Counted from the first letter of the stretch, positions 1 through 64,000 are shown. The stretch is 64,000 nt of DNA from a virus (IMGVR_UViG_3300045988_100580:17594-81593); one strand, 5' to 3'. Numbers and translations are program-made. The notes: generated from the letters alone by a model not told the origin.

Positions 1-90
1 AAAGAAAGCGAAGAAGATAAGAAAATGGCTTTGATTAATGCCGTGCTTCCCAATATACAGCTTCGCATTAAAGGCGTTACCGAAAATTAA
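1..90 (+). CDS. 3' end of an upstream CDS, truncated by the window edge (…KESEEDKKMALINAVLPNIQLRIKGVTEN*)
   Basis: Open frame from position 1 to TAA at 88-90; the start lies outside the window. Confidence 0.4.
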   Translation, partial: KESEEDKKMALINAVLPNIQLRIKGVTEN

Positions 91-124
91 AAAAAGATTG
101 TTTTTTTTCTTCATTAATAAATAG

Positions 125-196
125 AAGCCGGATTTGAGACTCGTTACACGGATACCGAAGGTTGAAGAACGATATCAAGATAATCCGGCTTTTTTG
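125..196 (+). terminator. Long-range inverted repeat AAGCCGGATT (125-134) / AATCCGGCTT (182-191) followed by a T5 run; possible terminator of the upstream gene
   Basis: 10-bp perfect inverted repeat with a 47-nt spacer (inner CGGATACCG mini-hairpin), then TTTTTGTGTG. The loop is longer than in a typical intrinsic terminator. Confidence 0.3.
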
Positions 197-351
197 TGTG
201 ATTTCGTGAAGGATGGAACTATCATCGCCTTGGTTTAACAGAACAGACCTACGTGCTTCCACTGTCCTGACGGTCATGGACGCTCGTCTCGCCTACTTCC
301 TGCCTAATTCTCCACTGGCTACCTAATATAACTATTAACGTCACTCCATCA

Positions 352-374
352 CCTATCTCCCTTCAGTCGATAGG
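352..374 (+). promoter_or_regulatory. Hairpin H1: stem CCTATC/GATAGG, loop TCCCTTCAGTC, followed by TTCAGTCG and T6
   Basis: First of three hairpins sharing an 11-nt loop with different, self-complementary stems. Seen directly in the sequence. Confidence 0.5.
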
Positions 375-409
375 TTCAGTCGTTTTTTAAATGTTATACG
401 TTCTTTCGC

Positions 410-430
410 ATCGTTCCCTTCGGTCACGAT
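410..430 (+). promoter_or_regulatory. Hairpin H2: stem ATCGT/ACGAT, loop TCCCTTCGGTC
   Basis: Same loop as H1 and H3 with a covarying stem; followed by ACTCAATC then TTTT. Confidence 0.5.
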
Positions 431-502
431 ACTCAATCTTTTAACACAATTAGGCAAACAATACAATAGACGGAAAAAGTAATTTGTCAATCCGTTCACT
501 CA

Positions 503-525
503 CTTAACTCCCTTCGGTCGTTAAG
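503..525 (+). promoter_or_regulatory. Hairpin H3: stem CTTAAC/GTTAAG, loop TCCCTTCGGTC
   Basis: Same loop with a covarying stem; followed by TTCATTCAC. Confidence 0.5.
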
Positions 526-749
526 TTCATTCACTGTAAACAATTATATGAATAAATGGTAAAGTATATAAAATAATATAAATAATATAATGAGTAAGAT
601 CATTGAAAATGGTCTTAATATTAAGGAAAACGGAGACTATTCATAGGCGTAGTTTTAATTCAAGATTTGTTGTCCCACCCCTGAAGGTCAGGAGGTTACG
701 TTCAGAACCGTTTTCCTGTCTCTTATCCAAACCGTCATAAAATAAAAAA

Positions 750-804
750 CCTTGTATCCTATTTCTCTCAAACCGGATACAAGGCAGTGCATTTTTTTCT
801 TTTT
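750..804 (+). terminator. Stem CCTTGTATCC (750-759) / GGATACAAGG (775-784) with T-rich tract at 792-804
   Basis: 10-bp perfect stem with a 15-nt loop. The T7 run starts 7 nt after the stem, which is not an ideal spacing. Confidence 0.35.
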
Positions 805-815
805 ATGTAAAATCA

Positions 816-823
816 TATATTTG
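816..823 (+). promoter_or_regulatory. Bacteroidota sigma-A -7 box TATATTTG (consensus TAnnTTTG), 19 nt upstream of ATG 843
   Basis: Exact match to the TAnnTTTG consensus in the right position relative to the first gene of the rightward block. Confidence 0.5.
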
Positions 824-842
824 CACTAAATACAAAAACAAC

Positions 843-1862
843 ATGAAGACAAAAATAACTGAAATAATGAATCCTCACAAGTTACACGACAAGCTCTTCA
901 AGAAAGAGCAGGTCTCTCCGATAGAAGTTATATACAATAGCTTCAGCAACTTAGGGTACAATGTAGTACGCCGTCCATCCGGTCAGTGTTTAGGCAATTT
1001 GAGATATTTTAATCTATTTTATGACAAGCATACTCATCATTTCTATCAGAAAGACAGGAAGTTGAGATATTGTAGCAACTTTCTCATATCTGATTACTGG
1101 AAAGATAGAGTGCGATGTTTCATAGTTTGGAACTTTGGCTTTGGAAGATTCTTTCCGTACAATGACTTTATTGAGGCTATGGTTTACGACTATCTCCGAT
1201 ATGGGAGAAAGTCAGTTCCTTATCTTAAAAGCGTGCAAGAGGCTGAAGAAAAGTGCGTAAGGTTCTATATCCGGTCTCAGATAGATATGCTCCGTAAGGA
1301 AGGATATGCTGCATATCGGGCTAAGTTTAAGGAAGAACGTCCTCAGTATTTCATCGGAGACGATAGGACGGTGTTTAGATGCCTTGACAGCTCTTTGAAA
1401 AGAGAAGAGAAGATTGCTGCATGCGTAGCCCACAAAAGGGCTTTAAAAGAAGGGATAATGACTTCCTTCATCAATCACCTTAAGAAACATCCTACCACTT
1501 TATATTCGTGGTTCTCGTCAGAGGTAGATAGCGAAGGAAAGAATAGGCTCTGTCTATCTGAAAAGGCTGTTTCGTATTTGAATAAGAGACTGGTTCGCAA
1601 TGGGTTAAAGTCTCTTTCTGCATCATATCTTTTTAGAACGTTTAGAAAAATGGTGAAGATCTTGTTCGGTTCCAATGTCAGGTCGTTTTTGAATAGCTGT
1701 CTGATGTCTGTTTCAACAGAAGAGGTTTTAACCAAATCTATGAAGAAAGTAGTTTCCAAGACGGTGCTGTTTTTGTACAAGAGAGCGCTTAAGAACTATC
1801 GCCGGGCATGCGGTCTTAAGTACGACCCTGATTCGGGCGGTTTGTCTGCCGTACATGATTGA
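843..1862 (+). CDS. Hypothetical protein, very basic (K/R-rich), 339 aa
   Basis: Long ORF preceded by a -7 promoter box. No motif recognised. A tyrosine-recombinase reading was considered and not supported. Confidence 0.6.
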   Translation: MKTKITEIMNPHKLHDKLFKKEQVSPIEVIYNSFSNLGYNVVRRPSGQCLGNLRYFNLFYDKHTHHFYQKDRKLRYCSNFLISDYWKDRVRCFIVWNFGFGRFFPYNDFIEAMVYDYLRYGRKSVPYLKSVQEAEEKCVRFYIRSQIDMLRKEGYAAYRAKFKEERPQYFIGDDRTVFRCLDSSLKREEKIAACVAHKRALKEGIMTSFINHLKKHPTTLYSWFSSEVDSEGKNRLCLSEKAVSYLNKRLVRNGLKSLSASYLFRTFRKMVKILFGSNVRSFLNSCLMSVSTEEVLTKSMKKVVSKTVLFLYKRALKNYRRACGLKYDPDSGGLSAVHD

Positions 1863-1930
1863 TTTTTAAACGTATCCCATAACGTTGGATTTTCTCGTTC
1901 GTTTCTCTTATCTTTGTGAAAAAAGATAGT

Positions 1931-4771
1931 ATGAAATTACGAATCATAAAAAATCGTCCGATATTCGCTCCTGGCGGTAGTGTTCAGGATAAGAAACAGG
2001 ATATTAATGTATCCTCTACTCAGTCTATTCTTGATTATGGAACGCCTGTTAATAAATGGGGTGAATCTGATATTCAGAATATATATATGCCTTCTGATGT
2101 GATTTTAGAAACAGAGGAGGGGGAGATAAATCCATTTAGTAGTATGCCTACATCCGATCCGTTTTTTGAAAACAATGATGCAGGATATGCAGGATATCTC
2201 GCTGATAATAGGGGTATGGTTAAAAACGTAGAGAAATCAGTCGTTGATAATACAATGAATGTAGGTGGTGTTGATGCTGATTCCTCTAAAGAAAAACGTT
2301 CCCAAGATGGTAATCCTCTTGATCCTATGACTACCCCATATTATTCACCCGATCTAACCGGCAGAGCTCAAATGTTCGGTACAAGTCTTGGCCGGATAAG
2401 AGCCGGTAATAAGGTCGGTGCTAATGTGGCTCAAGCTGCCTTGTCTGGTGTTAGTTTAGGATTAGGTCTTACCCGTAATATCATGGGAGCTTCATCTGCT
2501 GCGTATGCAGCCAGCAGAGACGAGCAGGCAGCGAGGGAAAAACTTGCCAAGGAGCGTCGTCAGCAATTCATCAAGTGGGAACGTGAAGGTGGTGGCGTGA
2601 ATTTAGGTAACGGTCAGAAGATGGATACGTCTGATATGACCGGCGAATATATTTATCCTCTTCCCAAGTCTATGGAAGATGCTGCGAATGTAGAGATAGA
2701 GAAAGGCGAGTACGTGCTGACTCCTGACTCCGTAGGGCCTATGGAAGCCAAAGGGAACAGACATGAAAATGGTGGCACTCCGGTTGATTTGCCAGAGGCT
2801 TATATTGTTTCCGATTATCGTAAGATAGATGATGAGTTTGCCTCTTACGTTAGAGAAAATTATGGTATTAAGGCAACGTCAAAAGATACATACGCTACAC
2901 TCCTTGATCGATATAAGAAGAAGATTGGTTTGTCTGATAAGTACGAAGATCAGGAGCGTGTATATAAGAGATTAGATAAAAATGAAGATGTAAAAGACAA
3001 AAACACATCTAATCTTAATGCTTCTATTCTTTCCAAGTACGTCAATGAAAACCAGAAAGAGATAGACGAGCTTGAAGCACAATTTCGTTCTTTCGCTGAA
3101 ATCGTTTATGGCAAACAGGAAGAATCTAAGCGTAACGAGAAGATGGATGCTTTTTTCAGGGATGGCGGGGTTGTTGATCTGAATCAGGTAAAGAAACAAG
3201 CTAAGGCTTTTAATATTGCAGAATCAGATGCTAAGAACTGGATATATGACGAGTATGTTAAGCAAACCAGAAAAATGGCTGAAGGTGGACCTACTCAGAA
3301 GGAGCTGGAGGAACTTAGAAAGAATGCTATCGGCTACAATAAGCTTATCAATCAGTTATTTGGACGAACTCTTAATATGACTGTATCTGATGTTAGTGGT
3401 CGTGAGCAGATTCTTAATCCTGATTCCAGTGTCAATGCCAACCAGAATCTCCAACATAGAAGCAATTTAGGATACGGCAGGGTAAATGATAAGGCGGTAT
3501 CTAATTTGCTCGACATAAACCGATGGGCTAACAAGTACAATACGGATGGTGATTTTGATACAGAAGGTTTCCAGAAAGGATACAACAGGCAATTAAATGC
3601 ATTGTGGGCGTTAGCTGATGTAGGCGCTATTACGAATGCTGATGCAGCCAAGAAATTCAGAGATGAATACGGATTCTGGGGCCAGGACGCCGGAAGCTAC
3701 GGAGGGAATCAGGCTTATAATTCATTTGCCGTAGATGATAAGTTTGGTCAGACAACAGCTACTCGTTCTTATTATGGGTTGGACGTTGTTTCGGCAGAGC
3801 AAAAAAGATTGTTAAACGAAAAAGGGATAAAGAATTATGTTGACTTATTTGGTGATAAATCTGATGCCGCTAAGAAGATTCTGGGCTCCGATTATAATAA
3901 GTTTGTTGCTTTAAGAGATAGTGGGTTAATGCCGGAAATAGACTTCGTTCTTGAGTCTGTTAAACCAGAAATGAAGCCTATTGAGGCCGGTCCCATAGCA
4001 CCAGGCCTTACACCGCCTAAGATTGGATCTACTGGAAGGATAGAGGTAAAACCGAAAGCAAGTACGCCTACGACTGCAACCGACACCGATACAGAGGAGG
4101 TGGTTGAAGACAACGGACCTAAAGGACAGGGCAGACCGGCGGCGTTCGTTCCTATTTTCCCGGAGATGCTGAGAACGCTCGATACAGGCTTGGAGATAGA
4201 AGGTCTGGAAAGGCATCAGGCTCCGAGAATAGACCCGGTTCTTCAATCTGCTGATCAGTATATCAACGAGCTCAACCGCGCTACATCGGCTCAGTTGGAC
4301 GCAGTAGGTGACGTGCCCGACTCCCAGCGCTCCGCTATTCTGGCTAATATGAACGCCATAGCCGGAAGCAATATAGCCAAGTACATTAACGAAGTAAATT
4401 TCAATAATGCAAGGCAAATAAACGAAGCTGATAGATTCAATGAAATGGCTTATGTTCAGACAGACGATAAGAACATAGCGGAAAGGCAACGTTACGAATC
4501 TGGGTTATTGAAGGCTATGGCTATAAGGGATGAAAATCTTGCTCGTTATTATGATAGCATAAACAGCGAAATACAGAATAAGTTCAATGTTCGTACATCG
4601 TTGAATGCCATAGCTTCCATAGCTCCGAATATGAGAATGCTTCCAAGTGGCCAAATTATTTACGTTCAAGGTAATCAGGATGTGATGAATATGGGTGATT
4701 ATTCTACACCTTACTTGAGAAGTTTAAATGAAGAAGATGACGAAAATAAAAGAAGAAGGAGGACCAAATAG
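1931..4771 (+). CDS. Large protein (about 946 aa from ATG 1931; the ORF track starts at GTG 1916), putative virion/ejected protein
   Basis: Uninterrupted 2.8-kb ORF with a Gly/Ala-rich N-proximal segment and a basic KRRRR C-terminus. Its stop overlaps the next start (TAGTG). Confidence 0.6.
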   Translation: MKLRIIKNRPIFAPGGSVQDKKQDINVSSTQSILDYGTPVNKWGESDIQNIYMPSDVILETEEGEINPFSSMPTSDPFFENNDAGYAGYLADNRGMVKNVEKSVVDNTMNVGGVDADSSKEKRSQDGNPLDPMTTPYYSPDLTGRAQMFGTSLGRIRAGNKVGANVAQAALSGVSLGLGLTRNIMGASSAAYAASRDEQAAREKLAKERRQQFIKWEREGGGVNLGNGQKMDTSDMTGEYIYPLPKSMEDAANVEIEKGEYVLTPDSVGPMEAKGNRHENGGTPVDLPEAYIVSDYRKIDDEFASYVRENYGIKATSKDTYATLLDRYKKKIGLSDKYEDQERVYKRLDKNEDVKDKNTSNLNASILSKYVNENQKEIDELEAQFRSFAEIVYGKQEESKRNEKMDAFFRDGGVVDLNQVKKQAKAFNIAESDAKNWIYDEYVKQTRKMAEGGPTQKELEELRKNAIGYNKLINQLFGRTLNMTVSDVSGREQILNPDSSVNANQNLQHRSNLGYGRVNDKAVSNLLDINRWANKYNTDGDFDTEGFQKGYNRQLNALWALADVGAITNADAAKKFRDEYGFWGQDAGSYGGNQAYNSFAVDDKFGQTTATRSYYGLDVVSAEQKRLLNEKGIKNYVDLFGDKSDAAKKILGSDYNKFVALRDSGLMPEIDFVLESVKPEMKPIEAGPIAPGLTPPKIGSTGRIEVKPKASTPTTATDTDTEEVVEDNGPKGQGRPAAFVPIFPEMLRTLDTGLEIEGLERHQAPRIDPVLQSADQYINELNRATSAQLDAVGDVPDSQRSAILANMNAIAGSNIAKYINEVNFNNARQINEADRFNEMAYVQTDDKNIAERQRYESGLLKAMAIRDENLARYYDSINSEIQNKFNVRTSLNAIASIAPNMRMLPSGQIIYVQGNQDVMNMGDYSTPYLRSLNEEDDENKRRRRTK

Positions 4772-7700
4772 TGGCTTCACAGTATAGTATTTTAAGGCAA
4801 TATGCCCCGTATGTTAGTCCTTACAACATAGATCTTGTTAAGGACGTCATGATGTACAAACAGCGGAAGGTTGATGCTGCTCGTGAAAAGATCTATACCC
4901 AGGTAGATTATCTTATGGGTCAAGAGATAGATAAGCCTGAAGCCCGCGCTTATATGGAAGATAAGATGTCAGGTGTGATTGCTAACATCAATCAAAAATT
5001 CAAAGGCGTGGATCTTTCTTCTGATGGTGTTACGAGAGCCATACAAGGAGAGATCAGTTCGGTGTTGGATGATACGGTCATTAACGCTATTGCCGGCACA
5101 AAAGAAGGCAGGAGGGTTATGAAGGAAATAGAATCTATAAAACAGAATCATCCTGAACTTTATTCTCCTATTAATGAATGGCATGCTTTGGACCCTTATT
5201 ACAAATGGAGGTCAGATGGTAAAGCAGGATCAAGGTTGGGAGGTCTTCATTATTCTCCTTATGTTGATTATACTAAGGAGATAAATAAGCTGGTTAGTGA
5301 CTTTAGGAAAAACAACGAAGGCAAGAAGATTCAGACAACAGAATATGATGTTAAAGGTAATCCTACTGGTGGAATCATAGAAGTCAACGTAGATGAGCTT
5401 ACTGATTCCCAGATAAGGAATTTTGTGTCTGCTAACTTATCTGAAAACATGAGGAATCAGATGAGAATAGAAGCATCATACATGGCAGCTACCAATCCGG
5501 TGTTCAGTAATCCGGATTTGGTTAGTCAATACATTGGGTCTTATGTCGAAAGATACGATAGGCATATAGGAGCATTGGAAGCAAAAAAGAAATCAGTAGG
5601 GGATAATAAGGATATTATTGATCGTATTGACAGTCAGATACAGGAAGCTAAAAATCAGAAAGCAGAAGCCAAGAGGGAGGCAGATATGATAATAGCTTCA
5701 TCAGATCCGGTAGCGGCTGCTAATTTTGTTGTTACCAATAATCTTTTCGATAAGATGGTTGATGCATGGAGATACGACAATACAAGTTTTGAAAGGAAGA
5801 AAGATGATCTTTATTTTGCAAGGTTGGCAGAGGATAGGGCTCAGCAAAAGTTTTTGACTGACAATGCCAAGTCTATGGTTGAAATATCATTGGCGAATGA
5901 GCAGCTTGCTCAGGCTAAGATTGAAACCGAATACATGCGTACTTACGGTTCCAAGATGGGCACTGAAAGCTCATCCGGAGGCACAAGAGGAGCAGGCGGT
6001 GTAGGAGTGCCGATGGCTCCTATGGACGGGCCTACGGCTATCAATTCTGGAACGGGTAAGATAGGATCTGTTAATTTGGCTAATATCCCTTATGAACAAC
6101 TCACATCTTCTTCCACAGAGCGTAGAGCAAATTTATTGAAATTATATAATTCATTATCTCCTACAGACAGAAGCAATATCGTTGCAGCATCATACGAAGA
6201 AGAAAAAACTGACCCAGGATTGTATGCTAATATGACTCCTGAAGAACGGATATATTCTTATTTAAAAAATAATGGAGGTCAGAAAAACGGATATTTCGGA
6301 CAAGGAAATAACAGATTGTCTGAAGCTTATGATGCTTTACTTCTTTCTGATTCTAAGGCAAATGGAGCTGCAAAGGCTATAAATAACATAACTGATTATC
6401 AAATAGATAATATAGTTACTAAAAAAAATAAGGATATTATCAGGAAAGTTCGTAATGCTAAGTTTATGAAAGGAAATTCTTTTATGAATCTTACCAATAC
6501 AGATGATAAGGCTGGAGCCTTCCTGCTCGCCACAGCCATAACAACTGGTGTATCTGATGCCGTAGGGTTCAGAGAATACATGATGGATCCTTCAAGAGGA
6601 ATAGATATTCTTAGTGCTATATCTCCGTCATTAGGAGCTAAGGTGAGTGCCGGCAAGTTGGGGAAAAACATATCTGATGCTATTACAAGCGAGAATAATG
6701 GTTCTTCTACTGGTACATTGGCTCTTATTAATGGAATGAAGAAACTCAATGGCGATCCTGATTTTAATATATCTGATTATATGACCATAGATAAGGATGG
6801 TGATATAGATTTAAAAGATTATCAGGAAGGTGAACCATTGACTATTACCCAGCTAAGATATGCTGAGAAAAACAGTAGGGTGTCTGATATGATAGCAAGT
6901 CAGATGCAGGATGAGATAAAAATGTCTGTATCTCCCGATCAGATTTCTGATAAGTTATCTCAGTATCATTACCTTGATTCTTACAAAAGATACAATTGGA
7001 ATGCCGATTCGCCGGAAAAGTCTTTGCAGAAGGCTCAGTTTAGAAGATTGTCTGGTTACATGGCAGGAAAGGTAAATAATCTGGATCCTACTGCTATTAA
7101 TGCCATTAATATGGATACCGAGATAGATAATGGCACCGTTAGAAGATTCTTGACTGCTCAAGTAGGTTCCGGTAAAAATTCTTATGTTACAGAAAGGGTT
7201 GAGATTACGAATGACGAGCTTCTTAAGGCGGGTATAGATCCTTCGGTCGAGGAGCGCAATTATCCGGTAGATGGCTACAAATCAAGTTTTGAAACCTGTG
7301 ATTTTGTAGATACCGGAAAGAAGGAAGGTTATTCTTATGATAAGTATCTTATACGTAATGGCCTTCCTCGTTTGGCTTCTAAGGCTGATGTTAAGAATGA
7401 TCTTTATGATATAGTAAAGGTTCATGGTTCTTACCTTAAGCCAGAAGAAATGAATGTTGTTAAAGCCCTTGTTGATAATTTTATTGACATGTCTGATAAT
7501 ATATCAGTTCAGTTGGAGGGAATGGACGATAGGGGTTCAAGAGAGGTAGCGGTCAATTTCTATGACAAAAGGACTAAAAATTCTAAAAATCCTGCATTGT
7601 TGTTCTCGGATTTTGTTCCTTTGGATCCAGGTAATGATGAGTATGCGGATTACTGGAATAGCATTCACCAGAAGTGTCCTCAGTACTTCTTTGTAAAATA

Positions 7701-7830
7701 CGTGAAGGAGGCTGTTCAAGAACGTCTTGATCAGATGAGGGATCCGTATATGAGAGGAATAAATATCACGCCCAACATGAATGACAAGTTTAGTAAGTTG
7801 AACGATTTTTTGCAGAAAATTTATGGCTGA
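4771..7830 (+). CDS. Large protein, 1019 aa, GTG start overlapping the upstream stop; putative virion-associated
   Basis: 3-kb ORF. AGAAGGAGGA lies 8-17 nt upstream of the GTG. Translationally coupled on both ends (TAGTG and ATGGCTGA overlaps). Confidence 0.6.
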   Translation: MASQYSILRQYAPYVSPYNIDLVKDVMMYKQRKVDAAREKIYTQVDYLMGQEIDKPEARAYMEDKMSGVIANINQKFKGVDLSSDGVTRAIQGEISSVLDDTVINAIAGTKEGRRVMKEIESIKQNHPELYSPINEWHALDPYYKWRSDGKAGSRLGGLHYSPYVDYTKEINKLVSDFRKNNEGKKIQTTEYDVKGNPTGGIIEVNVDELTDSQIRNFVSANLSENMRNQMRIEASYMAATNPVFSNPDLVSQYIGSYVERYDRHIGALEAKKKSVGDNKDIIDRIDSQIQEAKNQKAEAKREADMIIASSDPVAAANFVVTNNLFDKMVDAWRYDNTSFERKKDDLYFARLAEDRAQQKFLTDNAKSMVEISLANEQLAQAKIETEYMRTYGSKMGTESSSGGTRGAGGVGVPMAPMDGPTAINSGTGKIGSVNLANIPYEQLTSSSTERRANLLKLYNSLSPTDRSNIVAASYEEEKTDPGLYANMTPEERIYSYLKNNGGQKNGYFGQGNNRLSEAYDALLLSDSKANGAAKAINNITDYQIDNIVTKKNKDIIRKVRNAKFMKGNSFMNLTNTDDKAGAFLLATAITTGVSDAVGFREYMMDPSRGIDILSAISPSLGAKVSAGKLGKNISDAITSENNGSSTGTLALINGMKKLNGDPDFNISDYMTIDKDGDIDLKDYQEGEPLTITQLRYAEKNSRVSDMIASQMQDEIKMSVSPDQISDKLSQYHYLDSYKRYNWNADSPEKSLQKAQFRRLSGYMAGKVNNLDPTAINAINMDTEIDNGTVRRFLTAQVGSGKNSYVTERVEITNDELLKAGIDPSVEERNYPVDGYKSSFETCDFVDTGKKEGYSYDKYLIRNGLPRLASKADVKNDLYDIVKVHGSYLKPEEMNVVKALVDNFIDMSDNISVQLEGMDDRGSREVAVNFYDKRTKNSKNPALLFSDFVPLDPGNDEYADYWNSIHQKCPQYFFVKYVKEAVQERLDQMRDPYMRGINITPNMNDKFSKLNDFLQKIYG

Positions 7831-10800
7831 CAATAATATAGATAGATATAATCCTGCTGCTAAAACCACTTACGAAGATGTGGCAAGGCAAAGAAAATTA
7901 GCCGAAGAAGAGAATTATACTCCGGCTACACTACCAGAGACGACAACGCCTCTGGTTCCTAATTATATGCCTGGTGAAGGTGTGTATGCCCAACCTAAAT
8001 TTCCGGATTACGCATCAAGGATAGCTGCTGCCGAATACGAAGAACCGTATATAGCCAAGGAGATAAGCAACAGCTACTCGGAGGCACTGGCTCGTAACAG
8101 CTACAGGGGGGCTACACCTGCCCCGCCGCCTCTTAATCCCTATGGACCAAAGGTAAGTATCCGTGAAAGTCATCAGATGGGTAATGATGGGGTATGGCGT
8201 ACAAAATATCCCAACTATATTCCGGGTATAAATAATGAGGATTATTATGCCAGGAGACAGAGCGGGTGGAGTAAGTTTTGGAATGGTGTAGGTAAATTCG
8301 CTTTAAAGTCTGCATTGTACGGTGCGCAAGGAGTTGTGTCATTGCCTGACAAACTTATCAATATGGCATCTGAGGGAAGTTACAAAGCTGCGTTAAACAC
8401 TAACATGGATAAGTTTGTAGGTGATCTTGACCAGCAAATAGACATGCTTCTTCCCCATTATTACAAGAAAGAGGTAGAAGATTATAATTTCGGTCAGAAG
8501 CTTTTTAAGGATACCGGTAATTTCTTATGGAATGATGTCCTTGGTAACGGTATGTCTTTTACCGTAGGAGCCATGATATCAGCGTACATGACCGGAGGAC
8601 TTGGAGTTGGATCATTGGGCAATATAGGTGCTAAATTAGGTGGAAGAATCGGAGCTAAGTTGGCAGCAAGGCAAGCTGCCAATAGGGGCATAGGAAGCCT
8701 TAAAAGCGTGTTTAACGACTATGTAAGAAAAGGAGTTGCCACCGGAAGAAATGTAGGGGAGGCGGCTAAGACCATGACGTTGTTGGCTACCAGTGCCGGA
8801 TTCGAGTCATCGGTTGAAGCAAATTCTTTTATGAAGCAATCCGAGTCTGATTTCAAGGATTATTATCGTAAGATTTATGGTCGTGATCCCAATGCAGAGG
8901 AAATGGCTGTTTTTCGTAATTCTAATGCTGATGTAGGTAGTGCTATATTTGCCGCCAATATGGGTATAGTAGGATTATCCAACTGGCTTCTTTTCGGTAA
9001 GTATATAGGGTTAGGAGGCAAGGCTATACCTGGGTTGGAAAAGAAGCTCAACAAGCATTTATTTGGATTAGGGACGGAAGTTGCGAAGCCGGGAGAGATG
9101 GCTATTAAAATAACCAATCCCAATATAGGACAGAAGATAGCAGGCAATGTTTTCAATATCATGAAAAGACCGGTATCTGAAGGATTATGGGAAGAAGGAT
9201 CTCAAGGTGCTGTCCAGAATACGGCTGAGGAATATGTTAAGTCAAGATATGATAATGTCGCCATGAACGGAGCCGTTGATGTTCTTGATGCTATTTCTGA
9301 AGGGTTTAAAAAGCAATATACGTCTAAAGAAGGATGGACTGAAATAGGAATCGGTGCTATTATCGGTTCTTTGTTCGGTATGAGGGAAGGCTTCTTTGGG
9401 GTGAAAGAGTATAGCAATAGTCAGATCTTGCTGGAAAGGCAAGTAAATGAATATAACAAAGCATCTTCTAATCTTAATACGGCGGCTTTGAATACGTTGA
9501 AAAAGTCAATGAGTTTAGGGCCTCAAGTTCGTTCCGATGCTCAGTCTATGACCGGCAAGGAGCTTGATGATGCAATGTTTGAAAAGATGTCGATTGACAA
9601 CCAAATGGGAACCTTAGAGGATTCGGCTGAAAATTTCAGGCAGATGGTTGATATGATGCCTATTTCGGAAATAGCCGAAGCCAACGGAATATCTTTGGAA
9701 GAGGCAAAGAAATACAAGGATTCTATTATTGATAATTATAATAATCGTCTTTCGGATTTCAGATCTGCCCAGAGTTTTGCCGAAGATCTTATAGGTGATG
9801 ATTCTAAGATTGAGTTTAGAAAATACGTGGCTCGTAATGCTTTTCTTGGCCTTCAATCAGAATCAAGGATGAAAGACATAGCTTCTGTCATAGAAACGCT
9901 TTCGGGTCAGCCTCGCGTGGCATATGCACTAAATACGTTCTCCCGGCTGTCAGACAGGGCAAGGGAGCGGGCGATGGCTATCCGTGGCATACGGTCAAGG
10001 ATAGAAGAACTTGAATCCGAAATAGAAGATCTTGCTACCCGCCCTCGTAACGTAGAAGGGAAAGATCCACAAGCTGAATCCATACAACGAAAAACCAAAG
10101 AATTGGAAAGTCTTAGAACCAATTATAACAATTCGTTGTCTGAGTTATCAACGTTAATAGGAAAAGAGTTTTCGATAGAAGAGTTGGTAAGTAAAACCGA
10201 ATCTGTTTTATCATCGCCTCTTTCTCCCATAAGTTCACAAGATGTAATAGAAGCCTATGATACGCTTGTGGCTTTTGATGATTATTTTAATGTAAAATCA
10301 AGACAGGAAAAGAAGTTTACAGCCAAAGACAAAGCCATGAGATCCTTGGTAAACGAATACCGTAGGAGTTTGATGGATTATAGGAATATGAATAACTTCT
10401 TATCTAAGATGCTTGATAAAAGATTCTTAGCTGAGGAAAACAGGGGATTTTCAAAAGCTCTGTCTTCTCTATGGTCTACTCCTTATAAGGGGGATGACAA
10501 GGTTCCTGATTTTGCAGAGCCTAATAAAGTTGGTGAATATGACACTGATGAGGTAGTAGATCAAGCTGTGTCAGAAGGTAAGATTTCGGAAGACGAAGCT
10601 TGGACTATCAAGGCTTTTATGCATGCTCTTGATAGAGTAAGGGAAGATAGGATGAAGGAGACAGAAGATGATATAAAAGAGTCACCGCTTACGGAGTCTG
10701 TATCGGATGAAGATTATGAGGCTGCTATGGATAATCCTATTATGGTTCCGGTAGTAAGGCAGTCTATAATTGATAAACTATATACAGGGAATGCCGATCT

Positions 10801-13800
10801 TCTTACTGCGAGAGAAAAAGATGTGTATGATAAATACAAACAAGATTTTGATGATTATGTATCGTCTTTAGGTGATAGTCCTGTTAATCTCATAAAATCA
10901 TTATCTGAGAAGGCTGATAGGCTTACAAGTCCGAGATCAGTATATGAGGAAAATAAAGCTATTATTGATATGGCTAAGTCTAATTTGGAGCCAGATCAAA
11001 GAAAGGAGCTTGATGATGCTATTTCTTCGTATGTTGATATAATGAACAGACGGGACAAAGGAGAGAAAGTTGACGAAGATAAGCTTGCTGATTCGGTGTT
11101 TACCATAGAAGATCTTGGCCAGGTTGGAAACATCACAGATCTCCTTCCTTATATCGAGCAAAACAGGATTATTGACAAAGGTCGTATTTCCGAATCTACG
11201 TTAAGTGATTTCGGGGAGGATGATGCTAACATAGATTCTCTTGTAAATGAGTTAGATGAATCCGATAATACGCCTGGAGCTAACATAGATAGCGCCCAGA
11301 ATCCAGAGACGTTGATGGTTAGAAGAATATCCAACGATGGCAACGAAAGGTATGAAATTGCAGGTCTTAGAGCCGATAAATTTATATCTTCTATAAAATC
11401 ATTGGTTCCTATTCAAATAAGCTCTGAAACGAACGCTAATGACACTAAAAGGTATTCTCTTAATATAGGTGGAGAAACGGCTACTATAATTGAATTGCCT
11501 TATCATGCGAGATGGTCTATAGACAAAGAATCGGCTCGTGTTCTTAACCGTTACACAGACGTGTCTATTCAGGACGTGGGTAATTCCTATTCTTTGGTTT
11601 ATAAGCGTCTTGATTCAGATGAATTGGTTCCGTACAGAACAGGTGTCGGATTCGGAGAGAATGAGGTAGATAAAATAGATCAGGAAGCATTATCTTCTTT
11701 GAAAAAAGGAGATAAGGTTAATCTCGAAATAGATGTAAATGATACCTATAATCAGTCTCTTTTTGCCGAATACAATGACGCTGTTCAGTCCGGCGATAAA
11801 AAAAGAATAGAATCTGCTGAGAATAAACTGGTATCCAATATGGTTATCAAGGTCATGAGTGGGAACAGATTCGTTTCTGTTGTAAAAGCTGATACAGGAG
11901 GCATAGATGGTATAAGTAAAATAAGAAGAACGGCTTTTAACAAGTGGAAGAAGGACGCCGGCCGGTCGGCTACCATCGGCGTCGGCACGCATGTTGTTGC
12001 CCAGACCCTTCCCGGAAGACCGGTGTTTAACATGAAGGTGAACGGTCAAGGATATGGCCAGGTAGAAAATCTCCCTATTACCGAAAAAGGTGCTGAAAAA
12101 GTATCTGATGTCGGATATGTATTAAATGGCAAAGTCGTGCTTAAGAACGGATCTAAATACACAGGCTTCCCATTTGCTTATTCTATATTAAATGACAAGG
12201 GGAATAATTACAAAAATGTAAGAGTTCCGGTAGTCGTCATCAAAGGTAAAAACGGTCTTAATTATCTTTTCCCAGTTAGCCTACGTTCTGTGGAATCAGA
12301 GGAAGGGCGGAAATGGATGTCTTTTATAGATATGCTGCTTGAATCCGGTGATTCTGAATTGCTACAGATGGGTCAAGATGATATACAAGATCTTAATGCG
12401 TATCTAACCAAGTTAGGTCTTGATCCGGCTTCGTATCAAGTATCGTATTTGAATCCTATTTCAGGTCTTAGAAAAGCTCGTGAGGCTATAGAAGAATTAT
12501 CTACAGTTCCTGATGTTGTTAAGTGGGTAGAAGATGGAAGTAGGAGTGTGAAAGACATTGTGACGTCTGAAGTAGAATCTGGAATAGATTTCGAAGGTGA
12601 GATGTTTGTTGCTCCTAAGATCAGGATTCAGTTTGGTAAATCATCTTCCAGACCTAAATCACTTATAGAGGATGATCTTCCTTTCTCTGATGAGGGTAAG
12701 ACCGTTACTTCTAAAGAAGACGTGGATGTTTATGAAGAGGAAATGCCAGAGGAAGGGGCTGTCCGGGAGACTCAGCCGGCGCCATTAGCTCAGCCGACTC
12801 CTGCGGCACAAGCTGCGCGGTCTTTACCTGGCAAGAAGCGTACCTCCAGGAAAAACTTCTCTCTTATGTTAAACGAAATAGAATCTCATATAGAAAAAGA
12901 AGGATTGCCGTCTTATGCTAATATTTTTGATTTTATAGCAAGGAAGATTGTAGGAGGTGATTTGAGGTTTCTTCGTGAGAGAGGTAACCCTAAAAGCCTT
13001 AAGGAAGAAATGGGATTAGAACCTAAAGGAACAGTAGGTGATAAAATATCCACTCCTTCCAGTAAAGGTGGTAAGACCTTAGAAGAATACGTTTCTTGGC
13101 TTCGTTCTCAAACAGATCAGGTGGTGGTTGATTATGTTGGGCCAAGATCTGACGAACAAATTATATCAGAGTTGAAAAACTTTTTGAAATATATTAATTT
13201 TGTTCCAAGCAAGGCTTTGAATTATTCTCTTAGAGTCAATGGCATGGATACCCTAAAAGAATATGGCACAAAAGAGGAAGTAGAAAAAATGGAATCTGAT
13301 ATCAATAGTTTGGTTTCTAAAGTTTTGCCTACGGTGGATAATAAAACTGTAGAAGATGTTTCTACTGCAATAAAATCAAACAACTTGCCTGCCATATGGG
13401 AGCCCGTGGAAAGCCTTGATATGACAAACGAGGAAAAAATAGAGTTTTTGAATAACGTAGCAGATTTCCTTAGCGGCATACCAGAGTATGATGCTGTCGT
13501 GGAGTCTATAGAGTCAGAATCAGATAATATTTTAAATGATGGAAAAGAAGGAAGTGCAGAAGGCGGTGCAGTACGCACTGAGGAAGATGGCGATAAAAAG
13601 GGAGATGGAGAAGGCAAAGGACAATCCAGAACAAATGTCGAAGTTGAAAGAAATGTCGAATTACCTGGATCTGAAGAAGGAAGAGTAGATAACTATAGGA
13701 AGAACGGAGATAAGTTCTCTGACATTGCTGAAGTTACTTTATGGCTACTTAGAAGGGCTGCCGGCATAACCTCTATCCCGGAAGGAGAAGAGGTTTATGT

Positions 13801-14464
13801 AGAGGGAGATGAGGTTAATAGTATTATGACCGATATGGAATCAAGGTATGGTATAGACACCATCAATCACTCGCATACGACTAAGGCTATAAGGGACCTT
13901 AACGGCGTATCAGGTTATAAAGTAGAATACGGCTTAACCTTTTTGACATACGATCCTTTTATTAGAATATCCAATCTAAGGAAAGGATCTAAGGCTGCGA
14001 AAGACGAACCTCGTATATCCGAAGAGTCGCTTACTCACATATCAAGGGTGACAACCCCTTATTTCCTGTACGGCGGCGATGAAGCATATACATCTGTTCC
14101 GGCTAAGGTAGAACCTATACCGGAGAAGATAATGGGTCGTAATGGCATTAAATTTGGTATGAGTGTAGTCGAGTTAACCAAATTAGGGTACAAAAAAGCT
14201 GGTGGAAACTGGATATATAAATTCTATATGAACTCAGGTGTGTATGATTTGTATAATATCAGTACCGGTGAAGCGTTTAGGGCAAAACCGGATCTTGGAG
14301 TTAAGATAAGTTCCAGCGCATTCATCCGTTCTTTATCTCAATCTGGTAGGAAAATACAAAATATGATTAGTAATATGAGCCAGGAAGAGATAGATAGGAA
14401 TAAGAATCTTGTAGAAGGTTCTGATAATTCGGATTCGATAAATGAGTTAAATAAGGAGTGTTAA
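7823..14464 (+). CDS. Giant protein, 2213 aa; candidate virion-packaged RNA polymerase or cargo protein (hypothesis only)
   Basis: 6.6-kb uninterrupted ORF. No catalytic motif identified by eye. Confidence 0.6.
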   Translation: MADNNIDRYNPAAKTTYEDVARQRKLAEEENYTPATLPETTTPLVPNYMPGEGVYAQPKFPDYASRIAAAEYEEPYIAKEISNSYSEALARNSYRGATPAPPPLNPYGPKVSIRESHQMGNDGVWRTKYPNYIPGINNEDYYARRQSGWSKFWNGVGKFALKSALYGAQGVVSLPDKLINMASEGSYKAALNTNMDKFVGDLDQQIDMLLPHYYKKEVEDYNFGQKLFKDTGNFLWNDVLGNGMSFTVGAMISAYMTGGLGVGSLGNIGAKLGGRIGAKLAARQAANRGIGSLKSVFNDYVRKGVATGRNVGEAAKTMTLLATSAGFESSVEANSFMKQSESDFKDYYRKIYGRDPNAEEMAVFRNSNADVGSAIFAANMGIVGLSNWLLFGKYIGLGGKAIPGLEKKLNKHLFGLGTEVAKPGEMAIKITNPNIGQKIAGNVFNIMKRPVSEGLWEEGSQGAVQNTAEEYVKSRYDNVAMNGAVDVLDAISEGFKKQYTSKEGWTEIGIGAIIGSLFGMREGFFGVKEYSNSQILLERQVNEYNKASSNLNTAALNTLKKSMSLGPQVRSDAQSMTGKELDDAMFEKMSIDNQMGTLEDSAENFRQMVDMMPISEIAEANGISLEEAKKYKDSIIDNYNNRLSDFRSAQSFAEDLIGDDSKIEFRKYVARNAFLGLQSESRMKDIASVIETLSGQPRVAYALNTFSRLSDRARERAMAIRGIRSRIEELESEIEDLATRPRNVEGKDPQAESIQRKTKELESLRTNYNNSLSELSTLIGKEFSIEELVSKTESVLSSPLSPISSQDVIEAYDTLVAFDDYFNVKSRQEKKFTAKDKAMRSLVNEYRRSLMDYRNMNNFLSKMLDKRFLAEENRGFSKALSSLWSTPYKGDDKVPDFAEPNKVGEYDTDEVVDQAVSEGKISEDEAWTIKAFMHALDRVREDRMKETEDDIKESPLTESVSDEDYEAAMDNPIMVPVVRQSIIDKLYTGNADLLTAREKDVYDKYKQDFDDYVSSLGDSPVNLIKSLSEKADRLTSPRSVYEENKAIIDMAKSNLEPDQRKELDDAISSYVDIMNRRDKGEKVDEDKLADSVFTIEDLGQVGNITDLLPYIEQNRIIDKGRISESTLSDFGEDDANIDSLVNELDESDNTPGANIDSAQNPETLMVRRISNDGNERYEIAGLRADKFISSIKSLVPIQISSETNANDTKRYSLNIGGETATIIELPYHARWSIDKESARVLNRYTDVSIQDVGNSYSLVYKRLDSDELVPYRTGVGFGENEVDKIDQEALSSLKKGDKVNLEIDVNDTYNQSLFAEYNDAVQSGDKKRIESAENKLVSNMVIKVMSGNRFVSVVKADTGGIDGISKIRRTAFNKWKKDAGRSATIGVGTHVVAQTLPGRPVFNMKVNGQGYGQVENLPITEKGAEKVSDVGYVLNGKVVLKNGSKYTGFPFAYSILNDKGNNYKNVRVPVVVIKGKNGLNYLFPVSLRSVESEEGRKWMSFIDMLLESGDSELLQMGQDDIQDLNAYLTKLGLDPASYQVSYLNPISGLRKAREAIEELSTVPDVVKWVEDGSRSVKDIVTSEVESGIDFEGEMFVAPKIRIQFGKSSSRPKSLIEDDLPFSDEGKTVTSKEDVDVYEEEMPEEGAVRETQPAPLAQPTPAAQAARSLPGKKRTSRKNFSLMLNEIESHIEKEGLPSYANIFDFIARKIVGGDLRFLRERGNPKSLKEEMGLEPKGTVGDKISTPSSKGGKTLEEYVSWLRSQTDQVVVDYVGPRSDEQIISELKNFLKYINFVPSKALNYSLRVNGMDTLKEYGTKEEVEKMESDINSLVSKVLPTVDNKTVEDVSTAIKSNNLPAIWEPVESLDMTNEEKIEFLNNVADFLSGIPEYDAVVESIESESDNILNDGKEGSAEGGAVRTEEDGDKKGDGEGKGQSRTNVEVERNVELPGSEEGRVDNYRKNGDKFSDIAEVTLWLLRRAAGITSIPEGEEVYVEGDEVNSIMTDMESRYGIDTINHSHTTKAIRDLNGVSGYKVEYGLTFLTYDPFIRISNLRKGSKAAKDEPRISEESLTHISRVTTPYFLYGGDEAYTSVPAKVEPIPEKIMGRNGIKFGMSVVELTKLGYKKAGGNWIYKFYMNSGVYDLYNISTGEAFRAKPDLGVKISSSAFIRSLSQSGRKIQNMISNMSQEEIDRNKNLVEGSDNSDSINELNKEC

Positions 14465-14466
14465 GT

Positions 14467-14997
14467 ATGAGAAGGAGATTTTTTAATGCTGCGGATAATT
14501 TTGTGGGAGGATGTTATAATAAGTTATCCAATGAAGATATAAAAAGGCTTGGAGGAAAAAGACCTTATGTATGTCAGTTTAATAAAATTCATATACATAT
14601 AGGACCTGTATTAAAAGATTATGATTCTGATGTTAGTTACATAATGTTTAATAGTGATTGGAATTATGGTGGTTATGAATCTATGGTTTATAATCATAGC
14701 AATAATGGTATTTTTATATTAGGTGAAAACAAAATTGGTAACATAGAAGATCATATACAAGATCTAACATATTGGTACGAATATGATCCAAGCATTAATG
14801 AAAATTATTGTTATTTTTATTATGAGGCTAATAACAGCGGAAATGCTATCAAGTTGAATGGTGAGTTTGGTGATACCAGTACTGTTTTCAACATTCCCAG
14901 CTTGAAAGTCACCACTCTTCGTGATGGCAGTTTGAGTTTTCCGGAGATTTATATAGAAGGAATTTGGGATCCGTCATTGTATAAGTCGGTTTTATAA
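14467..14997 (+). CDS. Small protein with N-terminal MRRRFF, beta-rich and N/Y/G-rich (177 aa from ATG 14467; the track starts at GTG 14458)
   Basis: AAGGAG 9 nt upstream of ATG 14467. First of three genes beginning MRRRF. Confidence 0.55.
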   Translation: MRRRFFNAADNFVGGCYNKLSNEDIKRLGGKRPYVCQFNKIHIHIGPVLKDYDSDVSYIMFNSDWNYGGYESMVYNHSNNGIFILGENKIGNIEDHIQDLTYWYEYDPSINENYCYFYYEANNSGNAIKLNGEFGDTSTVFNIPSLKVTTLRDGSLSFPEIYIEGIWDPSLYKSVL

Positions 14998-15021
14998 TTA
15001 ACTTTGCAAAAAAGTTAATTA
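14995..15021 (+). promoter_or_regulatory. A/T-only hairpin TAATTAACTT / AAGTTAATTA with 7-nt loop, between the stop at 14997 and ATG 15024
   Basis: 10-bp perfect inverted repeat with no following T-run. Confidence 0.25.
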
Positions 15022-15023
15022 CA

Positions 15024-17282
15024 ATGGGTGTCAAATGTCAGATAGAAAAAAAGGAAAATGAAATAAAACGGGTTAAGGCTCCTAACGGGGAGCCTTCCGT
15101 TCTTTACGAAAGTGCTTTAAAAGTATTAGGAAACAGCGAGCGGGCCCTTCAGGTATGGGCTAAGGCTTACACTCCTGGTTTTTTGTCGTATTACGGTCAT
15201 TGGAATAACCCGGCTCCAGGGGAGATGTTTAACACCGATCCCAATGGCGAACCTCTTTTAGAAGATGTGCTGTCGTATATGAAGCGTCAGACTTATTTTG
15301 CTGATCCTTTAACGGCTCAGGACATTAAGGATGTAAGGGATTTCCTTTTGTCTACTCATTATTTTTTCAATGCGTCTTCATTGTCTAATGCTATTCTCTT
15401 CGATTTTTATGTAGATGGCAGTTTGATACTGAATGAGCAGAAATTAAGGAGATCCGGTTTGTATGATGAAACAGAAATAAGTCGTATTTTATCCGATCCT
15501 TCTGTTTTAAACGAGGTTTCGACTTCCATGAGAAAGTTAATAGATTCTTCTATTAACGAACATGATAGGGAAAAAGATAATTATTTTATGTCTATTGACT
15601 ATCAGTATGGTCCTATTGTTTACAAGGAGGGAGTGTTTAACCAATTTGGTAAAAAAGTACCATATAATCCTTCTGAGCTTTATTGGGCTATGGGCAAAAC
15701 AGTAGCCGGCATAAAAAACTTTTCTGAATTTTCATCTGCTTTTGAATCGTTGAGAAACTCATACCCTGAACTGGTTGAGAAATTCGTTTCTGATAAAGAA
15801 TTTGCCGAATCTATGTTTGATGAGTTCTCATCTACGAATAAGATTCCGGTAATAAACATAGAAGGGGATGATGTGGTAGAAGGCAAGAGAAGATCCTTGT
15901 CTAAGCTACAAGATCTGTCTTATTACAATTCCGGCAAAATAGAGTTCCTAAGAGCTCGTATATCAGCTTATTTACATAGGGCTAATGCCGACACCGAATC
16001 CGACTTAAGAAGCATGATATGGGATATAGAAGAGGCTTGTACGTGGTTTGGCATAGATATAATAGGGACATCGGAAACTTATGATGGCACAGAAGAATCT
16101 TTGAATAAGATAGATAATTTGATGCTGGATCTTGATATTTATGTGGCCAGGCATAATGATGTAAATTATGCTCCAACGCTGGCATCTTCTATAGATGATG
16201 TTCTTGGTGATAGCACAGATTATTATTTTAGATTATTACCGGAGTATATGGATAATTTGAATATCGTTTATTCTGAATCCGATATAGACCCAGTAGAGGC
16301 ATTTGAGAAACATTCATTGCTTAAGGTAGGAGATAATCTATATCAAAGGATCAGCAAAGATGATATTAACGAGATGTATCAAATATCAACAGTGTTAGCC
16401 AAGTACAACCTAACTCATTTTTCTACTAAAATATATCCTGAATCTTGTTTTAAGAACGGCGTTTTGGATAAAGAGAAAGTACGGAACGTAGATAATAATA
16501 CGCTCATGGATTCCATTAAAAAATACGTCAGATCGTTCATGGATTCTCAGAACACAGAGGACATGATAATGACCAGGATGGCGTTTGGACACCCGGCGGT
16601 ACTTGACGTTCCTTACGTGGATGTGGATCGGGAGTATAGTCGATACATGAACAAAAAACAAGATAGCGAAAACCCATTATCCTTATTCGATTTATACCAA
16701 TCTTACCTTGACAACAAACTCCATAAAACAAAATTATATGATAATGCCTATAAGTATCTTGACTTCAAACCTGGTCCATCTTTGGGTCTTATTTCTGATG
16801 ATCCTGATATTTTGAAATCAATAGAATTATCTTTATCTGGAAAAGACAGGTTGATGTTGTTTGATTATAGCATGACCAGTACCGACCCTTCTTTATCAGA
16901 ATTGTTTTATTTGGAGAGGTATGACCCTTCGTATGCTGGGAATGATTTTGAACACTATTTTTACACCAGGCACCCGTATTTGTTAAAAGAAAAATCGGGT
17001 TCTAATATCGTAGAGCAAGATGGTGTTATAACAGCAGAAGGTATTTATGATAATTTTATAAGAGTAGGTAATAAGATATGGTCTAAAGTAAGCGAGAGTA
17101 GTTCCGGCTCTATCTACCAAAATCTGACAGGAACCGAATCGGAGGTGAAATACGATTCTACTCAGAAGGCTAAGACGGTAGAAACTGATTACGCTCCATA
17201 CCAAAACAGATCTGGCTTGACGCAAGACATGACCGTAAGTAAGTCTGAATTGGATGATCTTAACAAATTGGAATGCAGGTAA
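15024..17282 (+). CDS. Hypothetical large protein, 752 aa
   Basis: 2.3-kb ORF with no recognised motif. Confidence 0.6.
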   Translation: MGVKCQIEKKENEIKRVKAPNGEPSVLYESALKVLGNSERALQVWAKAYTPGFLSYYGHWNNPAPGEMFNTDPNGEPLLEDVLSYMKRQTYFADPLTAQDIKDVRDFLLSTHYFFNASSLSNAILFDFYVDGSLILNEQKLRRSGLYDETEISRILSDPSVLNEVSTSMRKLIDSSINEHDREKDNYFMSIDYQYGPIVYKEGVFNQFGKKVPYNPSELYWAMGKTVAGIKNFSEFSSAFESLRNSYPELVEKFVSDKEFAESMFDEFSSTNKIPVINIEGDDVVEGKRRSLSKLQDLSYYNSGKIEFLRARISAYLHRANADTESDLRSMIWDIEEACTWFGIDIIGTSETYDGTEESLNKIDNLMLDLDIYVARHNDVNYAPTLASSIDDVLGDSTDYYFRLLPEYMDNLNIVYSESDIDPVEAFEKHSLLKVGDNLYQRISKDDINEMYQISTVLAKYNLTHFSTKIYPESCFKNGVLDKEKVRNVDNNTLMDSIKKYVRSFMDSQNTEDMIMTRMAFGHPAVLDVPYVDVDREYSRYMNKKQDSENPLSLFDLYQSYLDNKLHKTKLYDNAYKYLDFKPGPSLGLISDDPDILKSIELSLSGKDRLMLFDYSMTSTDPSLSELFYLERYDPSYAGNDFEHYFYTRHPYLLKEKSGSNIVEQDGVITAEGIYDNFIRVGNKIWSKVSESSSGSIYQNLTGTESEVKYDSTQKAKTVETDYAPYQNRSGLTQDMTVSKSELDDLNKLECR

Positions 17283-17324
17283 TTTTTGTATATATATATA
17301 GTTTTTTCATAGTTATAATTTGGG

Positions 17325-17352
17325 AAGTGAGGCTTGTAAAAGTCTCACTTTT
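17325..17352 (+). terminator. Stem AAGTGAG/CTCACTT, 12-nt loop, then TTTTCTT
   Basis: 7-bp perfect stem directly followed by a T-run, downstream of the 752-aa gene. Confidence 0.5.
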
Positions 17353-17788
17353 CTTATATATGCACGTATATCAATAACATACAAGAAAAGTTAGATTTTC
17401 ATTGTTTATGAATTATTTTTGTTAAGTTTGCAATATTAGTTTCAGGAAGGGATTATGGAAATAAGGAAAAAGTAAGAACCGAACGTAACTAATAACAGTA
17501 GGAAATGAGAATCAGTACCATCAAACGTAACAACAGCATTCATCTTATGTATAAAAACATTATGAATGATTTAGGTCAATTAAGAACTGTAGTTTCAAAA
17601 TCCTATATTTATAATCTGATACAAAATCAAACCGGATTAAGTATCATAACTATATCCCATGTACTTAACCATACCAAAGAACAGGATACGGATTCTTTGT
17701 GAAAAGCATGTATTTTCATACATTTGTTCGTTCTTTAGTTTTAGTGGGGAAAAGTTTTTCATGGTATTTTAGTTTAGATTAGTTGAGG

Positions 17789-17823
17789 CAGGATTCGCAG
17801 TGATGCGGATCCTGTTTTGATTT
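17789..17823 (+). promoter_or_regulatory. 11-bp stem CAGGATTCGCA/TGCGGATCCTG (one G-U pair) with GTGA (GNRA) tetraloop, then TTTTGATTT
   Basis: Strong hairpin inside the 750-bp noncoding stretch 17283-18036. Confidence 0.45.
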
Positions 17824-18036
17824 ACAGCGCTTTACCCAAAAAAGGAAAAGCGAAAGTTGCTGATTATCAATTTTTCCCCATAAATGGGGAAAACTACTCG
17901 TTGTATATTATATTTCCGTTTTTACTGAAAATCCTTCCATTTTATCGGAAACAAACTCAGCCTTGTTCCACCCTGCAATCATAATCTTTGTTACGTGCTT
18001 CATGCACGTATGTTTAACAATTAAATACTATAAAAT

Positions 18037-19045
18037 TATGGGTGGTGATAAAATCGTCCTTTTAGATGGAGCCGGGGCTAACGGTGGTGGTGCAGCCACT
18101 AACGGTCTTCTTTCAATGATTCCCGGCATGTTTGCTAATTTGATAGGTGGTAATAAAATGGATCCGAATCTGGTGGCGGCTTTGATGAACGGTCGTAACA
18201 ACCAGGACGGTTTCGGTGGGGCTAACGGTTGGTGGCTCTGGATAATTGTTTTGTTCTGGCTGTGGGGTGGACGCGGCTTCGGTAACGGTTTTGGAAATGG
18301 CGGTGATTGTTGCGCCAATGGTTTGCCGGCTCAGTTGAATAACGATTACGGTCGTGAACTTTTGATGCAGGCAATTCAAGGTAATCGTAGCGCCATAGAT
18401 CAGATTGCTTCTGCTTTGAACTGTTCTACTACTCAACTTCAGAACGCTATCTGCAACGTACAGGGTGCTATTGATAAAGTAGCTGGTCAGGTAGGTATGA
18501 CTTCTCAGGCTGTTATCAACGCAGTTCAACAACAAGGTTGTGAAATAGGAAATCAAATCAGCTCTTGCTGCTGCAATCTGAGTTCGTTGATTAATCAAAG
18601 CACTTGCCAGACTCAGGGAATGATTACTCAGCAAGGTTTTGATAACCAGCTTCGCACGTTGGAACAAACCAATATCTTGCAGAATGGTCTCAACCAAGGT
18701 CTGGCTAACAATCGTGAGCAAGCTACAAGCCAATTCAATATCTTGTCTGCGAAACTTGACGCCCAAACCGTTATGATCAACGACAAATTCTGTCAGTTGG
18801 AAATGAGGGAGATGCAGAACACTATTGCTCAACTTCGTGAAGAAAAAGCGGCTTTGACAGCTTCGGCATTATCTCAGCAACAAACCCAGAATATCGTTGG
18901 TCAATTACGCCCGACGGCCGTCCCGGCCTACCCCTCTTGTTCTCCTTACCAGGCTTATACTTGGGGACAGGTATTCGGAGGAGGTTGCTGTAATAACGGA
19001 TGCGGATGTAACAACGGATGTTGCAATAACAACGCTGCTGTCTGA
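18037..19045 (+). CDS. Low-complexity membrane-associated protein: Gly/Asn/Gln-rich, one Trp-rich TM segment, C-terminal Cys/Gly/Asn repeat CCNNGCGCNNGCCNNN
   Basis: Start taken at ATG 18037 (MGGDKIV); the track begins at 17963. The composition is highly unusual. A mirror ORF at 18113..18832(-) is treated as an artefact. Confidence 0.5.
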
Positions 19046-19068
19046 TTTTATTAAGAAAGGAGGCTAAT

Positions 19069-19482
19069 ATGGCTTGTGTTTCTAAAATAGGATCGTTGTA
19101 TGAGATGGTTACGAAGAATGTTATTGTCAGTACGACAAATACAGTCTTCGGTATTAACCCACGGGCTTGGATCGCCCTTCCGTGTGAGGGTCTTATCCTT
19201 CTTAAGATAAGGCAAGTAGTCCCCACAGCCGGAAGTGCTCTACCGGTACAGATTGCGGTCCCGGCAAACAGCACAGTTTCAACAGTAGGAGCCGACACCT
19301 GTTGCCCGGTTACGGGAGTGAATGTCGTGAACCCTATTAACGTAGCTGTCACGGGTGCTGCTATGGTAAATGGCACAGAACGCCTTCTGTACTTCAATAA
19401 AGTTCGTGGCGTGTTAAGATTAATGGATTGTTGTGTTCCGACAACAACAGCCCAGGCGTCTGAAGTTAAAGCAGGTAAATGA
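19069..19482 (+). CDS. Hypothetical protein, 137 aa
   Basis: AAAGGAGG 9 nt upstream of the ATG, followed by a terminator hairpin. Preferred over the overlapping 18822..19397(-) ORF. Confidence 0.55.
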   Translation: MACVSKIGSLYEMVTKNVIVSTTNTVFGINPRAWIALPCEGLILLKIRQVVPTAGSALPVQIAVPANSTVSTVGADTCCPVTGVNVVNPINVAVTGAAMVNGTERLLYFNKVRGVLRLMDCCVPTTTAQASEVKAGK

Positions 19483-19489
19483 TTTCAGT

Positions 19490-19517
19490 AGGGTGATGAA
19501 GATCATCACCCTATTTT
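19490..19517 (+). terminator. Stem AGGGTGATG/CATCACCCT with 5-nt loop, then ATTTT
   Basis: 9-bp perfect stem with only a T4 run. Confidence 0.45.
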
Positions 19518-19532
19518 CACCTAACTAATATT

Positions 19533-20027
19533 TTGATCATGTTTTCAGATTTGAAGAAAGGGTTTCAGGTACATACCCTTGATACTAATACAGTACCTAA
19601 ATACGAATTGGGAAAGGTAGTAGCCGTATCCGAACCCAGGTATCTTCCTCCTCAGCCAGGTCAGTATCAGGCGATGCAGACCCGCGTGGTGGATCTGACG
19701 GTAGAGCTCACTGGCGAAACCAAGACCTATACGGTCCCGGAATCCCAGAATGTGGCTAAGGCTATGGGCATAACATTATCTACCAGCATAGATCCGATTA
19801 TGAACGAACTGAATGCTATAAAAAACACCAGTCAAGACATAATAAACAGCGTAGATGCCCATCGTGCCAAGATAGAGGCTTGTGAATCTATATTAGAAGA
19901 CATCAATCCGGCATTCAAACAAACGAGAGAGCAGGATCGTAAAATAGCTGGTATAGAAAATAAGGTGAATGACCTTACTGATTCATTCGAAGATTTAAAG
20001 AAGTTAATTGTAGAACGTTTGAAATAA
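19533..20027 (+). CDS. Hypothetical protein, 164 aa
   Basis: ORF track; no motif recognised. Confidence 0.5.
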   Translation: MIMFSDLKKGFQVHTLDTNTVPKYELGKVVAVSEPRYLPPQPGQYQAMQTRVVDLTVELTGETKTYTVPESQNVAKAMGITLSTSIDPIMNELNAIKNTSQDIINSVDAHRAKIEACESILEDINPAFKQTREQDRKIAGIENKVNDLTDSFEDLKKLIVERLK

Positions 20028-20034
20028 GTGTAAT

Positions 20035-20403
20035 ATGATAGTATATGATTTAAATTCAGGACACAGAGAATATCCTGGATATGACGAGATAGAAGACAGA
20101 CGAGGTGGAGGCAGAGGCAGAAGCCGGCGTTCTGATGGGACGTACATGGGGTACGGTGGTGGTATTTACGACCATTACGGTATGCATGAGAAGATGAAGG
20201 AAATGGAAGAACGCGAAAACGAGCTGGAAGAAAGGGAAAGAAGGCTTGAAGAGCGCGAACGTCGTCATGAAATGGAGGACCGGGAATACCGGAGGATGGG
20301 TTACGAATCCTACCCGACCGATTACTATGGAGACGACAGATACTACGGTGACGGACCTCAGATGCGTAGAGGTCGCGGACGTGGCAGAGGTCGTTCTTAT
20401 TGA
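20035..20403 (+). CDS. RGG/RG- and Tyr-rich low-complexity protein with ERE repeats (ends GRGRGRGRGRSY)
   Basis: 122-aa ORF ending at TGA 20401-20403. The same frame continues open to 20790. Confidence 0.5.
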   Translation: MIVYDLNSGHREYPGYDEIEDRRGGGRGRSRRSDGTYMGYGGGIYDHYGMHEKMKEMEERENELEERERRLEERERRHEMEDREYRRMGYESYPTDYYGDDRYYGDGPQMRRGRGRGRGRSY

Positions 20404-20496
20404 GGAGCAGACGCAGAGGATCCAGCTTATCAGAAATATGTAGATACTTACGGCTACCATTTTTCTAATGCTCTCGCTGATGAGGCGGTAAAGAAG

Positions 20497-20790
20497 ATGG
20501 TCAACGTCGATGGATCCAAGAGGATCTGGAAGCAGCCGGAAATAAAAGATATTTTTGAAAAGTGCGGAGCGAAGAAGCCGGATAAAGCGACATGGGGCGA
20601 TGTCCAATATGTCTTTGCAATGTACTATTCGGATGGTTTTCCGAAGGTCTTCAAATGTGAGAACGAGTTGGTGAAAGCTACGTTAATGTATTTGGATGAT
20701 CCGGATGCTCCCGAAGGAGTAGCCTTTATAAGATGGCTTGCCGTGCAAGATTACCTCGGCGAAAAAATAAACTGGAAGGATCTGACCTGA
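20497..20790 (+). CDS. Hypothetical globular protein; the frame is open from 20404, directly after the TGA of the RG-rich ORF
   Basis: First ATG at 20497. The 31 codons between TGA 20401 and ATG 20497 look coding (GADAEDPAYQKYVDTYGYHFSNALADEAVKK). Confidence 0.5.
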   Translation: MVNVDGSKRIWKQPEIKDIFEKCGAKKPDKATWGDVQYVFAMYYSDGFPKVFKCENELVKATLMYLDDPDAPEGVAFIRWLAVQDYLGEKINWKDLT

Positions 20791-20955
20791 GATCCAGATC
20801 CAGGTCCTTCCGGTGGTGCGGGAGCCATAGTAAAAAATATGATTCCCGCATTCCCGTTTTTCCCGTTTGGAAAAAAAAGGAATAAAAATATTATACCGGT
20901 CGGCGGGCAATAGAATACCCGTGGCCGGTTTGTTTCACATAACTTTTTTTGGGAT

Positions 20956-21132
20956 ATGAATATAGCACACGAATCTAAATCGAATAAAACCCCATTGTAT
21001 TTAATAGGAGAGTTGATTGGCGTACCGAATACGGTTATGGACTCAGCATTGCATGAACTGAAAGATAGAATAGACAAAGACCCTAAATATAAAGATGTTA
21101 AAAATTGGCTCGAATCTTTACCCAAGATCTGA
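20956..21132 (+). CDS. Small hypothetical protein, 58 aa (MNIAHESKSNKTPLYLIGEL…)
   Basis: Not in the track (under 60 aa). Translated by hand. Followed by a terminator. Confidence 0.35.
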   Translation: MNIAHESKSNKTPLYLIGELIGVPNTVMDSALHELKDRIDKDPKYKDVKNWLESLPKI

Positions 21133-21154
21133 ACCTATTTTTTTCAATACCAGG

Positions 21155-21190
21155 CCCGATGCGATTTTAACGTATCGGGTTTTTATTTTA
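21155..21190 (+). terminator. Stem CCCGATGCG/CGTATCGGG (one G-U pair), 7-nt loop, then TTTTTATTTTA
   Basis: GC-rich stem immediately followed by a T-run. Confidence 0.55.
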
Positions 21191-21259
21191 ATTCATATTG
21201 TTTTATTTTAAATCTAATTAATTCATGAATGTCGTACTTTTGTTGAAAAAGTATTCTAT

Positions 21260-21487
21260 ATGGAAAATAAGGAAGATTACGTTGGTTACGAGGATCAAGA
21301 ACTGTGTAACCGGTATTACAAAGAGGCTGAAGCCATGAGACAAAAGCAGGACTGGTCTCGGCTTAGGGCTGTCCCTGCTCCGGCCAAGGGAACGCCATCG
21401 CCCGGCTGGGGTCAGCTTGGACGTGGAAATGATGTCCGTGTTAAGTATGTTAGCATCAATTCAGGATTAGGAGGGGACAGATTATGA
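21260..21487 (+). CDS. Hypothetical protein, 75 aa
   Basis: ORF track. Confidence 0.4.
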   Translation: MENKEDYVGYEDQELCNRYYKEAEAMRQKQDWSRLRAVPAPAKGTPSPGWGQLGRGNDVRVKYVSINSGLGGDRL

Positions 21488-21514
21488 CTGTAGAAGAATT
21501 GGCTAATAAAAGAT

Positions 21515-21829
21515 ATGATGGACGGCAATCAGTTGGAGTATGAATTTGACAACATTAATTTAGATCATATCACATTTAAAGGTAATGGCAAAAAATCTTT
21601 TTCATTTAACAGATCCCTTGTTGAAAATTTAATTGAAACATTTGATACTATGCAGGATATATACTCTGATAATTACGGGATTAAGGTTTATACCGGTAAT
21701 TGCATAATTCAACTGAATGTAAATCCAAAGGACTTAAGTGAATCCTTTTTTGACGTATATGACAGAGTTGGGATGAAATTGGTATATAGCATACAAAATA
21801 GTATCTTGAAAGAAATGTTTATCATATGA
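21515..21829 (+). CDS. Hypothetical protein, 104 aa
   Basis: ORF track. A GGAGG at 21470 precedes a different 20-codon frame (ATG 21483), so the start is ambiguous. Confidence 0.45.
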   Translation: MMDGNQLEYEFDNINLDHITFKGNGKKSFSFNRSLVENLIETFDTMQDIYSDNYGIKVYTGNCIIQLNVNPKDLSESFFDVYDRVGMKLVYSIQNSILKEMFII

Positions 21830-22125
21830 TCACCAAGCAGGACATACAAGCAGCAGCATCGTATATTTTTCGAAGCAGTTTTGTCTCGGAAGACCAGGCA
21901 AGGAAAGTAATGGTAAGAGCCGGCAATAACGCTACCAAGATCCTCGTCAAGACCTTTAGAGGCAGGTTGTTCAAGAAAGCTTTTGGAAGAGCTCGTAGAG
22001 GAAAGGATATTAGTTCTTTTGAAAGACAGGAAAAAGAAAGTGGTTTCAATTTTCTACACAATCATAATAATGGTCGTATGCGAAGCGGTCATATTGTAAT
22101 AAACGGAACTGGTCTGTTTAAATAA
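21826..22125 (+). CDS. Hypothetical basic protein, 99 aa
   Basis: ATGA overlap with the upstream gene. Followed by a terminator. Confidence 0.45.
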   Translation: MITKQDIQAAASYIFRSSFVSEDQARKVMVRAGNNATKILVKTFRGRLFKKAFGRARRGKDISSFERQEKESGFNFLHNHNNGRMRSGHIVINGTGLFK

Positions 22126-22131
22126 ATAATG

Positions 22132-22161
22132 AAGTCGGGTACGTAAGTTATCCGACTTTTT
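22132..22161 (+). terminator. Stem AAGTCGG/CCGACTT, 13-nt loop, T5
   Basis: 7-bp stem plus T-run. Confidence 0.5.
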
Positions 22162-22163
22162 CA

Positions 22164-22171
22164 TATATTTG
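22164..22171 (+). promoter_or_regulatory. -7 box TATATTTG ending 4 nt before ATG 22176, implying a leaderless or near-leaderless mRNA
   Basis: Exact TAnnTTTG match immediately upstream of the start codon. Confidence 0.45.
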
Positions 22172-22175
22172 CGTT

Positions 22176-22499
22176 ATGGCAAGAGGTTATTATTGGATAC
22201 CACAGACAGATGAAACGTTAAATGGCATAAGCTATTACGTAGCTAAGATAGTAGGGGATATCACGTTTGATACTAAACGAAAAAGAATCGTATTTCAAGC
22301 TGATAGGTATTTCCCTGTAGGGTCTGTTTTCCATTTTACGCACAATTGCTTCAATTATATCATAACTTGCCGACTTCGCAAGCCGGGGCTTTGGTTTGAA
22401 GCCAGGAGAGAAGATTCGGGCCCTATTTGCCCTGAAGATATTGAGCGCTTTGAATCGGGAAGGTTTATACACCGAGATGGGTACATGCATTACATATAA
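22176..22499 (+). CDS. Hypothetical protein, 107 aa
   Basis: Promoter-proximal ORF, preferred over the overlapping 22218..22523(-). Confidence 0.5.
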   Translation: MARGYYWIPQTDETLNGISYYVAKIVGDITFDTKRKRIVFQADRYFPVGSVFHFTHNCFNYIITCRLRKPGLWFEARREDSGPICPEDIERFESGRFIHRDGYMHYI

Positions 22500-22503
22500 G
22501 CCG

Positions 22504-22539
22504 AACTTGACAATTGGCGTCAAGTTATAATTATTTTTT
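22504..22539 (+). terminator. Stem AACTTGAC/GTCAAGTT, 7-nt loop, then ATAATTATTTTTT
   Basis: 8-bp perfect stem plus T-run. First of two tandem terminators. Confidence 0.45.
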
Positions 22540-22554
22540 CTCCATATTATTTTT

Positions 22555-22593
22555 AAGCCATCAGACTGAGAAGTTAGATGGCTTTATTTTTTA
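22555..22593 (+). terminator. Stem AAGCCATC/GATGGCTT, 14-nt loop, then TATTTTTT
   Basis: 8-bp perfect stem plus T-run. Confidence 0.5.
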
Positions 22594-22613
22594 TGATATG
22601 CTTGATTTTTAAC

Positions 22614-22621
22614 TACCTTTG
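22614..22621 (+). promoter_or_regulatory. -7 box TACCTTTG, 23 nt upstream of ATG 22645
   Basis: Exact match to TAnnTTTG. Confidence 0.45.
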
Positions 22622-22644
22622 TCTCATAACAAAAATGTTTTACT

Positions 22645-25600
22645 ATGACATCAACGTGTATTATTAAAAGAGATAATAAAAATAAAGTTGTTTCTGTCTC
22701 TACCAGATCAGGGGACAGGTCTATGTTGTTTGATAAAATAGCATCTATTCCTCTTATGGAGAATAGGGAACGGGCTACTACTGTTTTTAAAACCGTATTT
22801 TCTAATAAGTTCTTAAAGGCTTTTGGTGACTGGAGAAGGAATGTGCCTATCAACAAACAGGCTTACAATAAGGTAAAATCTAACATCGGCCTTATTCCAG
22901 AGACCTATAGAGAAAGGGTGCTGGATAAGGCTTCTAAGATGAGCAACCCTATTCTTGTGTCGAAATCAGATGCACCTTATGGGATTCAAGAATCAGGCTT
23001 TGGATTTTATAGCCAAGATCTGGGTGATAATATTATGTTGGTGGATGCTATGGTTCCGTCAAGTATCTCCGTGCCGGAAGAACCAGGAATAGACTCAGGG
23101 CAGTATCTACAAGATGCTATATCTTCGGACTTCACTCCCGTATCTATGGTACAGGATAATGATGTTAATTATATGGTTATAAAAGACGGTCTTAAGATAT
23201 TTAGTCCAGAAGAGCTACCAGAAACAGATTCTAATCCTGTGGGTGTAACGTATCAGACTGGAGAACCTCGTTTGTTTTTTATGAATGATCGTAATCAATT
23301 ATTTGAAGATTACGGAGAAGCTCTTCGCTCTGGCGGGAATGATATCAGAATAGGATTCTTATCAGGCATCGTTCAAGAATCTACCGTGGATGGAGTGGCA
23401 GACATTACTTACAAGGCTGGAAAGTATGTTCTTAATAATCCCAAGTCTTTTATACCGGTCATGACCGCTTCTGCTTCTACTTCTTTATCAACAAAAGGCG
23501 GTATAATTAACTACCTTATAAAGAAAGGTCTTTTGTCCGGATCCAAGATATTCGATCCGGAAACAAGAAGCTATTATATTACAGGAGAAGGACATACAGG
23601 ACAAATTAGACTTTTCAATTCAGCCTTATCCTACACTGAGCTCCGTAATCATTTTGGTTCCGATGTTTCCATGAACGACCAGGGTATGATAACCATAAAT
23701 TCATTGGATAATAGTAAGGTAACTATGAGACTCGCCACCGGAGGAACAGAAAGAGTTAGCAAGGAGCAGATAAAGAGCGATCTTAAGTCTGGAAGATACA
23801 ATGAATTGGATGCTAAATACGATCACTTTGATGCGCTTGTAGTTTCATTTATATTAGAAGACAATGATCTTTATGCTGATACTAAAGCTAAGATAGTATC
23901 GGATTATAGCCAAGAGGAACGTAATCAACGAAATTCTATTGTTGAGATACTGAAAACGCTGGGCGTTAGTGTCGTTGGCATGACCGATTATATAGAGAAG
24001 TACCAAACTAAATACGGACACGAACCTTCTGCTAAGGCATTGGCGGATATTGCCAATAACGTAATAGCAGTCGGTGAAGATGCTACTTTGTCTGACTTAG
24101 TAGAAGAAACAGCACACTTTCTCGTAGAGGCGTACAGAGATCAGAATGCTGTTGAATCTGTTTTGCAAGATGTAGAAGGCACTGAAGAATGGAATCAGTA
24201 TGCAGGTCAGTATTATAATACATACGGTAAGGTATATGAAGGCTCTGAACTTGATAATGCTGTTAGGAGAGAAATTCTTGGAAAGATCCTCGCCAGGGAG
24301 ATGCAGACCGGCACAGCACAGGCGCCGGTAGAGCCCACCTCCTTCCTGGGGCGCGTCCGGCAGCTTCTCTCTGGAATTGTAAACTGGCTTAAATCAGCTT
24401 TATCAACCCAAAGACAGGATTTGAATAACGTTATTAAAAATATTCGTGATCTTGCCATTACTGACATAGATAAAGGATTTGACACCTCTCTGTTAAAGGA
24501 TAATGACTTTACATTATACTCCCTTTCTTCTATGAACAAGAACAAGTTTCTTGAGTCCAAGATCAGATCACTAAGAAAAACATTAAGAGACTTACGTCAG
24601 ATAAGCTCTGATAGGGCTGTAACTACGTCTATGACCCTTGCTCAGCTTAAGACCATAGAAGATAAGATAAATAAGGTAGAGACCGAAATAGACAAGAATG
24701 AGATGGCGGCTGCCATGAACAGCATGATCTCCACAGCCGAAGCTCAGGTCAGATACTTAAGTAATGTGGTGAACGCCATCCTTCATGGTGATACCAAAGA
24801 TGGTAAGCTTCACTTCAATACCAATGATCGAAAGAACGTAGATATTATCAACAATCAGGTTCTTCCGATCATGAACGATCTTCGAGGATATATCCGTAAC
24901 AGAAGTACCGAATTTGATGAACGTGAAAAGCAGGATTATACAAATAGGATCAATACCGTCATTGCCGACATCAATGGTATTCAGTCTGATATTAAATCAG
25001 TACAAGACCTTGATGAAAGCACGTTGCTTGATAAGTTAATGAACGAACTTCATGTGCCGGCAGATAAGGTAAAGAGAGTAAAAGAATTTTTTGACAAGGT
25101 TCAACACGATGTTTCTTGGATAAGTAGGTGGTTCGGTATATTAGAGCATTCTTCCAGTCCGTTCAATAACGCTCTTGGAGCTATGATTGCCAAAGACAAT
25201 TACAATGCGATGGTGAATGCCCAGCCCGCCATATCTGACTTCCTGGCATATGCTAAAAAGCATGGTTTTAACAAATCTGAATTTGAAAAACTGCTTCAGA
25301 AAGTAGACGGCAAAACTTCTAATTACCTTCGTAGTGCTCTTGATATGGCTAAATACGATCGTAATAAGAAGTTGGCGCAGATGCGAGCGTTTGCGACTGC
25401 CATGAACATAGAAATATCAGAAGAAGAAATCAATGATGTGGTTGACAATAATCGTAATTACGTATTTAAAAGAGAAGTAGTTGACAAGGACGGAAATACG
25501 GTTACTGAAAACGCTAAATTTAAGCCCTCATCTGACAGGGTTAATACTGATATTTTTACCATCGAGCAGGAAAAGATCTATACAGAACAGATGGAGAAGT

Positions 25601-28600
25601 GGGATGCTGAAAATTCAGAACTGGAATTTAGTGAAAGTTATGCCACAAGAATGGAATCCATATACAAAAAGGCCGAAGAAGAATTAGGGCATCCGGTTTC
25701 TCAAACAACCAAAGAATACCTTAATGCTCTTTCTCGGCAGAAGCGGATATTGAGGCAGCCTTTTATTGATAGCAATGGTAATTTTGATGAGGTTGCTTAC
25801 TATAAGAGTAGTAACTACGAAGAAGAAGGACTGCTTCGTAAACAACGTAAGGAAGCAGCTTCAGAATACATATATGTAGGAACCAGGAGAGTGGAAAAAA
25901 CCGGCGACCAACTTAAGATGGCCAAAGAAATACAAGCTATAAATGAAGTTTGGAGAAAGGAATCAAATAATGTCACTAATGTCGTATCAGAATCGTTTTT
26001 GCAAAAATTGAGAACGATTCAGAACGAGTCAGGAGGAGAAGCTGCGCTGAAGACACTTATGTTGGGGGGGCACCTGTCATTCAACGATCGGTTTTGGAAT
26101 GACGTAGAATCAGAACAATCGGCGCGTACCGAATCAAATAACAAGGCTTCGTATCTTAAAATGGCACAAGACATCATTAGTTCTACGACAAGTGATAGAG
26201 ATGCAACTGACGTGGATTCGATTGTAAAAGATATAGAAAAAAATAAGGCTATTATAAAGGAAATAATCGGAAACAATCGCGATGTGGCTGATATCGGAGA
26301 AATTAATGAAGCGACATTTACCTCATCTGAAAGAGATGCTTTTAGGGCCGCATCTGAAGCTATTGAAGCCGATTACGCTATCTTAATAGATTATGCTAAG
26401 ATGGTGGGTCTTGAAGATATTGATAAGTACCTTACTAAAAGCAGTAAGGCTGAAAACGAAGTAAATCAGTCTTATTTAAATGCTCTTGCTGACTCCAAGG
26501 AAGTGGAATGGAAGTTCGTACAACGTCATACTACGGCGAAGAAAGCAAAAAGGATTCAAGCCTTAAGGGATAAGTTATTCAAAGCTGCTGATAACCGGTA
26601 TCTGTTTACCGTATCTGAAACCAACTACTTGTCAGAAAAGCTTGGAATAAGCAAAGAATTAGACGGTAGAGATTTTAGGAATGCCGTCAATGCTAAAATG
26701 GCCAGCTTGTTTTTAAATAACACAAGAGAATCAGGTATAGAAGAGGCTAATGCTATTGTTAATGAATTTGCCAGGAGCCAGGTCTTTTCATACTATAAAC
26801 GCATGGCGCCTACCGGATATGCGGCTATGATCGACAAAATTGGTCGAGGTGAGATAGATGTGGCGCAGATGGTTAAGGACGTACAAAACGGTACATCCAC
26901 CCAAGATTATGGCATGGACATATCGTACCTGTCTTTCGACCCTGCAAGGGCATGGGTGGCTGAATCTGAAGCCGAAAATAGCGGTCGTAATCCTGATTAT
27001 GTAAAAGATCATGGGTATGGTCATCGCATGCCTAAGAAAAGCCTGTATCGTGATGAATCGTATCTCAATGACTTTGGTATCAAATATGATGCTGATGGTA
27101 ATGAGGTCGCTACTAAAAACGTAGAGCAGTGGAATATGATTCAAAAACTCAAGGAAATAAAAAGACAATCCCTTGATCTATACAAAGAGCAGAGTCCCAA
27201 TTTGTATGCTATTCCACAGATATCAAAACAAGACATAGAACGTATGGAAGGATTGGGTATTAACTTCAAAAATACGGTTCGTAATTTTGTATCAGATCTG
27301 TGCCTGGACAGAGTAGACGATTCTCTATATGGTAAGACCAGGCAAGGGGAAGTATATGACCCGGAAGACAGACTTAGGTCTATACCTAAATACTACATAT
27401 ATGAATTGGAGAACCAAGATGATGTATCTCACGATTTTGGCTACTCTTATTCGATGCTTATGATGCAGTCATCGTTATACAACGAAAAGCAGAAGTCTAT
27501 AGAGCTTGCCCAAGGACTGGAGCAGATGTTGCTGAACAAACAATTTGAGGGCGGTAAGAAGGCTGAAGCAACCCAAGCATATCAGATGTTTAGGGACTTC
27601 TTCAACGATCATTATTATGGCATTAGGATGAACACCAAAAAACTTACGGTGAACATCGGAGGATATGCGGTAGACCTTACAAGAATTATGATGGCTGTTG
27701 AAAGATTTATGTCGGTTATGAACTTGGCACTGTCTCCGTTTGTGGCAGCTACCGGCGCCCTGACAGGTCATATCAACCTCATCATGGAATCTGCCGTAGG
27801 ACAGTATATAAGCAAAGACTCCCTTAAATACGCATCGGCTGAGTTTTCACGTCTTGCGCCATCTTGTATAGCAGAAACCGGAGACATAGATAGGAAAAGC
27901 AAATTATATGTCATAGGTGAGAGAATGGGGATATTCAATATCCGAAATCGTATGTATGGTGCCGGATACAATAGAGCGGCCAGGACCTTAATGCGTTCGC
28001 CTATGTATGCTTTTATGGAAATCCTGAACTACCCTCTTAATCCGCAGGTTATGATTGCTACTATGGACAATGTTCGTTATTACAAAGGCCGGTTCTACAC
28101 GTTCCAAGATTTCAAGATGGAAAAAGAACGCAATAAAGAACAGAGTACCATAAAAAGAGAATGGAACGCATTAAAAGATCGTACTTTATGGAGTATGGTA
28201 GACGTCGTGGATGGAAAGGTGGTTGTAAAGCCGGGATCGGGTGTTACTGTTGAGGAAGTTGAAACCCAGATGGCTATAACCAGGAATCAAGTCCGTAGCT
28301 TGTCGCAGATATGTAACGGATCTTTGAATGAAGAAAACCGAACTGCCGCATCGCGCAACTGGATAGCCAGGTTCATGACCGCCCACCGAGGCTGGCTGGT
28401 GCTGGCAGCTCAACGTCTGTGGAAAAGACGTGGCTTCAATTTCCAAACAATGCAAGAAGAGGAAGGGTTGTCAATTACGTTAAAGAATATGATAGCCAAA
28501 ACATTTAGCTTAGCTTCCGAGTCTGGTATGAAAAACATCATAGATGCCTGGAACGAAAATAAAGATAATATGAATGAGGTAGAGAAAACCAATATAAAAC

Positions 28601-29067
28601 GTCTTAGTGTCTATGCCGGCACGTTCCTTATCATGCAAGCCGTATCCATGCTTCTTGCCGGATGGCGTGATGATGATGAAAACGAAGAAAGTTGGCTTAC
28701 TCAATTTGGATCCTATGTCGGATTCAGAACCATAAACGAAATAGCTTCACAGATGCCGTTTATTATGGAGCTTAACGTTGTAGATATCATTAACGACCCG
28801 TTTGTCATGGGGCGGAAGTTGAAGGATCTTACTGATCTTAGGAATTACTCACTTGATAAAGTAACATCCGGCACATACAAAGGAGAGTTTAAGTTATTTA
28901 GGCAACTCGCCAAACAGACGTTTATCAAACAATGGTATAACATCAAGACGCCGGAAGACATAGCGCGCGCCTATAATTGGTGGCAGCAGACAAACAACAA
29001 GTCAATGATGTTCTTCATCGGCGCCACTCCTGATTCGGAAGGAGACGATGATGTTAGTTACAAATAG
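22645..29067 (+). CDS. Giant protein, 2140 aa; candidate virion-packaged RNAP subunit or ejected cargo protein (hypothesis only)
   Basis: 6.4-kb uninterrupted ORF with its own promoter box and upstream terminators. Confidence 0.6.
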   Translation: MTSTCIIKRDNKNKVVSVSTRSGDRSMLFDKIASIPLMENRERATTVFKTVFSNKFLKAFGDWRRNVPINKQAYNKVKSNIGLIPETYRERVLDKASKMSNPILVSKSDAPYGIQESGFGFYSQDLGDNIMLVDAMVPSSISVPEEPGIDSGQYLQDAISSDFTPVSMVQDNDVNYMVIKDGLKIFSPEELPETDSNPVGVTYQTGEPRLFFMNDRNQLFEDYGEALRSGGNDIRIGFLSGIVQESTVDGVADITYKAGKYVLNNPKSFIPVMTASASTSLSTKGGIINYLIKKGLLSGSKIFDPETRSYYITGEGHTGQIRLFNSALSYTELRNHFGSDVSMNDQGMITINSLDNSKVTMRLATGGTERVSKEQIKSDLKSGRYNELDAKYDHFDALVVSFILEDNDLYADTKAKIVSDYSQEERNQRNSIVEILKTLGVSVVGMTDYIEKYQTKYGHEPSAKALADIANNVIAVGEDATLSDLVEETAHFLVEAYRDQNAVESVLQDVEGTEEWNQYAGQYYNTYGKVYEGSELDNAVRREILGKILAREMQTGTAQAPVEPTSFLGRVRQLLSGIVNWLKSALSTQRQDLNNVIKNIRDLAITDIDKGFDTSLLKDNDFTLYSLSSMNKNKFLESKIRSLRKTLRDLRQISSDRAVTTSMTLAQLKTIEDKINKVETEIDKNEMAAAMNSMISTAEAQVRYLSNVVNAILHGDTKDGKLHFNTNDRKNVDIINNQVLPIMNDLRGYIRNRSTEFDEREKQDYTNRINTVIADINGIQSDIKSVQDLDESTLLDKLMNELHVPADKVKRVKEFFDKVQHDVSWISRWFGILEHSSSPFNNALGAMIAKDNYNAMVNAQPAISDFLAYAKKHGFNKSEFEKLLQKVDGKTSNYLRSALDMAKYDRNKKLAQMRAFATAMNIEISEEEINDVVDNNRNYVFKREVVDKDGNTVTENAKFKPSSDRVNTDIFTIEQEKIYTEQMEKWDAENSELEFSESYATRMESIYKKAEEELGHPVSQTTKEYLNALSRQKRILRQPFIDSNGNFDEVAYYKSSNYEEEGLLRKQRKEAASEYIYVGTRRVEKTGDQLKMAKEIQAINEVWRKESNNVTNVVSESFLQKLRTIQNESGGEAALKTLMLGGHLSFNDRFWNDVESEQSARTESNNKASYLKMAQDIISSTTSDRDATDVDSIVKDIEKNKAIIKEIIGNNRDVADIGEINEATFTSSERDAFRAASEAIEADYAILIDYAKMVGLEDIDKYLTKSSKAENEVNQSYLNALADSKEVEWKFVQRHTTAKKAKRIQALRDKLFKAADNRYLFTVSETNYLSEKLGISKELDGRDFRNAVNAKMASLFLNNTRESGIEEANAIVNEFARSQVFSYYKRMAPTGYAAMIDKIGRGEIDVAQMVKDVQNGTSTQDYGMDISYLSFDPARAWVAESEAENSGRNPDYVKDHGYGHRMPKKSLYRDESYLNDFGIKYDADGNEVATKNVEQWNMIQKLKEIKRQSLDLYKEQSPNLYAIPQISKQDIERMEGLGINFKNTVRNFVSDLCLDRVDDSLYGKTRQGEVYDPEDRLRSIPKYYIYELENQDDVSHDFGYSYSMLMMQSSLYNEKQKSIELAQGLEQMLLNKQFEGGKKAEATQAYQMFRDFFNDHYYGIRMNTKKLTVNIGGYAVDLTRIMMAVERFMSVMNLALSPFVAATGALTGHINLIMESAVGQYISKDSLKYASAEFSRLAPSCIAETGDIDRKSKLYVIGERMGIFNIRNRMYGAGYNRAARTLMRSPMYAFMEILNYPLNPQVMIATMDNVRYYKGRFYTFQDFKMEKERNKEQSTIKREWNALKDRTLWSMVDVVDGKVVVKPGSGVTVEEVETQMAITRNQVRSLSQICNGSLNEENRTAASRNWIARFMTAHRGWLVLAAQRLWKRRGFNFQTMQEEEGLSITLKNMIAKTFSLASESGMKNIIDAWNENKDNMNEVEKTNIKRLSVYAGTFLIMQAVSMLLAGWRDDDENEESWLTQFGSYVGFRTINEIASQMPFIMELNVVDIINDPFVMGRKLKDLTDLRNYSLDKVTSGTYKGEFKLFRQLAKQTFIKQWYNIKTPEDIARAYNWWQQTNNKSMMFFIGATPDSEGDDDVSYK

Positions 29068-29203
29068 ACGAAGAATATCGGACTTGCATTGTTTTTGTAT
29101 GATTCCAATATGTTATATTAGCATCGTCAAAGAGTAGATTGTACGTTTTTTGTTCTTACTTGAAAGATTATGTAGGTTAAATTTTTTCTGAAATTGTTTT
29201 CTT

Positions 29204-29245
29204 ACCGGTTCTCAGTCAGAGATGATAGGGAACCGGTTTCTTTTA
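29204..29245 (+). terminator. Stem ACCGGTTC/GAACCGGT, 18-nt loop, then TTCTTTTAT
   Basis: 8-bp perfect stem plus T-rich tail, downstream of the 2140-aa gene. Confidence 0.4.
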
Positions 29246-29281
29246 TGTTGTCAATTATTGCTATCTTGCAAACAAAAAATC

Positions 29282-29899
29282 ATGAGACGAAGATTTCAAA
29301 TAGGGATGGGGGTAAATCCCTCGCTTATAATCAATAAAGGCATATACATCCAACATGTAGATGGAGGATTATATACAAAAGAAAATTGGTCTAATAAAGG
29401 ATATTCCAATGATCTATGCAATGGAATAGCTCTTGTAGATAAAGTGTGTTTTGTTATAGCCACCGAATATATTGGCACATTTAGTTGGGGTAAGGATGGA
29501 AGAGTAGACAATGTATTTGCACAAAATAGTTCTTATATGGAGACCGTTAAAAAGGATTATTGGGGGCGTGAAAATCAGAATGCGTATCTTGAATATGATA
29601 CCAGTAATGAAAATTACGCTTTTAATAAAGCTAATAGCTATTTATTTAAAAATGGTCAAAATGGATATGTAGGTGGCGCCGGAGAGTTTTTTTTGATATC
29701 ATTGTATGCGAATGAAATAAACGAATGTCTTTTAATGGTAGGAGGTACGATAATGAGTAATAAAATGTGGACATCCACTCAATCTACACAATTTACCTAT
29801 TCGTGGTATTATGATATAAACATCCAAGGAGATCATTTGGATACAAGTACAAGGAGTAATCCACGTTATGTCCGCCCCTTTACCGAATTAATTTTATGA
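29282..29899 (+). CDS. MRRRFQ… protein with a DUF1566-like C-terminus (WTSTQ…SWYYDINIQG…RYVRPF); start taken at ATG 29282
   Basis: C-terminal pattern resembles the DUF1566 signature (YWSST…AWyvnf…VRcVR). The track starts further upstream at 29222. Confidence 0.5.
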   Translation: MRRRFQIGMGVNPSLIINKGIYIQHVDGGLYTKENWSNKGYSNDLCNGIALVDKVCFVIATEYIGTFSWGKDGRVDNVFAQNSSYMETVKKDYWGRENQNAYLEYDTSNENYAFNKANSYLFKNGQNGYVGGAGEFFLISLYANEINECLLMVGGTIMSNKMWTSTQSTQFTYSWYYDINIQGDHLDTSTRSNPRYVRPFTELIL

Positions 29900-29903
29900 A
29901 ATT

Positions 29904-29978
29904 ATGAGAAGAAGATTTGAAAATAATGCTAAACTATATGAGTATAAGATAGTTAGCAATTGTATAGGGGGGGGGTAA
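29904..29978 (+). CDS. ATG-initiated 24-codon frame (MRRRFENNAKLYEYKIVSNCIGGG*) that ends right after a G9 tract; N-terminal part of a frameshift-split gene
   Basis: ATG 29904, G run 29967-29975, TAA 29976-29978. One added G would fuse it to the 29960..30643 frame. Confidence 0.5.
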   Translation: MRRRFENNAKLYEYKIVSNCIGGG

Positions 29979-30643
29979 TCGTAGAAGGAAAGAAAGTAGG
30001 CACCATTCCACAGGGCGGGCAATTTATCTTTCTGTCTAAAAAAGAACGGCTGGATTCCATAAGGGTCCAAGGCGGTGTTCCAATGGATGATAGGCAAGAG
30101 ATCGATAGTCAGGTTGATACGACAGAGGAATTGCTTGAACGGGATTCGGTGGTTCTTGCTATTGCTTTAACAACCTCTCCTTATTATGGATTTAGAGTAA
30201 GTGTGATAGCACCTGATGAGTTTACGCTAAGAACAACCAATAGGATTGATAGAATCTTTTTAATAACAAGATTTACTCCACCTGCTGCTATATACGGTGT
30301 AAACTTTGGTGATCCTATTGTCCTTAATTATGATAGTTACCAATATAAGATGCCAGATCTTGTAACTGATGGACCTCATGATAGAATAGTTAGGGCAGAT
30401 CCTAATCTTACTTGGGGTGTAAGATGTGCAGACGCCGACTTTAAACCTTTGCCATATCCAGAATCATGGTTTGGCCAAGGTTTAAATTCTATGTTCTTAT
30501 CAGATATGAAACAAAGTCTTGCTCCTGGTGATCATCATGTATCATATACAGCTTATATTAATTTGGACTTGATAAATGATGGCGGAAGTAAAGTTCATAC
30601 TGAATATCTGATATTAAAAAAAACACTTAATTTTACGATATGA
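29960..30643 (+). CDS. Body of the frameshift-split gene (227 aa as annotated from TTG); full length would be MRRRFENNAKLYEYKIVSNCIGGGVIVEGKK… with G10
   Basis: Long ORF in a frame offset from the ATG 29904 frame. The track's TTG start lies inside that upstream frame. Confidence 0.5.
   Translation: MYRGGVIVEGKKVGTIPQGGQFIFLSKKERLDSIRVQGGVPMDDRQEIDSQVDTTEELLERDSVVLAIALTTSPYYGFRVSVIAPDEFTLRTTNRIDRIFLITRFTPPAAIYGVNFGDPIVLNYDSYQYKMPDLVTDGPHDRIVRADPNLTWGVRCADADFKPLPYPESWFGQGLNSMFLSDMKQSLAPGDHHVSYTAYINLDLINDGGSKVHTEYLILKKTLNFTI
29967..29975 (+). repeat. Homopolymeric G9 tract (candidate slipped-strand phase-variation switch, or sequencing-error hotspot)
   Basis: Nine consecutive G in an AT-rich genome, exactly at the frame junction. 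Confidence 0.8.
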
Positions 30644-30689
30644 CAACAATCCCCAACCGTACGCCTATTGTATGGTTGGGGATTGTTGT
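30643..30689. terminator. 16-bp perfect inverted repeat ACAACAATCCCCAACC / GGTTGGGGATTGTTGT with 15-nt loop, at the point where the two gene blocks converge
   Basis: Perfect 16-bp stem with a T-rich tail on the plus side (CATCTTTTCTT). Likely bidirectional terminator. Confidence 0.6.
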
Positions 30690-30732
30690 AGTTACCATCT
30701 TTTCTTGTATAAGCAGAACATGAAATAAGTTT

Positions 30733-31221
30733 CTAAGCATTAACTTCATGACCTCCCCTATCTGTGAAAACTAAACCAATACCTTCTATGATATGTCCTA
30801 CTACAGGAGCTTTGTCAAATTCCTCCTTCGTAGCCCAAGTAGCATTATCAGGCATAAGATCCTTGAATGCGTCCGAAACATCACCTTGACACCAGCAGTT
30901 ATTTGATGTAACAATGCCTTTCCCTTCGATATTGATATACATTTTTCTTCCACCACATCCAAGGCTGTTCCATCCGCTCGGTACGTTTTCCACCATAGGC
31001 TTAAGCACCCAGCTTACACCGTCTATCCTAACCCATCCAGGATCGTCTTTGTGCTTGTCGTACAAGTTTTGCCAAAAAGAGCATTCGTAGCACCATCCCC
31101 TGTCTTCCATGACAGTTCTTATCTCACTCCTTTCAAATCCATCTGCATCCATCGTGTGCGGAGAATGAGGCTGGTGAGGGGTGCCACATTTTGGACATAC
31201 GAGTTTTAAATTCTTTTCCAT
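30733..31221 (-). CDS. Cys/His-rich hypothetical protein (CPKCG…H…CYECSFW), 162 aa
   Basis: Last gene of the leftward block. Putative zinc-binding. Confidence 0.5.
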   Translation of the reverse strand: MEKNLKLVCPKCGTPHQPHSPHTMDADGFERSEIRTVMEDRGWCYECSFWQNLYDKHKDDPGWVRIDGVSWVLKPMVENVPSGWNSLGCGGRKMYINIEGKGIVTSNNCWCQGDVSDAFKDLMPDNATWATKEEFDKAPVVGHIIEGIGLVFTDRGGHEVNA

Positions 31222-31222
31222 A

Positions 31223-31459
31223 TTATTTAACTTTTACGATCTTAATAGAATCTCCGATATTGTATTCCCCTTGGTATCCAACGAATTTTATAAGCCTATT
31301 ATTATAAAATATTGAAATTCTTTCGTCTTCACCATAATACATTATACCTCCATCTTCTAAAGGACGTAGATCATATATAACCCATCCGTTATTAACCTGA
31401 CTATCATCATGCGAACATGATGATAACACAAGTGCCATCAATAAAATAAAATACCTCAT
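31223..31459 (-). CDS. Small lipoprotein (signal MRYFILLMALVLSSC, lipobox LSSC), 78 aa
   Basis: Hydrophobic h-region followed by Cys at position 15. Confidence 0.5.
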   Translation of the reverse strand: MRYFILLMALVLSSCSHDDSQVNNGWVIYDLRPLEDGGIMYYGEDERISIFYNNRLIKFVGYQGEYNIGDSIKIVKVK

Positions 31460-31466
31460 ATTATTT

Positions 31467-31658
31467 TCAACATAAAAATTTATAACCTGTTTTTACAGCT
31501 TCCGCTTCTTCTCTCGTATCAAACATTAAGGTAGTGACAGCTCCTATTCCTTCACAAACGTAAAACACTTTCACCCACCACCTAAAAACCCCAGAGCCAT
31601 AATCGTCATAGTACGGCTCGGAAAGAACTTCTTCTACATACCCATCTAAGTAATTCAT
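31467..31658 (-). CDS. Hypothetical protein, 63 aa
   Basis: ORF track. Confidence 0.4.
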   Translation of the reverse strand: MNYLDGYVEEVLSEPYYDDYGSGVFRWWVKVFYVCEGIGAVTTLMFDTREEAEAVKTGYKFLC

Positions 31659-31663
31659 GATCG

Positions 31664-32368
31664 TTACTCCTTATTTTTAGATTCTGCTTCTTCGAGTATG
31701 CTAATTACTTTGTCAACAATATCTGAATCGGACATCTTCTCAATAAAAACATCCATTGCCTTAGTTATGTCATTGGCTTCTTTTTCTTCAAAAGCTATTT
31801 CTCCACCGGTAATAGCATCAGATAATGATGTAGATAAGTGTCTTATCTTATCAATGCTCATAAACGTAAATGGATTACCACCTTGACCTCCACCCATTTC
31901 TTTCATGATCTGATATCCACCTGAAATAAGTCTGCCTGATGTCGTGGCCAAGGAGGATACGATTAGGGACAGTACCGCCACCTCCGTCCGCTCCTCGGAT
32001 ACACCCCTCGACCACACGGCTGCCCTTATAGCGCCGGCCAGGTCGTCTATGTATGGCATGAGGTAATCTTCCATCGCTTGTGTTATATCAGCTATAACCT
32101 CACTACGCTCTTTATTTATGTAGTAGATAGAAGCATTGTACTTCTTTATCTCTTTGTCCATATCATTTAAAAGACGCTTGATATTGTGCTTATACATAGG
32201 ACTGGTTTTAATTACTTCCTTTAGCTTAAGAATGTAATTATAAGCCTGGTCATTTACGAACAACGTCATGGTTTCAACCGTTGAATGAAGCGTGTTGAGG
32301 CTGTTAAGAATCTTATCGAAATTGTTTATCAAATAAGCTTTTCTGGCTTTTGCTGCATAGTTAATCAT
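31664..32368 (-). CDS. Hypothetical protein, 234 aa
   Basis: ORF track; no motif. Confidence 0.5.
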   Translation of the reverse strand: MINYAAKARKAYLINNFDKILNSLNTLHSTVETMTLFVNDQAYNYILKLKEVIKTSPMYKHNIKRLLNDMDKEIKKYNASIYYINKERSEVIADITQAMEDYLMPYIDDLAGAIRAAVWSRGVSEERTEVAVLSLIVSSLATTSGRLISGGYQIMKEMGGGQGGNPFTFMSIDKIRHLSTSLSDAITGGEIAFEEKEANDITKAMDVFIEKMSDSDIVDKVISILEEAESKNKE

Positions 32369-32903
32369 CGCATTCGAATTTTAGATTTTCAAGTTCATGT
32401 ATTTGTAACCTAAGAGACTTAATTAAATTCGTTCTCTGTTCCTCTGCATGTTTTAAAGCCTCTTCCTTGCTTTCAAAAGCACAATCCCCTATCTGATAAG
32501 GGGTGTAACGACCAGGAGTGTCGGCTAATAAAAGACCACCACAATCTTCTATTCTGGCTTTTACCTTTCTTATTTTCCCATCTTTTAGACACATGTCTGT
32601 AACCCATACGAATTTACCATATAATTTATCATACTCTTCTGATCTCTCTTCTTGCAATTCATACCATTTAGGCTTAGGAAATCTTAATGTGAATTTAACC
32701 TCAGTATCTTTTTCTAAGACATTAATATCGTATGCTTCCGGCCACAGCTCTTTTATGCTGTCTTCGTCTTCGGCATACGCTACAAGTATGAATGAATCAT
32801 CGGATTCACCACTACACCAATATGGATATTTTATAGGCCATTTGACTGGACGGTAGTCGTTACCGCAGTCGGATTTTTTAATGTAAAATCTTGCTCTAAT
32901 CAT
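32361..32903 (-). CDS. Hypothetical protein, 180 aa
   Basis: ORF track. Confidence 0.5.
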   Translation of the reverse strand: MIRARFYIKKSDCGNDYRPVKWPIKYPYWCSGESDDSFILVAYAEDEDSIKELWPEAYDINVLEKDTEVKFTLRFPKPKWYELQEERSEEYDKLYGKFVWVTDMCLKDGKIRKVKARIEDCGGLLLADTPGRYTPYQIGDCAFESKEEALKHAEEQRTNLIKSLRLQIHELENLKFECDD

Positions 32904-32910
32904 ATCGTTA

Positions 32911-33222
32911 TTAATCTGATAATTTTTCTATTTTAATTAATTTTGATGATAGATACATATTCCATTTCCCTCTGCCTTTGTCACCTTTTTCGTTTTGTTT
33001 TTGGATTGTCAAGTACAGATCTCCGTCTTCACATACTTCAACTTTTTTCAAGAAGCCTATCATTTCATCTCCTGCTTCGTGTAAAATACGGATCTTATCT
33101 CCTTCTTTTAACCCATAATTGGAATCAAAGTATTCTTTTTTGATTCTATCAATGTTGTCTTTATGGTTTTTTATAGCATAAAGCTCTTTTCTTAATAAAT
33201 AATTTAGTTGTTCTATTGTCAT
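32911..33222 (-). CDS. Hypothetical protein, 103 aa
   Basis: ORF track. Confidence 0.45.
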   Translation of the reverse strand: MTIEQLNYLLRKELYAIKNHKDNIDRIKKEYFDSNYGLKEGDKIRILHEAGDEMIGFLKKVEVCEDGDLYLTIQKQNEKGDKGRGKWNMYLSSKLIKIEKLSD

Positions 33223-33776
33223 TTCTTTTCCTCCTTATTTAATGGTATTAATCCTTTCCCGTGCTTATCATACCACAGCATAGCTATACAATTCCATGCA
33301 CATTGTGCAAGATGAAAAGCTCCTGTATCTGAGTCTATTCTTTCCCCTTTCATGTATTCCATTAGGTGTCTGGCAGCCGCAGCACGATACCGTTCAAACC
33401 CGTTGTCAAGGTTCTGCCATTTATTGGGTCCGTACTTCTTTGCGCCAGCATGATAGACTCTTACAATGTCTTCAATCTCTTCCATAGGAAGTAAATCCCA
33501 TCGTAGTTTGTCGTCTATGATGTCATTTTTCACCGATTTGTTTTCTATGGGGTCTTTGGTAAGAATAATACCCATAATATCCGTTTCTATAACGAACGTC
33601 TCCCCATTGCAACAAACCTCAGCATATTTATCATTTACTTCTATGTCTGATACTGCCTCCGCTATAGCTCCTTTGGCGACTTTAAATTCGGCACTGATTA
33701 TATCATCTTTCAATATGCGAAAAATAGATCCTTTTGGATAAAGGATATTTTTAGTATTATCATCCATCTTTTCCAT
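33219..33776 (-). CDS. dATP/dGTP pyrophosphohydrolase-like (MazG-like) protein
   Basis: Motif KKYGPNKWQN…FERYRAAAARHLMEYMKGERIDSDTGAFHLAQCAWNCIAML matches the phage dNTP diphosphohydrolase N-domain pattern (KYG..NW…RH…D.ESG..HLAH). Confidence 0.55.
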   Translation of the reverse strand: MEKMDDNTKNILYPKGSIFRILKDDIISAEFKVAKGAIAEAVSDIEVNDKYAEVCCNGETFVIETDIMGIILTKDPIENKSVKNDIIDDKLRWDLLPMEEIEDIVRVYHAGAKKYGPNKWQNLDNGFERYRAAAARHLMEYMKGERIDSDTGAFHLAQCAWNCIAMLWYDKHGKGLIPLNKEEKK

Positions 33777-33828
33777 TGTTTTATCGTTGTTTTACCTCAT
33801 TTCGATAGTAATATAATCCATCTTCGTC

Positions 33829-34116
33829 TTATACCCTATCATTTCTGTTTTTCTCAAAATACTGTCTTACGGCTTCAATCGCCTTATCGTCATCAAAAGC
33901 CTCTACAAACCCCTCATAGAATCTATTTCGCTCCATAGAGAACGTATTGCTTCCATCCGGAATGGTTCTGAACACAACTACCTTCTCTCCATCTACGTTC
34001 GTTCCTATGATGTTGTTATGGAGAATAATAGAATACCGCCCAGAGTTTTTGTTCTGGACGACACTATGTTCGAGATTGTAGAGTCTAAGTAGTTCTCTTA
34101 TTTCTTTTACTCCCAT
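33829..34116 (-). CDS. Hypothetical protein, 95 aa
   Basis: ORF track. Confidence 0.45.
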   Translation of the reverse strand: MGVKEIRELLRLYNLEHSVVQNKNSGRYSIILHNNIIGTNVDGEKVVVFRTIPDGSNTFSMERNRFYEGFVEAFDDDKAIEAVRQYFEKNRNDRV

Positions 34117-34117
34117 A

Positions 34118-34834
34118 TTATTTTACGTTTTTAGAAGTTACAGCCTCTTCTCCCCATTTCTTTACATATATAGATCTCATCATGTTCATTAAATTAGAGA
34201 AAGAAGAGATGGTTCCCATTTCTATACAAAATGCAAGATTAGATTGAAGCATTTCAAGTTCTTTTAACTGCTCTTGAGTTGCTCTGTTATCTAAAACATA
34301 TTTATGTTTATTGAATACAATCCAGTTTAACTTATCAGCCATTTCTATATAATCAACATCTTCAAATTTTGATACAGACCTTGAAAGAGTATTGTATTTA
34401 TCCCCTATCTCTATTCTATCCAAAATAAGTTTATCATTTAACCATCCAGTAACTTCTGCATACAGCATAGGATTTAATTCTATAGCGACTAATACCCATA
34501 TGTAGGGATCACACATAACATTTCTGTTTGTTCCTCTTCCTGTAGTCTTATAGGCATTATACCACTTCATTACTTTTATCAAAGAGTTGTTTTCCACTAT
34601 ATCCATAAACTCTTTCAAGGTTTCACTTTTTATGTATTTCTGTTTTTTAAGAATATAAAATATCCTTTCTGCACTCTCCTTGTTCGAAAGAATATTTTCT
34701 ATTCTCTTATCATTCCACCCCATCTCCACTCTTTTTCTTGTATATGCCTCTTGTAATCCAGTTAATGACATAAAGGAAGTTTTAATGTCCTGTCTGATTA
34801 CCACTCCATACAATAACCTGTCTTTAGAAATCAT
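34118..34834 (-). CDS. KilA-N domain DNA-binding protein (putative antirepressor-like)
   Basis: N-terminal about 135 aa ends in GRGTNRNVMCDPYIWVLVAIELNPMLYAEVTGWL, which resembles the KilA-N C-terminal signature (GTWVHPDLA.EFA.WLSPEF). Confidence 0.45.
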   Translation of the reverse strand: MISKDRLLYGVVIRQDIKTSFMSLTGLQEAYTRKRVEMGWNDKRIENILSNKESAERIFYILKKQKYIKSETLKEFMDIVENNSLIKVMKWYNAYKTTGRGTNRNVMCDPYIWVLVAIELNPMLYAEVTGWLNDKLILDRIEIGDKYNTLSRSVSKFEDVDYIEMADKLNWIVFNKHKYVLDNRATQEQLKELEMLQSNLAFCIEMGTISSFSNLMNMMRSIYVKKWGEEAVTSKNVK

Positions 34835-34954
34835 AACTTTTAAATTATTTAATAAAATACGCTTGTATTAAAATTACACGACGTAAAAATATAGATTGTG
34901 TAACTTTAATACAAGCGTATTGTGTTAAATTTTACTTATAGTGTTTTTATAGAC

Positions 34955-35311
34955 TCACATTATTCCTTCTAAATTTACTTTTATAGAACCATTTATGGTT
35001 TTAATGCTCCCATCTATGGTTGAAATCACATCATCTATATCATTTATAATGCCTTCCATGTCATCAACCACCTCCTCCATATCAGTTACAGCCCGATCTG
35101 ATTCCCAATATCTTTCTGAGTCTTGTAACGATTCCGGTATATTATCTCTCGCCTCCGTCTCTTCATCTAAAATCATATCAATATCATCTTTGGCTGAATT
35201 TATGTTGTGCTTTAACTCCGATAACTTTGATTTGATGTATTCAAAATCTGTTTTATACTTATTTGCGTTTTTGATAACATCTGATATTTTTTTTCTTCTC
35301 TTGTTGTTCAT
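34955..35311 (-). CDS. Hypothetical acidic coiled-coil protein, 118 aa
   Basis: ORF track. Confidence 0.45.
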   Translation of the reverse strand: MNNKRRKKISDVIKNANKYKTDFEYIKSKLSELKHNINSAKDDIDMILDEETEARDNIPESLQDSERYWESDRAVTDMEEVVDDMEGIINDIDDVISTIDGSIKTINGSIKVNLEGIM

Positions 35312-36729
35312 GCTTTTATCCTATTATAATATTCGATAATCTTTTCTTTCCTATCTCCCGGTTTTACTGCCATATTCTCAGCCAAGAACCTAAAATACGA
35401 CACCGGTATGTCCTTGAATCTAATTCCTTCATATTTTCCAAACCACATTATTATACTGTCAAGATCGTCTTCTCTCCTACCATCTCCATTCACAGATTTA
35501 AGAGAAGCTGCCCGGCGAAGGATTTCGTCTTTGGTAATAATATCCCCCATCCTTATATTGGATAGAAGCTGATTGCCGGCAAACATACACCAGCCCTTAG
35601 AAGGAAATTGTTCGATCGTTAAATCTTCTATCCGGCCGAAACGCCTCATGTTGTCGCAGCAATCAACTATCAGTGCCTCTTTCTTGTCAGGATGAATACG
35701 AACGCACCTGCCGAGCACCTGGTAATATGTTGAATATGAGAATGTTGGGCGCCCAAACATCACACAATCAAGTTCGGGAAAATCAAATCCGGTAGCAAGC
35801 GTTGAATAATTAAAAACCACCTTCAACTTACCTTCTTTGAAATCGGATATGATTTGTTCTCTTTTCTTTTTGGTTGTTAGCGATGTTACGACGCCGGTTA
35901 TGGCTCCCATCCTGGCATTCATGAACTCTGATATTCTATTACATGATTCGATAGAATCCATGCAAACCAAAATGGCTTTACGCTCGTTCATAAGCTGAAG
36001 AAGACGCTTATAGATAGAGTTGTTTAAGCCATTTCGTACAATACTTTCTTTAATAGATTCGTTGGTGTATTCGGCCCCGGTACTGTTTAACATCAGAGCC
36101 GATTCATCAAAAGACCATCGTTCGTACTTAAGTGGGCACCAAAACCCTTGAGAAGTTAGCTCTTGTATTTGAGTTACGTGAACTATCTTCTTAAAGAAGT
36201 TATGCTCGTCTTTCGTCAGCATATTGAGCTTGCTATAGTTCCCTTCCAGCATGGAACTGTAGGTTCGGAGGCGGCAGGGAGTGGCGGTGAAGCCCAGTAC
36301 CTTCGCCTCTGGAAACCCGTTCATAAACTCCATAAATTCAGAACCTTCTTCAGGAGAATATCCTGAATGACATTCGTCTATCAATAAGGTATCTATCCCT
36401 ATATCCTTCAACCTCGCTACATCTTTCTTTATGCTCTTTAATGTTGCATAAGTCATAGCCGACAGCTCCTTTATACCACATGAAGCAGAATATATAGTAG
36501 GTTTAGAACCGAATGATACGGCCTTTGCATAATTCTGCTCCAGAATCTCTTTTGAGGGCTGTAATACTAATGTCGGTCTATTTATTTCATGTGCTATCTT
36601 GGATATCAGAAGGCTCTTTCCACATCCGCATGGGGCTACGATTATGCCAGGCTTCTTAGATCTTCCTGTAAGAAACTTAAGCCCGGCATCTACTGCCTCT
36701 TTTTGGTAAGGTCTAAGTTCAAAGCCCAT
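35308..36729 (-). CDS. Superfamily-2 DEAD/DEAH-box (type III restriction-res-like) DNA helicase with a small C-terminal FGKYEG…IPVSYFRFL domain
   Basis: Walker A APCGCGKS, motif II DECH, motif VI-like QVLGRCVR. C-terminal MWFGKYEGIRFKDIPVSYFRFLAEN resembles the QSregVF_b-type phage C-terminal module. Confidence 0.8.
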   Translation of the reverse strand: MGFELRPYQKEAVDAGLKFLTGRSKKPGIIVAPCGCGKSLLISKIAHEINRPTLVLQPSKEILEQNYAKAVSFGSKPTIYSASCGIKELSAMTYATLKSIKKDVARLKDIGIDTLLIDECHSGYSPEEGSEFMEFMNGFPEAKVLGFTATPCRLRTYSSMLEGNYSKLNMLTKDEHNFFKKIVHVTQIQELTSQGFWCPLKYERWSFDESALMLNSTGAEYTNESIKESIVRNGLNNSIYKRLLQLMNERKAILVCMDSIESCNRISEFMNARMGAITGVVTSLTTKKKREQIISDFKEGKLKVVFNYSTLATGFDFPELDCVMFGRPTFSYSTYYQVLGRCVRIHPDKKEALIVDCCDNMRRFGRIEDLTIEQFPSKGWCMFAGNQLLSNIRMGDIITKDEILRRAASLKSVNGDGRREDDLDSIIMWFGKYEGIRFKDIPVSYFRFLAENMAVKPGDRKEKIIEYYNRIKA

Positions 36730-37096
36730 CGCAATCTATTTTACTGTTTTTTGAAAGTTCTATTATCGCCTCTTTCAACATTTCCCTTGCTTTATTCTCA
36801 TTATCTTCGAGCAAGCATACACTGCACGATATGCCCATACGATCTCCATAAGCCTCGGCATTACCTAATGTGAATGCGCAGCAGTAATCATAATCCATGT
36901 TTTTTGCTACGGCAATAAACTGATTATCTTCTATCAGTACAGCATATTCAGCATCAGTTTCACACATGATAATGGCTTTATCTTTTTTTATAGACAATAC
37001 CTTGTTTCTGAAAAGTCCGTTATAAATCCATAGTTCCTTTCCTGCATTTTTATAAAACGCAACCATATCTTCCTTGATTGTAACTTCTTTTTTCAT
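36719..37096 (-). CDS. Hypothetical protein, 125 aa
   Basis: ORF track. Confidence 0.45.
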   Translation of the reverse strand: MKKEVTIKEDMVAFYKNAGKELWIYNGLFRNKVLSIKKDKAIIMCETDAEYAVLIEDNQFIAVAKNMDYDYCCAFTLGNAEAYGDRMGISCSVCLLEDNENKAREMLKEAIIELSKNSKIDCDGL

Positions 37097-37099
37097 GAC

Positions 37100-37420
37100 T
37101 TACTTGTGTTTAACATCAGTAATTAAAACATATCTTTTAACAATATCTTCAAGCTCCATAGAAAATAATAAAGTTGGGCTTTTTCCGTACTCGTACAGAG
37201 CGAACCCTTCCTTTATGTCTAATATCTTAATCACATGCTTGCCTCTTTCAAATGGATCCATGAAGTAGCCTTCGTATTCGTATCTTTGACCGACTTTTAT
37301 TTTGTCGGTCTTCTTCTTCATCTTATACCGATCTATTGCCATGCTTATTTTTATAAGAATCGTTACAAACAAGTATAATAATAAAAAGGCCGCTGCTCCT
37401 GCTATCAATACTTCTTTCAT
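37100..37420 (-). CDS. Small membrane protein (N-terminal TM), 106 aa
   Basis: Hydrophobic segment AGAAAFLLLYLFVTILI. Confidence 0.45.
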   Translation of the reverse strand: MKEVLIAGAAAFLLLYLFVTILIKISMAIDRYKMKKKTDKIKVGQRYEYEGYFMDPFERGKHVIKILDIKEGFALYEYGKSPTLLFSMELEDIVKRYVLITDVKHK

Positions 37421-37590
37421 TGCACCTCTTTTAAGTAGTTAAACCATATATCCTCCAGTCTTTCCTGAAGCTCAAATGCTTTCTTAAAATTCCCGCTTCT
37501 TACAGCAACGTCTCTCATGTATTCTACGTTTATAACCTCCGGATCTTGCCGGTATTTTGTTCTTAACTTTTGAACATCCTCGTATTTCAT
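37417..37590 (-). CDS. Small hypothetical protein, 57 aa (MKYEDVQKLRTKYRQDPEV…), ATGA-coupled to both neighbours
   Basis: Hand translation; not in the track. Confidence 0.35.
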   Translation of the reverse strand: MKYEDVQKLRTKYRQDPEVINVEYMRDVAVRSGNFKKAFELQERLEDIWFNYLKEVQ

Positions 37591-38606
37591 CGCTTTATTT
37601 TTTTAGACGGATCCCAATCTGAAGAGAAAGGGCATTCGTTTTTGTTATGTAATCCAAAGTCACAATAATAACACAGTGCTGACGGGCAGGGCAGCTTGTT
37701 TTGCGAAACAGGCTGGCTTAGGGTGGCACGCCGCTTGCTATACCTGGCTTCTTCTGCTCCCTGGATGTACGCTTGAAATGTTTTTACACTATTATCTTCA
37801 AAATCATACATTTTAGACAAAGTGTCATTTAGCATTTCTATAGATTTTGTTTTACGCTCTTCATCTATCTTAACCTTTTGGTACTGCCTGGTTCTGGTAA
37901 AGAAATAGATGTTCATATCTGGCAGAACTCCACCATATTTTCTATAGATGTAAAATGAATATATAGGATGCTGTAAATTCGTTTCCAACTTCTTAGAATC
38001 AAAAATCTTATTCCCTGATTTCCAATCTATGACATAATGGTGAACTACGTTCTTGCTCTTTATAGCCAGATGAAGGTCTACCGATCCTACTATGTACACA
38101 TGAGTATGAATTACTCCATTTATATCAACAGGCTTAGGAAGACGGTACGGCAGCACAAAATCTTCTTCGACTCCAACTATAGCGCCGTGTCTGATAAGTT
38201 TCTCACAGGGATTAAGATCACTATCAGCTATCATAAACCTATTCCCGTCTTTTTTAAACAGATCCACAATCCAAGCAAGAAGCTCCCCAGATTGTTTCAT
38301 GGCTATCATCATATTTTCCGGTGATAGCCAAGGTATGTCTTCTTGGTAAGCATAGTAACTTATTGCTTCTCCAAGGTCTTTACCAGAAGGCTGTCTTCCG
38401 TTCTTGAAGAAGTGTTCCAGTGTCTTATGAATAACCGTACCATAAGACGTAGCTTCTTGTTTTTCCGTAGACCTTTTGCCCTCCACGTAAGTTTTATACC
38501 ATTTCATTGGACAAGTAAGAAACGTATCTATCTGGGAATAAGATATGGCAAGACGTTTCACACCATTAAACTCCTTATATAGCAAATGCGTTTCCGGGAC
38601 CATCAT
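37587..38606 (-). CDS. PD-(D/E)XK nuclease, Cas4/RecB-like, with a C-terminal 4-Cys (Fe-S type) cluster
   Basis: YSQIDTFLTCPMKWY N-motif, catalytic VIDWKSG (D-x-K), C-terminal CPSALCYYCDFG…NECPF. Confidence 0.7.
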   Translation of the reverse strand: MMVPETHLLYKEFNGVKRLAISYSQIDTFLTCPMKWYKTYVEGKRSTEKQEATSYGTVIHKTLEHFFKNGRQPSGKDLGEAISYYAYQEDIPWLSPENMMIAMKQSGELLAWIVDLFKKDGNRFMIADSDLNPCEKLIRHGAIVGVEEDFVLPYRLPKPVDINGVIHTHVYIVGSVDLHLAIKSKNVVHHYVIDWKSGNKIFDSKKLETNLQHPIYSFYIYRKYGGVLPDMNIYFFTRTRQYQKVKIDEERKTKSIEMLNDTLSKMYDFEDNSVKTFQAYIQGAEEARYSKRRATLSQPVSQNKLPCPSALCYYCDFGLHNKNECPFSSDWDPSKKIKR

Positions 38607-38908
38607 AAGTCATTGTCTTTAAATCCTTCCGGGTAATATACGACATACTTCTTACCGTCTTCTGGTGTCATGGCAAACTGCATGTAGTTATTACGATTAC
38701 GATGCTTGCCATCCAATCCTCGTTTCCAATACAGGATACCGTCTATATCCACATAAGATCGGCCGCGGTCGGCTCTAACCACGTCCGTGTGTAGCAGATA
38801 CCCGTCGGAAGACACAATCCACACTTTATCCCCTTTGCTTAAATAAGATATTCTTTTTCTTACAACAACCCTTTTCTTATTATCCAATACAAATTCCTCG
38901 TCAGTCAT
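38603..38908 (-). CDS. Hypothetical protein; probable start at the internal ATG (MTDEEFVL…) preceded by GAGGAGG. The track extends the ORF to 38962
   Basis: SD-like CCTCCTC at forward 38918-38924, 10 nt upstream of ATG 38908. Confidence 0.45.
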   Translation of the reverse strand: MTDEEFVLDNKKRVVVRKRISYLSKGDKVWIVSSDGYLLHTDVVRADRGRSYVDIDGILYWKRGLDGKHRNRNNYMQFAMTPEDGKKYVVYYPEGFKDNDL

Positions 38909-39115
38909 ACTCTTCATCCTCCTCTTCTTCTGTTTCAAAATCGATTCCATAATACTGATCATAATGCTTGGTCAGTTCTTCTGGTTCTAAATCTTGTCCA
39001 AAATCCATGTTAAAAATATCGTAATTAGTAAAGCACTGTTCCTGCCGGCAGGAAATCTATGAATGCTGCTTTTATTTCTTCAATTAGGCCCAAGTGTAAC
39101 CCTGGGCCATTGTAT

Positions 39116-40816
39116 TTATTTTTTGTCATCTCCTTTTAGCTTCTTTAAAGTATCTGCAATCGGAAGCTGATCAATGACTCCCAATGCCGGAGCGACGGTC
39201 TTAACAACATTGTTAAGGAAATTACCGGTACTGTTCTGACCGCCGTCAAATACCGTGATATTTCCGAGGTTAATGTGCTCAAATGCCTTAACCTGTTCTC
39301 CGGCAATTTCTTTCCACTGATTAACCATCTTGTACTGGATGGCGATCTGAGGATTGGATTCTGCTGCTTCCACCATAGCCTTAAATCCGTCGGCTTCTGC
39401 CATTAACGACTTTTTTTTACCTTCGGCTTCTGCCTCCAGCTTCATCTGAATAGCTTTTGCCTCTGCCTCAGCTTTTGCCAAATGTGCTGCTGCCTCAGCC
39501 TCAGCCCGGCGTTTGATCTTCTCGGCCTCGGCATCAGCTTGCAAGATAGCCTCTTCCTTCTGGGTTTCAGCCGGCACAATCTTTTCAGCCTTAAGCGCAG
39601 CCTGAACTTTCTTAGCCTTAGCTTCTTCCACTTCTTTGTCGGCAAGCTCTTTTGCTGTTTTTACAGCCGCTTCCGATTTAACTTTTTCTTCTCCGGCCTT
39701 CTTCTCTGATTGAGCTTTGATGATCTGTAGTTCTGATACTGACACAGCAACCTCCTTCTGGGCATTGTTGTATCCTATAGACGCATTTTTCTCAGCCTCA
39801 GCCTTCTTAATCTGAGCTTCAGAGTCTTGTATTGCTATAGCTGCTTCCTTGTCAGCTTCAGCCTTATTCTTTCCGACTTCTTCCATCCTTTCAGCCTCGG
39901 CTTTATTTACTTCAAGTTCTGCCTTAGATCTTACGATCGCCGATTCCTTGTCGGTTAAAGTTTTTGCGATAACCGCAGCCCTGTCTCTATCTGCTTGAGC
40001 TACACCAATCTGTTTCTCTTTATCGGTTAAAGCTAAAGCTATTTCTTTTTCTTTCTTCGTTTCAGCTACTATCGTTTCCTTTTCTTTTTCAGTACAAGCA
40101 ATTTGAATCTCTTGTTCTTTTTTGGTATTAGCTACAGCCGTTTCTTTCTCCTTCTGCTGTACAGCAATCTTAATAGCACCCAGCTTCTCCTGTTCTTCGA
40201 TATTAGCCTGTGCTTCGTTCAGAGCCCTACTTTCAGCTTCCTTACCAAGGTTCATAATATAACCGGCTTCGTCTCTAATGTCACTGATGTTGATGTTCAG
40301 GAGGTAAAGACCTAACTTATTAAGCTCGTTATCAATGTTCTTTCTTGCCTTATCCAAAAACTCATCCCTGTCAGAATTAAGTTTTTCGATTGTCATTTCA
40401 GCAATAATCAAACGCATCTGACCGTAAACGATGTCCGTAATAAGATTTTCAGTAGATTCGGTATCCATCCCCAAAAGTCTTTCTGCCGCATTTTGCATGA
40501 TTTCGGGATTTGTACTGATAGCTACTGTAATGGTCGTAGGTACATCTACTCTAATATTCTGAGATGACAAAGCACCGGTAAGCTTGCAATCTATTTGCAT
40601 AGGCTCCATTGACAAAACATCATAGCTTTGAATAATAGGCAAGACAAATGCCGCTCCACCATGATATAATTTTGCCGACTTCTTTTCCCCACCTGTCTTA
40701 CCGTAAACGACCAAGACCTGATTAGGCTTACATCTACGATACCTTGATAAGACTCCGATGATTGTCAAAATAATCACTACAGCTAAGATAGCTGACACGT
40801 ACATGATTGTTGTCAT
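39116..40816 (-). CDS. SPFH/band-7 flotillin-like protein (YqiK/FloT-like)
   Basis: N-terminal TM, SPFH core, then a long Ala/Glu/Lys-rich coiled-coil with EA repeats and a C-terminal conserved tail. Confidence 0.7.
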   Translation of the reverse strand: MTTIMYVSAILAVVIILTIIGVLSRYRRCKPNQVLVVYGKTGGEKKSAKLYHGGAAFVLPIIQSYDVLSMEPMQIDCKLTGALSSQNIRVDVPTTITVAISTNPEIMQNAAERLLGMDTESTENLITDIVYGQMRLIIAEMTIEKLNSDRDEFLDKARKNIDNELNKLGLYLLNINISDIRDEAGYIMNLGKEAESRALNEAQANIEEQEKLGAIKIAVQQKEKETAVANTKKEQEIQIACTEKEKETIVAETKKEKEIALALTDKEKQIGVAQADRDRAAVIAKTLTDKESAIVRSKAELEVNKAEAERMEEVGKNKAEADKEAAIAIQDSEAQIKKAEAEKNASIGYNNAQKEVAVSVSELQIIKAQSEKKAGEEKVKSEAAVKTAKELADKEVEEAKAKKVQAALKAEKIVPAETQKEEAILQADAEAEKIKRRAEAEAAAHLAKAEAEAKAIQMKLEAEAEGKKKSLMAEADGFKAMVEAAESNPQIAIQYKMVNQWKEIAGEQVKAFEHINLGNITVFDGGQNSTGNFLNNVVKTVAPALGVIDQLPIADTLKKLKGDDKK

Positions 40817-40847
40817 AACTTTTAAAATTTAATTGTTGATAAAAAAA

Positions 40848-41342
40848 TTAGATACTTAATTCTCCTTCTTCATATTTTATATTCGCCTTGTCGCCGTTTT
40901 TGTAGGTTTTTCCAGACAAGCATCTTACTCTCATTTGCTCTTGTCTTCCATTTTTCGAAATATTTACCATATAATGATTCTTCCCTGATCTAAATACTAT
41001 CTCCACTTCTCTTCCGTTTAAATCTTCCGGACATTCGTACACCATTTCTTGCTTTAACTTAAGAAGTAACTTATATACGTAAAACAAAACGATAAAGAAA
41101 AACGACCCTATCACAACCCCTACTAAATGGGAACCCGAAAAGTAAGTAGTCCAGCTATATCCAAGAATGAAATGTGTTATGCCCTTGAATGATATGATGT
41201 CCGACAAAGACATGCTTAAATCAGAAGCACTGTCAATGTCAATATCCGTATCCAGATCAGATCCTAATATCGACAACAAAAACTGTATAACAAAAGCAAA
41301 TGACGCTATTAAAGCCATGCATAAAATTATATCACTTCCCAT
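40848..41342 (-). CDS. NfeD-like (YqiJ/YuaF-like) membrane protein, the usual flotillin partner
   Basis: Multiple N-terminal TM segments plus a C-terminal beta-barrel-like soluble domain. Encoded immediately upstream of the flotillin gene, as in yqiJ-yqiK operons. Confidence 0.5.
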   Translation of the reverse strand: MGSDIILCMALIASFAFVIQFLLSILGSDLDTDIDIDSASDLSMSLSDIISFKGITHFILGYSWTTYFSGSHLVGVVIGSFFFIVLFYVYKLLLKLKQEMVYECPEDLNGREVEIVFRSGKNHYMVNISKNGRQEQMRVRCLSGKTYKNGDKANIKYEEGELSI

Positions 41343-41583
41343 ATCCTTCTGTTATTATTTTGTAAACAAGATCAGTCATATCTTTGATGGTCTCCATATC
41401 ATAATCAATAATAACAATATTGAATTTTTATTCCACCATCATTTCAAGTTCAATTTGATCAAGAGAATCTAATCCAAGTTCTTTAAACGTCACATCTTCT
41501 TCATGAACTATATCCATTTCTGAATTAAGAAACTGAGTAATAATTATATCCTCTATAATCTTTCTGATTTCTACTTTTTCCAT
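41332..41583 (-). pseudogene. acpP: Acyl carrier protein gene interrupted by an in-frame TAA (at 41428-41430) where ACPs have Glu: MEKVEIRKIIEDIIITQFLNSEMDIVHEEDVTFKELGLDSLDQIELEMMVE*KFNIVIIDYDMETIKDMTDLVYKIITEGYGK
   Basis: Clear ACP signature LGLDSLD (phosphopantetheine Ser) and an overall 82-codon alignment to E. coli ACP. A single in-frame stop (TAA against GAA) splits it. ATGA overlap with NfeD. Confidence 0.6.
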
Positions 41584-42284
41584 TGCTTTCTAATTTTGTT
41601 AAATAAATACGTTTTTATGTTTTTCAATCTCTCTTTGTCTGTTTCAGAACTTCCGGTAAACAAATAATCCGGATTGCCTTTAGCCGGCGGCGTAGGCAAT
41701 TTAGATACGGCAAACAACCAATCCATTTCCTTATTCTTCTTAGACTCCAAATAAGGCTCGGTAGCGATCTTGAATTTTTCAGCTATTAAGTCGAAGAGCT
41801 TTGAGTTTTTAAGGTTCATATGGACTGAAAAAGCCTGAGAAGGCGGTTTCCATATAAAGTTACATAAGCTCATTGTATAATCTCCTGACTCTGCTATATA
41901 AGATTCCGTTACCTGAAGTATGACCTCTTTCTTGAATGAGGTGTTACCCATAAACCAACACAACCTGGATTCCGCTTCTTTTCTGCTGACACCTATGTCT
42001 TTTGAATACGATTCGTACATTCCTATCATAATCTTCAACGTTTCCAGAACCTCGTCTGTCATCTCCGGTGTCTCTATATAATTCACAAAAGACGTTCCTT
42101 TGTTGGTCAATCTCATCACGCCTGATTTTAATTTCTCAACCAGGCCAAGCTCTATATACCTCCCAGCATCTTTTTCCAGCATGGCTTCGATCATAACCGT
42201 ATCCTTCTGTCTTATAGCAAGAAGATTAGCCAGATCATTAGGAGTCATGTCTGATGCTGCAAGTTGTCTGAAATTGATGTACAT
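41571..42284 (-). CDS. Hypothetical protein, 237 aa
   Basis: ORF track. Confidence 0.5.
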   Translation of the reverse strand: MYINFRQLAASDMTPNDLANLLAIRQKDTVMIEAMLEKDAGRYIELGLVEKLKSGVMRLTNKGTSFVNYIETPEMTDEVLETLKIMIGMYESYSKDIGVSRKEAESRLCWFMGNTSFKKEVILQVTESYIAESGDYTMSLCNFIWKPPSQAFSVHMNLKNSKLFDLIAEKFKIATEPYLESKKNKEMDWLFAVSKLPTPPAKGNPDYLFTGSSETDKERLKNIKTYLFNKIRKQWKK

Positions 42285-42286
42285 GC

Positions 42287-42496
42287 CTAATCAGCTTTAA
42301 TAAAAATAACATCCTTACCATCCTCCCTCTCTACGTGATTACACGGGCCTGCGACTACATCTACCGACCCGCATGTAATGTGGTCATTAAATATACATCC
42401 TTCACATCCTAAGTCTGGCTCTGGAGCATCCACACATTTTAATCTCACAAGTCCGGCATCAAACACTTCTCCTACTTTAAATTCCTTCTTTTCCAT
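42287..42496 (-). CDS. Small Cys-rich protein, 69 aa
   Basis: CVD…CEGC…C…C pattern. Confidence 0.4.
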   Translation of the reverse strand: MEKKEFKVGEVFDAGLVRLKCVDAPEPDLGCEGCIFNDHITCGSVDVVAGPCNHVEREDGKDVIFIKAD

Positions 42497-42511
42497 ATTT
42501 CCTCCTTGTTT

Positions 42512-43114
42512 TTAACTGTTGTACCCTTCTTTGATAATCGAATTTCTACCGGTAGATACCGACTGTCGAAGATCGTCATGTACAGAATCTACCGTAGAAT
42601 ACTTGTTTCTGGTTGTAAAAATCACTTCCAGCATCTCCTTGTAATCACCTAAAGCTACTTCATATCTCGGATCTACTTTGGCTTTTCTTTCGGCCTCGGC
42701 ATTACTCTTAGCCAGCTCTCGGTCAAGAAGATCTTCTTTGATTCGGTCAGCAATCATATCAAGTTCTTTTTTTATAACTTCTCCTGCTGCCCGAAGTTGA
42801 CCTTCTACGTCGCCAAGCTGATCTTGGACGGTTCCTATTTCTTTCTTTAGGCGATCGTATTCGTTAATCATACCCATATCACCTGCATAGCCGGAAAAGT
42901 CCTTGATTATTCTGGTTCCTTCTTTAAGGAGTTCAATAACTCGTCTTTTACGTTCTCTGCTTATTAAAGACGGAAGACGATAATTCATATCCGCCACCGC
43001 CTTATCATGTATGGAGTTGATTAAAAACATCTCTCTTTCATCCCCTGCAAACTCAGTAAGAACCAAAAGGAACTTACTTATCAGGTATTCGTTTTCTTCT
43101 ACTGTTAGTCTCAT
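42512..43114 (-). CDS. Hypothetical coiled-coil protein, 200 aa
   Basis: ORF track. Confidence 0.5.
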   Translation of the reverse strand: MRLTVEENEYLISKFLLVLTEFAGDEREMFLINSIHDKAVADMNYRLPSLISRERKRRVIELLKEGTRIIKDFSGYAGDMGMINEYDRLKKEIGTVQDQLGDVEGQLRAAGEVIKKELDMIADRIKEDLLDRELAKSNAEAERKAKVDPRYEVALGDYKEMLEVIFTTRNKYSTVDSVHDDLRQSVSTGRNSIIKEGYNS

Positions 43115-43129
43115 GGTTCTTATTTTTTT

Positions 43130-44263
43130 TTAATACAATGACGGTTCTTCCTTTGTCTCTTGTTCTTGATCTTGATTGTTCGTAACGTCTTCCACAGTAT
43201 AGAGCTTGGGCGGCGTCGGCGGCTGGTTGGGGTTCACGAACTTCGTCCCGCCCTCCCCGTACATCCATCCATGCCCCGGCAGGATCTCTGGGTGGATTGT
43301 ATTAGTAAGCTCTTCCATACTAACTTGCCTTACCTTCAGTATATGATGAAACACCAGTCCGGCTGTCCTGAATGATGTTTTGTTTTCAGTTTTAAACCTA
43401 TCAAGAGTCTGATACCAATCTTTCCCAAATATCATATACTTATCCAGCCCGTACCTACGAGGATTGTGCAAGCCTATCATTAACGTACATAACTGACCCA
43501 GCGTATCAGACTGGTAAAAATCAGAAAGACGCGGAGGCTGCTCTTGTGGGCTTTTTATCCTTCCTTCTATCTCTCTGTTGAATTGTGATATGATGAGGAA
43601 AAATATGTTTTTATATACTAATTTAGCTTCGTTCATAACCGCCACCAAATCATCTATAGCCGACTTAGGATCTAACCCCATTCTTTTTATCAAAGCAATA
43701 TGATCGACTTTAAATATTATAAGACGTTTGTCTTTGTGTTTGGTAGCTATATGATACACAGCCGCCTCAAACTCTTTTACCGTACACGGAGCATCGATGT
43801 ATATTATATTATTCCTGATTTCACCTTGAAGGATTTCAAACATCCTCATCTCTTCCACTGTATTAGAATCTTGCCTTCTTAATATTTCAGGAGCCCGCTT
43901 TTTCATATCCTGGCTCATTCTACGAAGAAGAAGATCTTGAGGATTCATTTCGAACTCGCAATTAACAAGAAAATAATCTTCTGCTTGCGGGTTGATCATC
44001 GGATTCATAACATTTTCCAATATCTTTTGGGCCACATACGATTTACCTACAGATGGCCGGGCTCCTATGGCAATAGCATGCTGAGGGAAAATACCTCCAA
44101 GCAAAGCCTCATCAATATAATCGTATCCGGTTTTAGCGGGGATAAGCTCTCCCCGCCTGTATTTCAAGATATTCTCATACGCCTCTTCCATGACCTGTTT
44201 AGAGGTCTTGAATATCCTTCTTATATCTATCCTATTTGCTATCTCCTCGTGCATTTTTGTCAC
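43130..44263 (-). CDS. dnaB: DnaB-family replicative helicase (C-terminal RecA-like domain)
   Basis: Walker A GARPSVGKS (DnaB has GARPSMGKT), IDHIALI, SQFNREIE (DnaB SQLNR). Confidence 0.75.
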   Translation of the reverse strand: MTKMHEEIANRIDIRRIFKTSKQVMEEAYENILKYRRGELIPAKTGYDYIDEALLGGIFPQHAIAIGARPSVGKSYVAQKILENVMNPMINPQAEDYFLVNCEFEMNPQDLLLRRMSQDMKKRAPEILRRQDSNTVEEMRMFEILQGEIRNNIIYIDAPCTVKEFEAAVYHIATKHKDKRLIIFKVDHIALIKRMGLDPKSAIDDLVAVMNEAKLVYKNIFFLIISQFNREIEGRIKSPQEQPPRLSDFYQSDTLGQLCTLMIGLHNPRRYGLDKYMIFGKDWYQTLDRFKTENKTSFRTAGLVFHHILKVRQVSMEELTNTIHPEILPGHGWMYGEGGTKFVNPNQPPTPPKLYTVEDVTNNQDQEQETKEEPSLY

Positions 44264-44552
44264 CTTTTGTATCCGATTTGGATCCCCTATTAGCTTTTAC
44301 TGATTTATACCTAAGACCGTTCTTGGTATGAGAACAATCCTTGCCTTTTCTCCAGCCCTTACCCTTCTTCTTGTCCGTTTCGTAGTTTTTACGACCAAGC
44401 TCCCGGCGTTTGGCTTTCTGTTCCGGTCTGGCATTTATCTCCTTGTCTTTTTTAGCCTTTTTCTTCCTGGCTTCGGGATGAGTCCTGTAGTACTCTGTTG
44501 ATCTGCCCATCTTCTTACATTTTTTGATTGATAATAGCACAAAGATAGGCAA
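44232..44552 (-). CDS. Lys/Arg-rich low-complexity ORF, 106 aa; possibly a basic DNA-binding protein or a spurious frame
   Basis: ORF track only. Confidence 0.25.
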   Translation of the reverse strand: MPIFVLLSIKKCKKMGRSTEYYRTHPEARKKKAKKDKEINARPEQKAKRRELGRKNYETDKKKGKGWRKGKDCSHTKNGLRYKSVKANRGSKSDTKGDKNARGDSK

Positions 44553-44560
44553 TTCTCGCC

Positions 44561-45127
44561 CTATTTCAACCTGCCGTAACTCATATCAGGATCACACCAG
44601 ACATACCCGTCTTTCTCATCATGAAGATACTCAGGACATCCTCTACATGCGCTACTTCCTGACACTATTTGATTGTTTTTATTAGGGCACTTATCTCCAG
44701 GTTTATGCCATTCTATTTTTGAACCTGACCGTTCTTTGTTTATATAACAGAACTGAAATACTTTTCCCATCGTCTTCTCGCCAAACATACCTATATGCGT
44801 GTACTCTTCCGGTATAGATAGAAATTCAGATAAATCTTTATACATCCTTTCCCGTTCCTCCGGCGTAGACCATAATCTGTCAAGTTCGGCATGGACTCTT
44901 ATCTTAAGAGACCTCAGTGATGGCCCCGCAAGCCGGCCTTTAGCTTTTCCCTTATTCGGCCCTGATTCATGAACACCGACATAAGCGTTGCATGGTTTGC
45001 ACATCATAACCATCCCTAAGCCTTTTCTGCTATATATTTTATCGGCATTTACCAGCTCAGTTTCTCTTCCGCAATAAGGACAAATTTCGCCTCTTAAAAC
45101 CCGTTGTTGGCGCTCATTAAGTTCCAT
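44561..45127 (-). CDS. Zinc-finger protein, DUF3268-like
   Basis: CPYCG…MMCKPCNAYVGVHE…GRLAGPSLRSLKIRVHAELDRLW matches the DUF3268 pattern. Confidence 0.5.
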   Translation of the reverse strand: MELNERQQRVLRGEICPYCGRETELVNADKIYSRKGLGMVMMCKPCNAYVGVHESGPNKGKAKGRLAGPSLRSLKIRVHAELDRLWSTPEERERMYKDLSEFLSIPEEYTHIGMFGEKTMGKVFQFCYINKERSGSKIEWHKPGDKCPNKNNQIVSGSSACRGCPEYLHDEKDGYVWCDPDMSYGRLK

Positions 45128-45372
45128 ACCCTATTCTTTTGTTTTTCTTTAAACTTTTCATACAAACTGCTTTCAGTTTCCATTTCTGAGATCTCTACCT
45201 CTACGTCCTCTCTTTTGAAAATTACTTTCTTGGCTGTCGGATACGCACATTTAGAGATACGAATAGCATTACGAATAGCGTAAACAAAATACGTTTCTGG
45301 TGACGATTCGATCACCACTACCTCATTTAAAGTATTTTTATAATTTTTCATGTTGTTATCTACTTGCTTCAA
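45094..45372 (-). CDS. Hypothetical protein, 92 aa
   Basis: ORF track. Confidence 0.4.
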   Translation of the reverse strand: MKQVDNNMKNYKNTLNEVVVIESSPETYFVYAIRNAIRISKCAYPTAKKVIFKREDVEVEISEMETESSLYEKFKEKQKNRVWNLMSANNGF

Positions 45373-45709
45373 TTATATAACCCGGATGATCTTCACACGC
45401 CTCTTTGTATTTGATAAGAAACTTAAGAAATGAATCATAAGACCCCCATCCGTTTTCCGGCTCGTATCTCAAAAGACTTTTTCTCTTAGAGATCATAATA
45501 CATATACCTTTTGTAAGTACATTCTTCATCTCATTGGTATATATTTCTTTATACAATTCTTCTGGTCTCCAAACATAATCGTACAGCGTTTCTTTATTTT
45601 CCGATACGAATATTCTTTGTGCCATCTTGTTCATGTTGTGGGTGATGTTTGCAACCCATTCACGATCCTCTTCTTTCTTCTTGTTCTTAATATAAACATC
45701 CAGGCTCAT
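45356..45709 (-). CDS. Hypothetical protein, 117 aa
   Basis: ORF track. Confidence 0.45.
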   Translation of the reverse strand: MSLDVYIKNKKKEEDREWVANITHNMNKMAQRIFVSENKETLYDYVWRPEELYKEIYTNEMKNVLTKGICIMISKRKSLLRYEPENGWGSYDSFLKFLIKYKEACEDHPGYIIEASR

Positions 45710-46700
45710 GATATTTCTCTTTTACCTTGTTATTAATTATCAAATCTGCCACATCATCTCCGTCTCCTACATTTTCAACATTTTGAAGATAGTCTGATAC
45801 TTTTATCCTTGACTTCATCATCATCCCATCTATCTTTTTACTCCATGTCTCAAATGCTTGTCCTTTGTCCGGAAAAGCTACAATCTTTCTATCTTTTAAA
45901 ACATCTATCACTTCCGGCCTTAGATTCTGCAACCCACCGGTAGCTACAAATAACTCATCCGGTTTATTCACAGCGCATATAATAGCCGTCTTTTCTGATT
46001 CCACCAAATTAACCACCTTATCCGGATACTGGCTTAGAAGATGCTCTCCGAACAGGCATTGTCTAAACAAGAAGTCTCTTGCATGCAACGAGTGATAAAA
46101 CATAACATGAGGCCGCTCATTGTCACCGTCTTTTTCCTTCACTCTTTTTACATCAATCTCATTCCCCTGGCTGTCGGTCTTTATATAAAAGTCCATGATC
46201 TTGCCGGTTCTACATACAAAGTCCTTATCTATCTGCCAGAATATACAACATCCTTTCCATCCCCATAAGTCCATTGTTCCGACATGATATCTTCTAAATA
46301 CGTCAGATACCCTTTCTTTTCCCCATAGAGACGATAAAAATCTAAATACGGTGTTTCTGTCGTCTGGAACCACAGTCCTCTCAAACTCGCTAAAAGGTAT
46401 GTAATTTACAACGTCAGGATTTACAGGAGGACGATAAGCTCTTATACACTTGTTTCCCGAAATCCAAAGATCTTTGTCGCCCACATCCTTGCCGGTAGGC
46501 CGTTTATCATAACCGCAAGTCCGTTCATGATCGCATCTTCCGAACTCGTTTCCAACAACCTGACCGGTCGCCACATCAATATAAGGAGTAAGGCACCGGC
46601 TTTTTCCGCAAGCCGGGCAGGTCAGCTTTAGTCGGCTCCTGCCAGGCCTGCGGTCAAGTTGAAACCGGGGTACGTTTTCGTATCTTCTAAAATCAAGCAT
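45687..46700 (-). CDS. DNA primase-like protein (N-terminal Cys4 zinc ribbon plus C-terminal TOPRIM-like region)
   Basis: CPACGK…CDHERTC zinc ribbon. ESEKTAI…FPDKGQ in a TOPRIM-like arrangement. Confidence 0.55.
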   Translation of the reverse strand: MLDFRRYENVPRFQLDRRPGRSRLKLTCPACGKSRCLTPYIDVATGQVVGNEFGRCDHERTCGYDKRPTGKDVGDKDLWISGNKCIRAYRPPVNPDVVNYIPFSEFERTVVPDDRNTVFRFLSSLWGKERVSDVFRRYHVGTMDLWGWKGCCIFWQIDKDFVCRTGKIMDFYIKTDSQGNEIDVKRVKEKDGDNERPHVMFYHSLHARDFLFRQCLFGEHLLSQYPDKVVNLVESEKTAIICAVNKPDELFVATGGLQNLRPEVIDVLKDRKIVAFPDKGQAFETWSKKIDGMMMKSRIKVSDYLQNVENVGDGDDVADLIINNKVKEKYHEPGCLY

Positions 46701-46709
46701 AATGCTTAT

Positions 46710-48029
46710 TTATATTACAAATCTTTTAGACATTTCCTCAGCAATATCATATACGACAATATGATCCTCTTCATTGTAAGGCTTATTGATATTCAGCACT
46801 CCCTTTCTCACTTTGAACCTCTTGTCTTTTCTGATATGATTCAACATCCCTTGTTGGAATACACAGTCTGCCTTCTCCATAGCAGCATTTTTATCAGACC
46901 ATTCTTTTAGCGTATAACCTTTACTGTTCGTGCTTTTTGGAGAAAAATTCATAATACGTGCATCAATTCCGTACCAGTTTTTAACCATTCTCCTTTCAGC
47001 CTCCAATTGAAAAGCATGTTCATTTCGTATGTCACCTGATTTAAAATCTAAGATAACAATCTCTTCTTTCTCCACTTCTCTCACTTCCTTCTTCGGATCT
47101 CCTTTTTTGAACTGCCCCGTAGCCCTTTGATACACGGCTCCAAAATAACCTTCTTCTTTGTACTTGAATGTCATTTTAACCATCGCATCTATCGGCGTAG
47201 CTACCAAATAATCTTCTAATGATAATATTCTTTCAATCATCATCGGCTTAACCTTATACTCCGAACAAAATTTAGCAAACTTCATAACCCTAACAATCAT
47301 ATCGTCAAGATCATCTATGCTACCAAAGAATTTGTCAAGATTCTTTTTTGATATTTTAAGCTTGCCTTCTTGCACTGTCTTAACTATAAAACTTCGATTT
47401 AAGACCATATCTCTACCTGTCAAGTATAATCCGTATAGGTAGTGCATGATCGTTCCTTTATCTGCATCATATTCTGATACTTCTTCCGGATTGCGACCAA
47501 TCATCCTCATCTCCTGTCTCCATTCTTGAAGAGCCGTTTTGTCATCTACGAATCCGTCTCTGATCATGGTTGTTACCGAGGCGTATATCTTGGCTGTCCC
47601 ATCGTCCATCTTTCTTACATAAAAACGATTACCGTCTAATGTCAATCTTACGAATTTGGGAGTCTCGATCTTCTTTAACTCATCACAGATATAAAACGGC
47701 TCTAACGTTTCCTGATTTTCTGTAAACGGATTCGAATCTTCTTCTCCAGGGTTAGGAGCGGCTTCCTCCGCCGGAGCTTCCGGTTCCTCCTTCTGGGCCT
47801 GCTCTGGCTCAGAAGCCGGCTCTTCAACTACTGGAACCTGTCCGCCTCTTTCTGCTATGTCTTTGTTTTTTATTAAAGACATAACTTCCTTTCTCAATTG
47901 CTCCGGTGTTTGATTAGGATCTGACACCGACATCACAACATCGTTCATTCTAAACAACGTATTTCCTTTTCCCTCCACCATAGGTACAAACCCTAAATCT
48001 GTCAATATTTTTATTTTCTGTTCTATCAT
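46710..48029 (-). CDS. Putative second PD-(D/E)XK-family nuclease/exonuclease with an acidic low-complexity linker
   Basis: ATPIDAMVK … EIVILDFKSG (D … D-x-K arrangement). N-terminal domain, E/P/A-rich linker, nuclease-like C-terminal domain. Confidence 0.4.
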   Translation of the reverse strand: MIEQKIKILTDLGFVPMVEGKGNTLFRMNDVVMSVSDPNQTPEQLRKEVMSLIKNKDIAERGGQVPVVEEPASEPEQAQKEEPEAPAEEAAPNPGEEDSNPFTENQETLEPFYICDELKKIETPKFVRLTLDGNRFYVRKMDDGTAKIYASVTTMIRDGFVDDKTALQEWRQEMRMIGRNPEEVSEYDADKGTIMHYLYGLYLTGRDMVLNRSFIVKTVQEGKLKISKKNLDKFFGSIDDLDDMIVRVMKFAKFCSEYKVKPMMIERILSLEDYLVATPIDAMVKMTFKYKEEGYFGAVYQRATGQFKKGDPKKEVREVEKEEIVILDFKSGDIRNEHAFQLEAERRMVKNWYGIDARIMNFSPKSTNSKGYTLKEWSDKNAAMEKADCVFQQGMLNHIRKDKRFKVRKGVLNINKPYNEEDHIVVYDIAEEMSKRFVI

Positions 48030-48111
48030 CGCAATTTCTCAATTAATTCCTCTTTAACATAATACAACACAGTTACAGTCTCATCAATATCTGTGGCTGC
48101 TTTCTCAAATA

Positions 48112-48633
48112 CTATTTGGGGTTATATCTGTCAATTATTTCAATAATCAACCTACCTCTTTCTTTAATCATTCCCCTGCTTTCCATATCCAGTACCTTCT
48201 TTACCGCATATTTCCACACAAAAGGAAATTCTGTTTCAAGTTTATCAAATTCTATCCGGTCAAGATACATGTCGAATACCGTATGCTCCGATTCATGTAG
48301 AAAAACTATATTATCTCTGCAAGTGGCAACCGACTTATATATCCTTTTCGGAAGTATGTGACATACGTTACATACTGTAGGAAAATGAATAGCCCTACCA
48401 GTCATAGACATCCGAATACTATTTAGCTCTTCCAGCATAAGACGAAAAAACCCGGATAAATCCGGGCTCTCTAACTTTTTCTTCTTGCTGCTGTTTTTAA
48501 TGGATGTAATTCTGTTTTTCTTCTTCGGAGTCAACTCTTTGCTCCTGCAAGCCTGGCATAAGCCATGACTTCTTATCATCACTTTTCGTCCGCATCGTTC
48601 GCAGACGTATAGCTTCTTTTCCTTGCTTTCCAT
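48112..48633 (-). CDS. Zinc-ribbon protein, possibly HNH-like nuclease
   Basis: CERCG…C..C at the N-terminus; CNVCH…H…H further on. Confidence 0.35.
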   Translation of the reverse strand: MESKEKKLYVCERCGRKVMIRSHGLCQACRSKELTPKKKNRITSIKNSSKKKKLESPDLSGFFRLMLEELNSIRMSMTGRAIHFPTVCNVCHILPKRIYKSVATCRDNIVFLHESEHTVFDMYLDRIEFDKLETEFPFVWKYAVKKVLDMESRGMIKERGRLIIEIIDRYNPK

Positions 48634-48818
48634 TCGAATAATAATGATATTATTGAAAAGAACAATCCCGCTGAAGCCAGTAGATAAGGTACGTTCATTA
48701 ATAATTTAGATACCTCGTCTGTCTTAATCACTATCAGAAGGAAAGCGCCTGCTGAAAACAATGATATTATCGCCACAACAAGCGCTATGTTGGAAACTAC
48801 ATCAGCCTTACTCTTCAC
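48579..48818 (-). CDS. Small two-TM membrane protein, 79 aa
   Basis: Two hydrophobic helices. Confidence 0.4.
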   Translation of the reverse strand: MKSKADVVSNIALVVAIISLFSAGAFLLIVIKTDEVSKLLMNVPYLLASAGLFFSIISLLFEWKARKRSYTSANDADEK

Positions 48819-49305
48819 TCTTCTTCTCGCCTAATTTTTCAGCTCCCTTCTGAAGATCATATTTGAATACGTCAATGATCTTCGTTTCAGCAATAGCTTC
48901 GCAATTCCAGTCGCCTAACGTGCCCTGCATACCTTTAGTCAACACAGCTTCGGCATCCTTAGGATTGCCGGCCTGGACATACATATAGCATGGAGTTTTC
49001 TTTTCTTTACCTTTCTTTTCATCCAGTGTAATGTAATTTACCTTACACTTATACCAGTACTCAGCTTCTCCGTTGAAGAAGATTTCCGACACTTTAATAG
49101 GATTTATTTTAACAATGTCGAACACTTGAAATAAATCCTTGAAAATCTCTAAAGATCTTGATTCTGCCTCTGTATAAGATAAGGCATCTACCAAATACTT
49201 TTCAGTTACTTTCTTTTTTTTGCCGTTCTCGATATTATCAATCTCGGCTTTTACTGTGATTTCAAACCAACGATTCATGTCTATATTTTTATTCAAATTA
49301 ATCAA
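48808..49305 (-). CDS. DUF4494-like protein
   Basis: Pattern EAEYWYKCKVNYITLDEKKGKEKK…YMYVQAGNPKDAEA…DWNCEAIAETKIIDV resembles the DUF4494 family common in Bacteroidota phages. Confidence 0.4.
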   Translation of the reverse strand: MINLNKNIDMNRWFEITVKAEIDNIENGKKKKVTEKYLVDALSYTEAESRSLEIFKDLFQVFDIVKINPIKVSEIFFNGEAEYWYKCKVNYITLDEKKGKEKKTPCYMYVQAGNPKDAEAVLTKGMQGTLGDWNCEAIAETKIIDVFKYDLQKGAEKLGEKKSEE

Positions 49306-49730
49306 TCCATTTCCTTTTGTACCATAAAGCGTTTACACCTTGATAATTTCAATTTCTTGTATGTAATATCTCTTTGGTTTTTACCATCAATATCTCGAAT
49401 ATTAAAACTACCGGTTTTACGCCTTGCGAATATAAAATAATAACTGTTTTCAAACATAACCCTATCAAACAATCGGAAACAACACTTAGGCTAATAATCG
49501 GAATAGCTTTTGGCTATTATGCATAATACAATACAAATTGTTTATGATTTGTATGGGTTATGCATTATTCTCGATTATTCGTGGCCACGAAATACTTACA
49601 CCCCTCTAAGTGCGTCAGGGCTTCAATCATAGCTTCTTTTATCTCTTTTTCTTCCATTCTGTTTGTTTTTTTGGACAAAGATATGCCTTTTGATAATAAA
49701 AAAGATTCAAAATGATTTAATTTAGCTTAA
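49306..49730. promoter_or_regulatory. 425-bp noncoding island inside the leftward gene array, with a 14-bp perfect palindrome TTCGTGGCCACGAA (49579-49592) and several hairpins and direct repeats
   Basis: No ORF over 30 codons. Contains AATAGC/GCTATT and TACAAAT/ATTTGTA hairpins and a TTATGCAT(A/T)AT direct repeat. Confidence 0.45.
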
Positions 49731-50399
49731 TTACTGCTCTTTTGATTCGTCCGGTATAGGCATGTCAAACTTTTTTCTGATAAACGACTCTGTTTCTTCG
49801 TTGAATGGATAGGCCTCCTTGATAAAATTCATAGCTACCTCCATGTCACCGTCTGCTATATCTTTATACCTTTCAAAGATACCAACCAGGTCATTGTTGT
49901 ATGAACGTTCTTGTTTTATGTTGTACACGTATTTCAATACCCTGTCTTTGATTTCATTGGCTTTTTTCACAGTATCATTGAAAGAATTTATACTTTCCAA
50001 TTCTGGATCTTTGTTTTCCTTGTTTACCTTATCAAACTCTTCCTTGCTATATCCCGCTTCTCCTGTAATGGCTGGGCAAACACTTCCATTTATGATCCAA
50101 AACTGCTCATACGATCCTATCAGAAACTTTGATTCCATTTTAAATGCATTATATTTAATAAGCAAATTAGCCACCTCTGTTGCACCTTCTATGGTTCTAA
50201 AACCGATGCCGATATCTTTTAACATAAATACTGGAACTCCAGTTCTTGGATACACGACTTCTTTTTTGTTCTTTATATTCCAGTTTTTAGCTTCAATTGG
50301 AATACCTTTACCAGCAAGCTCTTTGTCTATATACAGATATATCTCTTTGCATGTCAATGACACAATCTCATCTCTGCTTAAATCAAAAACTGTTTTCAT
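49731..50399 (-). CDS. Hypothetical protein, 222 aa
   Basis: Protein-like composition. Preferred over the low-complexity opposite-strand ORF 49819..50421. Confidence 0.55.
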   Translation of the reverse strand: MKTVFDLSRDEIVSLTCKEIYLYIDKELAGKGIPIEAKNWNIKNKKEVVYPRTGVPVFMLKDIGIGFRTIEGATEVANLLIKYNAFKMESKFLIGSYEQFWIINGSVCPAITGEAGYSKEEFDKVNKENKDPELESINSFNDTVKKANEIKDRVLKYVYNIKQERSYNNDLVGIFERYKDIADGDMEVAMNFIKEAYPFNEETESFIRKKFDMPIPDESKEQ

Positions 50400-50599
50400 T
50401 TATTTTTATTTATTAAATTAAACAATCTACCTCTTTGTTCGGGCTCCGTATATTCAACCCATATATCGGCTGCCACATTTCTAAGAAATTCCATAAAGTC
50501 TTGATGATCCCTGTATTCAGCAGAATCAACTTTTCTCACAAAACTTAGAATTTCCTTTAACATCTTATTGTTTTCTTCAAGAAGTTCTCTGTCGGTCAT
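50396..50599 (-). CDS. Hypothetical protein, 67 aa
   Basis: ORF track. Confidence 0.4.
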   Translation of the reverse strand: MTDRELLEENNKMLKEILSFVRKVDSAEYRDHQDFMEFLRNVAADIWVEYTEPEQRGRLFNLINKNK

Positions 50600-50719
50600 A
50601 ACCTTTCATATTTTCTTCTTAAGTCTTTACCTGCCCAGATATCATGATCTTTTTCTTGTTCTTGATAAATCTTTGCTGCTTTTTCAATATCTTCTCTTTT
50701 CATAATTTTATACTTTAAT

Positions 50720-51223
50720 CTAACCTCCAATAAAATCATCGGGAGTTATATATCCTACTGATTCCATACGGTCTATAATCTCATTCGCATTCATTTCTGA
50801 ACCGTTCCATTCAAGTATGATTTCATTTCCTGAAGCCATGCTCAAATTAGGCTCATTATCTCTAAATCCTGAGAAAGCAAGATGTTCCCAAATGGATTGC
50901 AGTGCAAGATCCGCTTCGTTTTGTTTGTTTTCTGCTTTCTTTATGGCATTTCTTAATTTTTTATTCATTATCACCCCCCTTTCTTCTTCGCATGGGAGCA
51001 AGTCCTCGATGTATGCCCAGCGCATATAATGATCCTTTTCTGAAAGTTCTTCCCATGGCTTGCTCTTGGTTAAATAGACCAAATCATAAGCACCGTCAAT
51101 ATCCTCCACAATGAGCAGTTTCCCTTTGTCTGGCTTTTCTCTTGCATCGTGCCACACGCTGTTAATGCGCCATTCTGCACCAGCTTTAAAAAGAGGAACA
51201 GCAAATTCTATATCTTGTTTCAT
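50720..51223 (-). CDS. Hypothetical protein, 167 aa
   Basis: ORF track. Confidence 0.5.
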   Translation of the reverse strand: MKQDIEFAVPLFKAGAEWRINSVWHDAREKPDKGKLLIVEDIDGAYDLVYLTKSKPWEELSEKDHYMRWAYIEDLLPCEEERGVIMNKKLRNAIKKAENKQNEADLALQSIWEHLAFSGFRDNEPNLSMASGNEIILEWNGSEMNANEIIDRMESVGYITPDDFIGG

Positions 51224-51267
51224 GTCTTATTATTGTTTAATTAATTTAAATATTTTTAGTTTTGAAA

Positions 51268-51513
51268 TTATTTAATATGCTTATCGGCTGGATTGATTAT
51301 CAATCCATCGTCACATGAAGGGAATGATATGTTAGATTCTCCATTATCAAGATTAGTCAGTTTAACCGTTCCAGCATATTCATCATCCACAAAAAACAAT
51401 TGATCCGAAGAAACCACAAACCTGCATTGATATGCATTCATCATTGCTCCAAGTTGTCTAATCTTAGTTTTAATCTCTAAAAGTTGAGCGTTGTTGATTA
51501 TATTCTTATTCAT
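51268..51513 (-). CDS. Hypothetical protein, 81 aa
   Basis: ORF track. Confidence 0.4.
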   Translation of the reverse strand: MNKNIINNAQLLEIKTKIRQLGAMMNAYQCRFVVSSDQLFFVDDEYAGTVKLTNLDNGESNISFPSCDDGLIINPADKHIK

Positions 51514-51666
51514 ATTTTATTAAAGTTTATCTATTATTTTGTCACCCATTTCCTGCCATTCATCACTCACGCTTATAACCAATCCTATGACAGTGAATGA
51601 TAATAACAACGTAAAAATAAGCCATAACAGAAAGCAGATAAAAACACATACATACCTTATGATTTT

Positions 51667-52413
51667 TCAGTTGTTAGATAAAAGCAAAATCGGTTCATTT
51701 GACTCCGCAATTGCTTTTATTTGTTCTGGATTGATAAAACTCTTGACTTGTTCACTTATCTTACAAATAGATTTGATCATATCAACGAATAATTTTGAGG
51801 TGCATTCGTTGCATTCCACTTCCATTACCGGCTTATATCGATTGTATGACATACCTGCTACACAATTCAGCCAGTGCGCATAGGTTCCTTTTTCTGTATT
51901 TAACCTGCTGTATTCTACTTTTGTCTCTCCATTTCCATATTCAATTACTCTTTTTAGAAATGGTTTTGCATAAACACTAAAACCGAAAGGTTGGGTGTTT
52001 AAGGCATCTAAACGGGAAGTTCCATCCCTCCATTCTCCATTTTCATCGCCTCCTGTCCATTCCTTAGAGGGGTTAGGGACAATATTTCCGTTTTTGTCAT
52101 AGGAAAACATGCAATTCGTTTCCAGTTGATACTTAATAATAGGCACTTCTTCTACTATTTTATAACTCAAACATCTCTTTAAAACTTCCCTGATTTGACT
52201 TTCCAAATCAGAAAGTGCTATACTATTAAAATATCCTTCATTGCCTAATCTGTTTGTAGGTAATTTGATCCCATAAGAATGAATCTTGTCCACATCTTCT
52301 TTTGACAAGGTAGTGGTAAACACTCCTTCTTTGGTGACATTTACTTTAACAGTTACGGACAAACTGTTGTTAGCATTCTTTTCCGTTATATTTAGTGTTG
52401 TTAATGCTGCCAT
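51667..52413 (-). CDS. Hypothetical protein, 248 aa
   Basis: ORF track. Confidence 0.5.
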   Translation of the reverse strand: MAALTTLNITEKNANNSLSVTVKVNVTKEGVFTTTLSKEDVDKIHSYGIKLPTNRLGNEGYFNSIALSDLESQIREVLKRCLSYKIVEEVPIIKYQLETNCMFSYDKNGNIVPNPSKEWTGGDENGEWRDGTSRLDALNTQPFGFSVYAKPFLKRVIEYGNGETKVEYSRLNTEKGTYAHWLNCVAGMSYNRYKPVMEVECNECTSKLFVDMIKSICKISEQVKSFINPEQIKAIAESNEPILLLSNN

Positions 52414-52431
52414 AATCAGAACTTTTTAAAA

Positions 52432-52683
52432 TCAATTCGAATAAATATAATACATTCCTGCTTCATATACCTTATGTACATCAGGGTCATTCTTGTCTTC
52501 CGGTTCCAATTCACTCTCTTCGCGAGTATAATCCCATTCAGAGTTGTAGTACATATCCTCATTTGTTTTCTCCAAGGAGCAATCTTTCATCAAATTCATA
52601 TTTTCTCCCCATACTGCAACTTCTTGTCGTTGCTCTTCTTCTGTCATAAGGGATATTTTGTCTTTTAATTCTTTCCAGGTCAT
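52432..52683 (-). CDS. Hypothetical acidic protein, 83 aa
   Basis: ORF track. Confidence 0.4.
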   Translation of the reverse strand: MTWKELKDKISLMTEEEQRQEVAVWGENMNLMKDCSLEKTNEDMYYNSEWDYTREESELEPEDKNDPDVHKVYEAGMYYIYSN

Positions 52684-52707
52684 GATTTCTAAAATATGAT
52701 CAATAAT

Positions 52708-53091
52708 TCATTCTACATCAAAAAGTTGATCTAACACCAATAATTCTGCATCCATATCTTCATCTTTCGGGAAACGAACTTTTATATTTCCAAACTTAGA
52801 TGTCTTAAACAAGATGTAGGGGTTCATGTCTTCGGCGGTCACCGGCTTATATTCCTTAACTTCCGACATCTTGAGATACCAGTCACCTATTTTTACAAAC
52901 CCAGAAAAGATAGAACACAGATGCGCTTTTACAGACTGTATCTCCTTTTTATCTTTGAAAGGTATAATTTCGTCCTTTCCCCTTATCCTGATTGACAAGA
53001 AAGGACGAATGTTATCTGTTTCATTTTGAAATTTGAAGCCTGTTATGGCTTGCTTGGGGATTCTTCTTCCCATTAATATAAAATAGCTCAT
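52708..53091 (-). CDS. Hypothetical protein, 127 aa
   Basis: ORF track. Confidence 0.45.
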   Translation of the reverse strand: MSYFILMGRRIPKQAITGFKFQNETDNIRPFLSIRIRGKDEIIPFKDKKEIQSVKAHLCSIFSGFVKIGDWYLKMSEVKEYKPVTAEDMNPYILFKTSKFGNIKVRFPKDEDMDAELLVLDQLFDVE

Positions 53092-53402
53092 TGTGATAAG
53101 TGATTTTGTTTTATATCAGGTAAGTAATTTGTAATAACATCAAGTGATATCCACAACTCTGGCTCTATGCTGTTTTTTATTCTATCACTGAAAAGAGAAT
53201 TATCATCACAATCACAATGAGAGATTGTGACATAACAATCTTGATAATCCCACCAATGAGCCGATTTAAAATCGTCCCCTCCATTCCAGAATCCTATTCT
53301 TATACCTCTTGGGTTGAAATCTTCATCTATCCAACTTGGGTGATAAGCCAACACTTCTTCTCCCTCTGAAGGTTTTTCCTCTTTGAATTTCTTCCAGTTC
53401 AT
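53088..53402 (-). CDS. DUF551-like small protein
   Basis: W-rich pattern WKKFKEEKP…VLAYHPSW…GFWNGG…AHWWDY…VTISH. Confidence 0.35.
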   Translation of the reverse strand: MNWKKFKEEKPSEGEEVLAYHPSWIDEDFNPRGIRIGFWNGGDDFKSAHWWDYQDCYVTISHCDCDDNSLFSDRIKNSIEPELWISLDVITNYLPDIKQNHLSQ

Positions 53403-53413
53403 CTCACCTTTAA

Positions 53414-54211
53414 TTAATTAGACACAAATATACAAGTTTTACTAAGATGCCCTTCTGTCATCTCTATGAAATTCACACAATCTAATTTGCTTAATTTGTA
53501 AATCAATGCCGGATTGTGTACTATGGCTATAATTTGCGTTTGTGGTTTATGGAATGACAATACATTATAAATTTGCATTATATTGTCAATGTCAAGATTC
53601 CTGTCTGGCTCATCCATGAGAACCGTGTATTCAAAACTGCTTTTTGTTAATGTTATGCGATTTCTTTTATAATACTTCAACAGATTATCAATTCTTTTAA
53701 TCCAAAACGCATTTGATTTTTTCTTGTATTCTACAAGATCTTGTATTGGAAACGTATAATCCTTTTGACCGAACATTAAATTGAAAAGTGATTCCAATGA
53801 TAACACCACTTTCTCTCCATAAGATCTTCTAATATTATTCACATACAAATCTAAATTGCTGATGTTTTTCAATACACCATCTCGATTCATCTCCGCCGAC
53901 GGTAATAAACGGAATACTTTCCCTGCATAATCGGATGATATGTCAATCCCATCAAGAACCTTGTCATCATCATCAAATATAGGTGGAAAATCCAGTGCCT
54001 CGATCGGCATTTCAGAGCACATAGACTTCTCACACAACATATACATTGATATGATATTAAGTAAGGTCGATTTTCCACTACCGTTTTTACCTATAATTAC
54101 ATTCACTCCTGGCTTGAAAATAAATTCTCTGCCATTTTCAAATGTTTCTATGTCCGAAACATATTTAAATGGAGTTTTCGTATTGTCTTTTATTTTTACT
54201 GATGTTATCAT
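53414..54211 (-). CDS. Small ABC-type (AAA_21-like) ATPase, 265 aa
   Basis: Walker A GKNGSGKST, Walker B/D-loop LMDEPDRNLD, H-loop IVHNP. Confidence 0.65.
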   Translation of the reverse strand: MITSVKIKDNTKTPFKYVSDIETFENGREFIFKPGVNVIIGKNGSGKSTLLNIISMYMLCEKSMCSEMPIEALDFPPIFDDDDKVLDGIDISSDYAGKVFRLLPSAEMNRDGVLKNISNLDLYVNNIRRSYGEKVVLSLESLFNLMFGQKDYTFPIQDLVEYKKKSNAFWIKRIDNLLKYYKRNRITLTKSSFEYTVLMDEPDRNLDIDNIMQIYNVLSFHKPQTQIIAIVHNPALIYKLSKLDCVNFIEMTEGHLSKTCIFVSN

Positions 54212-54222
54212 TGTAATCCTTT

Positions 54223-55077
54223 TTAAAAATCAATTACCGTCCGAACCATGTCTCCGATGTGCTTGTTGCCGGTGCCCGTGAGGCCACTGGAGAAGACCAC
54301 GTACCACGCGACGGCCTGGCTGCTCTCAGTGCTGGACCAATACCACGTCGAGGAGAGGGGAGATGCCGAAACATAAGCGAATGCTTTGTTTAGTTCGTCC
54401 ATATAATGGGCCATTAAATTTAATTGACCAAGAGATGGTATATACTCGCCATCTTCCAGCAGATTTCTCAATTTTGGATTTCTGGCTACAAGGCGTTCCG
54501 TATTGCCGCGTCCGTCAATGTCAAACAGCGCATCACATTCACGTTCGTAATATGTCCCACTTCCGGATTCTTCACGGCTATCATCGTCAAGCAATTGTAC
54601 GATATCATGCTCCGTCAGTGAGATTGCAAATGACATGTATCTGTGCTTCAACCCGATGTATCGTACACAATCTTTGGAGTTATCGCCGGTAAACGGCTCT
54701 GCATGTCCGTCTTCGTAGATTATATACAGTCCGTCAGTTGACTCTTTCTTATCCTCTTCGGATGGTACTCTGTTTTCACATGTACATTTCTCACTTTTGG
54801 ATCTTACGATTATATTCAATTCATTTAATACATGATTCCTGATGACGCTCTCGCACGCTCTTCTTACAAAATCATGATCTCTTTGTTTGAGTTCATCATT
54901 CACCATGCATCTGATCCAGTTTTCTATCTGGTTGTCACCTCCATATGTATTAACCATGTACCGTTTTACGTGTTTCTCCAATAACGGCTCTATGTTTTTG
55001 ATTATATCTTCTTTGGTAAGGTGAAGTTCATTTAATATACAGTTCCTTACTGCCCTGTATTCTTTACTTGTGCTCAT
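54223..55077 (-). CDS. DUF1566 (Lcl C-terminal domain) protein
   Basis: C-terminal WYWSSTESSQAVAWYVVFSSGLTGTGNKHIGDMVRTVIDF matches the DUF1566 signature. Confidence 0.55.
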   Translation of the reverse strand: MSTSKEYRAVRNCILNELHLTKEDIIKNIEPLLEKHVKRYMVNTYGGDNQIENWIRCMVNDELKQRDHDFVRRACESVIRNHVLNELNIIVRSKSEKCTCENRVPSEEDKKESTDGLYIIYEDGHAEPFTGDNSKDCVRYIGLKHRYMSFAISLTEHDIVQLLDDDSREESGSGTYYERECDALFDIDGRGNTERLVARNPKLRNLLEDGEYIPSLGQLNLMAHYMDELNKAFAYVSASPLSSTWYWSSTESSQAVAWYVVFSSGLTGTGNKHIGDMVRTVIDF

Positions 55078-55099
55078 AATATTCTGTTATTTTTTTTAA

Positions 55100-55762
55100 T
55101 TAATCCCATCCTCCATCAGCATACAAAGAAACATCTTCATCTTCTACGTTTACACCTTTAATAGCCTGTAGAAGTTTTTTCTTTGTCTCCCGGCACATAT
55201 TGTAACCATATCCTTTATACCGATATGAGCGCTCCCATGTACTTACTGGAAAAGGGATATTTTCGTCAATAACCAGCCTCTTCATATGAAGATGTTCGAA
55301 GAATTTCTCATGATAGAGTAGTTTGTACTCGTATGCTACTATACTTGCAGATGAGAATGGAAAATAATCATCTTCTTTTTCTTCGTATTTGGGCTCCTTA
55401 TAGTAAGCCGTTTTTGTCACAGTAAAATCGAAGCTCCTAAGAATCTCTTTCGGCTTTCCAAACTCTGACTCTATGAACTCTATCCATACCTTTTCTCCCT
55501 CTTTCTGGAACGCACATACCTTCTCATTTCTGTACTTAAATCTCCACCCTTCTTTTTGGTGTTTTTCATCATTGAACAAATTGACAGCTTCCTGAAAATC
55601 GCTTTCGCTTTCAAAGAATACATCAATATCTTTCACTTTTTCCTCAGAAAGAATATTCTTAAAACATCCACCAGCTATGAACCCCTTGTGACCTTCCATA
55701 TACTTGTCAAGCCATCTTATTTGCCAGAAATTATCTGGAGTATCTATTACAAAATTATTCAT
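55100..55762 (-). CDS. Pol-beta-superfamily nucleotidyltransferase-like protein
   Basis: GFIAGGCFKNILSEEKVKDIDVFF fits the hG[GS]x9-13DhDh NTase motif, with downstream acidic residues (IEFIESE, SFDFT). Confidence 0.4.
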   Translation of the reverse strand: MNNFVIDTPDNFWQIRWLDKYMEGHKGFIAGGCFKNILSEEKVKDIDVFFESESDFQEAVNLFNDEKHQKEGWRFKYRNEKVCAFQKEGEKVWIEFIESEFGKPKEILRSFDFTVTKTAYYKEPKYEEKEDDYFPFSSASIVAYEYKLLYHEKFFEHLHMKRLVIDENIPFPVSTWERSYRYKGYGYNMCRETKKKLLQAIKGVNVEDEDVSLYADGGWD

Positions 55763-55780
55763 ATTGTTTATGTTTTACCG

Positions 55781-56035
55781 TTACCAAGCGAGATAAAAAT
55801 TCCGCTTCACAATAATACAATGAGTGTAATTACTCAGGTCGATTCCGTTGTCCGTAAATGCATCCAGGACCCGTTTTTCCACGTATTTGAGTTTTACTGT
55901 TATCCCCTTCTTAAACACTTCTATTAACTTCTCATTGCACTCAATAGGTCCAATAAGACAGTATCTATTCGAGGGACTGTCTGATATACAATATGTCTGA
56001 CATCCTAACATGTTGCTTAAAATATTCTCATACAT
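55781..56035 (-). CDS. Hypothetical protein, 84 aa
   Basis: ORF track. Confidence 0.4.
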   Translation of the reverse strand: MYENILSNMLGCQTYCISDSPSNRYCLIGPIECNEKLIEVFKKGITVKLKYVEKRVLDAFTDNGIDLSNYTHCIIVKRNFYLAW

Positions 56036-56160
56036 ATTTTCTATATTTTACAATTCTTAGCTATGTTACTTAATTCAGCGGTCATTATCAAATCTGATAG
56101 TGACCGCCCCGCATGCACATTTTTGAATAAATTTTACTTTTAATAATTTTCTCATTAGAG

Positions 56161-56436
56161 TTATCCTCTATTTACTTTTTTCTTTATTTCTTCCGCGATC
56201 TCTTCTAATGTTGTTGGAGATAAATAATCATCTACCCTCAACTCTCTTACATAACCTAAGCAATCCAGACCCTTAGCGTCTATTTCCTGCCTCTCTTCGT
56301 CGACCCATCTTAAAGTGCCATTTTCTCCACATTCCGGGCATTTATCTGCCCCACATGGAAGAAGCATTTGCGCCCCACATAAGACACATCTCACCCAGTC
56401 TCCATGCTGCACCCCTTCGTATGTTATTGTTTTCAT
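56161..56436 (-). CDS. Zinc-ribbon protein, 91 aa (CVLCG…CPECG)
   Basis: Two CxxC pairs. Confidence 0.45.
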   Translation of the reverse strand: MKTITYEGVQHGDWVRCVLCGAQMLLPCGADKCPECGENGTLRWVDEERQEIDAKGLDCLGYVRELRVDDYLSPTTLEEIAEEIKKKVNRG

Positions 56437-56617
56437 ATTTGTTATCCATTTTTATTAGTTCCCTTTATATCCGACCTCAAAAGCTATCGGGTCATGTTTT
56501 CTAAGCATCCTGCCATAATACAGAGAGCGTGACCGGTCTTTGCCGCCTATTATCCATTCTTCGGAAGACAAGCTGAGACCGATTCCATCCAGATATGACT
56601 CAAATGCTTTTCGGGTA

Positions 56618-57064
56618 TCAGCACGCTGTTTCATATTCTTCCATATATTTTATATGCAGACTGAGGCAAACTTCTTTTGCTGTGTAAGTCCGGTAACTGT
56701 TTCCGAATATCTCTTCCGCTCCATAATAGGAAACCAAATCATATATTCTTGTAGCGACCGGACGAAGCAACCAGTCATTCCAAGTATCACCGACATAGGA
56801 ACAAAACGACTTCAAATCATCTTTTGCCCAACCTGTCAAAAACATCTCACGCATATCTTCCTCGCTTATCCAACTGTACGAAAACTTATTTGGTTCATAA
56901 GGATTGCGGTATATACATTGCCAGCTTTTTTCTTTGGTAATATATCTCACCAATAACCCATACTCAAAAAGGCTGGTAACTTTGTCACAATCCATACCAT
57001 GCCACACGGTTCTATCAAATTTCTTTGTTGCCATATTCAACTCTCCATTTTTAGTTTGCACCAC
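56618..57064 (-). CDS. Hypothetical protein, 148 aa
   Basis: Preferred over the overlapping plus-strand ORFs. Confidence 0.5.
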   Translation of the reverse strand: MVQTKNGELNMATKKFDRTVWHGMDCDKVTSLFEYGLLVRYITKEKSWQCIYRNPYEPNKFSYSWISEEDMREMFLTGWAKDDLKSFCSYVGDTWNDWLLRPVATRIYDLVSYYGAEEIFGNSYRTYTAKEVCLSLHIKYMEEYETAC

Positions 57065-57395
57065 TCACATCCTCGTCACCAGGCAGATAATCTATGATGT
57101 ACGACAAGTGTCCGGCGAATACATCGTTCGGTTCAAATTCTACCACTTCTCTGCTTTCTTTGTCTCTTCCCTTTATTTTAAGCACATTGTTCACAATTTG
57201 AACTTCATATATCTCCACATCTGTCGGATTCAGAGATATACTATCCATGTTTACTGCTATGATTGGATATTCGGCTTCACCATCATATATATCCCATATA
57301 TAGCAACCACCGACAGATTTGATGGCTGCTTTTAATTCACATTGTTCCTGTAACTTGATTTCTTCTATCAGTTTGTAAAAATCGGTATGTTTCAT
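57051..57395 (-). CDS. Hypothetical protein, 114 aa
   Basis: ORF track. Confidence 0.45.
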   Translation of the reverse strand: MKHTDFYKLIEEIKLQEQCELKAAIKSVGGCYIWDIYDGEAEYPIIAVNMDSISLNPTDVEIYEVQIVNNVLKIKGRDKESREVVEFEPNDVFAGHLSYIIDYLPGDEDVSGAN

Positions 57396-57401
57396 GATTA
57401 T

Positions 57402-57710
57402 TCATTTTTCAGTGTTATACATCAAATCTTCTGCTACTCCGTTCGGGCATCGTTCATCAAACCAATGCCATACATCAAACTTGTCTGTCCCTGATGGGAA
57501 GTCCAGAAAATCTTCTTCAATTTCATCGTTCTCGTTCACCGGAAACTGATCATCAAAGTCAAACGCATTATTATCTTCTCCCCATTTTTTAAATTTTAGC
57601 TTTATACTTCCACCGTTCTCCACTAATGCCTCTTTGATGTACTTTAATCTTTTTGCATTCAGATCAATCTCTGCTTTTTCTATTTCTTTGTACAATTCAT
57701 TCAGATCCAT
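57402..57710 (-). CDS. Hypothetical acidic protein, 102 aa
   Basis: ORF track. Confidence 0.45.
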   Translation of the reverse strand: MDLNELYKEIEKAEIDLNAKRLKYIKEALVENGGSIKLKFKKWGEDNNAFDFDDQFPVNENDEIEEDFLDFPSGTDKFDVWHWFDERCPNGVAEDLMYNTEK

Positions 57711-58212
57711 ATTCCACTATATTTATGTTGTCAAATTTTTCTTTTATAACATCCAAGGCTCCACACTCGTTTGTTACCATAACATACTTTCCTGGCTTCA
57801 TTCTCCACAGATTAAAATATCTTGTCACATTTATAATGCTATTAAATAATGATATTTCGTATCTTGTGTTCCCATTTTCATCATGTCCAGCTTTTTTAAA
57901 ATAACATAGGGTCGGCTTGTATTTGAAATAATTAAAAAGCCTATACCATCCCTTCCCGTTACATGTTTCACGATTCCATATTCCAGTAAGCTTCCTATAT
58001 CCCCTTACCGGTATTTTCACTATTTCCCTTGGCACGATTTCAATATACTTTCCTTCTCCGATTGGTATAGTCATATTACCTGTCTCTTCCGTGCAAAAGT
58101 ATTCTATTTCAGATGCCATGTCTTTATATACATAGAACCGGTATAGGTTCCCGTCAGGGTCTACCCGATCCATGTAATATAATATCACTTTGTCTACTTT
58201 TATCTTTTTCAT
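57697..58212 (-). CDS. Hypothetical protein, 171 aa
   Basis: ORF track. Confidence 0.5.
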   Translation of the reverse strand: MKKIKVDKVILYYMDRVDPDGNLYRFYVYKDMASEIEYFCTEETGNMTIPIGEGKYIEIVPREIVKIPVRGYRKLTGIWNRETCNGKGWYRLFNYFKYKPTLCYFKKAGHDENGNTRYEISLFNSIINVTRYFNLWRMKPGKYVMVTNECGALDVIKEKFDNINIVEYGSE

Positions 58213-58460
58213 TCCTTTATTCTACTTATCTTTAAATTGTTATTCTTACAGTATTCCTTCAACCAACTATCTGTTAGATAACGATTGACTCTATCGTATT
58301 TCTTTTTCGGACCCTTGCTCCAGAATTTCCATTCGTTTGTGATATTGTACCCATATTTATCAAACCAATAGATATAATACACTACGTTACCGTATAAATC
58401 CACTCTTTTTCTTTCCTGTATGACTACCTCATAAGGTATCTCCTTGTCTCTTTTTCCCAT
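58209..58460 (-). CDS. Hypothetical protein; start taken at ATG 58460 (MGKRDKEIPYEV…) preceded by AAGGAGG, rather than the track's GTG at 58496
   Basis: SD CCTCCTT at forward 58468-58474. The upstream extension would run into a terminator hairpin. Confidence 0.5.
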   Translation of the reverse strand: MGKRDKEIPYEVVIQERKRVDLYGNVVYYIYWFDKYGYNITNEWKFWSKGPKKKYDRVNRYLTDSWLKEYCKNNNLKISRIKE

Positions 58461-58481
58461 CTTTGTCCTCCTTTCTTGAAT

Positions 58482-58518
58482 AAAAAAAAACGGCACCTAT
58501 CTTCACAGACCAGTGCCG
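58482..58518 (-). terminator. Minus-strand intrinsic terminator: stem CGGCAC/GTGCCG (58491-58496 / 58513-58518) followed by U9 in the minus-sense RNA
   Basis: GC-rich stem. A9 run on the plus strand at 58482-58490. Confidence 0.55.
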
Positions 58519-58539
58519 GCAACTAACTCGCATGGAAAA

Positions 58540-58950
58540 CTACTTAACCTCAACTAATTCTACAGAGCTGTAGAATTTAGTGAAGCTACCAACAAATTCT
58601 CTTATATTTTTATATTCTTCTGGTCGTTTTCTGTTACCGTCTTTTATACAATTCACCCACAGTCTATCCTCTATGTTCTTAATCGCATTCTCTATCGTAA
58701 ATTCGTCGCTGACGCTCATTAAACACGAAGACCCGGTTTTCTTATGTGGTTTATATATCCTTGAAAAAGACCACATTTTTATTCTATCATATATATATCC
58801 GTTGTTGGGATAAACGAATCCTATCCGGCTGTCACCTTCTTTAGCGTAAAACACACCTGGCTCCTTCCCGCCCTTTCTATATACTACAAATCCTTTTTCT
58901 TTTAGGATATTAACCACTTTATCTAATTTATTTTCTACGTTCATTTTCAT
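58540..58950 (-). CDS. Hypothetical protein, 136 aa
   Basis: ORF track. Confidence 0.5.
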   Translation of the reverse strand: MKMNVENKLDKVVNILKEKGFVVYRKGGKEPGVFYAKEGDSRIGFVYPNNGYIYDRIKMWSFSRIYKPHKKTGSSCLMSVSDEFTIENAIKNIEDRLWVNCIKDGNRKRPEEYKNIREFVGSFTKFYSSVELVEVK

Positions 58951-59401
58951 GCAAAAATTTAAAAACGACCCTCATTATAGTTGCGAAGTTCTCTACCTTA
59001 ACCCACTCATGAGCTACTGCTCTAAGTACAGACGTTTCATATGTTGGGACATTGTCTTCTTTAACCACCTTACAAGAAGCCAGAACTCCTTCAGTCGGCT
59101 TTGGTCCTCGGTCATGCAGCTCGCAGAGACCGTCCGGCTGGCGGAATGCGCACCACCCGTCTTTCACTGTTGGCTGGATCATCGCTATTGGTTTTTCTTT
59201 CACTGCAAGATACCCTACCATCCACATTGTTTCTTTTAGCCTGTCAGCGTATCCGGCATCTATGATAGCTTCTATGTCTTTTGGCGTACCAATACAAGGA
59301 ACCTCACACATGTTCTTGCATTTATCACATGTACAAGGCTGCTCCCATCTATTATGATCTATGCCAACCAACTTCTTTATCCGTTCTACTTCCTCTTTCA
59401 T
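58928..59401 (-). CDS. Cys-rich hypothetical protein, 157 aa (CTCDKCKNMCEVPC…)
   Basis: ORF track; putative metal-binding. Confidence 0.5.
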   Translation of the reverse strand: MKEEVERIKKLVGIDHNRWEQPCTCDKCKNMCEVPCIGTPKDIEAIIDAGYADRLKETMWMVGYLAVKEKPIAMIQPTVKDGWCAFRQPDGLCELHDRGPKPTEGVLASCKVVKEDNVPTYETSVLRAVAHEWVKVENFATIMRVVFKFLHENERRK

Positions 59402-59402
59402 A

Positions 59403-59687
59403 TTATACTGTCTCTGTTAGTTTTTCGTAATACAACTTCATTTCCGGTGAAGCGTATTCCATGAATGCTTCGAATAAGTGTGGTACCTCTATTATCATAT
59501 TCACATTACAACCTTCTGTCTGTGAAAGCGATTCAAGATCATTACTGTACAGGCACGTAACATAGGCACCTATATTAAATACATGCAAATCTATCCTTAC
59601 GTATTCTATACATGAAGACAATGCATTAAACAAATTCTTTACTTCATTCTTGTCAAAAAGTTCTACAAATTCTCTCAACCCCATCAT
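59403..59687 (-). CDS. Hypothetical protein, 94 aa
   Basis: ORF track. Confidence 0.45.
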   Translation of the reverse strand: MMGLREFVELFDKNEVKNLFNALSSCIEYVRIDLHVFNIGAYVTCLYSNDLESLSQTEGCNVNMIIEVPHLFEAFMEYASPEMKLYYEKLTETV

Positions 59688-60067
59688 TTTACCACCCTTT
59701 CTATGTGTTTAATTAATACTACTGCTATTCCCTTACCGGTTTTTATCGCACATTCCGACCCTTTTATCCATTCTACACACCCTACATACTTTTCCGTAGC
59801 ATGAAATCCGGGATTGTATTTTCCAGATGTACTGAACTCTACCGTATCCCCTACCCTCAGATCATCAAAAGCAATAGACCATGTGGTCCAAATTCTGTCA
59901 TGTCTCCCAGGCTGAATGGCCCCGATTACGCCTTTTTTACGACCGTTTTTTATTGCCCTTAGTATTATCTTCCTATCACCTTCGATAAGGCTGCAAAAGC
60001 GCCCGTAAAAGGTCAAATCAACCTGTTTTCCTCCTATTTCTTCTCTTATTTTTGTTATTCTGTTCAT
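59684..60067 (-). CDS. Hypothetical protein, 127 aa
   Basis: ORF track. Confidence 0.45.
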   Translation of the reverse strand: MNRITKIREEIGGKQVDLTFYGRFCSLIEGDRKIILRAIKNGRKKGVIGAIQPGRHDRIWTTWSIAFDDLRVGDTVEFSTSGKYNPGFHATEKYVGCVEWIKGSECAIKTGKGIAVVLIKHIERVVK

Positions 60068-60311
60068 TTTCTGATTTTGTTTTATTTTTTTTCTTGTTTT
60101 TTCTATCTTCTATAGAAGATGATAATAACATTATCTTTTCTATGTTACTTTTTGACTGTAAAAAAGAATCGCATTTCATTACTACTACCACCTTCTTAAG
60201 TTTCCCATTATCGTATAGCGATACACGCATCATGTTTTGCACCTCGTCCACTATCAGACCTGGAATAGTCTTAGCCATTTTGCGTAGCTTATTATACTCC
60301 GGTCTTTCCAT
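60018..60311 (-). CDS. Hypothetical protein with a K/R/N-rich tail, 97 aa
   Basis: ORF track. Confidence 0.4.
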   Translation of the reverse strand: MERPEYNKLRKMAKTIPGLIVDEVQNMMRVSLYDNGKLKKVVVVMKCDSFLQSKSNIEKIMLLSSSIEDRKNKKKNKTKSENEQNNKNKRRNRRKTG

Positions 60312-60576
60312 TTCCTCTGTTTATTACTCTATAGTATTTATCCTTATCCCCTTCTTTCAACTTCTCCAGATAGAAAATTCCATCATGTAAATGAGACAAA
60401 CAAAACCTGTATCCGTATTTCTGTACTCTTCTTACATGATCCCGCAGTCTTATCTCTTCACTTTTGTCTTGTACTTTGATTTTAATACTGTCTCCTTCTT
60501 TGATTGTGTATAAAATAGTTTGAATCTCTTCTTTTTTCATCTTATAAAATATTTTAACGGCAGCACCTATACTCAC
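60292..60576 (-). CDS. Hypothetical protein, 94 aa
   Basis: ORF track. Confidence 0.45.
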   Translation of the reverse strand: MSIGAAVKIFYKMKKEEIQTILYTIKEGDSIKIKVQDKSEEIRLRDHVRRVQKYGYRFCLSHLHDGIFYLEKLKEGDKDKYYRVINRGNGKTGV

Positions 60577-60603
60577 GCACCACTACTGCCTTATGTTTAA
60601 CAA

Positions 60604-61413
60604 TTAAATACTTAACTCTTCAATGGTCAAGCCTTTTTCTTTTGCCCACTTTAGCATCGCGCATAATTCTGTTTCTGACTTATATTTCGGATCACGCCAC
60701 GCCCATCCGAATTTATCCAGGACATGATGATATAATTCGTCGGCCTTTGCCGTGTAAATGTCTTTGAATAAATGCTCCGAACCTTCCGGTATAAGCATCT
60801 CTGTTGTTGCAAAATCGGAATACGATAAACATCCGTAAGCATATTCTGTTATTTCACTCCATGCTTCTCCGGCTTTAAATCCAAATTCTTTTACAAAAGC
60901 CAAAGTTAGATACATATTTAATAATATTGTTACATCATATCCGGAATCCGACTTTCTTTCTATTATTTCCTTTTCAAATTCCTTTAAATCTTCAGGTCCT
61001 AAAAAGATGTATCCTGATACCGACCGGTAATTAGTCTCCGCATACTTCTTGCATTTATCATCATTGACAATCTTACTAATGTTAGATAACATCTTTTGCC
61101 TCCATTCATCACAAAACTCTACCTCTACGTTCATCCAATCAGTACCATAATTATATTCTTTCGGATATCCGACCGATGTTACCTTTATACTATTCACGCC
61201 ATATCCGTAAAGGCGTTCGCCCACCTTATTCGCCCATTCCTGTACAAAAGAAATAAACTTATTGCAATAAGAATCAAAATCAAAATCTAATTCCTCCTCA
61301 TATTCCGGCATCTCTTCATAATCTTGTTCAAAGAAACATCGAGGATCTGCTATTGTTTCATAGAAACTTACGTTAATGAAACAAAACTCGTTGGTTGTCG
61401 TTTTTAATATCAT
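60604..61413 (-). CDS. Hypothetical acidic protein, 269 aa
   Basis: ORF track. ArdA-like anti-restriction was considered, with no support. Confidence 0.5.
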   Translation of the reverse strand: MILKTTTNEFCFINVSFYETIADPRCFFEQDYEEMPEYEEELDFDFDSYCNKFISFVQEWANKVGERLYGYGVNSIKVTSVGYPKEYNYGTDWMNVEVEFCDEWRQKMLSNISKIVNDDKCKKYAETNYRSVSGYIFLGPEDLKEFEKEIIERKSDSGYDVTILLNMYLTLAFVKEFGFKAGEAWSEITEYAYGCLSYSDFATTEMLIPEGSEHLFKDIYTAKADELYHHVLDKFGWAWRDPKYKSETELCAMLKWAKEKGLTIEELSI

Positions 61414-61664
61414 AGCTTTTTGTATTTACGTACATTTTTCTTGCCATAGAATCTACACATGGCACGAATCTGACTATAAAATACTTTTGTCCTCCTGGCC
61501 TCAAAGTATTTAAACATTTCTTCATTCTTTGTTTCCCACACGTAATCCGTTTGAGAACTCATGTGATTTTTGTCCTTGCGTGAATAATGGTAATATGATA
61601 CCACAACACGTTTCGCACCATTCTTTACAGGTACGATATTCACATCTATGTTATTATCTGTCAT
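61410..61664 (-). CDS. Hypothetical protein, 84 aa
   Basis: ORF track. Confidence 0.4.
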   Translation of the reverse strand: MTDNNIDVNIVPVKNGAKRVVVSYYHYSRKDKNHMSSQTDYVWETKNEEMFKYFEARRTKVFYSQIRAMCRFYGKKNVRKYKKL

Positions 61665-61710
61665 ATTATTATCGTTTTATATATTATACAAATACAAAGA
61701 GCGCATACCT

Positions 61711-62016
61711 TCACAGGCCGGCGCTCTTTTCAATAAAAATGAAAAAACTAACATTACATAAACATATTGTTTTCTGCTCTTTATTACAATACTTTGTCCC
61801 ACAATTGTTATATCGTCCGTACTCTTTTTTCGTATCATTCAAGATTTCAAACACCATCTTCTTATGATCTTTGTTTGGTAACTTGTCTTTAACAGCCGAT
61901 ATCACGCTCGCTATAGACGTAAAGCCTGAATCTGTTATTGAACACAACAACAAACCTCTGTCGTCGTCTGTGCTTATCGCTGACGCCTTTATAATATCAT
62001 TCCTATATATTCTCAT
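61711..62016 (-). CDS. Hypothetical protein, 101 aa
   Basis: ORF track. Confidence 0.4.
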   Translation of the reverse strand: MRIYRNDIIKASAISTDDDRGLLLCSITDSGFTSIASVISAVKDKLPNKDHKKMVFEILNDTKKEYGRYNNCGTKYCNKEQKTICLCNVSFFIFIEKSAGL

Positions 62017-62194
62017 AATCTTTCGTTTTATTGTCTACAAACTTATCTATATCGTCTCTTATTCTTTTTAGCACTCCGGCTATAATTTCCGGCATCTCTC
62101 CTTCGGTACGGTTCAGAGTTTCTATCACCCCATCAATCCTACCAATTTGACGCCATAAGAAATTGGCGTCTTTCGCATTAAATTCCCTCATCAT
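62003..62194 (-). CDS. Hypothetical protein, 63 aa
   Basis: ORF track. Confidence 0.35.
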   Translation of the reverse strand: MMREFNAKDANFLWRQIGRIDGVIETLNRTEGEMPEIIAGVLKRIRDDIDKFVDNKTKDYENI

Positions 62195-62426
62195 GTCTTA
62201 TTTTACAGTAAACAACTTGCTTTTTTAAGCACCAGTCTTGCGATTCTGAGAGTGAACACCGTTCGGAGTTGTTAAAAAATATACAATCTTTGCAGAACAT
62301 AAGAGGATCTTCGTCGTCACCAACTACTTTGACATCATACTCTATACCATACAATTTTAATCTAAATACATCTCCTGTTTTTTTAGAAGACAAATCCATG
62401 TTCGGACCGAATGTTATTACTTCCAT
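62178..62426 (-). CDS. Hypothetical Cys-containing protein, 82 aa
   Basis: ORF track. Immediately downstream (in the minus sense) of tRNA-T-arm-like element 1. Confidence 0.45.
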   Translation of the reverse strand: MEVITFGPNMDLSSKKTGDVFRLKLYGIEYDVKVVGDDEDPLMFCKDCIFFNNSERCSLSESQDWCLKKQVVYCKIRHDEGI

Positions 62427-62446
62427 ATAATTATGTTTTATTGTTT

Positions 62447-62520
62447 GTGAGATGCCCAGAATCGAACCAGGACCGGCACATACATACCGGCACGCCGCGC
62501 CATCTCTCTATGATACACAA
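62447..62520 (-). ncRNA. tRNA-like fragment or structured leader element 1: minus-sense …CCTGG-TTCGATT-CTGGG-CATCTCACAA…
   Basis: T-arm-like hairpin with a GGTTCGATTC loop motif plus a 7-nt acceptor-like tail. I could not fold a full cloverleaf; the sequence is about 12 nt too short and no anticodon arm was found. Confidence 0.3.
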
Positions 62521-62599
62521 ATAGACATGCCTATTCTCACGAACCGACATGCCAAAACCCAAAACTTAATTTGATGAATAAAATAGATTAACAAAAATA

Positions 62600-62914
62600 C
62601 TATTCTAATTCTTTTATAATATCTTTCACAATATTCAGCCTTACCTCCTTCGTTTCTGGACTAAGACAACCAAACCACCCATAAAACGTTCTTGTTTCCT
62701 CTGGTTCTGTGGCCATACTTATCTTCTCTTCCAATTCCGGGAAATATATTCTTACCATTTCGTCTGAACTAAACTCATAGATATTTTTATGTGTTTTGAA
62801 ATACATAAACACTACATTTCTTAACGCAACACATATATATTCCCCATCCTCTAACCTATCAATCATCTTATATACCTTTTCCCATATGAATAATCGCTCT
62901 TCTTTTGTAAACAT
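62600..62914 (-). CDS. Hypothetical protein, 104 aa
   Basis: ORF track. Confidence 0.45.
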   Translation of the reverse strand: MFTKEERLFIWEKVYKMIDRLEDGEYICVALRNVVFMYFKTHKNIYEFSSDEMVRIYFPELEEKISMATEPEETRTFYGWFGCLSPETKEVRLNIVKDIIKELE

Positions 62915-62922
62915 ATCCTTCT

Positions 62923-63270
62923 TTATTTTTGTGGTATTATTTGACTGTATGCAGACTTTTCCATGTACACAACACTATGCTCCTGTCCAAGTATTTTCTT
63001 TGCTGCCTCTTTCTTTATCGCACAATATCTCCCTGTACGATACGGATTCTTTTGATCTGATCCATCCTCGACTTCGATAATAAAACAGCCTCCGTCATCT
63101 ATTATCTTTTTGCAATTGTCACATACTCCTCCCGTGCATATATGATGCGGCGCCTGACCTTTGATGTTATTCCCTAATAAAGCAATCCCCATCTCTTCTC
63201 CACATATCATGCAGACTTCTATAGACGGATTCAATCCGTGTTCTGGATGTAATGTAATACTGTCTTTCAT
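62923..63270 (-). CDS. Cys-rich (zinc-finger-like) protein, 115 aa
   Basis: CxxC pairs (CMICGEE, CTGGVCDNC). AAAGGAGG SD upstream. Confidence 0.5.
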   Translation of the reverse strand: MKDSITLHPEHGLNPSIEVCMICGEEMGIALLGNNIKGQAPHHICTGGVCDNCKKIIDDGGCFIIEVEDGSDQKNPYRTGRYCAIKKEAAKKILGQEHSVVYMEKSAYSQIIPQK

Positions 63271-63296
63271 TTTCTTTCCTCCTTTGTTTTTAATAT

Positions 63297-63381
63297 TGTG
63301 TGAGATCGCCGGAATCGAACCGACCTACCGCACCATGAATCCCATAAAGCAAATGCTCCGATCTTCGCAGACGGGAGCATT
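63297..63381 (-). ncRNA. tRNA-like fragment or structured leader element 2: minus-sense hairpin ATGCTCC-(14 nt)-GGAGCAT, then GTCGG-TTCGATT-CCGGC-GATCTCACACAA, directly upstream of the SD of gene 62923..63270
   Basis: Same GGTTCGATTC…ATCTCACA motif as element 1 with a covarying stem. No cloverleaf could be folded. Confidence 0.3.
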
Positions 63382-63424
63382 CTGTCTAAAGCATAAGAAA
63401 ATTAATGAAGAAAATCTTCCTCAC

Positions 63425-63505
63425 TTACGCCATAGCATCTAAAATAGCTATCAGCACTATTTCTATGACAAACATAATAGAAAATATCTTAAATGCCTTT
63501 TTCAT
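63425..63505 (-). CDS. 26-aa hydrophobic micro-peptide MKKAFKIFSIMFVIEIVLIAILDAMA with a strong SD (GGAGGAG)
   Basis: Base-by-base hand translation. SD CTCCTCC at forward 63514-63520. Single predicted TM helix. Confidence 0.4.
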   Translation of the reverse strand: MKKAFKIFSIMFVIEIVLIAILDAMA

Positions 63506-63611
63506 ATCGCTATCTCCTCCTTTTTATTTTTTTAGTTCCACAATAAACTGTTCCGGCTCTGCCCCGACCTACGTTCCACCTACAACCGCAGGCCTTAGCC
63601 CAAGGCGCCGC

Positions 63612-63872
63612 CTATTCCCCCTCTATGGCAGCCTGTTCGTACCTACAAAGCCAATCTCCTTCCATACAACTATTACTACGCGATAACAAACATTTATCCT
63701 TATAATAATCATAAAAAATACTCCTCTCACAACTGTAATCCCTAATTTCTATACAGCTAACTACCTTAGCATATACTATACCATCACTACCTTCTATTCC
63801 TCTTACCCCAAAAATAGAACCTTCTCCCTCCTTACTCAAATCTAAGTCAGGCGCAAAGTCATATACGTTCAT
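63612..63872 (-). CDS. Hypothetical protein, 86 aa
   Basis: ORF track. Confidence 0.45.
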   Translation of the reverse strand: MNVYDFAPDLDLSKEGEGSIFGVRGIEGSDGIVYAKVVSCIEIRDYSCERSIFYDYYKDKCLLSRSNSCMEGDWLCRYEQAAIEGE

Positions 63873-64000
63873 GTTGTTTATGTTTTAATTGTTATACATT
63901 CCGATTGAAAAAAAATACTCACATAATGCAGTCCTTAACTCTTACCTACAGAATACCGTTTTAAAAACGCTGATCTGTTGAATTTTGTTGAAAGAGAGTT

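What the first reader, a model, noticed from the sequence alone, without database searches (positions are those of the whole stretch)
62440..63381. Duplicated tRNA-T-arm-like element (GGTTCGATTC-N5-ATCTCACA) immediately upstream of two minus-strand genes
Two loci about 850 bp apart share, in the minus sense, a 5-bp stem, TTCGATT loop, 5-bp stem (stems covary: CCTGG/CTGGG against GTCGG/CCGGC), then (C/G)ATCTCACA(A/C)AA. Each sits 25-40 nt before a gene start (62426 and 63270). The loop and tail mimic a tRNA T-arm plus acceptor 3' half, but I could not fold a complete cloverleaf. Options are degenerate tRNA remnants, tRNA-like leader structures (processing by RNase P or Z, translational control), or a promoter/operator class for this gene set. 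Element 2 also carries an extra 7-bp hairpin (ATGCTCC/GGAGCAT).
Basis: seen in the sequence. Interest (0 to 1): 0.6.

Follow-up and report, generated by a model that had tools for sequence, protein, structure and literature searches.

The report
Phage tRNA-like minihelix elements between genes
Two short RNA structures that copy the "top half" of a tRNA (T-arm plus a closing stem) sit between early genes of a very common human-gut crAss-like phage; they are not tRNA genes, and they most likely mark the long early transcript for cutting by the cell's tRNA-processing enzymes.

Summary
GGTTCGATTC-N5-ATCTCACA occurs twice on the minus strand (62446-62468, 63299-63321), with 0 expected by chance. 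ARAGORN and Rfam call nothing there. The window is about 94% identical to epsilon crAss-like phage crAssE-Sib.

Each copy is a tRNA-like minihelix. An N-C trailer and an A/C-rich leader follow, 19-28 nt before the next start codon. Upstream, each has a 12-bp GNRA-capped hairpin.

Both elements are conserved in more than 100 related contigs. A third copy (el3) lies just past the window edge. Unrelated phages carry the same architecture.

Across families 97.5% of stem positions pair (70% in shuffles), and 8 of 11 pairs change on both sides. The T-loop varies only at positions that are free in real tRNAs.

Best explanation (about 0.45): phage "t-elements", meaning tRNA-like punctuation cut by RNase P and/or RNase Z within the early polycistronic RNA. 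This is inferred, not shown. Rivals are trans-acting tRNA mimics, decayed tRNAs, translational leader structures, promoters and att sites.

The elements are not members of the tRNA, YrlA or tmRNA families. I rate this a new variant of a known kind, of moderate to high interest.

The parts
62524..62553 (-). el1 upstream hairpin H1: GGCAUGUC-G-GUUC-GUGA-GAAU-A-GGCAUGUC (8 bp, 1x1 mismatch, 4 bp, GNRA tetraloop)
   Evidence: Read from the sequence and present in the minimum-free-energy fold. It has the same architecture as the el2 hairpin. It is conserved in el1-type copies, with U-to-C changes that convert G.U to G-C.
62501..62507 (-). el1 closing stem P1, 5' strand GAGAUG (62501-62506), plus unpaired position 1 (A, 62507)
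   Evidence: It pairs with 62449-62454. Pairing is kept in variants: GGGAUG/CAUCUC, GGGAUG/CAUUUC, and GGAAUG/CAUUC in L017, which is a G-C to A-U double change.
62491..62500 (-). el1 linker GCGCGGCGUG (takes the place of a D-arm; contains GG)
   Evidence: Unpaired in the proposed structure and conserved in el1 copies.
62473..62490 (-). el1 inner hairpin CCGGUA-UGUAUG-UGCCGG (optional)
   Evidence: Present in the MFE folds. 98% of cells are paired, with one-sided G.U changes. It is deleted naturally in some genomes without loss of the rest of the element. Its 6-nt loop is not an anticodon loop.
62455..62471 (-). el1 T-arm: CCUGG-UUCGAUU-CUGGG
   Evidence: The stem varies to UCUGG/CCAGG and CCCGG/CCGGG while staying paired. 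The loop varies only at positions 57 and 59 across the family.
62446..62454 (-). el1 closing stem 3' strand CAUCUC (62449-62454), then the A-C-A trailer (62446-62448)
   Evidence: The trailer matches the discriminator-plus-C that follows the phage lineage's CCA-less tRNAs.
62427..62445 (-). el1 A/C-rich unstructured leader AACAAUAAAACAUAAUUAU, running up to the ATG at 62426
   Evidence: In genomes that carry the alternative downstream gene, the sequences diverge just after ...ACAAACAAUAAAACA.
63352..63381 (-). el2 upstream hairpin H1: AAUGCUCC-C-GUCU-GCGA-AGAU-C-GGAGCAUU
   Evidence: Three pairs change on both sides (A-U/G-C, U-A/C-G, C-G/A-U). In the shuffle control, 0 or 1 of 500 shuffles reach the observed values on four of the five measures.
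63338..63344 (-). el2 closing stem 5' strand GGGAUU (63338-63343), plus U63344, which can pair with A63301
   Evidence: It pairs with 63302-63307. It is invariant in 24 distinct el2 copies. In L063, three one-sided changes all keep pairing while the 1-72 pair is lost.
63325..63337 (-). el2 linker CAUGGUGCGGUAG (the most variable stretch; CAUGGUG is shared with L246)
63308..63324 (-). el2 T-arm: GUCGG-UUCGAUU-CCGGC
   Evidence: The variants GCUGG/CCGGC and GUCGG/CCGAC stay paired.
63299..63307 (-). el2 closing stem 3' strand GAUCUC (63302-63307), then the A-C-A trailer (63299-63301)
63271..63298 (-). el2 leader CAAUAUUAAAAACAAAGGAGGAAAGAAA, running up to the ATG at 63270
   Evidence: An alternative downstream gene diverges after ...ACACAAYAUUAAAA.
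62178..62426 (-). Gene immediately downstream of el1 (82 aa, no known family)
62923..63270 (-). Gene immediately downstream of el2 (115 aa, cysteine-rich; phrog_11852, function unknown)
   Evidence: The exact protein is indexed in 537 blocks of public assemblies.

Best explanation
el1 and el2 are RNA elements within the leftward early/replication transcript of an epsilon crAss-like phage. A third copy, el3, lies just outside the window.

Each folds into a tRNA 'top half'. A canonical T-arm stacks on a 6-bp acceptor-like closing stem, and a discriminator-like N-C trailer follows. There is no anticodon arm.

I propose that they work like the t-elements of plant mitochondria, or like tRNA punctuation in general. 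The host's tRNA-maturation enzymes recognise the minihelix and cut the polycistronic RNA.
- RNase P would cut at the 5' edge of the closing stem. The upstream message would then end in the stable GNRA-capped hairpin H1.
- RNase Z, or an equivalent 3' activity, would cut after the trailer. This would release the downstream message with a short, unstructured A/C-rich leader 19-28 nt before its start codon.
- A small tRNA-like RNA of about 50-65 nt would be released, and it could receive CCA.

Shown here: the sequence anatomy, conservation, covariation, tRNA-like constraints, and an intergenic position co-oriented with the flanking genes.

Inferred: transcription as part of the mRNA, cleavage by RNase P or RNase Z, and any effect on mRNA stability or translation.
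For: - **Non-random and unclassified.** The motif is non-random and is not a tRNA, a tmRNA or any Rfam family.
- **Conservation.** It occurs in more than 118 IMG/VR contigs of 80-150 kb, with at most two R1-model copies (el1- and el2-type) per locus. el3 is found 1.8-2.3 kb upstream on the same strand in at least 30 contigs.
- **Structure.** On the trimmed 18-sequence cross-family alignment, 97.5% of cells are paired against 70.3% in shuffles (0/500). Eight of 11 pairs change on both sides, 5 of 6 in the closing stem and 3 of 5 in the T-stem. The covariation score is 0.81 against 0.25. An untrimmed MAFFT alignment gives 98.2% against 84.9%.
- **Natural double compensations.** L017 has closing-stem G-C to A-U. 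el3 has T-stem UCCGG/CCGGA to UCUGG/CCAGA.
- **Independent members.** el3, the first L245 element and the phi14:2 element were all found from the T-arm alone. Each has a closing stem of unrelated sequence directly abutting the T-stem.
- **Strandedness.** Many stem positions are G.U or vary through G.U. This works only for the gene-sense strand read as RNA.
- **tRNA-specific constraints.** The loop is always UUCRANY, and it varies only at position 57 (G to A) and position 59. It fits the GGTTCRANYCC motif used to find t-elements.
- **Trailer.** The N-C after the stem (A-C, A-C, U-C) matches the trailers of the lineage's own CCA-less tRNAs.
- **Context.** In every family the element is intergenic, co-oriented with the flanking genes, and closely precedes a start codon.
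- **Premise from the literature.** Acceptor-stem plus T-arm hairpins are efficient RNase P substrates, and phage and operon RNAs are known non-tRNA substrates (PMC11143913). t-elements define mRNA ends through RNase P and RNase Z (PMC1920247).
- **Breadth.** The same architecture appears in an unrelated WhiB-encoding phage group. That argues for a universal host machinery rather than a phage-specific factor.
Against: - There are no transcript-end or cleavage data. My attempt to find transcript-like contigs returned only long DNA contigs.
- The closing stem is 6 bp, or 7 only in el2, so the coaxial stack is 11 bp rather than the canonical 12. In the Y RNA study, RNase P cut only the YrlA that has a 7-bp stem (PMC4201824).
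- Within el1 alone there is no double compensation, and the shuffle control is not exceeded. Within el2 the closing stem never varies.
- The cross-family alignment uses 5' strands that I chose, and my search patterns fixed most of the 3' strand for several members.
- Thermodynamic folding alone does not single out the structure. The z-scores are about -0.2 to -2.3. The MFE fold misses the el1 T-arm and uses a different closing stem for el2.
- The closing-stem sequence G-R-R-A-U-K is more conserved among el1, el2, L014 and L245b than pairing alone would require. That hints at sequence-specific recognition, which the model does not explain.
Confidence: 0.45

Rival explanations
1. The elements are made in order to act in trans as small tRNA mimics. 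Whether or not they are excised from the mRNA, their purpose would be to bind a tRNA-recognising partner. Candidates are the phage's own Ro60-related protein (as an unconventional Y RNA), the phage nucleotidyltransferase, the host's CCA-adding or T-loop-modifying enzymes, SmpB/AlaRS (as a mimic of the tmRNA tRNA-like domain), or host tRNA-targeting defence nucleases (as a decoy).
For: - The lineage encodes a Ro60-related protein, a polynucleotide kinase/3'-phosphatase, and a protein its authors call a poly(A) polymerase/CCA-adding enzyme. The homolog of the last one is window ORF 55100-55762, which is 95% identical.
- Bacterial Y RNAs and tmRNA both use a T-arm-containing tRNA-like domain.
- A related crAss-like phage, phi14:2, carries a tmRNA and another T-arm element in its early region, where abundant stable non-coding RNAs were reported.
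- Most el1 and el2 copies have G.U at the position equivalent to 3:70.
- The closing-stem sequence is conserved beyond what pairing needs.
Against: - A conventional YrlA-like RNA already sits next to rsr. The elements are about 75 kb from rsr and have neither the Ro60-binding terminal stem nor the T-hairpin-D order of YrlA.
- The G.U at 3:70 is not universal. It is A-U in this window's el1, in L014 and in L245b. It is G-C in L017, L063 and el3.
- There is no anticodon arm for anticodon nucleases to target.
- The nucleotidyltransferase's specificity is unverified. Pfam, NCBIfam and PDB give no hit, and the AlphaFold model has pLDDT 35.
- The constant placement 19-28 nt before a start codon is left unexplained.
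Confidence: 0.2
2. The elements are decaying tRNA genes (pseudogenes) with no present function. The T-arm and the acceptor remnants have simply not eroded yet.
For: - Phage genomes carry tRNA clusters, and this lineage has six tRNAs.
- el1, el3 and L014 keep a central hairpin where an anticodon arm would be.
- L014 folds into a miniature cloverleaf.
- Diversity within the epsilon crAss-like group is shallow, so conservation there is weak evidence.
Against: - Three paralogs in one genome have diverged almost completely, except for an identical T-loop, a paired closing stem and the N-C trailer.
- The same parts are kept in unrelated phages.
- Variation avoids the T-loop positions that are constrained in tRNAs, and it keeps stems paired.
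- The minihelix survives every rearrangement seen: loss of the inner hairpin, loss of the upstream gene, and swaps of the downstream gene.
Confidence: 0.1
3. The elements are cis-acting 5'-UTR structures. They control translation or stability of the gene just downstream without being cut out. For example, the tRNA-like elbow could contact the ribosome or a tRNA-binding regulator, or the structure could protect the leader.
For: - All three copies end 19-28 nt before a start codon and are followed by an A-rich unstructured leader.
- Shine-Dalgarno motifs are not generally used in this phage, so leader structure could matter.
Against: - The downstream genes differ between genomes and between phages and share no family. 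A gene-specific regulator is therefore unlikely.
- Nothing in the structure sequesters the start codon or the leader.
- No known bacterial precedent uses a full canonical T-arm for this purpose. That statement rests on my own knowledge.
Confidence: 0.1
4. The elements act at the DNA level. They could be an early promoter for the virion RNA polymerase or the host polymerase. They could be a phage attachment site that copies the 3' end of a host tRNA. Or they could be a repeat that mediates module shuffling, like the PeSL cassettes of T4-type phages.
For: - The elements lie in the first few kb of the leftward gene block.
- Alternative downstream genes diverge right after each element.
- An el2/el1 chimera joined inside the T-loop shows that the copies do recombine.
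- One weak sigma-70-like match overlaps el1.
Against: - The stems depend on G.U pairs and on compensatory changes on the gene-sense strand. This includes a closing stem that a promoter or an att core would not need.
- The sigma-70-like match would start transcription on the start codon, and it is lost where the downstream gene differs.
- No Bacteroidota -33/-7 boxes are apparent in the sequence.
- phi14:2 early transcripts share no upstream motif.
- The same architecture occurs in phages that lack a crAss-type polymerase.
- No integrase was found in this lineage by its describers.
- Recombination between dispersed repeats is an expected by-product of having repeats.
Confidence: 0.07

Closest known systems
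t-elements of plant mitochondria (tRNA-like processing signals; Forner et al. 2007, PMC1920247)
   Same: Both are non-canonical tRNA-like structures recognised by the GGTTCRANYCC T-arm motif. Both lie beside protein genes in polycistronic precursors. In mitochondria they define mRNA 5' and 3' ends through RNase P and RNase Z, and the released element receives non-templated C/CCA. In anatomy and placement the phage elements match.
   Different: The phage elements are in a bacteriophage, not an organelle, and there is no sequence homology. The closing stem is 6 bp. el2 has no central arm at all. No cleavage has been shown here.
Mitochondrial tRNA punctuation and the MALAT1-mascRNA / MEN-beta system
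   Same: A tRNA or tRNA-like fold embedded in a long transcript serves as the cut site. The upstream RNA is left with a protective 3' structure: a triple helix in MALAT1, and here, by inference, the GNRA-capped hairpin H1.
   Different: Those systems are eukaryotic. The comparison with mascRNA rests on my own knowledge plus the title and abstract listed. The protective structure is of a different kind.
Minimal RNase P model substrates (acceptor stem + T-stem + T-loop hairpins)
   Same: el2 is essentially this minimal substrate plus a 13-nt linker. Such hairpins are cut at the canonical site by bacterial RNase P RNA with or without its protein (PMC11143913).
   Different: The model substrates have a 7-bp acceptor stem and usually a 3' RCCA. 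The phage elements have 6 bp and an N-C-A/U trailer.
Bacterial and phage Y RNAs (YrlA, Rfam RF02553)
   Same: Both are non-coding tRNA mimics with a canonical T-arm. This phage lineage encodes the partner protein Ro60/Rsr.
   Different: In YrlA the terminal Ro60-binding stem encloses T-arm, then a closed acceptor-like hairpin, then a D-arm, and the RNA is encoded next to rsr. The elements have the opposite topology, no Ro60-binding motif and no Rfam match, and they are about 75 kb from rsr. A YrlA-like RNA does sit next to rsr.
tRNA-like domain of tmRNA
   Same: Both have an acceptor stem plus T-arm with a reduced D-loop analogue and no anticodon arm. Most el1 and el2 copies have G.U at the 3:70-equivalent position. 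A related crAss-like phage has a true tmRNA in its early region.
   Different: The elements have no tag reading frame, no pseudoknots, no long P2 helix, no ARAGORN or Rfam tmRNA call, and are only 50-70 nt long. The G.U is not universal.
PeSL (promoter-early stem-loop) cassettes of T4-type phages
   Same: Both are short dispersed elements at the boundaries of variable early genes, and both can recombine with each other (the el2/el1 chimera).
   Different: PeSLs are defined by an early promoter plus a stem-loop and are not tRNA-like. This comparison rests on my own knowledge and was not tested here.

Membership tests
Canonical tRNA gene | Cloverleaf with a D-arm and an anticodon arm (5-bp stem, 7-nt loop), detectable by tRNA finders | tested here: not met
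   ARAGORN finds 0 genes in the window and none at any element in related loci. The Rfam tRNA model gives no match even at E<=10. el2 has only a 13-nt linker between closing stem and T-arm. The el1 inner hairpin has a 6-nt loop.
Canonical tRNA gene | T-arm: 5-bp stem closed by G53-C61, with loop U54-U55-C56-R57-A58-N59-Y60 | tested here: met
   Both copies have GG-UUCGAUU-C. Across all family members, variation is confined to position 57 (G to A) and position 59 (U to C, A or G).
Canonical tRNA gene | 7-bp acceptor stem (a 12-bp coaxial stack with the T-stem) | tested here: not met
   The closing stem is 6 bp. The 1:72-equivalent position is A.A or G.A in el1, U.U in el3 and C.A in L014. It pairs only in el2 (U-A), and that pair is lost in L063.
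t-elements (tRNA-like mRNA processing signals) | A GGTTCRANYCC T-arm motif outside canonical tRNA genes | tested here: met
   el2 has GGTTCGATTCC, an exact match. el1 has GGTTCGATTCT, with a G.U in place of the last G-C. The definition comes from PMC1920247.
t-elements (tRNA-like mRNA processing signals) | The motif is part of a non-canonical tRNA-like fold with an acceptor-like stem | tested here: met
   The closing stem directly abuts the T-stem and is supported by covariation.
t-elements (tRNA-like mRNA processing signals) | Located beside protein genes on the same strand, within a co-transcribed precursor | tested here: inconclusive
   The elements are intergenic and co-oriented with their flanking genes in all families, inside an uninterrupted 33-kb minus-strand block. 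Co-transcription itself was not observed.
t-elements (tRNA-like mRNA processing signals) | Element ends coincide with mRNA termini, cleavage is by RNase P / RNase Z, and non-templated C/CCA is added | not testable with these tools
   No transcript-end data are available. The contig look-up returned only long DNA contigs.
YrlA / bacterial Y RNA (RF02553) | Encoded adjacent to the Ro60 (rsr) gene | tested here: not met
   In crAssE-Sib, rsr is at 73.1-74.7 kb and the elements are at 148.6 and 149.8 kb. A YrlA-like match lies about 390 nt upstream of rsr (72601-72705).
YrlA / bacterial Y RNA (RF02553) | A terminal stem from the 5' and 3' ends carrying the Ro60-binding motif GNCGAAN0-1G, enclosing T-arm, then a closed acceptor-like hairpin, then a D-arm | tested here: not met
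   The topology is the reverse: the closing-stem strands flank the T-arm, and an unstructured tail follows. The motif is absent. The nearest sequence is UGCGAAG in the el2 hairpin loop. Rfam gives no YrlA match at E<=10.
tmRNA | Tag-peptide reading frame, pseudoknots, and a long helix replacing the anticodon arm; detectable by ARAGORN or Rfam | tested here: not met
   There is no tmRNA call in the window. The elements are 50-70 nt. As a positive control, the same tools do find a tmRNA in phi14:2.
tmRNA | G3.U70 alanine identity pair in the acceptor stem | tested here: inconclusive
   The equivalent position is G.U in all 24 distinct el2 copies and in 25 of 27 distinct el1 copies. It is A-U in this window's el1, in L014 and in L245b. 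It is G-C in L017, L063 and el3. The register is also uncertain, because the stem could be read as 6 or 7 bp.
Sigma-70-type promoter / intrinsic terminator | -35/-10 hexamers at a fixed position upstream of the gene, or a G+C-rich hairpin followed by a U-tract | tested here: not met
   There are no terminator-like sites in 61500-64000. One 9/12 promoter-like match overlaps el1, none overlaps el2, and promoter-like matches in the region are at most modestly above the shuffle mean (15 found against 9.4, sd 3.0).
Phage attP copying a host tRNA 3' end | Identity to the 3' part of a host tRNA gene, plus an integrase | not tested
   The host is unknown. The describers of crAssE-Sib report no integrase. 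The presence and covariation of a 5' complementary strand is not expected for an att core. My one genome-collection scan was mis-specified and cannot answer this.

The most novel reading that the evidence does not exclude
The minihelices are excised from the early transcript, CCA-tailed (possibly by the phage's own small nucleotidyltransferase), and then act in trans as a new class of phage tRNA mimic. They might serve as unconventional partners of the phage Ro60 protein. They might mimic the tmRNA tRNA-like domain, using the G.U at 3:70, and titrate SmpB, AlaRS or EF-Tu. Or they might act as decoys for host enzymes or defence nucleases that recognise the tRNA elbow and acceptor end. Together with the tmRNA and the T-arm element in the phi14:2 early region, this would mean that Crassvirales devote their earliest transcription to manipulating the host's tRNA machinery.
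Probability: 0.12. Interest if true: 0.85.

Novelty: new variant of a known kind. Interest (0 to 1): 0.6.

Why it matters
Epsilon crAss-like phages are widespread in the human gut. The exact protein encoded next to el2 is indexed in 537 blocks of public assemblies. How crAss-like phages organise their early gene expression is largely unknown: in phi14:2, early transcripts share no promoter motif, and abundant early non-coding RNAs are unexplained.

A conserved series of three tRNA-like minihelices at the head of the early gene block would be a bacterial-virus counterpart of mitochondrial tRNA punctuation. It gives exact, testable predictions for RNA ends.

It also bears on annotation. The elements are unannotated or mis-annotated as a protein gene in the GenBank relative. 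They are invisible to tRNA finders and are absent from Rfam. Similar elements exist in unrelated phages, so a covariance model built from them could reveal a broader class.

Tried and rejected
- **Mis-specified scan.** In one search I wrote 9 rather than 8 free bases between GGTTCGAWTC and TCACAA. Of the 129 hits, 111 were ordinary tRNA-Arg, -Lys and -Glu genes. I therefore could not search for the elements in host genomes or test the att-site idea.
- **Metagenome scan**. It returned mostly chance matches inside coding sequence, including a recurrent RNA-polymerase-like reading frame. Only L279 (the L014 family) was genuine.
- **Ambiguous or rejected hits.** L253/L254 and L276 have the motif but not the same fold. 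I judged L106 and L249 spurious.
- **Third intergenic region.** The GC-rich stretch at 63506-63611, with a GUCGG...CCGG stem, looked like a degenerate copy. The covariance model does not match it.
- **A small protein over el1.** The relative annotates a 52-aa CDS there. I reject it because G-run length differences of 1-3 nt and a 14-nt deletion shift the frame among near-identical genomes.
- **A conserved AUG-started micro-ORF** at the shared AUGG. I reject it because the frames and stops are not conserved (reading).
- **A multi-cassette hotspot after el1.** This turned out to be two alternatives plus length variants of one gene.
- **Transcript-end evidence from public assemblies.** I got only long DNA contigs.
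- **The nucleotidyltransferase annotation.** Pfam, NCBIfam and PDB sequence searches gave nothing, and a single-sequence AlphaFold model had pLDDT 35. I ran no further search on this side question.
- **Thermodynamic folding alone** is not decisive, with z-scores from -0.2 to -2.3.
Full report
**The observation**

On the minus strand, GGTTCGATTC-N5-ATCTCACA occurs at 62446-62468 (el1) and at 63299-63321 (el2). None of 100 dinucleotide-preserving shuffles gave a match, even with two mismatches allowed. The halves taken alone are unremarkable: GGTTCGATTC with one mismatch and ATCTCACA both occur about as often as chance predicts. The combination is what is special.

ARAGORN finds no tRNA or tmRNA in the 64 kb. 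Rfam has no match at gathering score over the window, and only noise at E<=10 over 61800-64000.

**What the genome is**

The region is 94% identical to phage crAssE-Sib (deposited as 'csAssE-Sib', OR575929). This is a 151-kb linear epsilon crAss-like phage from human gut.

In the window, plus-strand genes run to about 30.6 kb and include two giant proteins of more than 2,100 aa. An unbroken minus-strand block then runs from the right edge leftwards. It contains helicases, a PD-(D/E)XK nuclease, and DnaB-like and primase-like genes.

The elements lie in the first 1-2 kb of that block within the window, among small genes of unknown function.

**Anatomy**

Reading the minus strand, el1 runs in this order:
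- Stop codon of the upstream gene (62600).
- Hairpin H1 at 62524-62553: 8 bp, a G/A mismatch, 4 bp and a GUGA tetraloop.
- A 17-nt spacer.
- Closing-stem 5' strand GAGAUG (62501-62506).
- A 10-nt linker.
- An inner hairpin (62473-62490).
- One U.
- T-arm CCUGG-UUCGAUU-CUGGG (62455-62471).
- Closing-stem 3' strand CAUCUC (62449-62454).
- A-C-A.
- An A/C-rich leader.
- ATG at 62426.

el2 has the same plan:
- H1 at 63352-63381: 8 bp, a C/C mismatch, 4 bp and a GCGA tetraloop.
- An 8-nt spacer, the last base of which (U63344) can pair with A63301.
- GGGAUU (63338-63343).
- A 13-nt linker with no inner hairpin.
- T-arm GUCGG-UUCGAUU-CCGGC (63308-63324).
- GAUCUC (63302-63307).
- A-C-A.
- A leader with a strong Shine-Dalgarno sequence.
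- ATG at 63270.

Each element is therefore an acceptor-like stem stacked on a canonical T-arm, which is a tRNA 'top half'.

**Conservation and copy number**

Both elements are present in crAssE-Sib and in more than 118 IMG/VR contigs of 80-150 kb.

I built a covariance model from a cross-family alignment.
- It finds exactly two copies in the window: 64.0 and 62.1 bits, with the next best at 12.6 and filters off.
- It finds at most two per locus in 100 related loci.

A T-arm survey of the whole crAssE-Sib genome found four T-arms outside its six tRNAs. They are el1, el2, a YrlA-like RNA next to the phage's Ro60 gene, and a third element, el3, at record position 514-530.

el3 is conserved in at least 30 contigs. 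It always lies 1.8-2.3 kb upstream of el2 on the same strand. In this window it would fall at roughly 65.1-65.6 kb, just past the edge.

el3 reads, in order:
- The upstream stop codon, which lies inside the closing-stem 5' strand GGUUGU.
- A central hairpin.
- T-arm UCCGG-UUCGAUU-CCGGA.
- Closing-stem 3' strand GCAACC.
- U-C-U.
- An A-rich leader, which with the U-C-U makes 26 nt between the closing stem and the AUG.

**Other phages**

An unrelated group (L014, L016, L091, L122, L279) encodes a WhiB-like protein and a Cas4-like exonuclease. It has the same layout:
- Stop codon.
- A hairpin.
- Closing-stem 5' strand GAAAUG.
- A 3-bp arm with a GGUU loop.
- A central hairpin.
- T-arm GUUGG-UUCGAUU-CCAAC.
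- Closing-stem 3' strand CAUUUC.
- Tail ACAAGAACAACAAUU.
- A ribosome-binding site and the next gene.

It folds unaided into a miniature cloverleaf.

L245 has two tandem T-arm structures upstream of a DNA-polymerase-like gene, and neither is called as a tRNA. L246 has an el2-like copy in a 46-nt gap between two same-strand ORFs.

**Is it an RNA structure?**

- *Within el2.* H1 has three pairs that change on both sides. T-stem changes are one-sided through G.U. The closing stem never varies.
- *Within el1.* 98.3% of cells pair and 11 of 17 pairs vary. Every change is one-sided, and the shuffle control is not exceeded.
- *Across families, MAFFT alignment of 15 sequences.* 98.2% of cells pair against 84.9% in shuffles (0/500), and five pairs change on both sides.
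- *Across families, trimmed alignment of 18 sequences.* I added members found from the T-arm alone (el3, the first L245 element, the phi14:2 element) and trimmed to the two helices. 97.5% of cells pair against 70.3% (0/500). Eight of 11 pairs change on both sides, 5 of 6 in the closing stem. The covariation score is 0.81 against 0.25. I placed the 5' strands in this alignment myself, so it leans towards the structure.
- *Chance of the closing stem.* By my own rough estimate, a fully complementary 6-mer within about 40 nt upstream occurs by chance about 0.1 times per element. It was found in seven independent families.
- *Natural variants.* L017 has closing-stem G-C to A-U. L063 has three one-sided changes, all still paired. 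el3 has T-stem UCCGG/CCGGA to UCUGG/CCAGA.
- *Strand.* The many G.U pairs mean that the fold exists only on the gene-sense strand.

**tRNA-specific constraints**

Across all members the loop is UUCRANY. The only changes are G57 to A, and U59 to C, A or G. These are the positions that are free in tRNAs.

After the closing stem come A-C (el1, el2) or U-C (el3). The lineage's own tRNAs (Cys, Arg, Gln, Met) lack an encoded CCA and are followed by discriminator-C in the same way. The phi14:2 tmRNA also ends ...CUCC-A-C-U.

**What it is not**

- *Not a tRNA.* There is no D-arm or anticodon arm, the stem is 6 bp, and tRNA finders are silent.
- *Not YrlA.* The topology is wrong, there is no Ro60-binding motif, and it is not next to rsr. 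A YrlA-like RNA does sit there.
- *Not tmRNA.* As a positive control, the same tools find a tmRNA in phi14:2.
- *Not a protein gene.* The 52-aa CDS that GenBank annotates over el1 is frameshifted among near-identical genomes.
- *Not a promoter or terminator.* Promoter and terminator scans are negative or inconsistent.

**Mechanism**

Acceptor-stem plus T-arm hairpins are efficient RNase P substrates, and phage and operon RNAs are known non-tRNA substrates (PMC11143913). Plant-mitochondrial t-elements have the same anatomy and the same placement beside genes. They define mRNA ends through RNase P and RNase Z (PMC1920247).

I therefore propose tRNA-like punctuation of the early polycistronic RNA:
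- RNase P would cut 5' of the closing stem. The upstream message would end in hairpin H1.
- A 3' cut after the trailer would free the downstream message with an unstructured A-rich leader. That suits a host that does not rely on Shine-Dalgarno pairing. SD motifs are not enriched before this phage's genes.

The occurrence of the same design in unrelated phages favours a universal host machinery.

The main weaknesses are these:
- There are no RNA-end data.
- The stem is 6 bp. RNase P cut only the 7-bp-stem YrlA in PMC4201824.
- The closing-stem sequence is conserved beyond what pairing requires.

**Rivals**

The strongest rival is a trans-acting tRNA mimic, and it is partly compatible with processing.
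- The lineage encodes Ro60, a polynucleotide kinase/phosphatase, and a protein its describers call a poly(A) polymerase/CCA-adding enzyme.
- The homolog of that last protein is window ORF 55100-55762. I could support this annotation only by a weak PHROG nucleotidyltransferase hit and a GG...DxD-like motif.

Decayed tRNA genes, a cis-acting translational leader, and DNA-level roles (promoter, att site, shuffling repeat) are less likely, for the reasons listed under each rival. The copies do recombine: there is an el2/el1 chimera, and downstream genes are swapped right after each element. I read that as a by-product of having dispersed repeats.

**Side finding**

The gene-free early region of Cellulophaga phage phi14:2 was reported to give abundant early non-coding RNAs of unknown function. 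It contains an unannotated tmRNA with tag peptide GSSVQKLAMVA. Further upstream it also holds a non-tRNA T-arm element. Crassvirales early regions therefore appear to be rich in tRNA-like RNAs.

**Verdict**

These are new, unannotated phage tRNA-like elements, and their closest analogues are mitochondrial t-elements.

Noticed in passing
L312 (NC_021806, Cellulophaga phage phi14:2) 4031-4500, + strand: There is an unannotated tmRNA in the gene-free early region between g004 and g006. ARAGORN calls it with tag peptide GSSVQKLAMVA*. The Rfam tmRNA model scores 46.0 bits against a gathering score of 47, with E about 5e-17. It coincides with one of the 'abundant early non-coding RNAs of unknown function' reported for this phage.
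   Followed up: partly
L312 about 1772-1849, + strand: phi14:2 has a second T-arm that is not called as a tRNA: GAAGG-UUCGAAU-CCUUC at 1824-1842. It has a possible 7-bp closing stem UGUUGGU/ACCAGUG and a long central hairpin, and it lies in the g002-g003 gap.
   Followed up: partly
L313 (OR575929) 508-575, minus strand; about 65.1-65.6 kb if the window were extended: A third tRNA-like element (el3) of the same lineage lies 1.8-2.3 kb upstream of el2. Its closing stem has an unrelated sequence (GGUUGU/GCAACC). It is conserved in at least 30 contigs and shows a compensatory T-stem change.
   Followed up: yes
L314 (OR575929) 22601-22705 = record 72601-72705, + strand: A YrlA-like Y RNA candidate scores 28.5 bits against Rfam RF02553 (E 0.0024, below the gathering score). 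It has T-arm ACAGG-UUCGAGU-CCUGU, then a closed hairpin, then a D-arm. It lies about 390 nt upstream of the phage's Ro60-related gene and next to tRNA-Tyr and tRNA-Lys, both of which have mismatched acceptor-stem ends.
   Followed up: partly
window 55100-55762, minus strand: This 220-aa ORF is 95% identical to the crAssE-Sib protein annotated as poly(A) polymerase/CCA-adding enzyme. Its N-terminal IAGGCFKNILS...VKDIDVFF looks like a class-II nucleotidyltransferase signature. Support is limited to a weak PHROG hit (E 1.7e-7). Pfam, NCBIfam and PDB give nothing, and the AlphaFold model is unusable.
   Followed up: partly
L001 4436-4594 (OR575929 148558-148716), corresponding to window about 62431-62590: GenBank annotates a 52-aa hypothetical protein (WOZ57404.1) over el1 and its upstream hairpin. 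G-run length differences and a 14-nt deletion among near-identical genomes shift the frame, so the CDS is probably spurious.
   Followed up: yes
window 63425-63505, minus strand: A tiny ORF with a strong ribosome-binding site (AAAAAGGAGGAGAUAGCGAU-AUG) encodes a 26-aa hydrophobic peptide, MKKAFKIFSIMFVIEIVLIAILDAMA. It lies just upstream of the el2 hairpin and is also annotated in crAssE-Sib.
   Followed up: no
window 63506-63611, minus strand: This GC-rich intergenic stretch folds stably (-29.3 kcal/mol, z = -1.4) and includes a GUCGG...CCGG stem like the el2 T-stem but with a GGCAGAG loop. The element's covariance model does not match it, and its nature is unknown.
   Followed up: partly
L100 7691-7743; A natural el2/el1 chimera is joined inside the T-loop, which deletes the roughly 850 bp between the two elements. 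Other genomes lack the el1 inner hairpin (deletion between CCGG repeats) or most of the gene upstream of el1. In every case the minihelix is kept.
   Followed up: partly
L245 (reverse strand) about 200-400: Two tandem T-arm-containing tRNA-like structures lie about 120 nt apart, between an acidic-tailed ORF and a DNA-polymerase-like gene. ARAGORN calls neither as a tRNA.
   Followed up: partly
L017 11534-12584; OR575929 6667-7027: The phage tRNA cluster (Cys, Arg, Gln, Met) has no encoded CCA. Every tRNA is followed by discriminator-C, and the genes are packed 0-70 nt apart. Their maturation must therefore rely on endonucleolytic 3' processing and CCA addition.
   Followed up: partly
window, whole: Shine-Dalgarno motifs are not enriched upstream of ORFs: 7 of 56 on the minus-strand block and 4 of 17 on the plus-strand block, against about 15% at random positions. 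This is consistent with a Bacteroidota-type host. The strong SD sites before the el2-downstream gene and the tiny ORF are exceptions.
   Followed up: no
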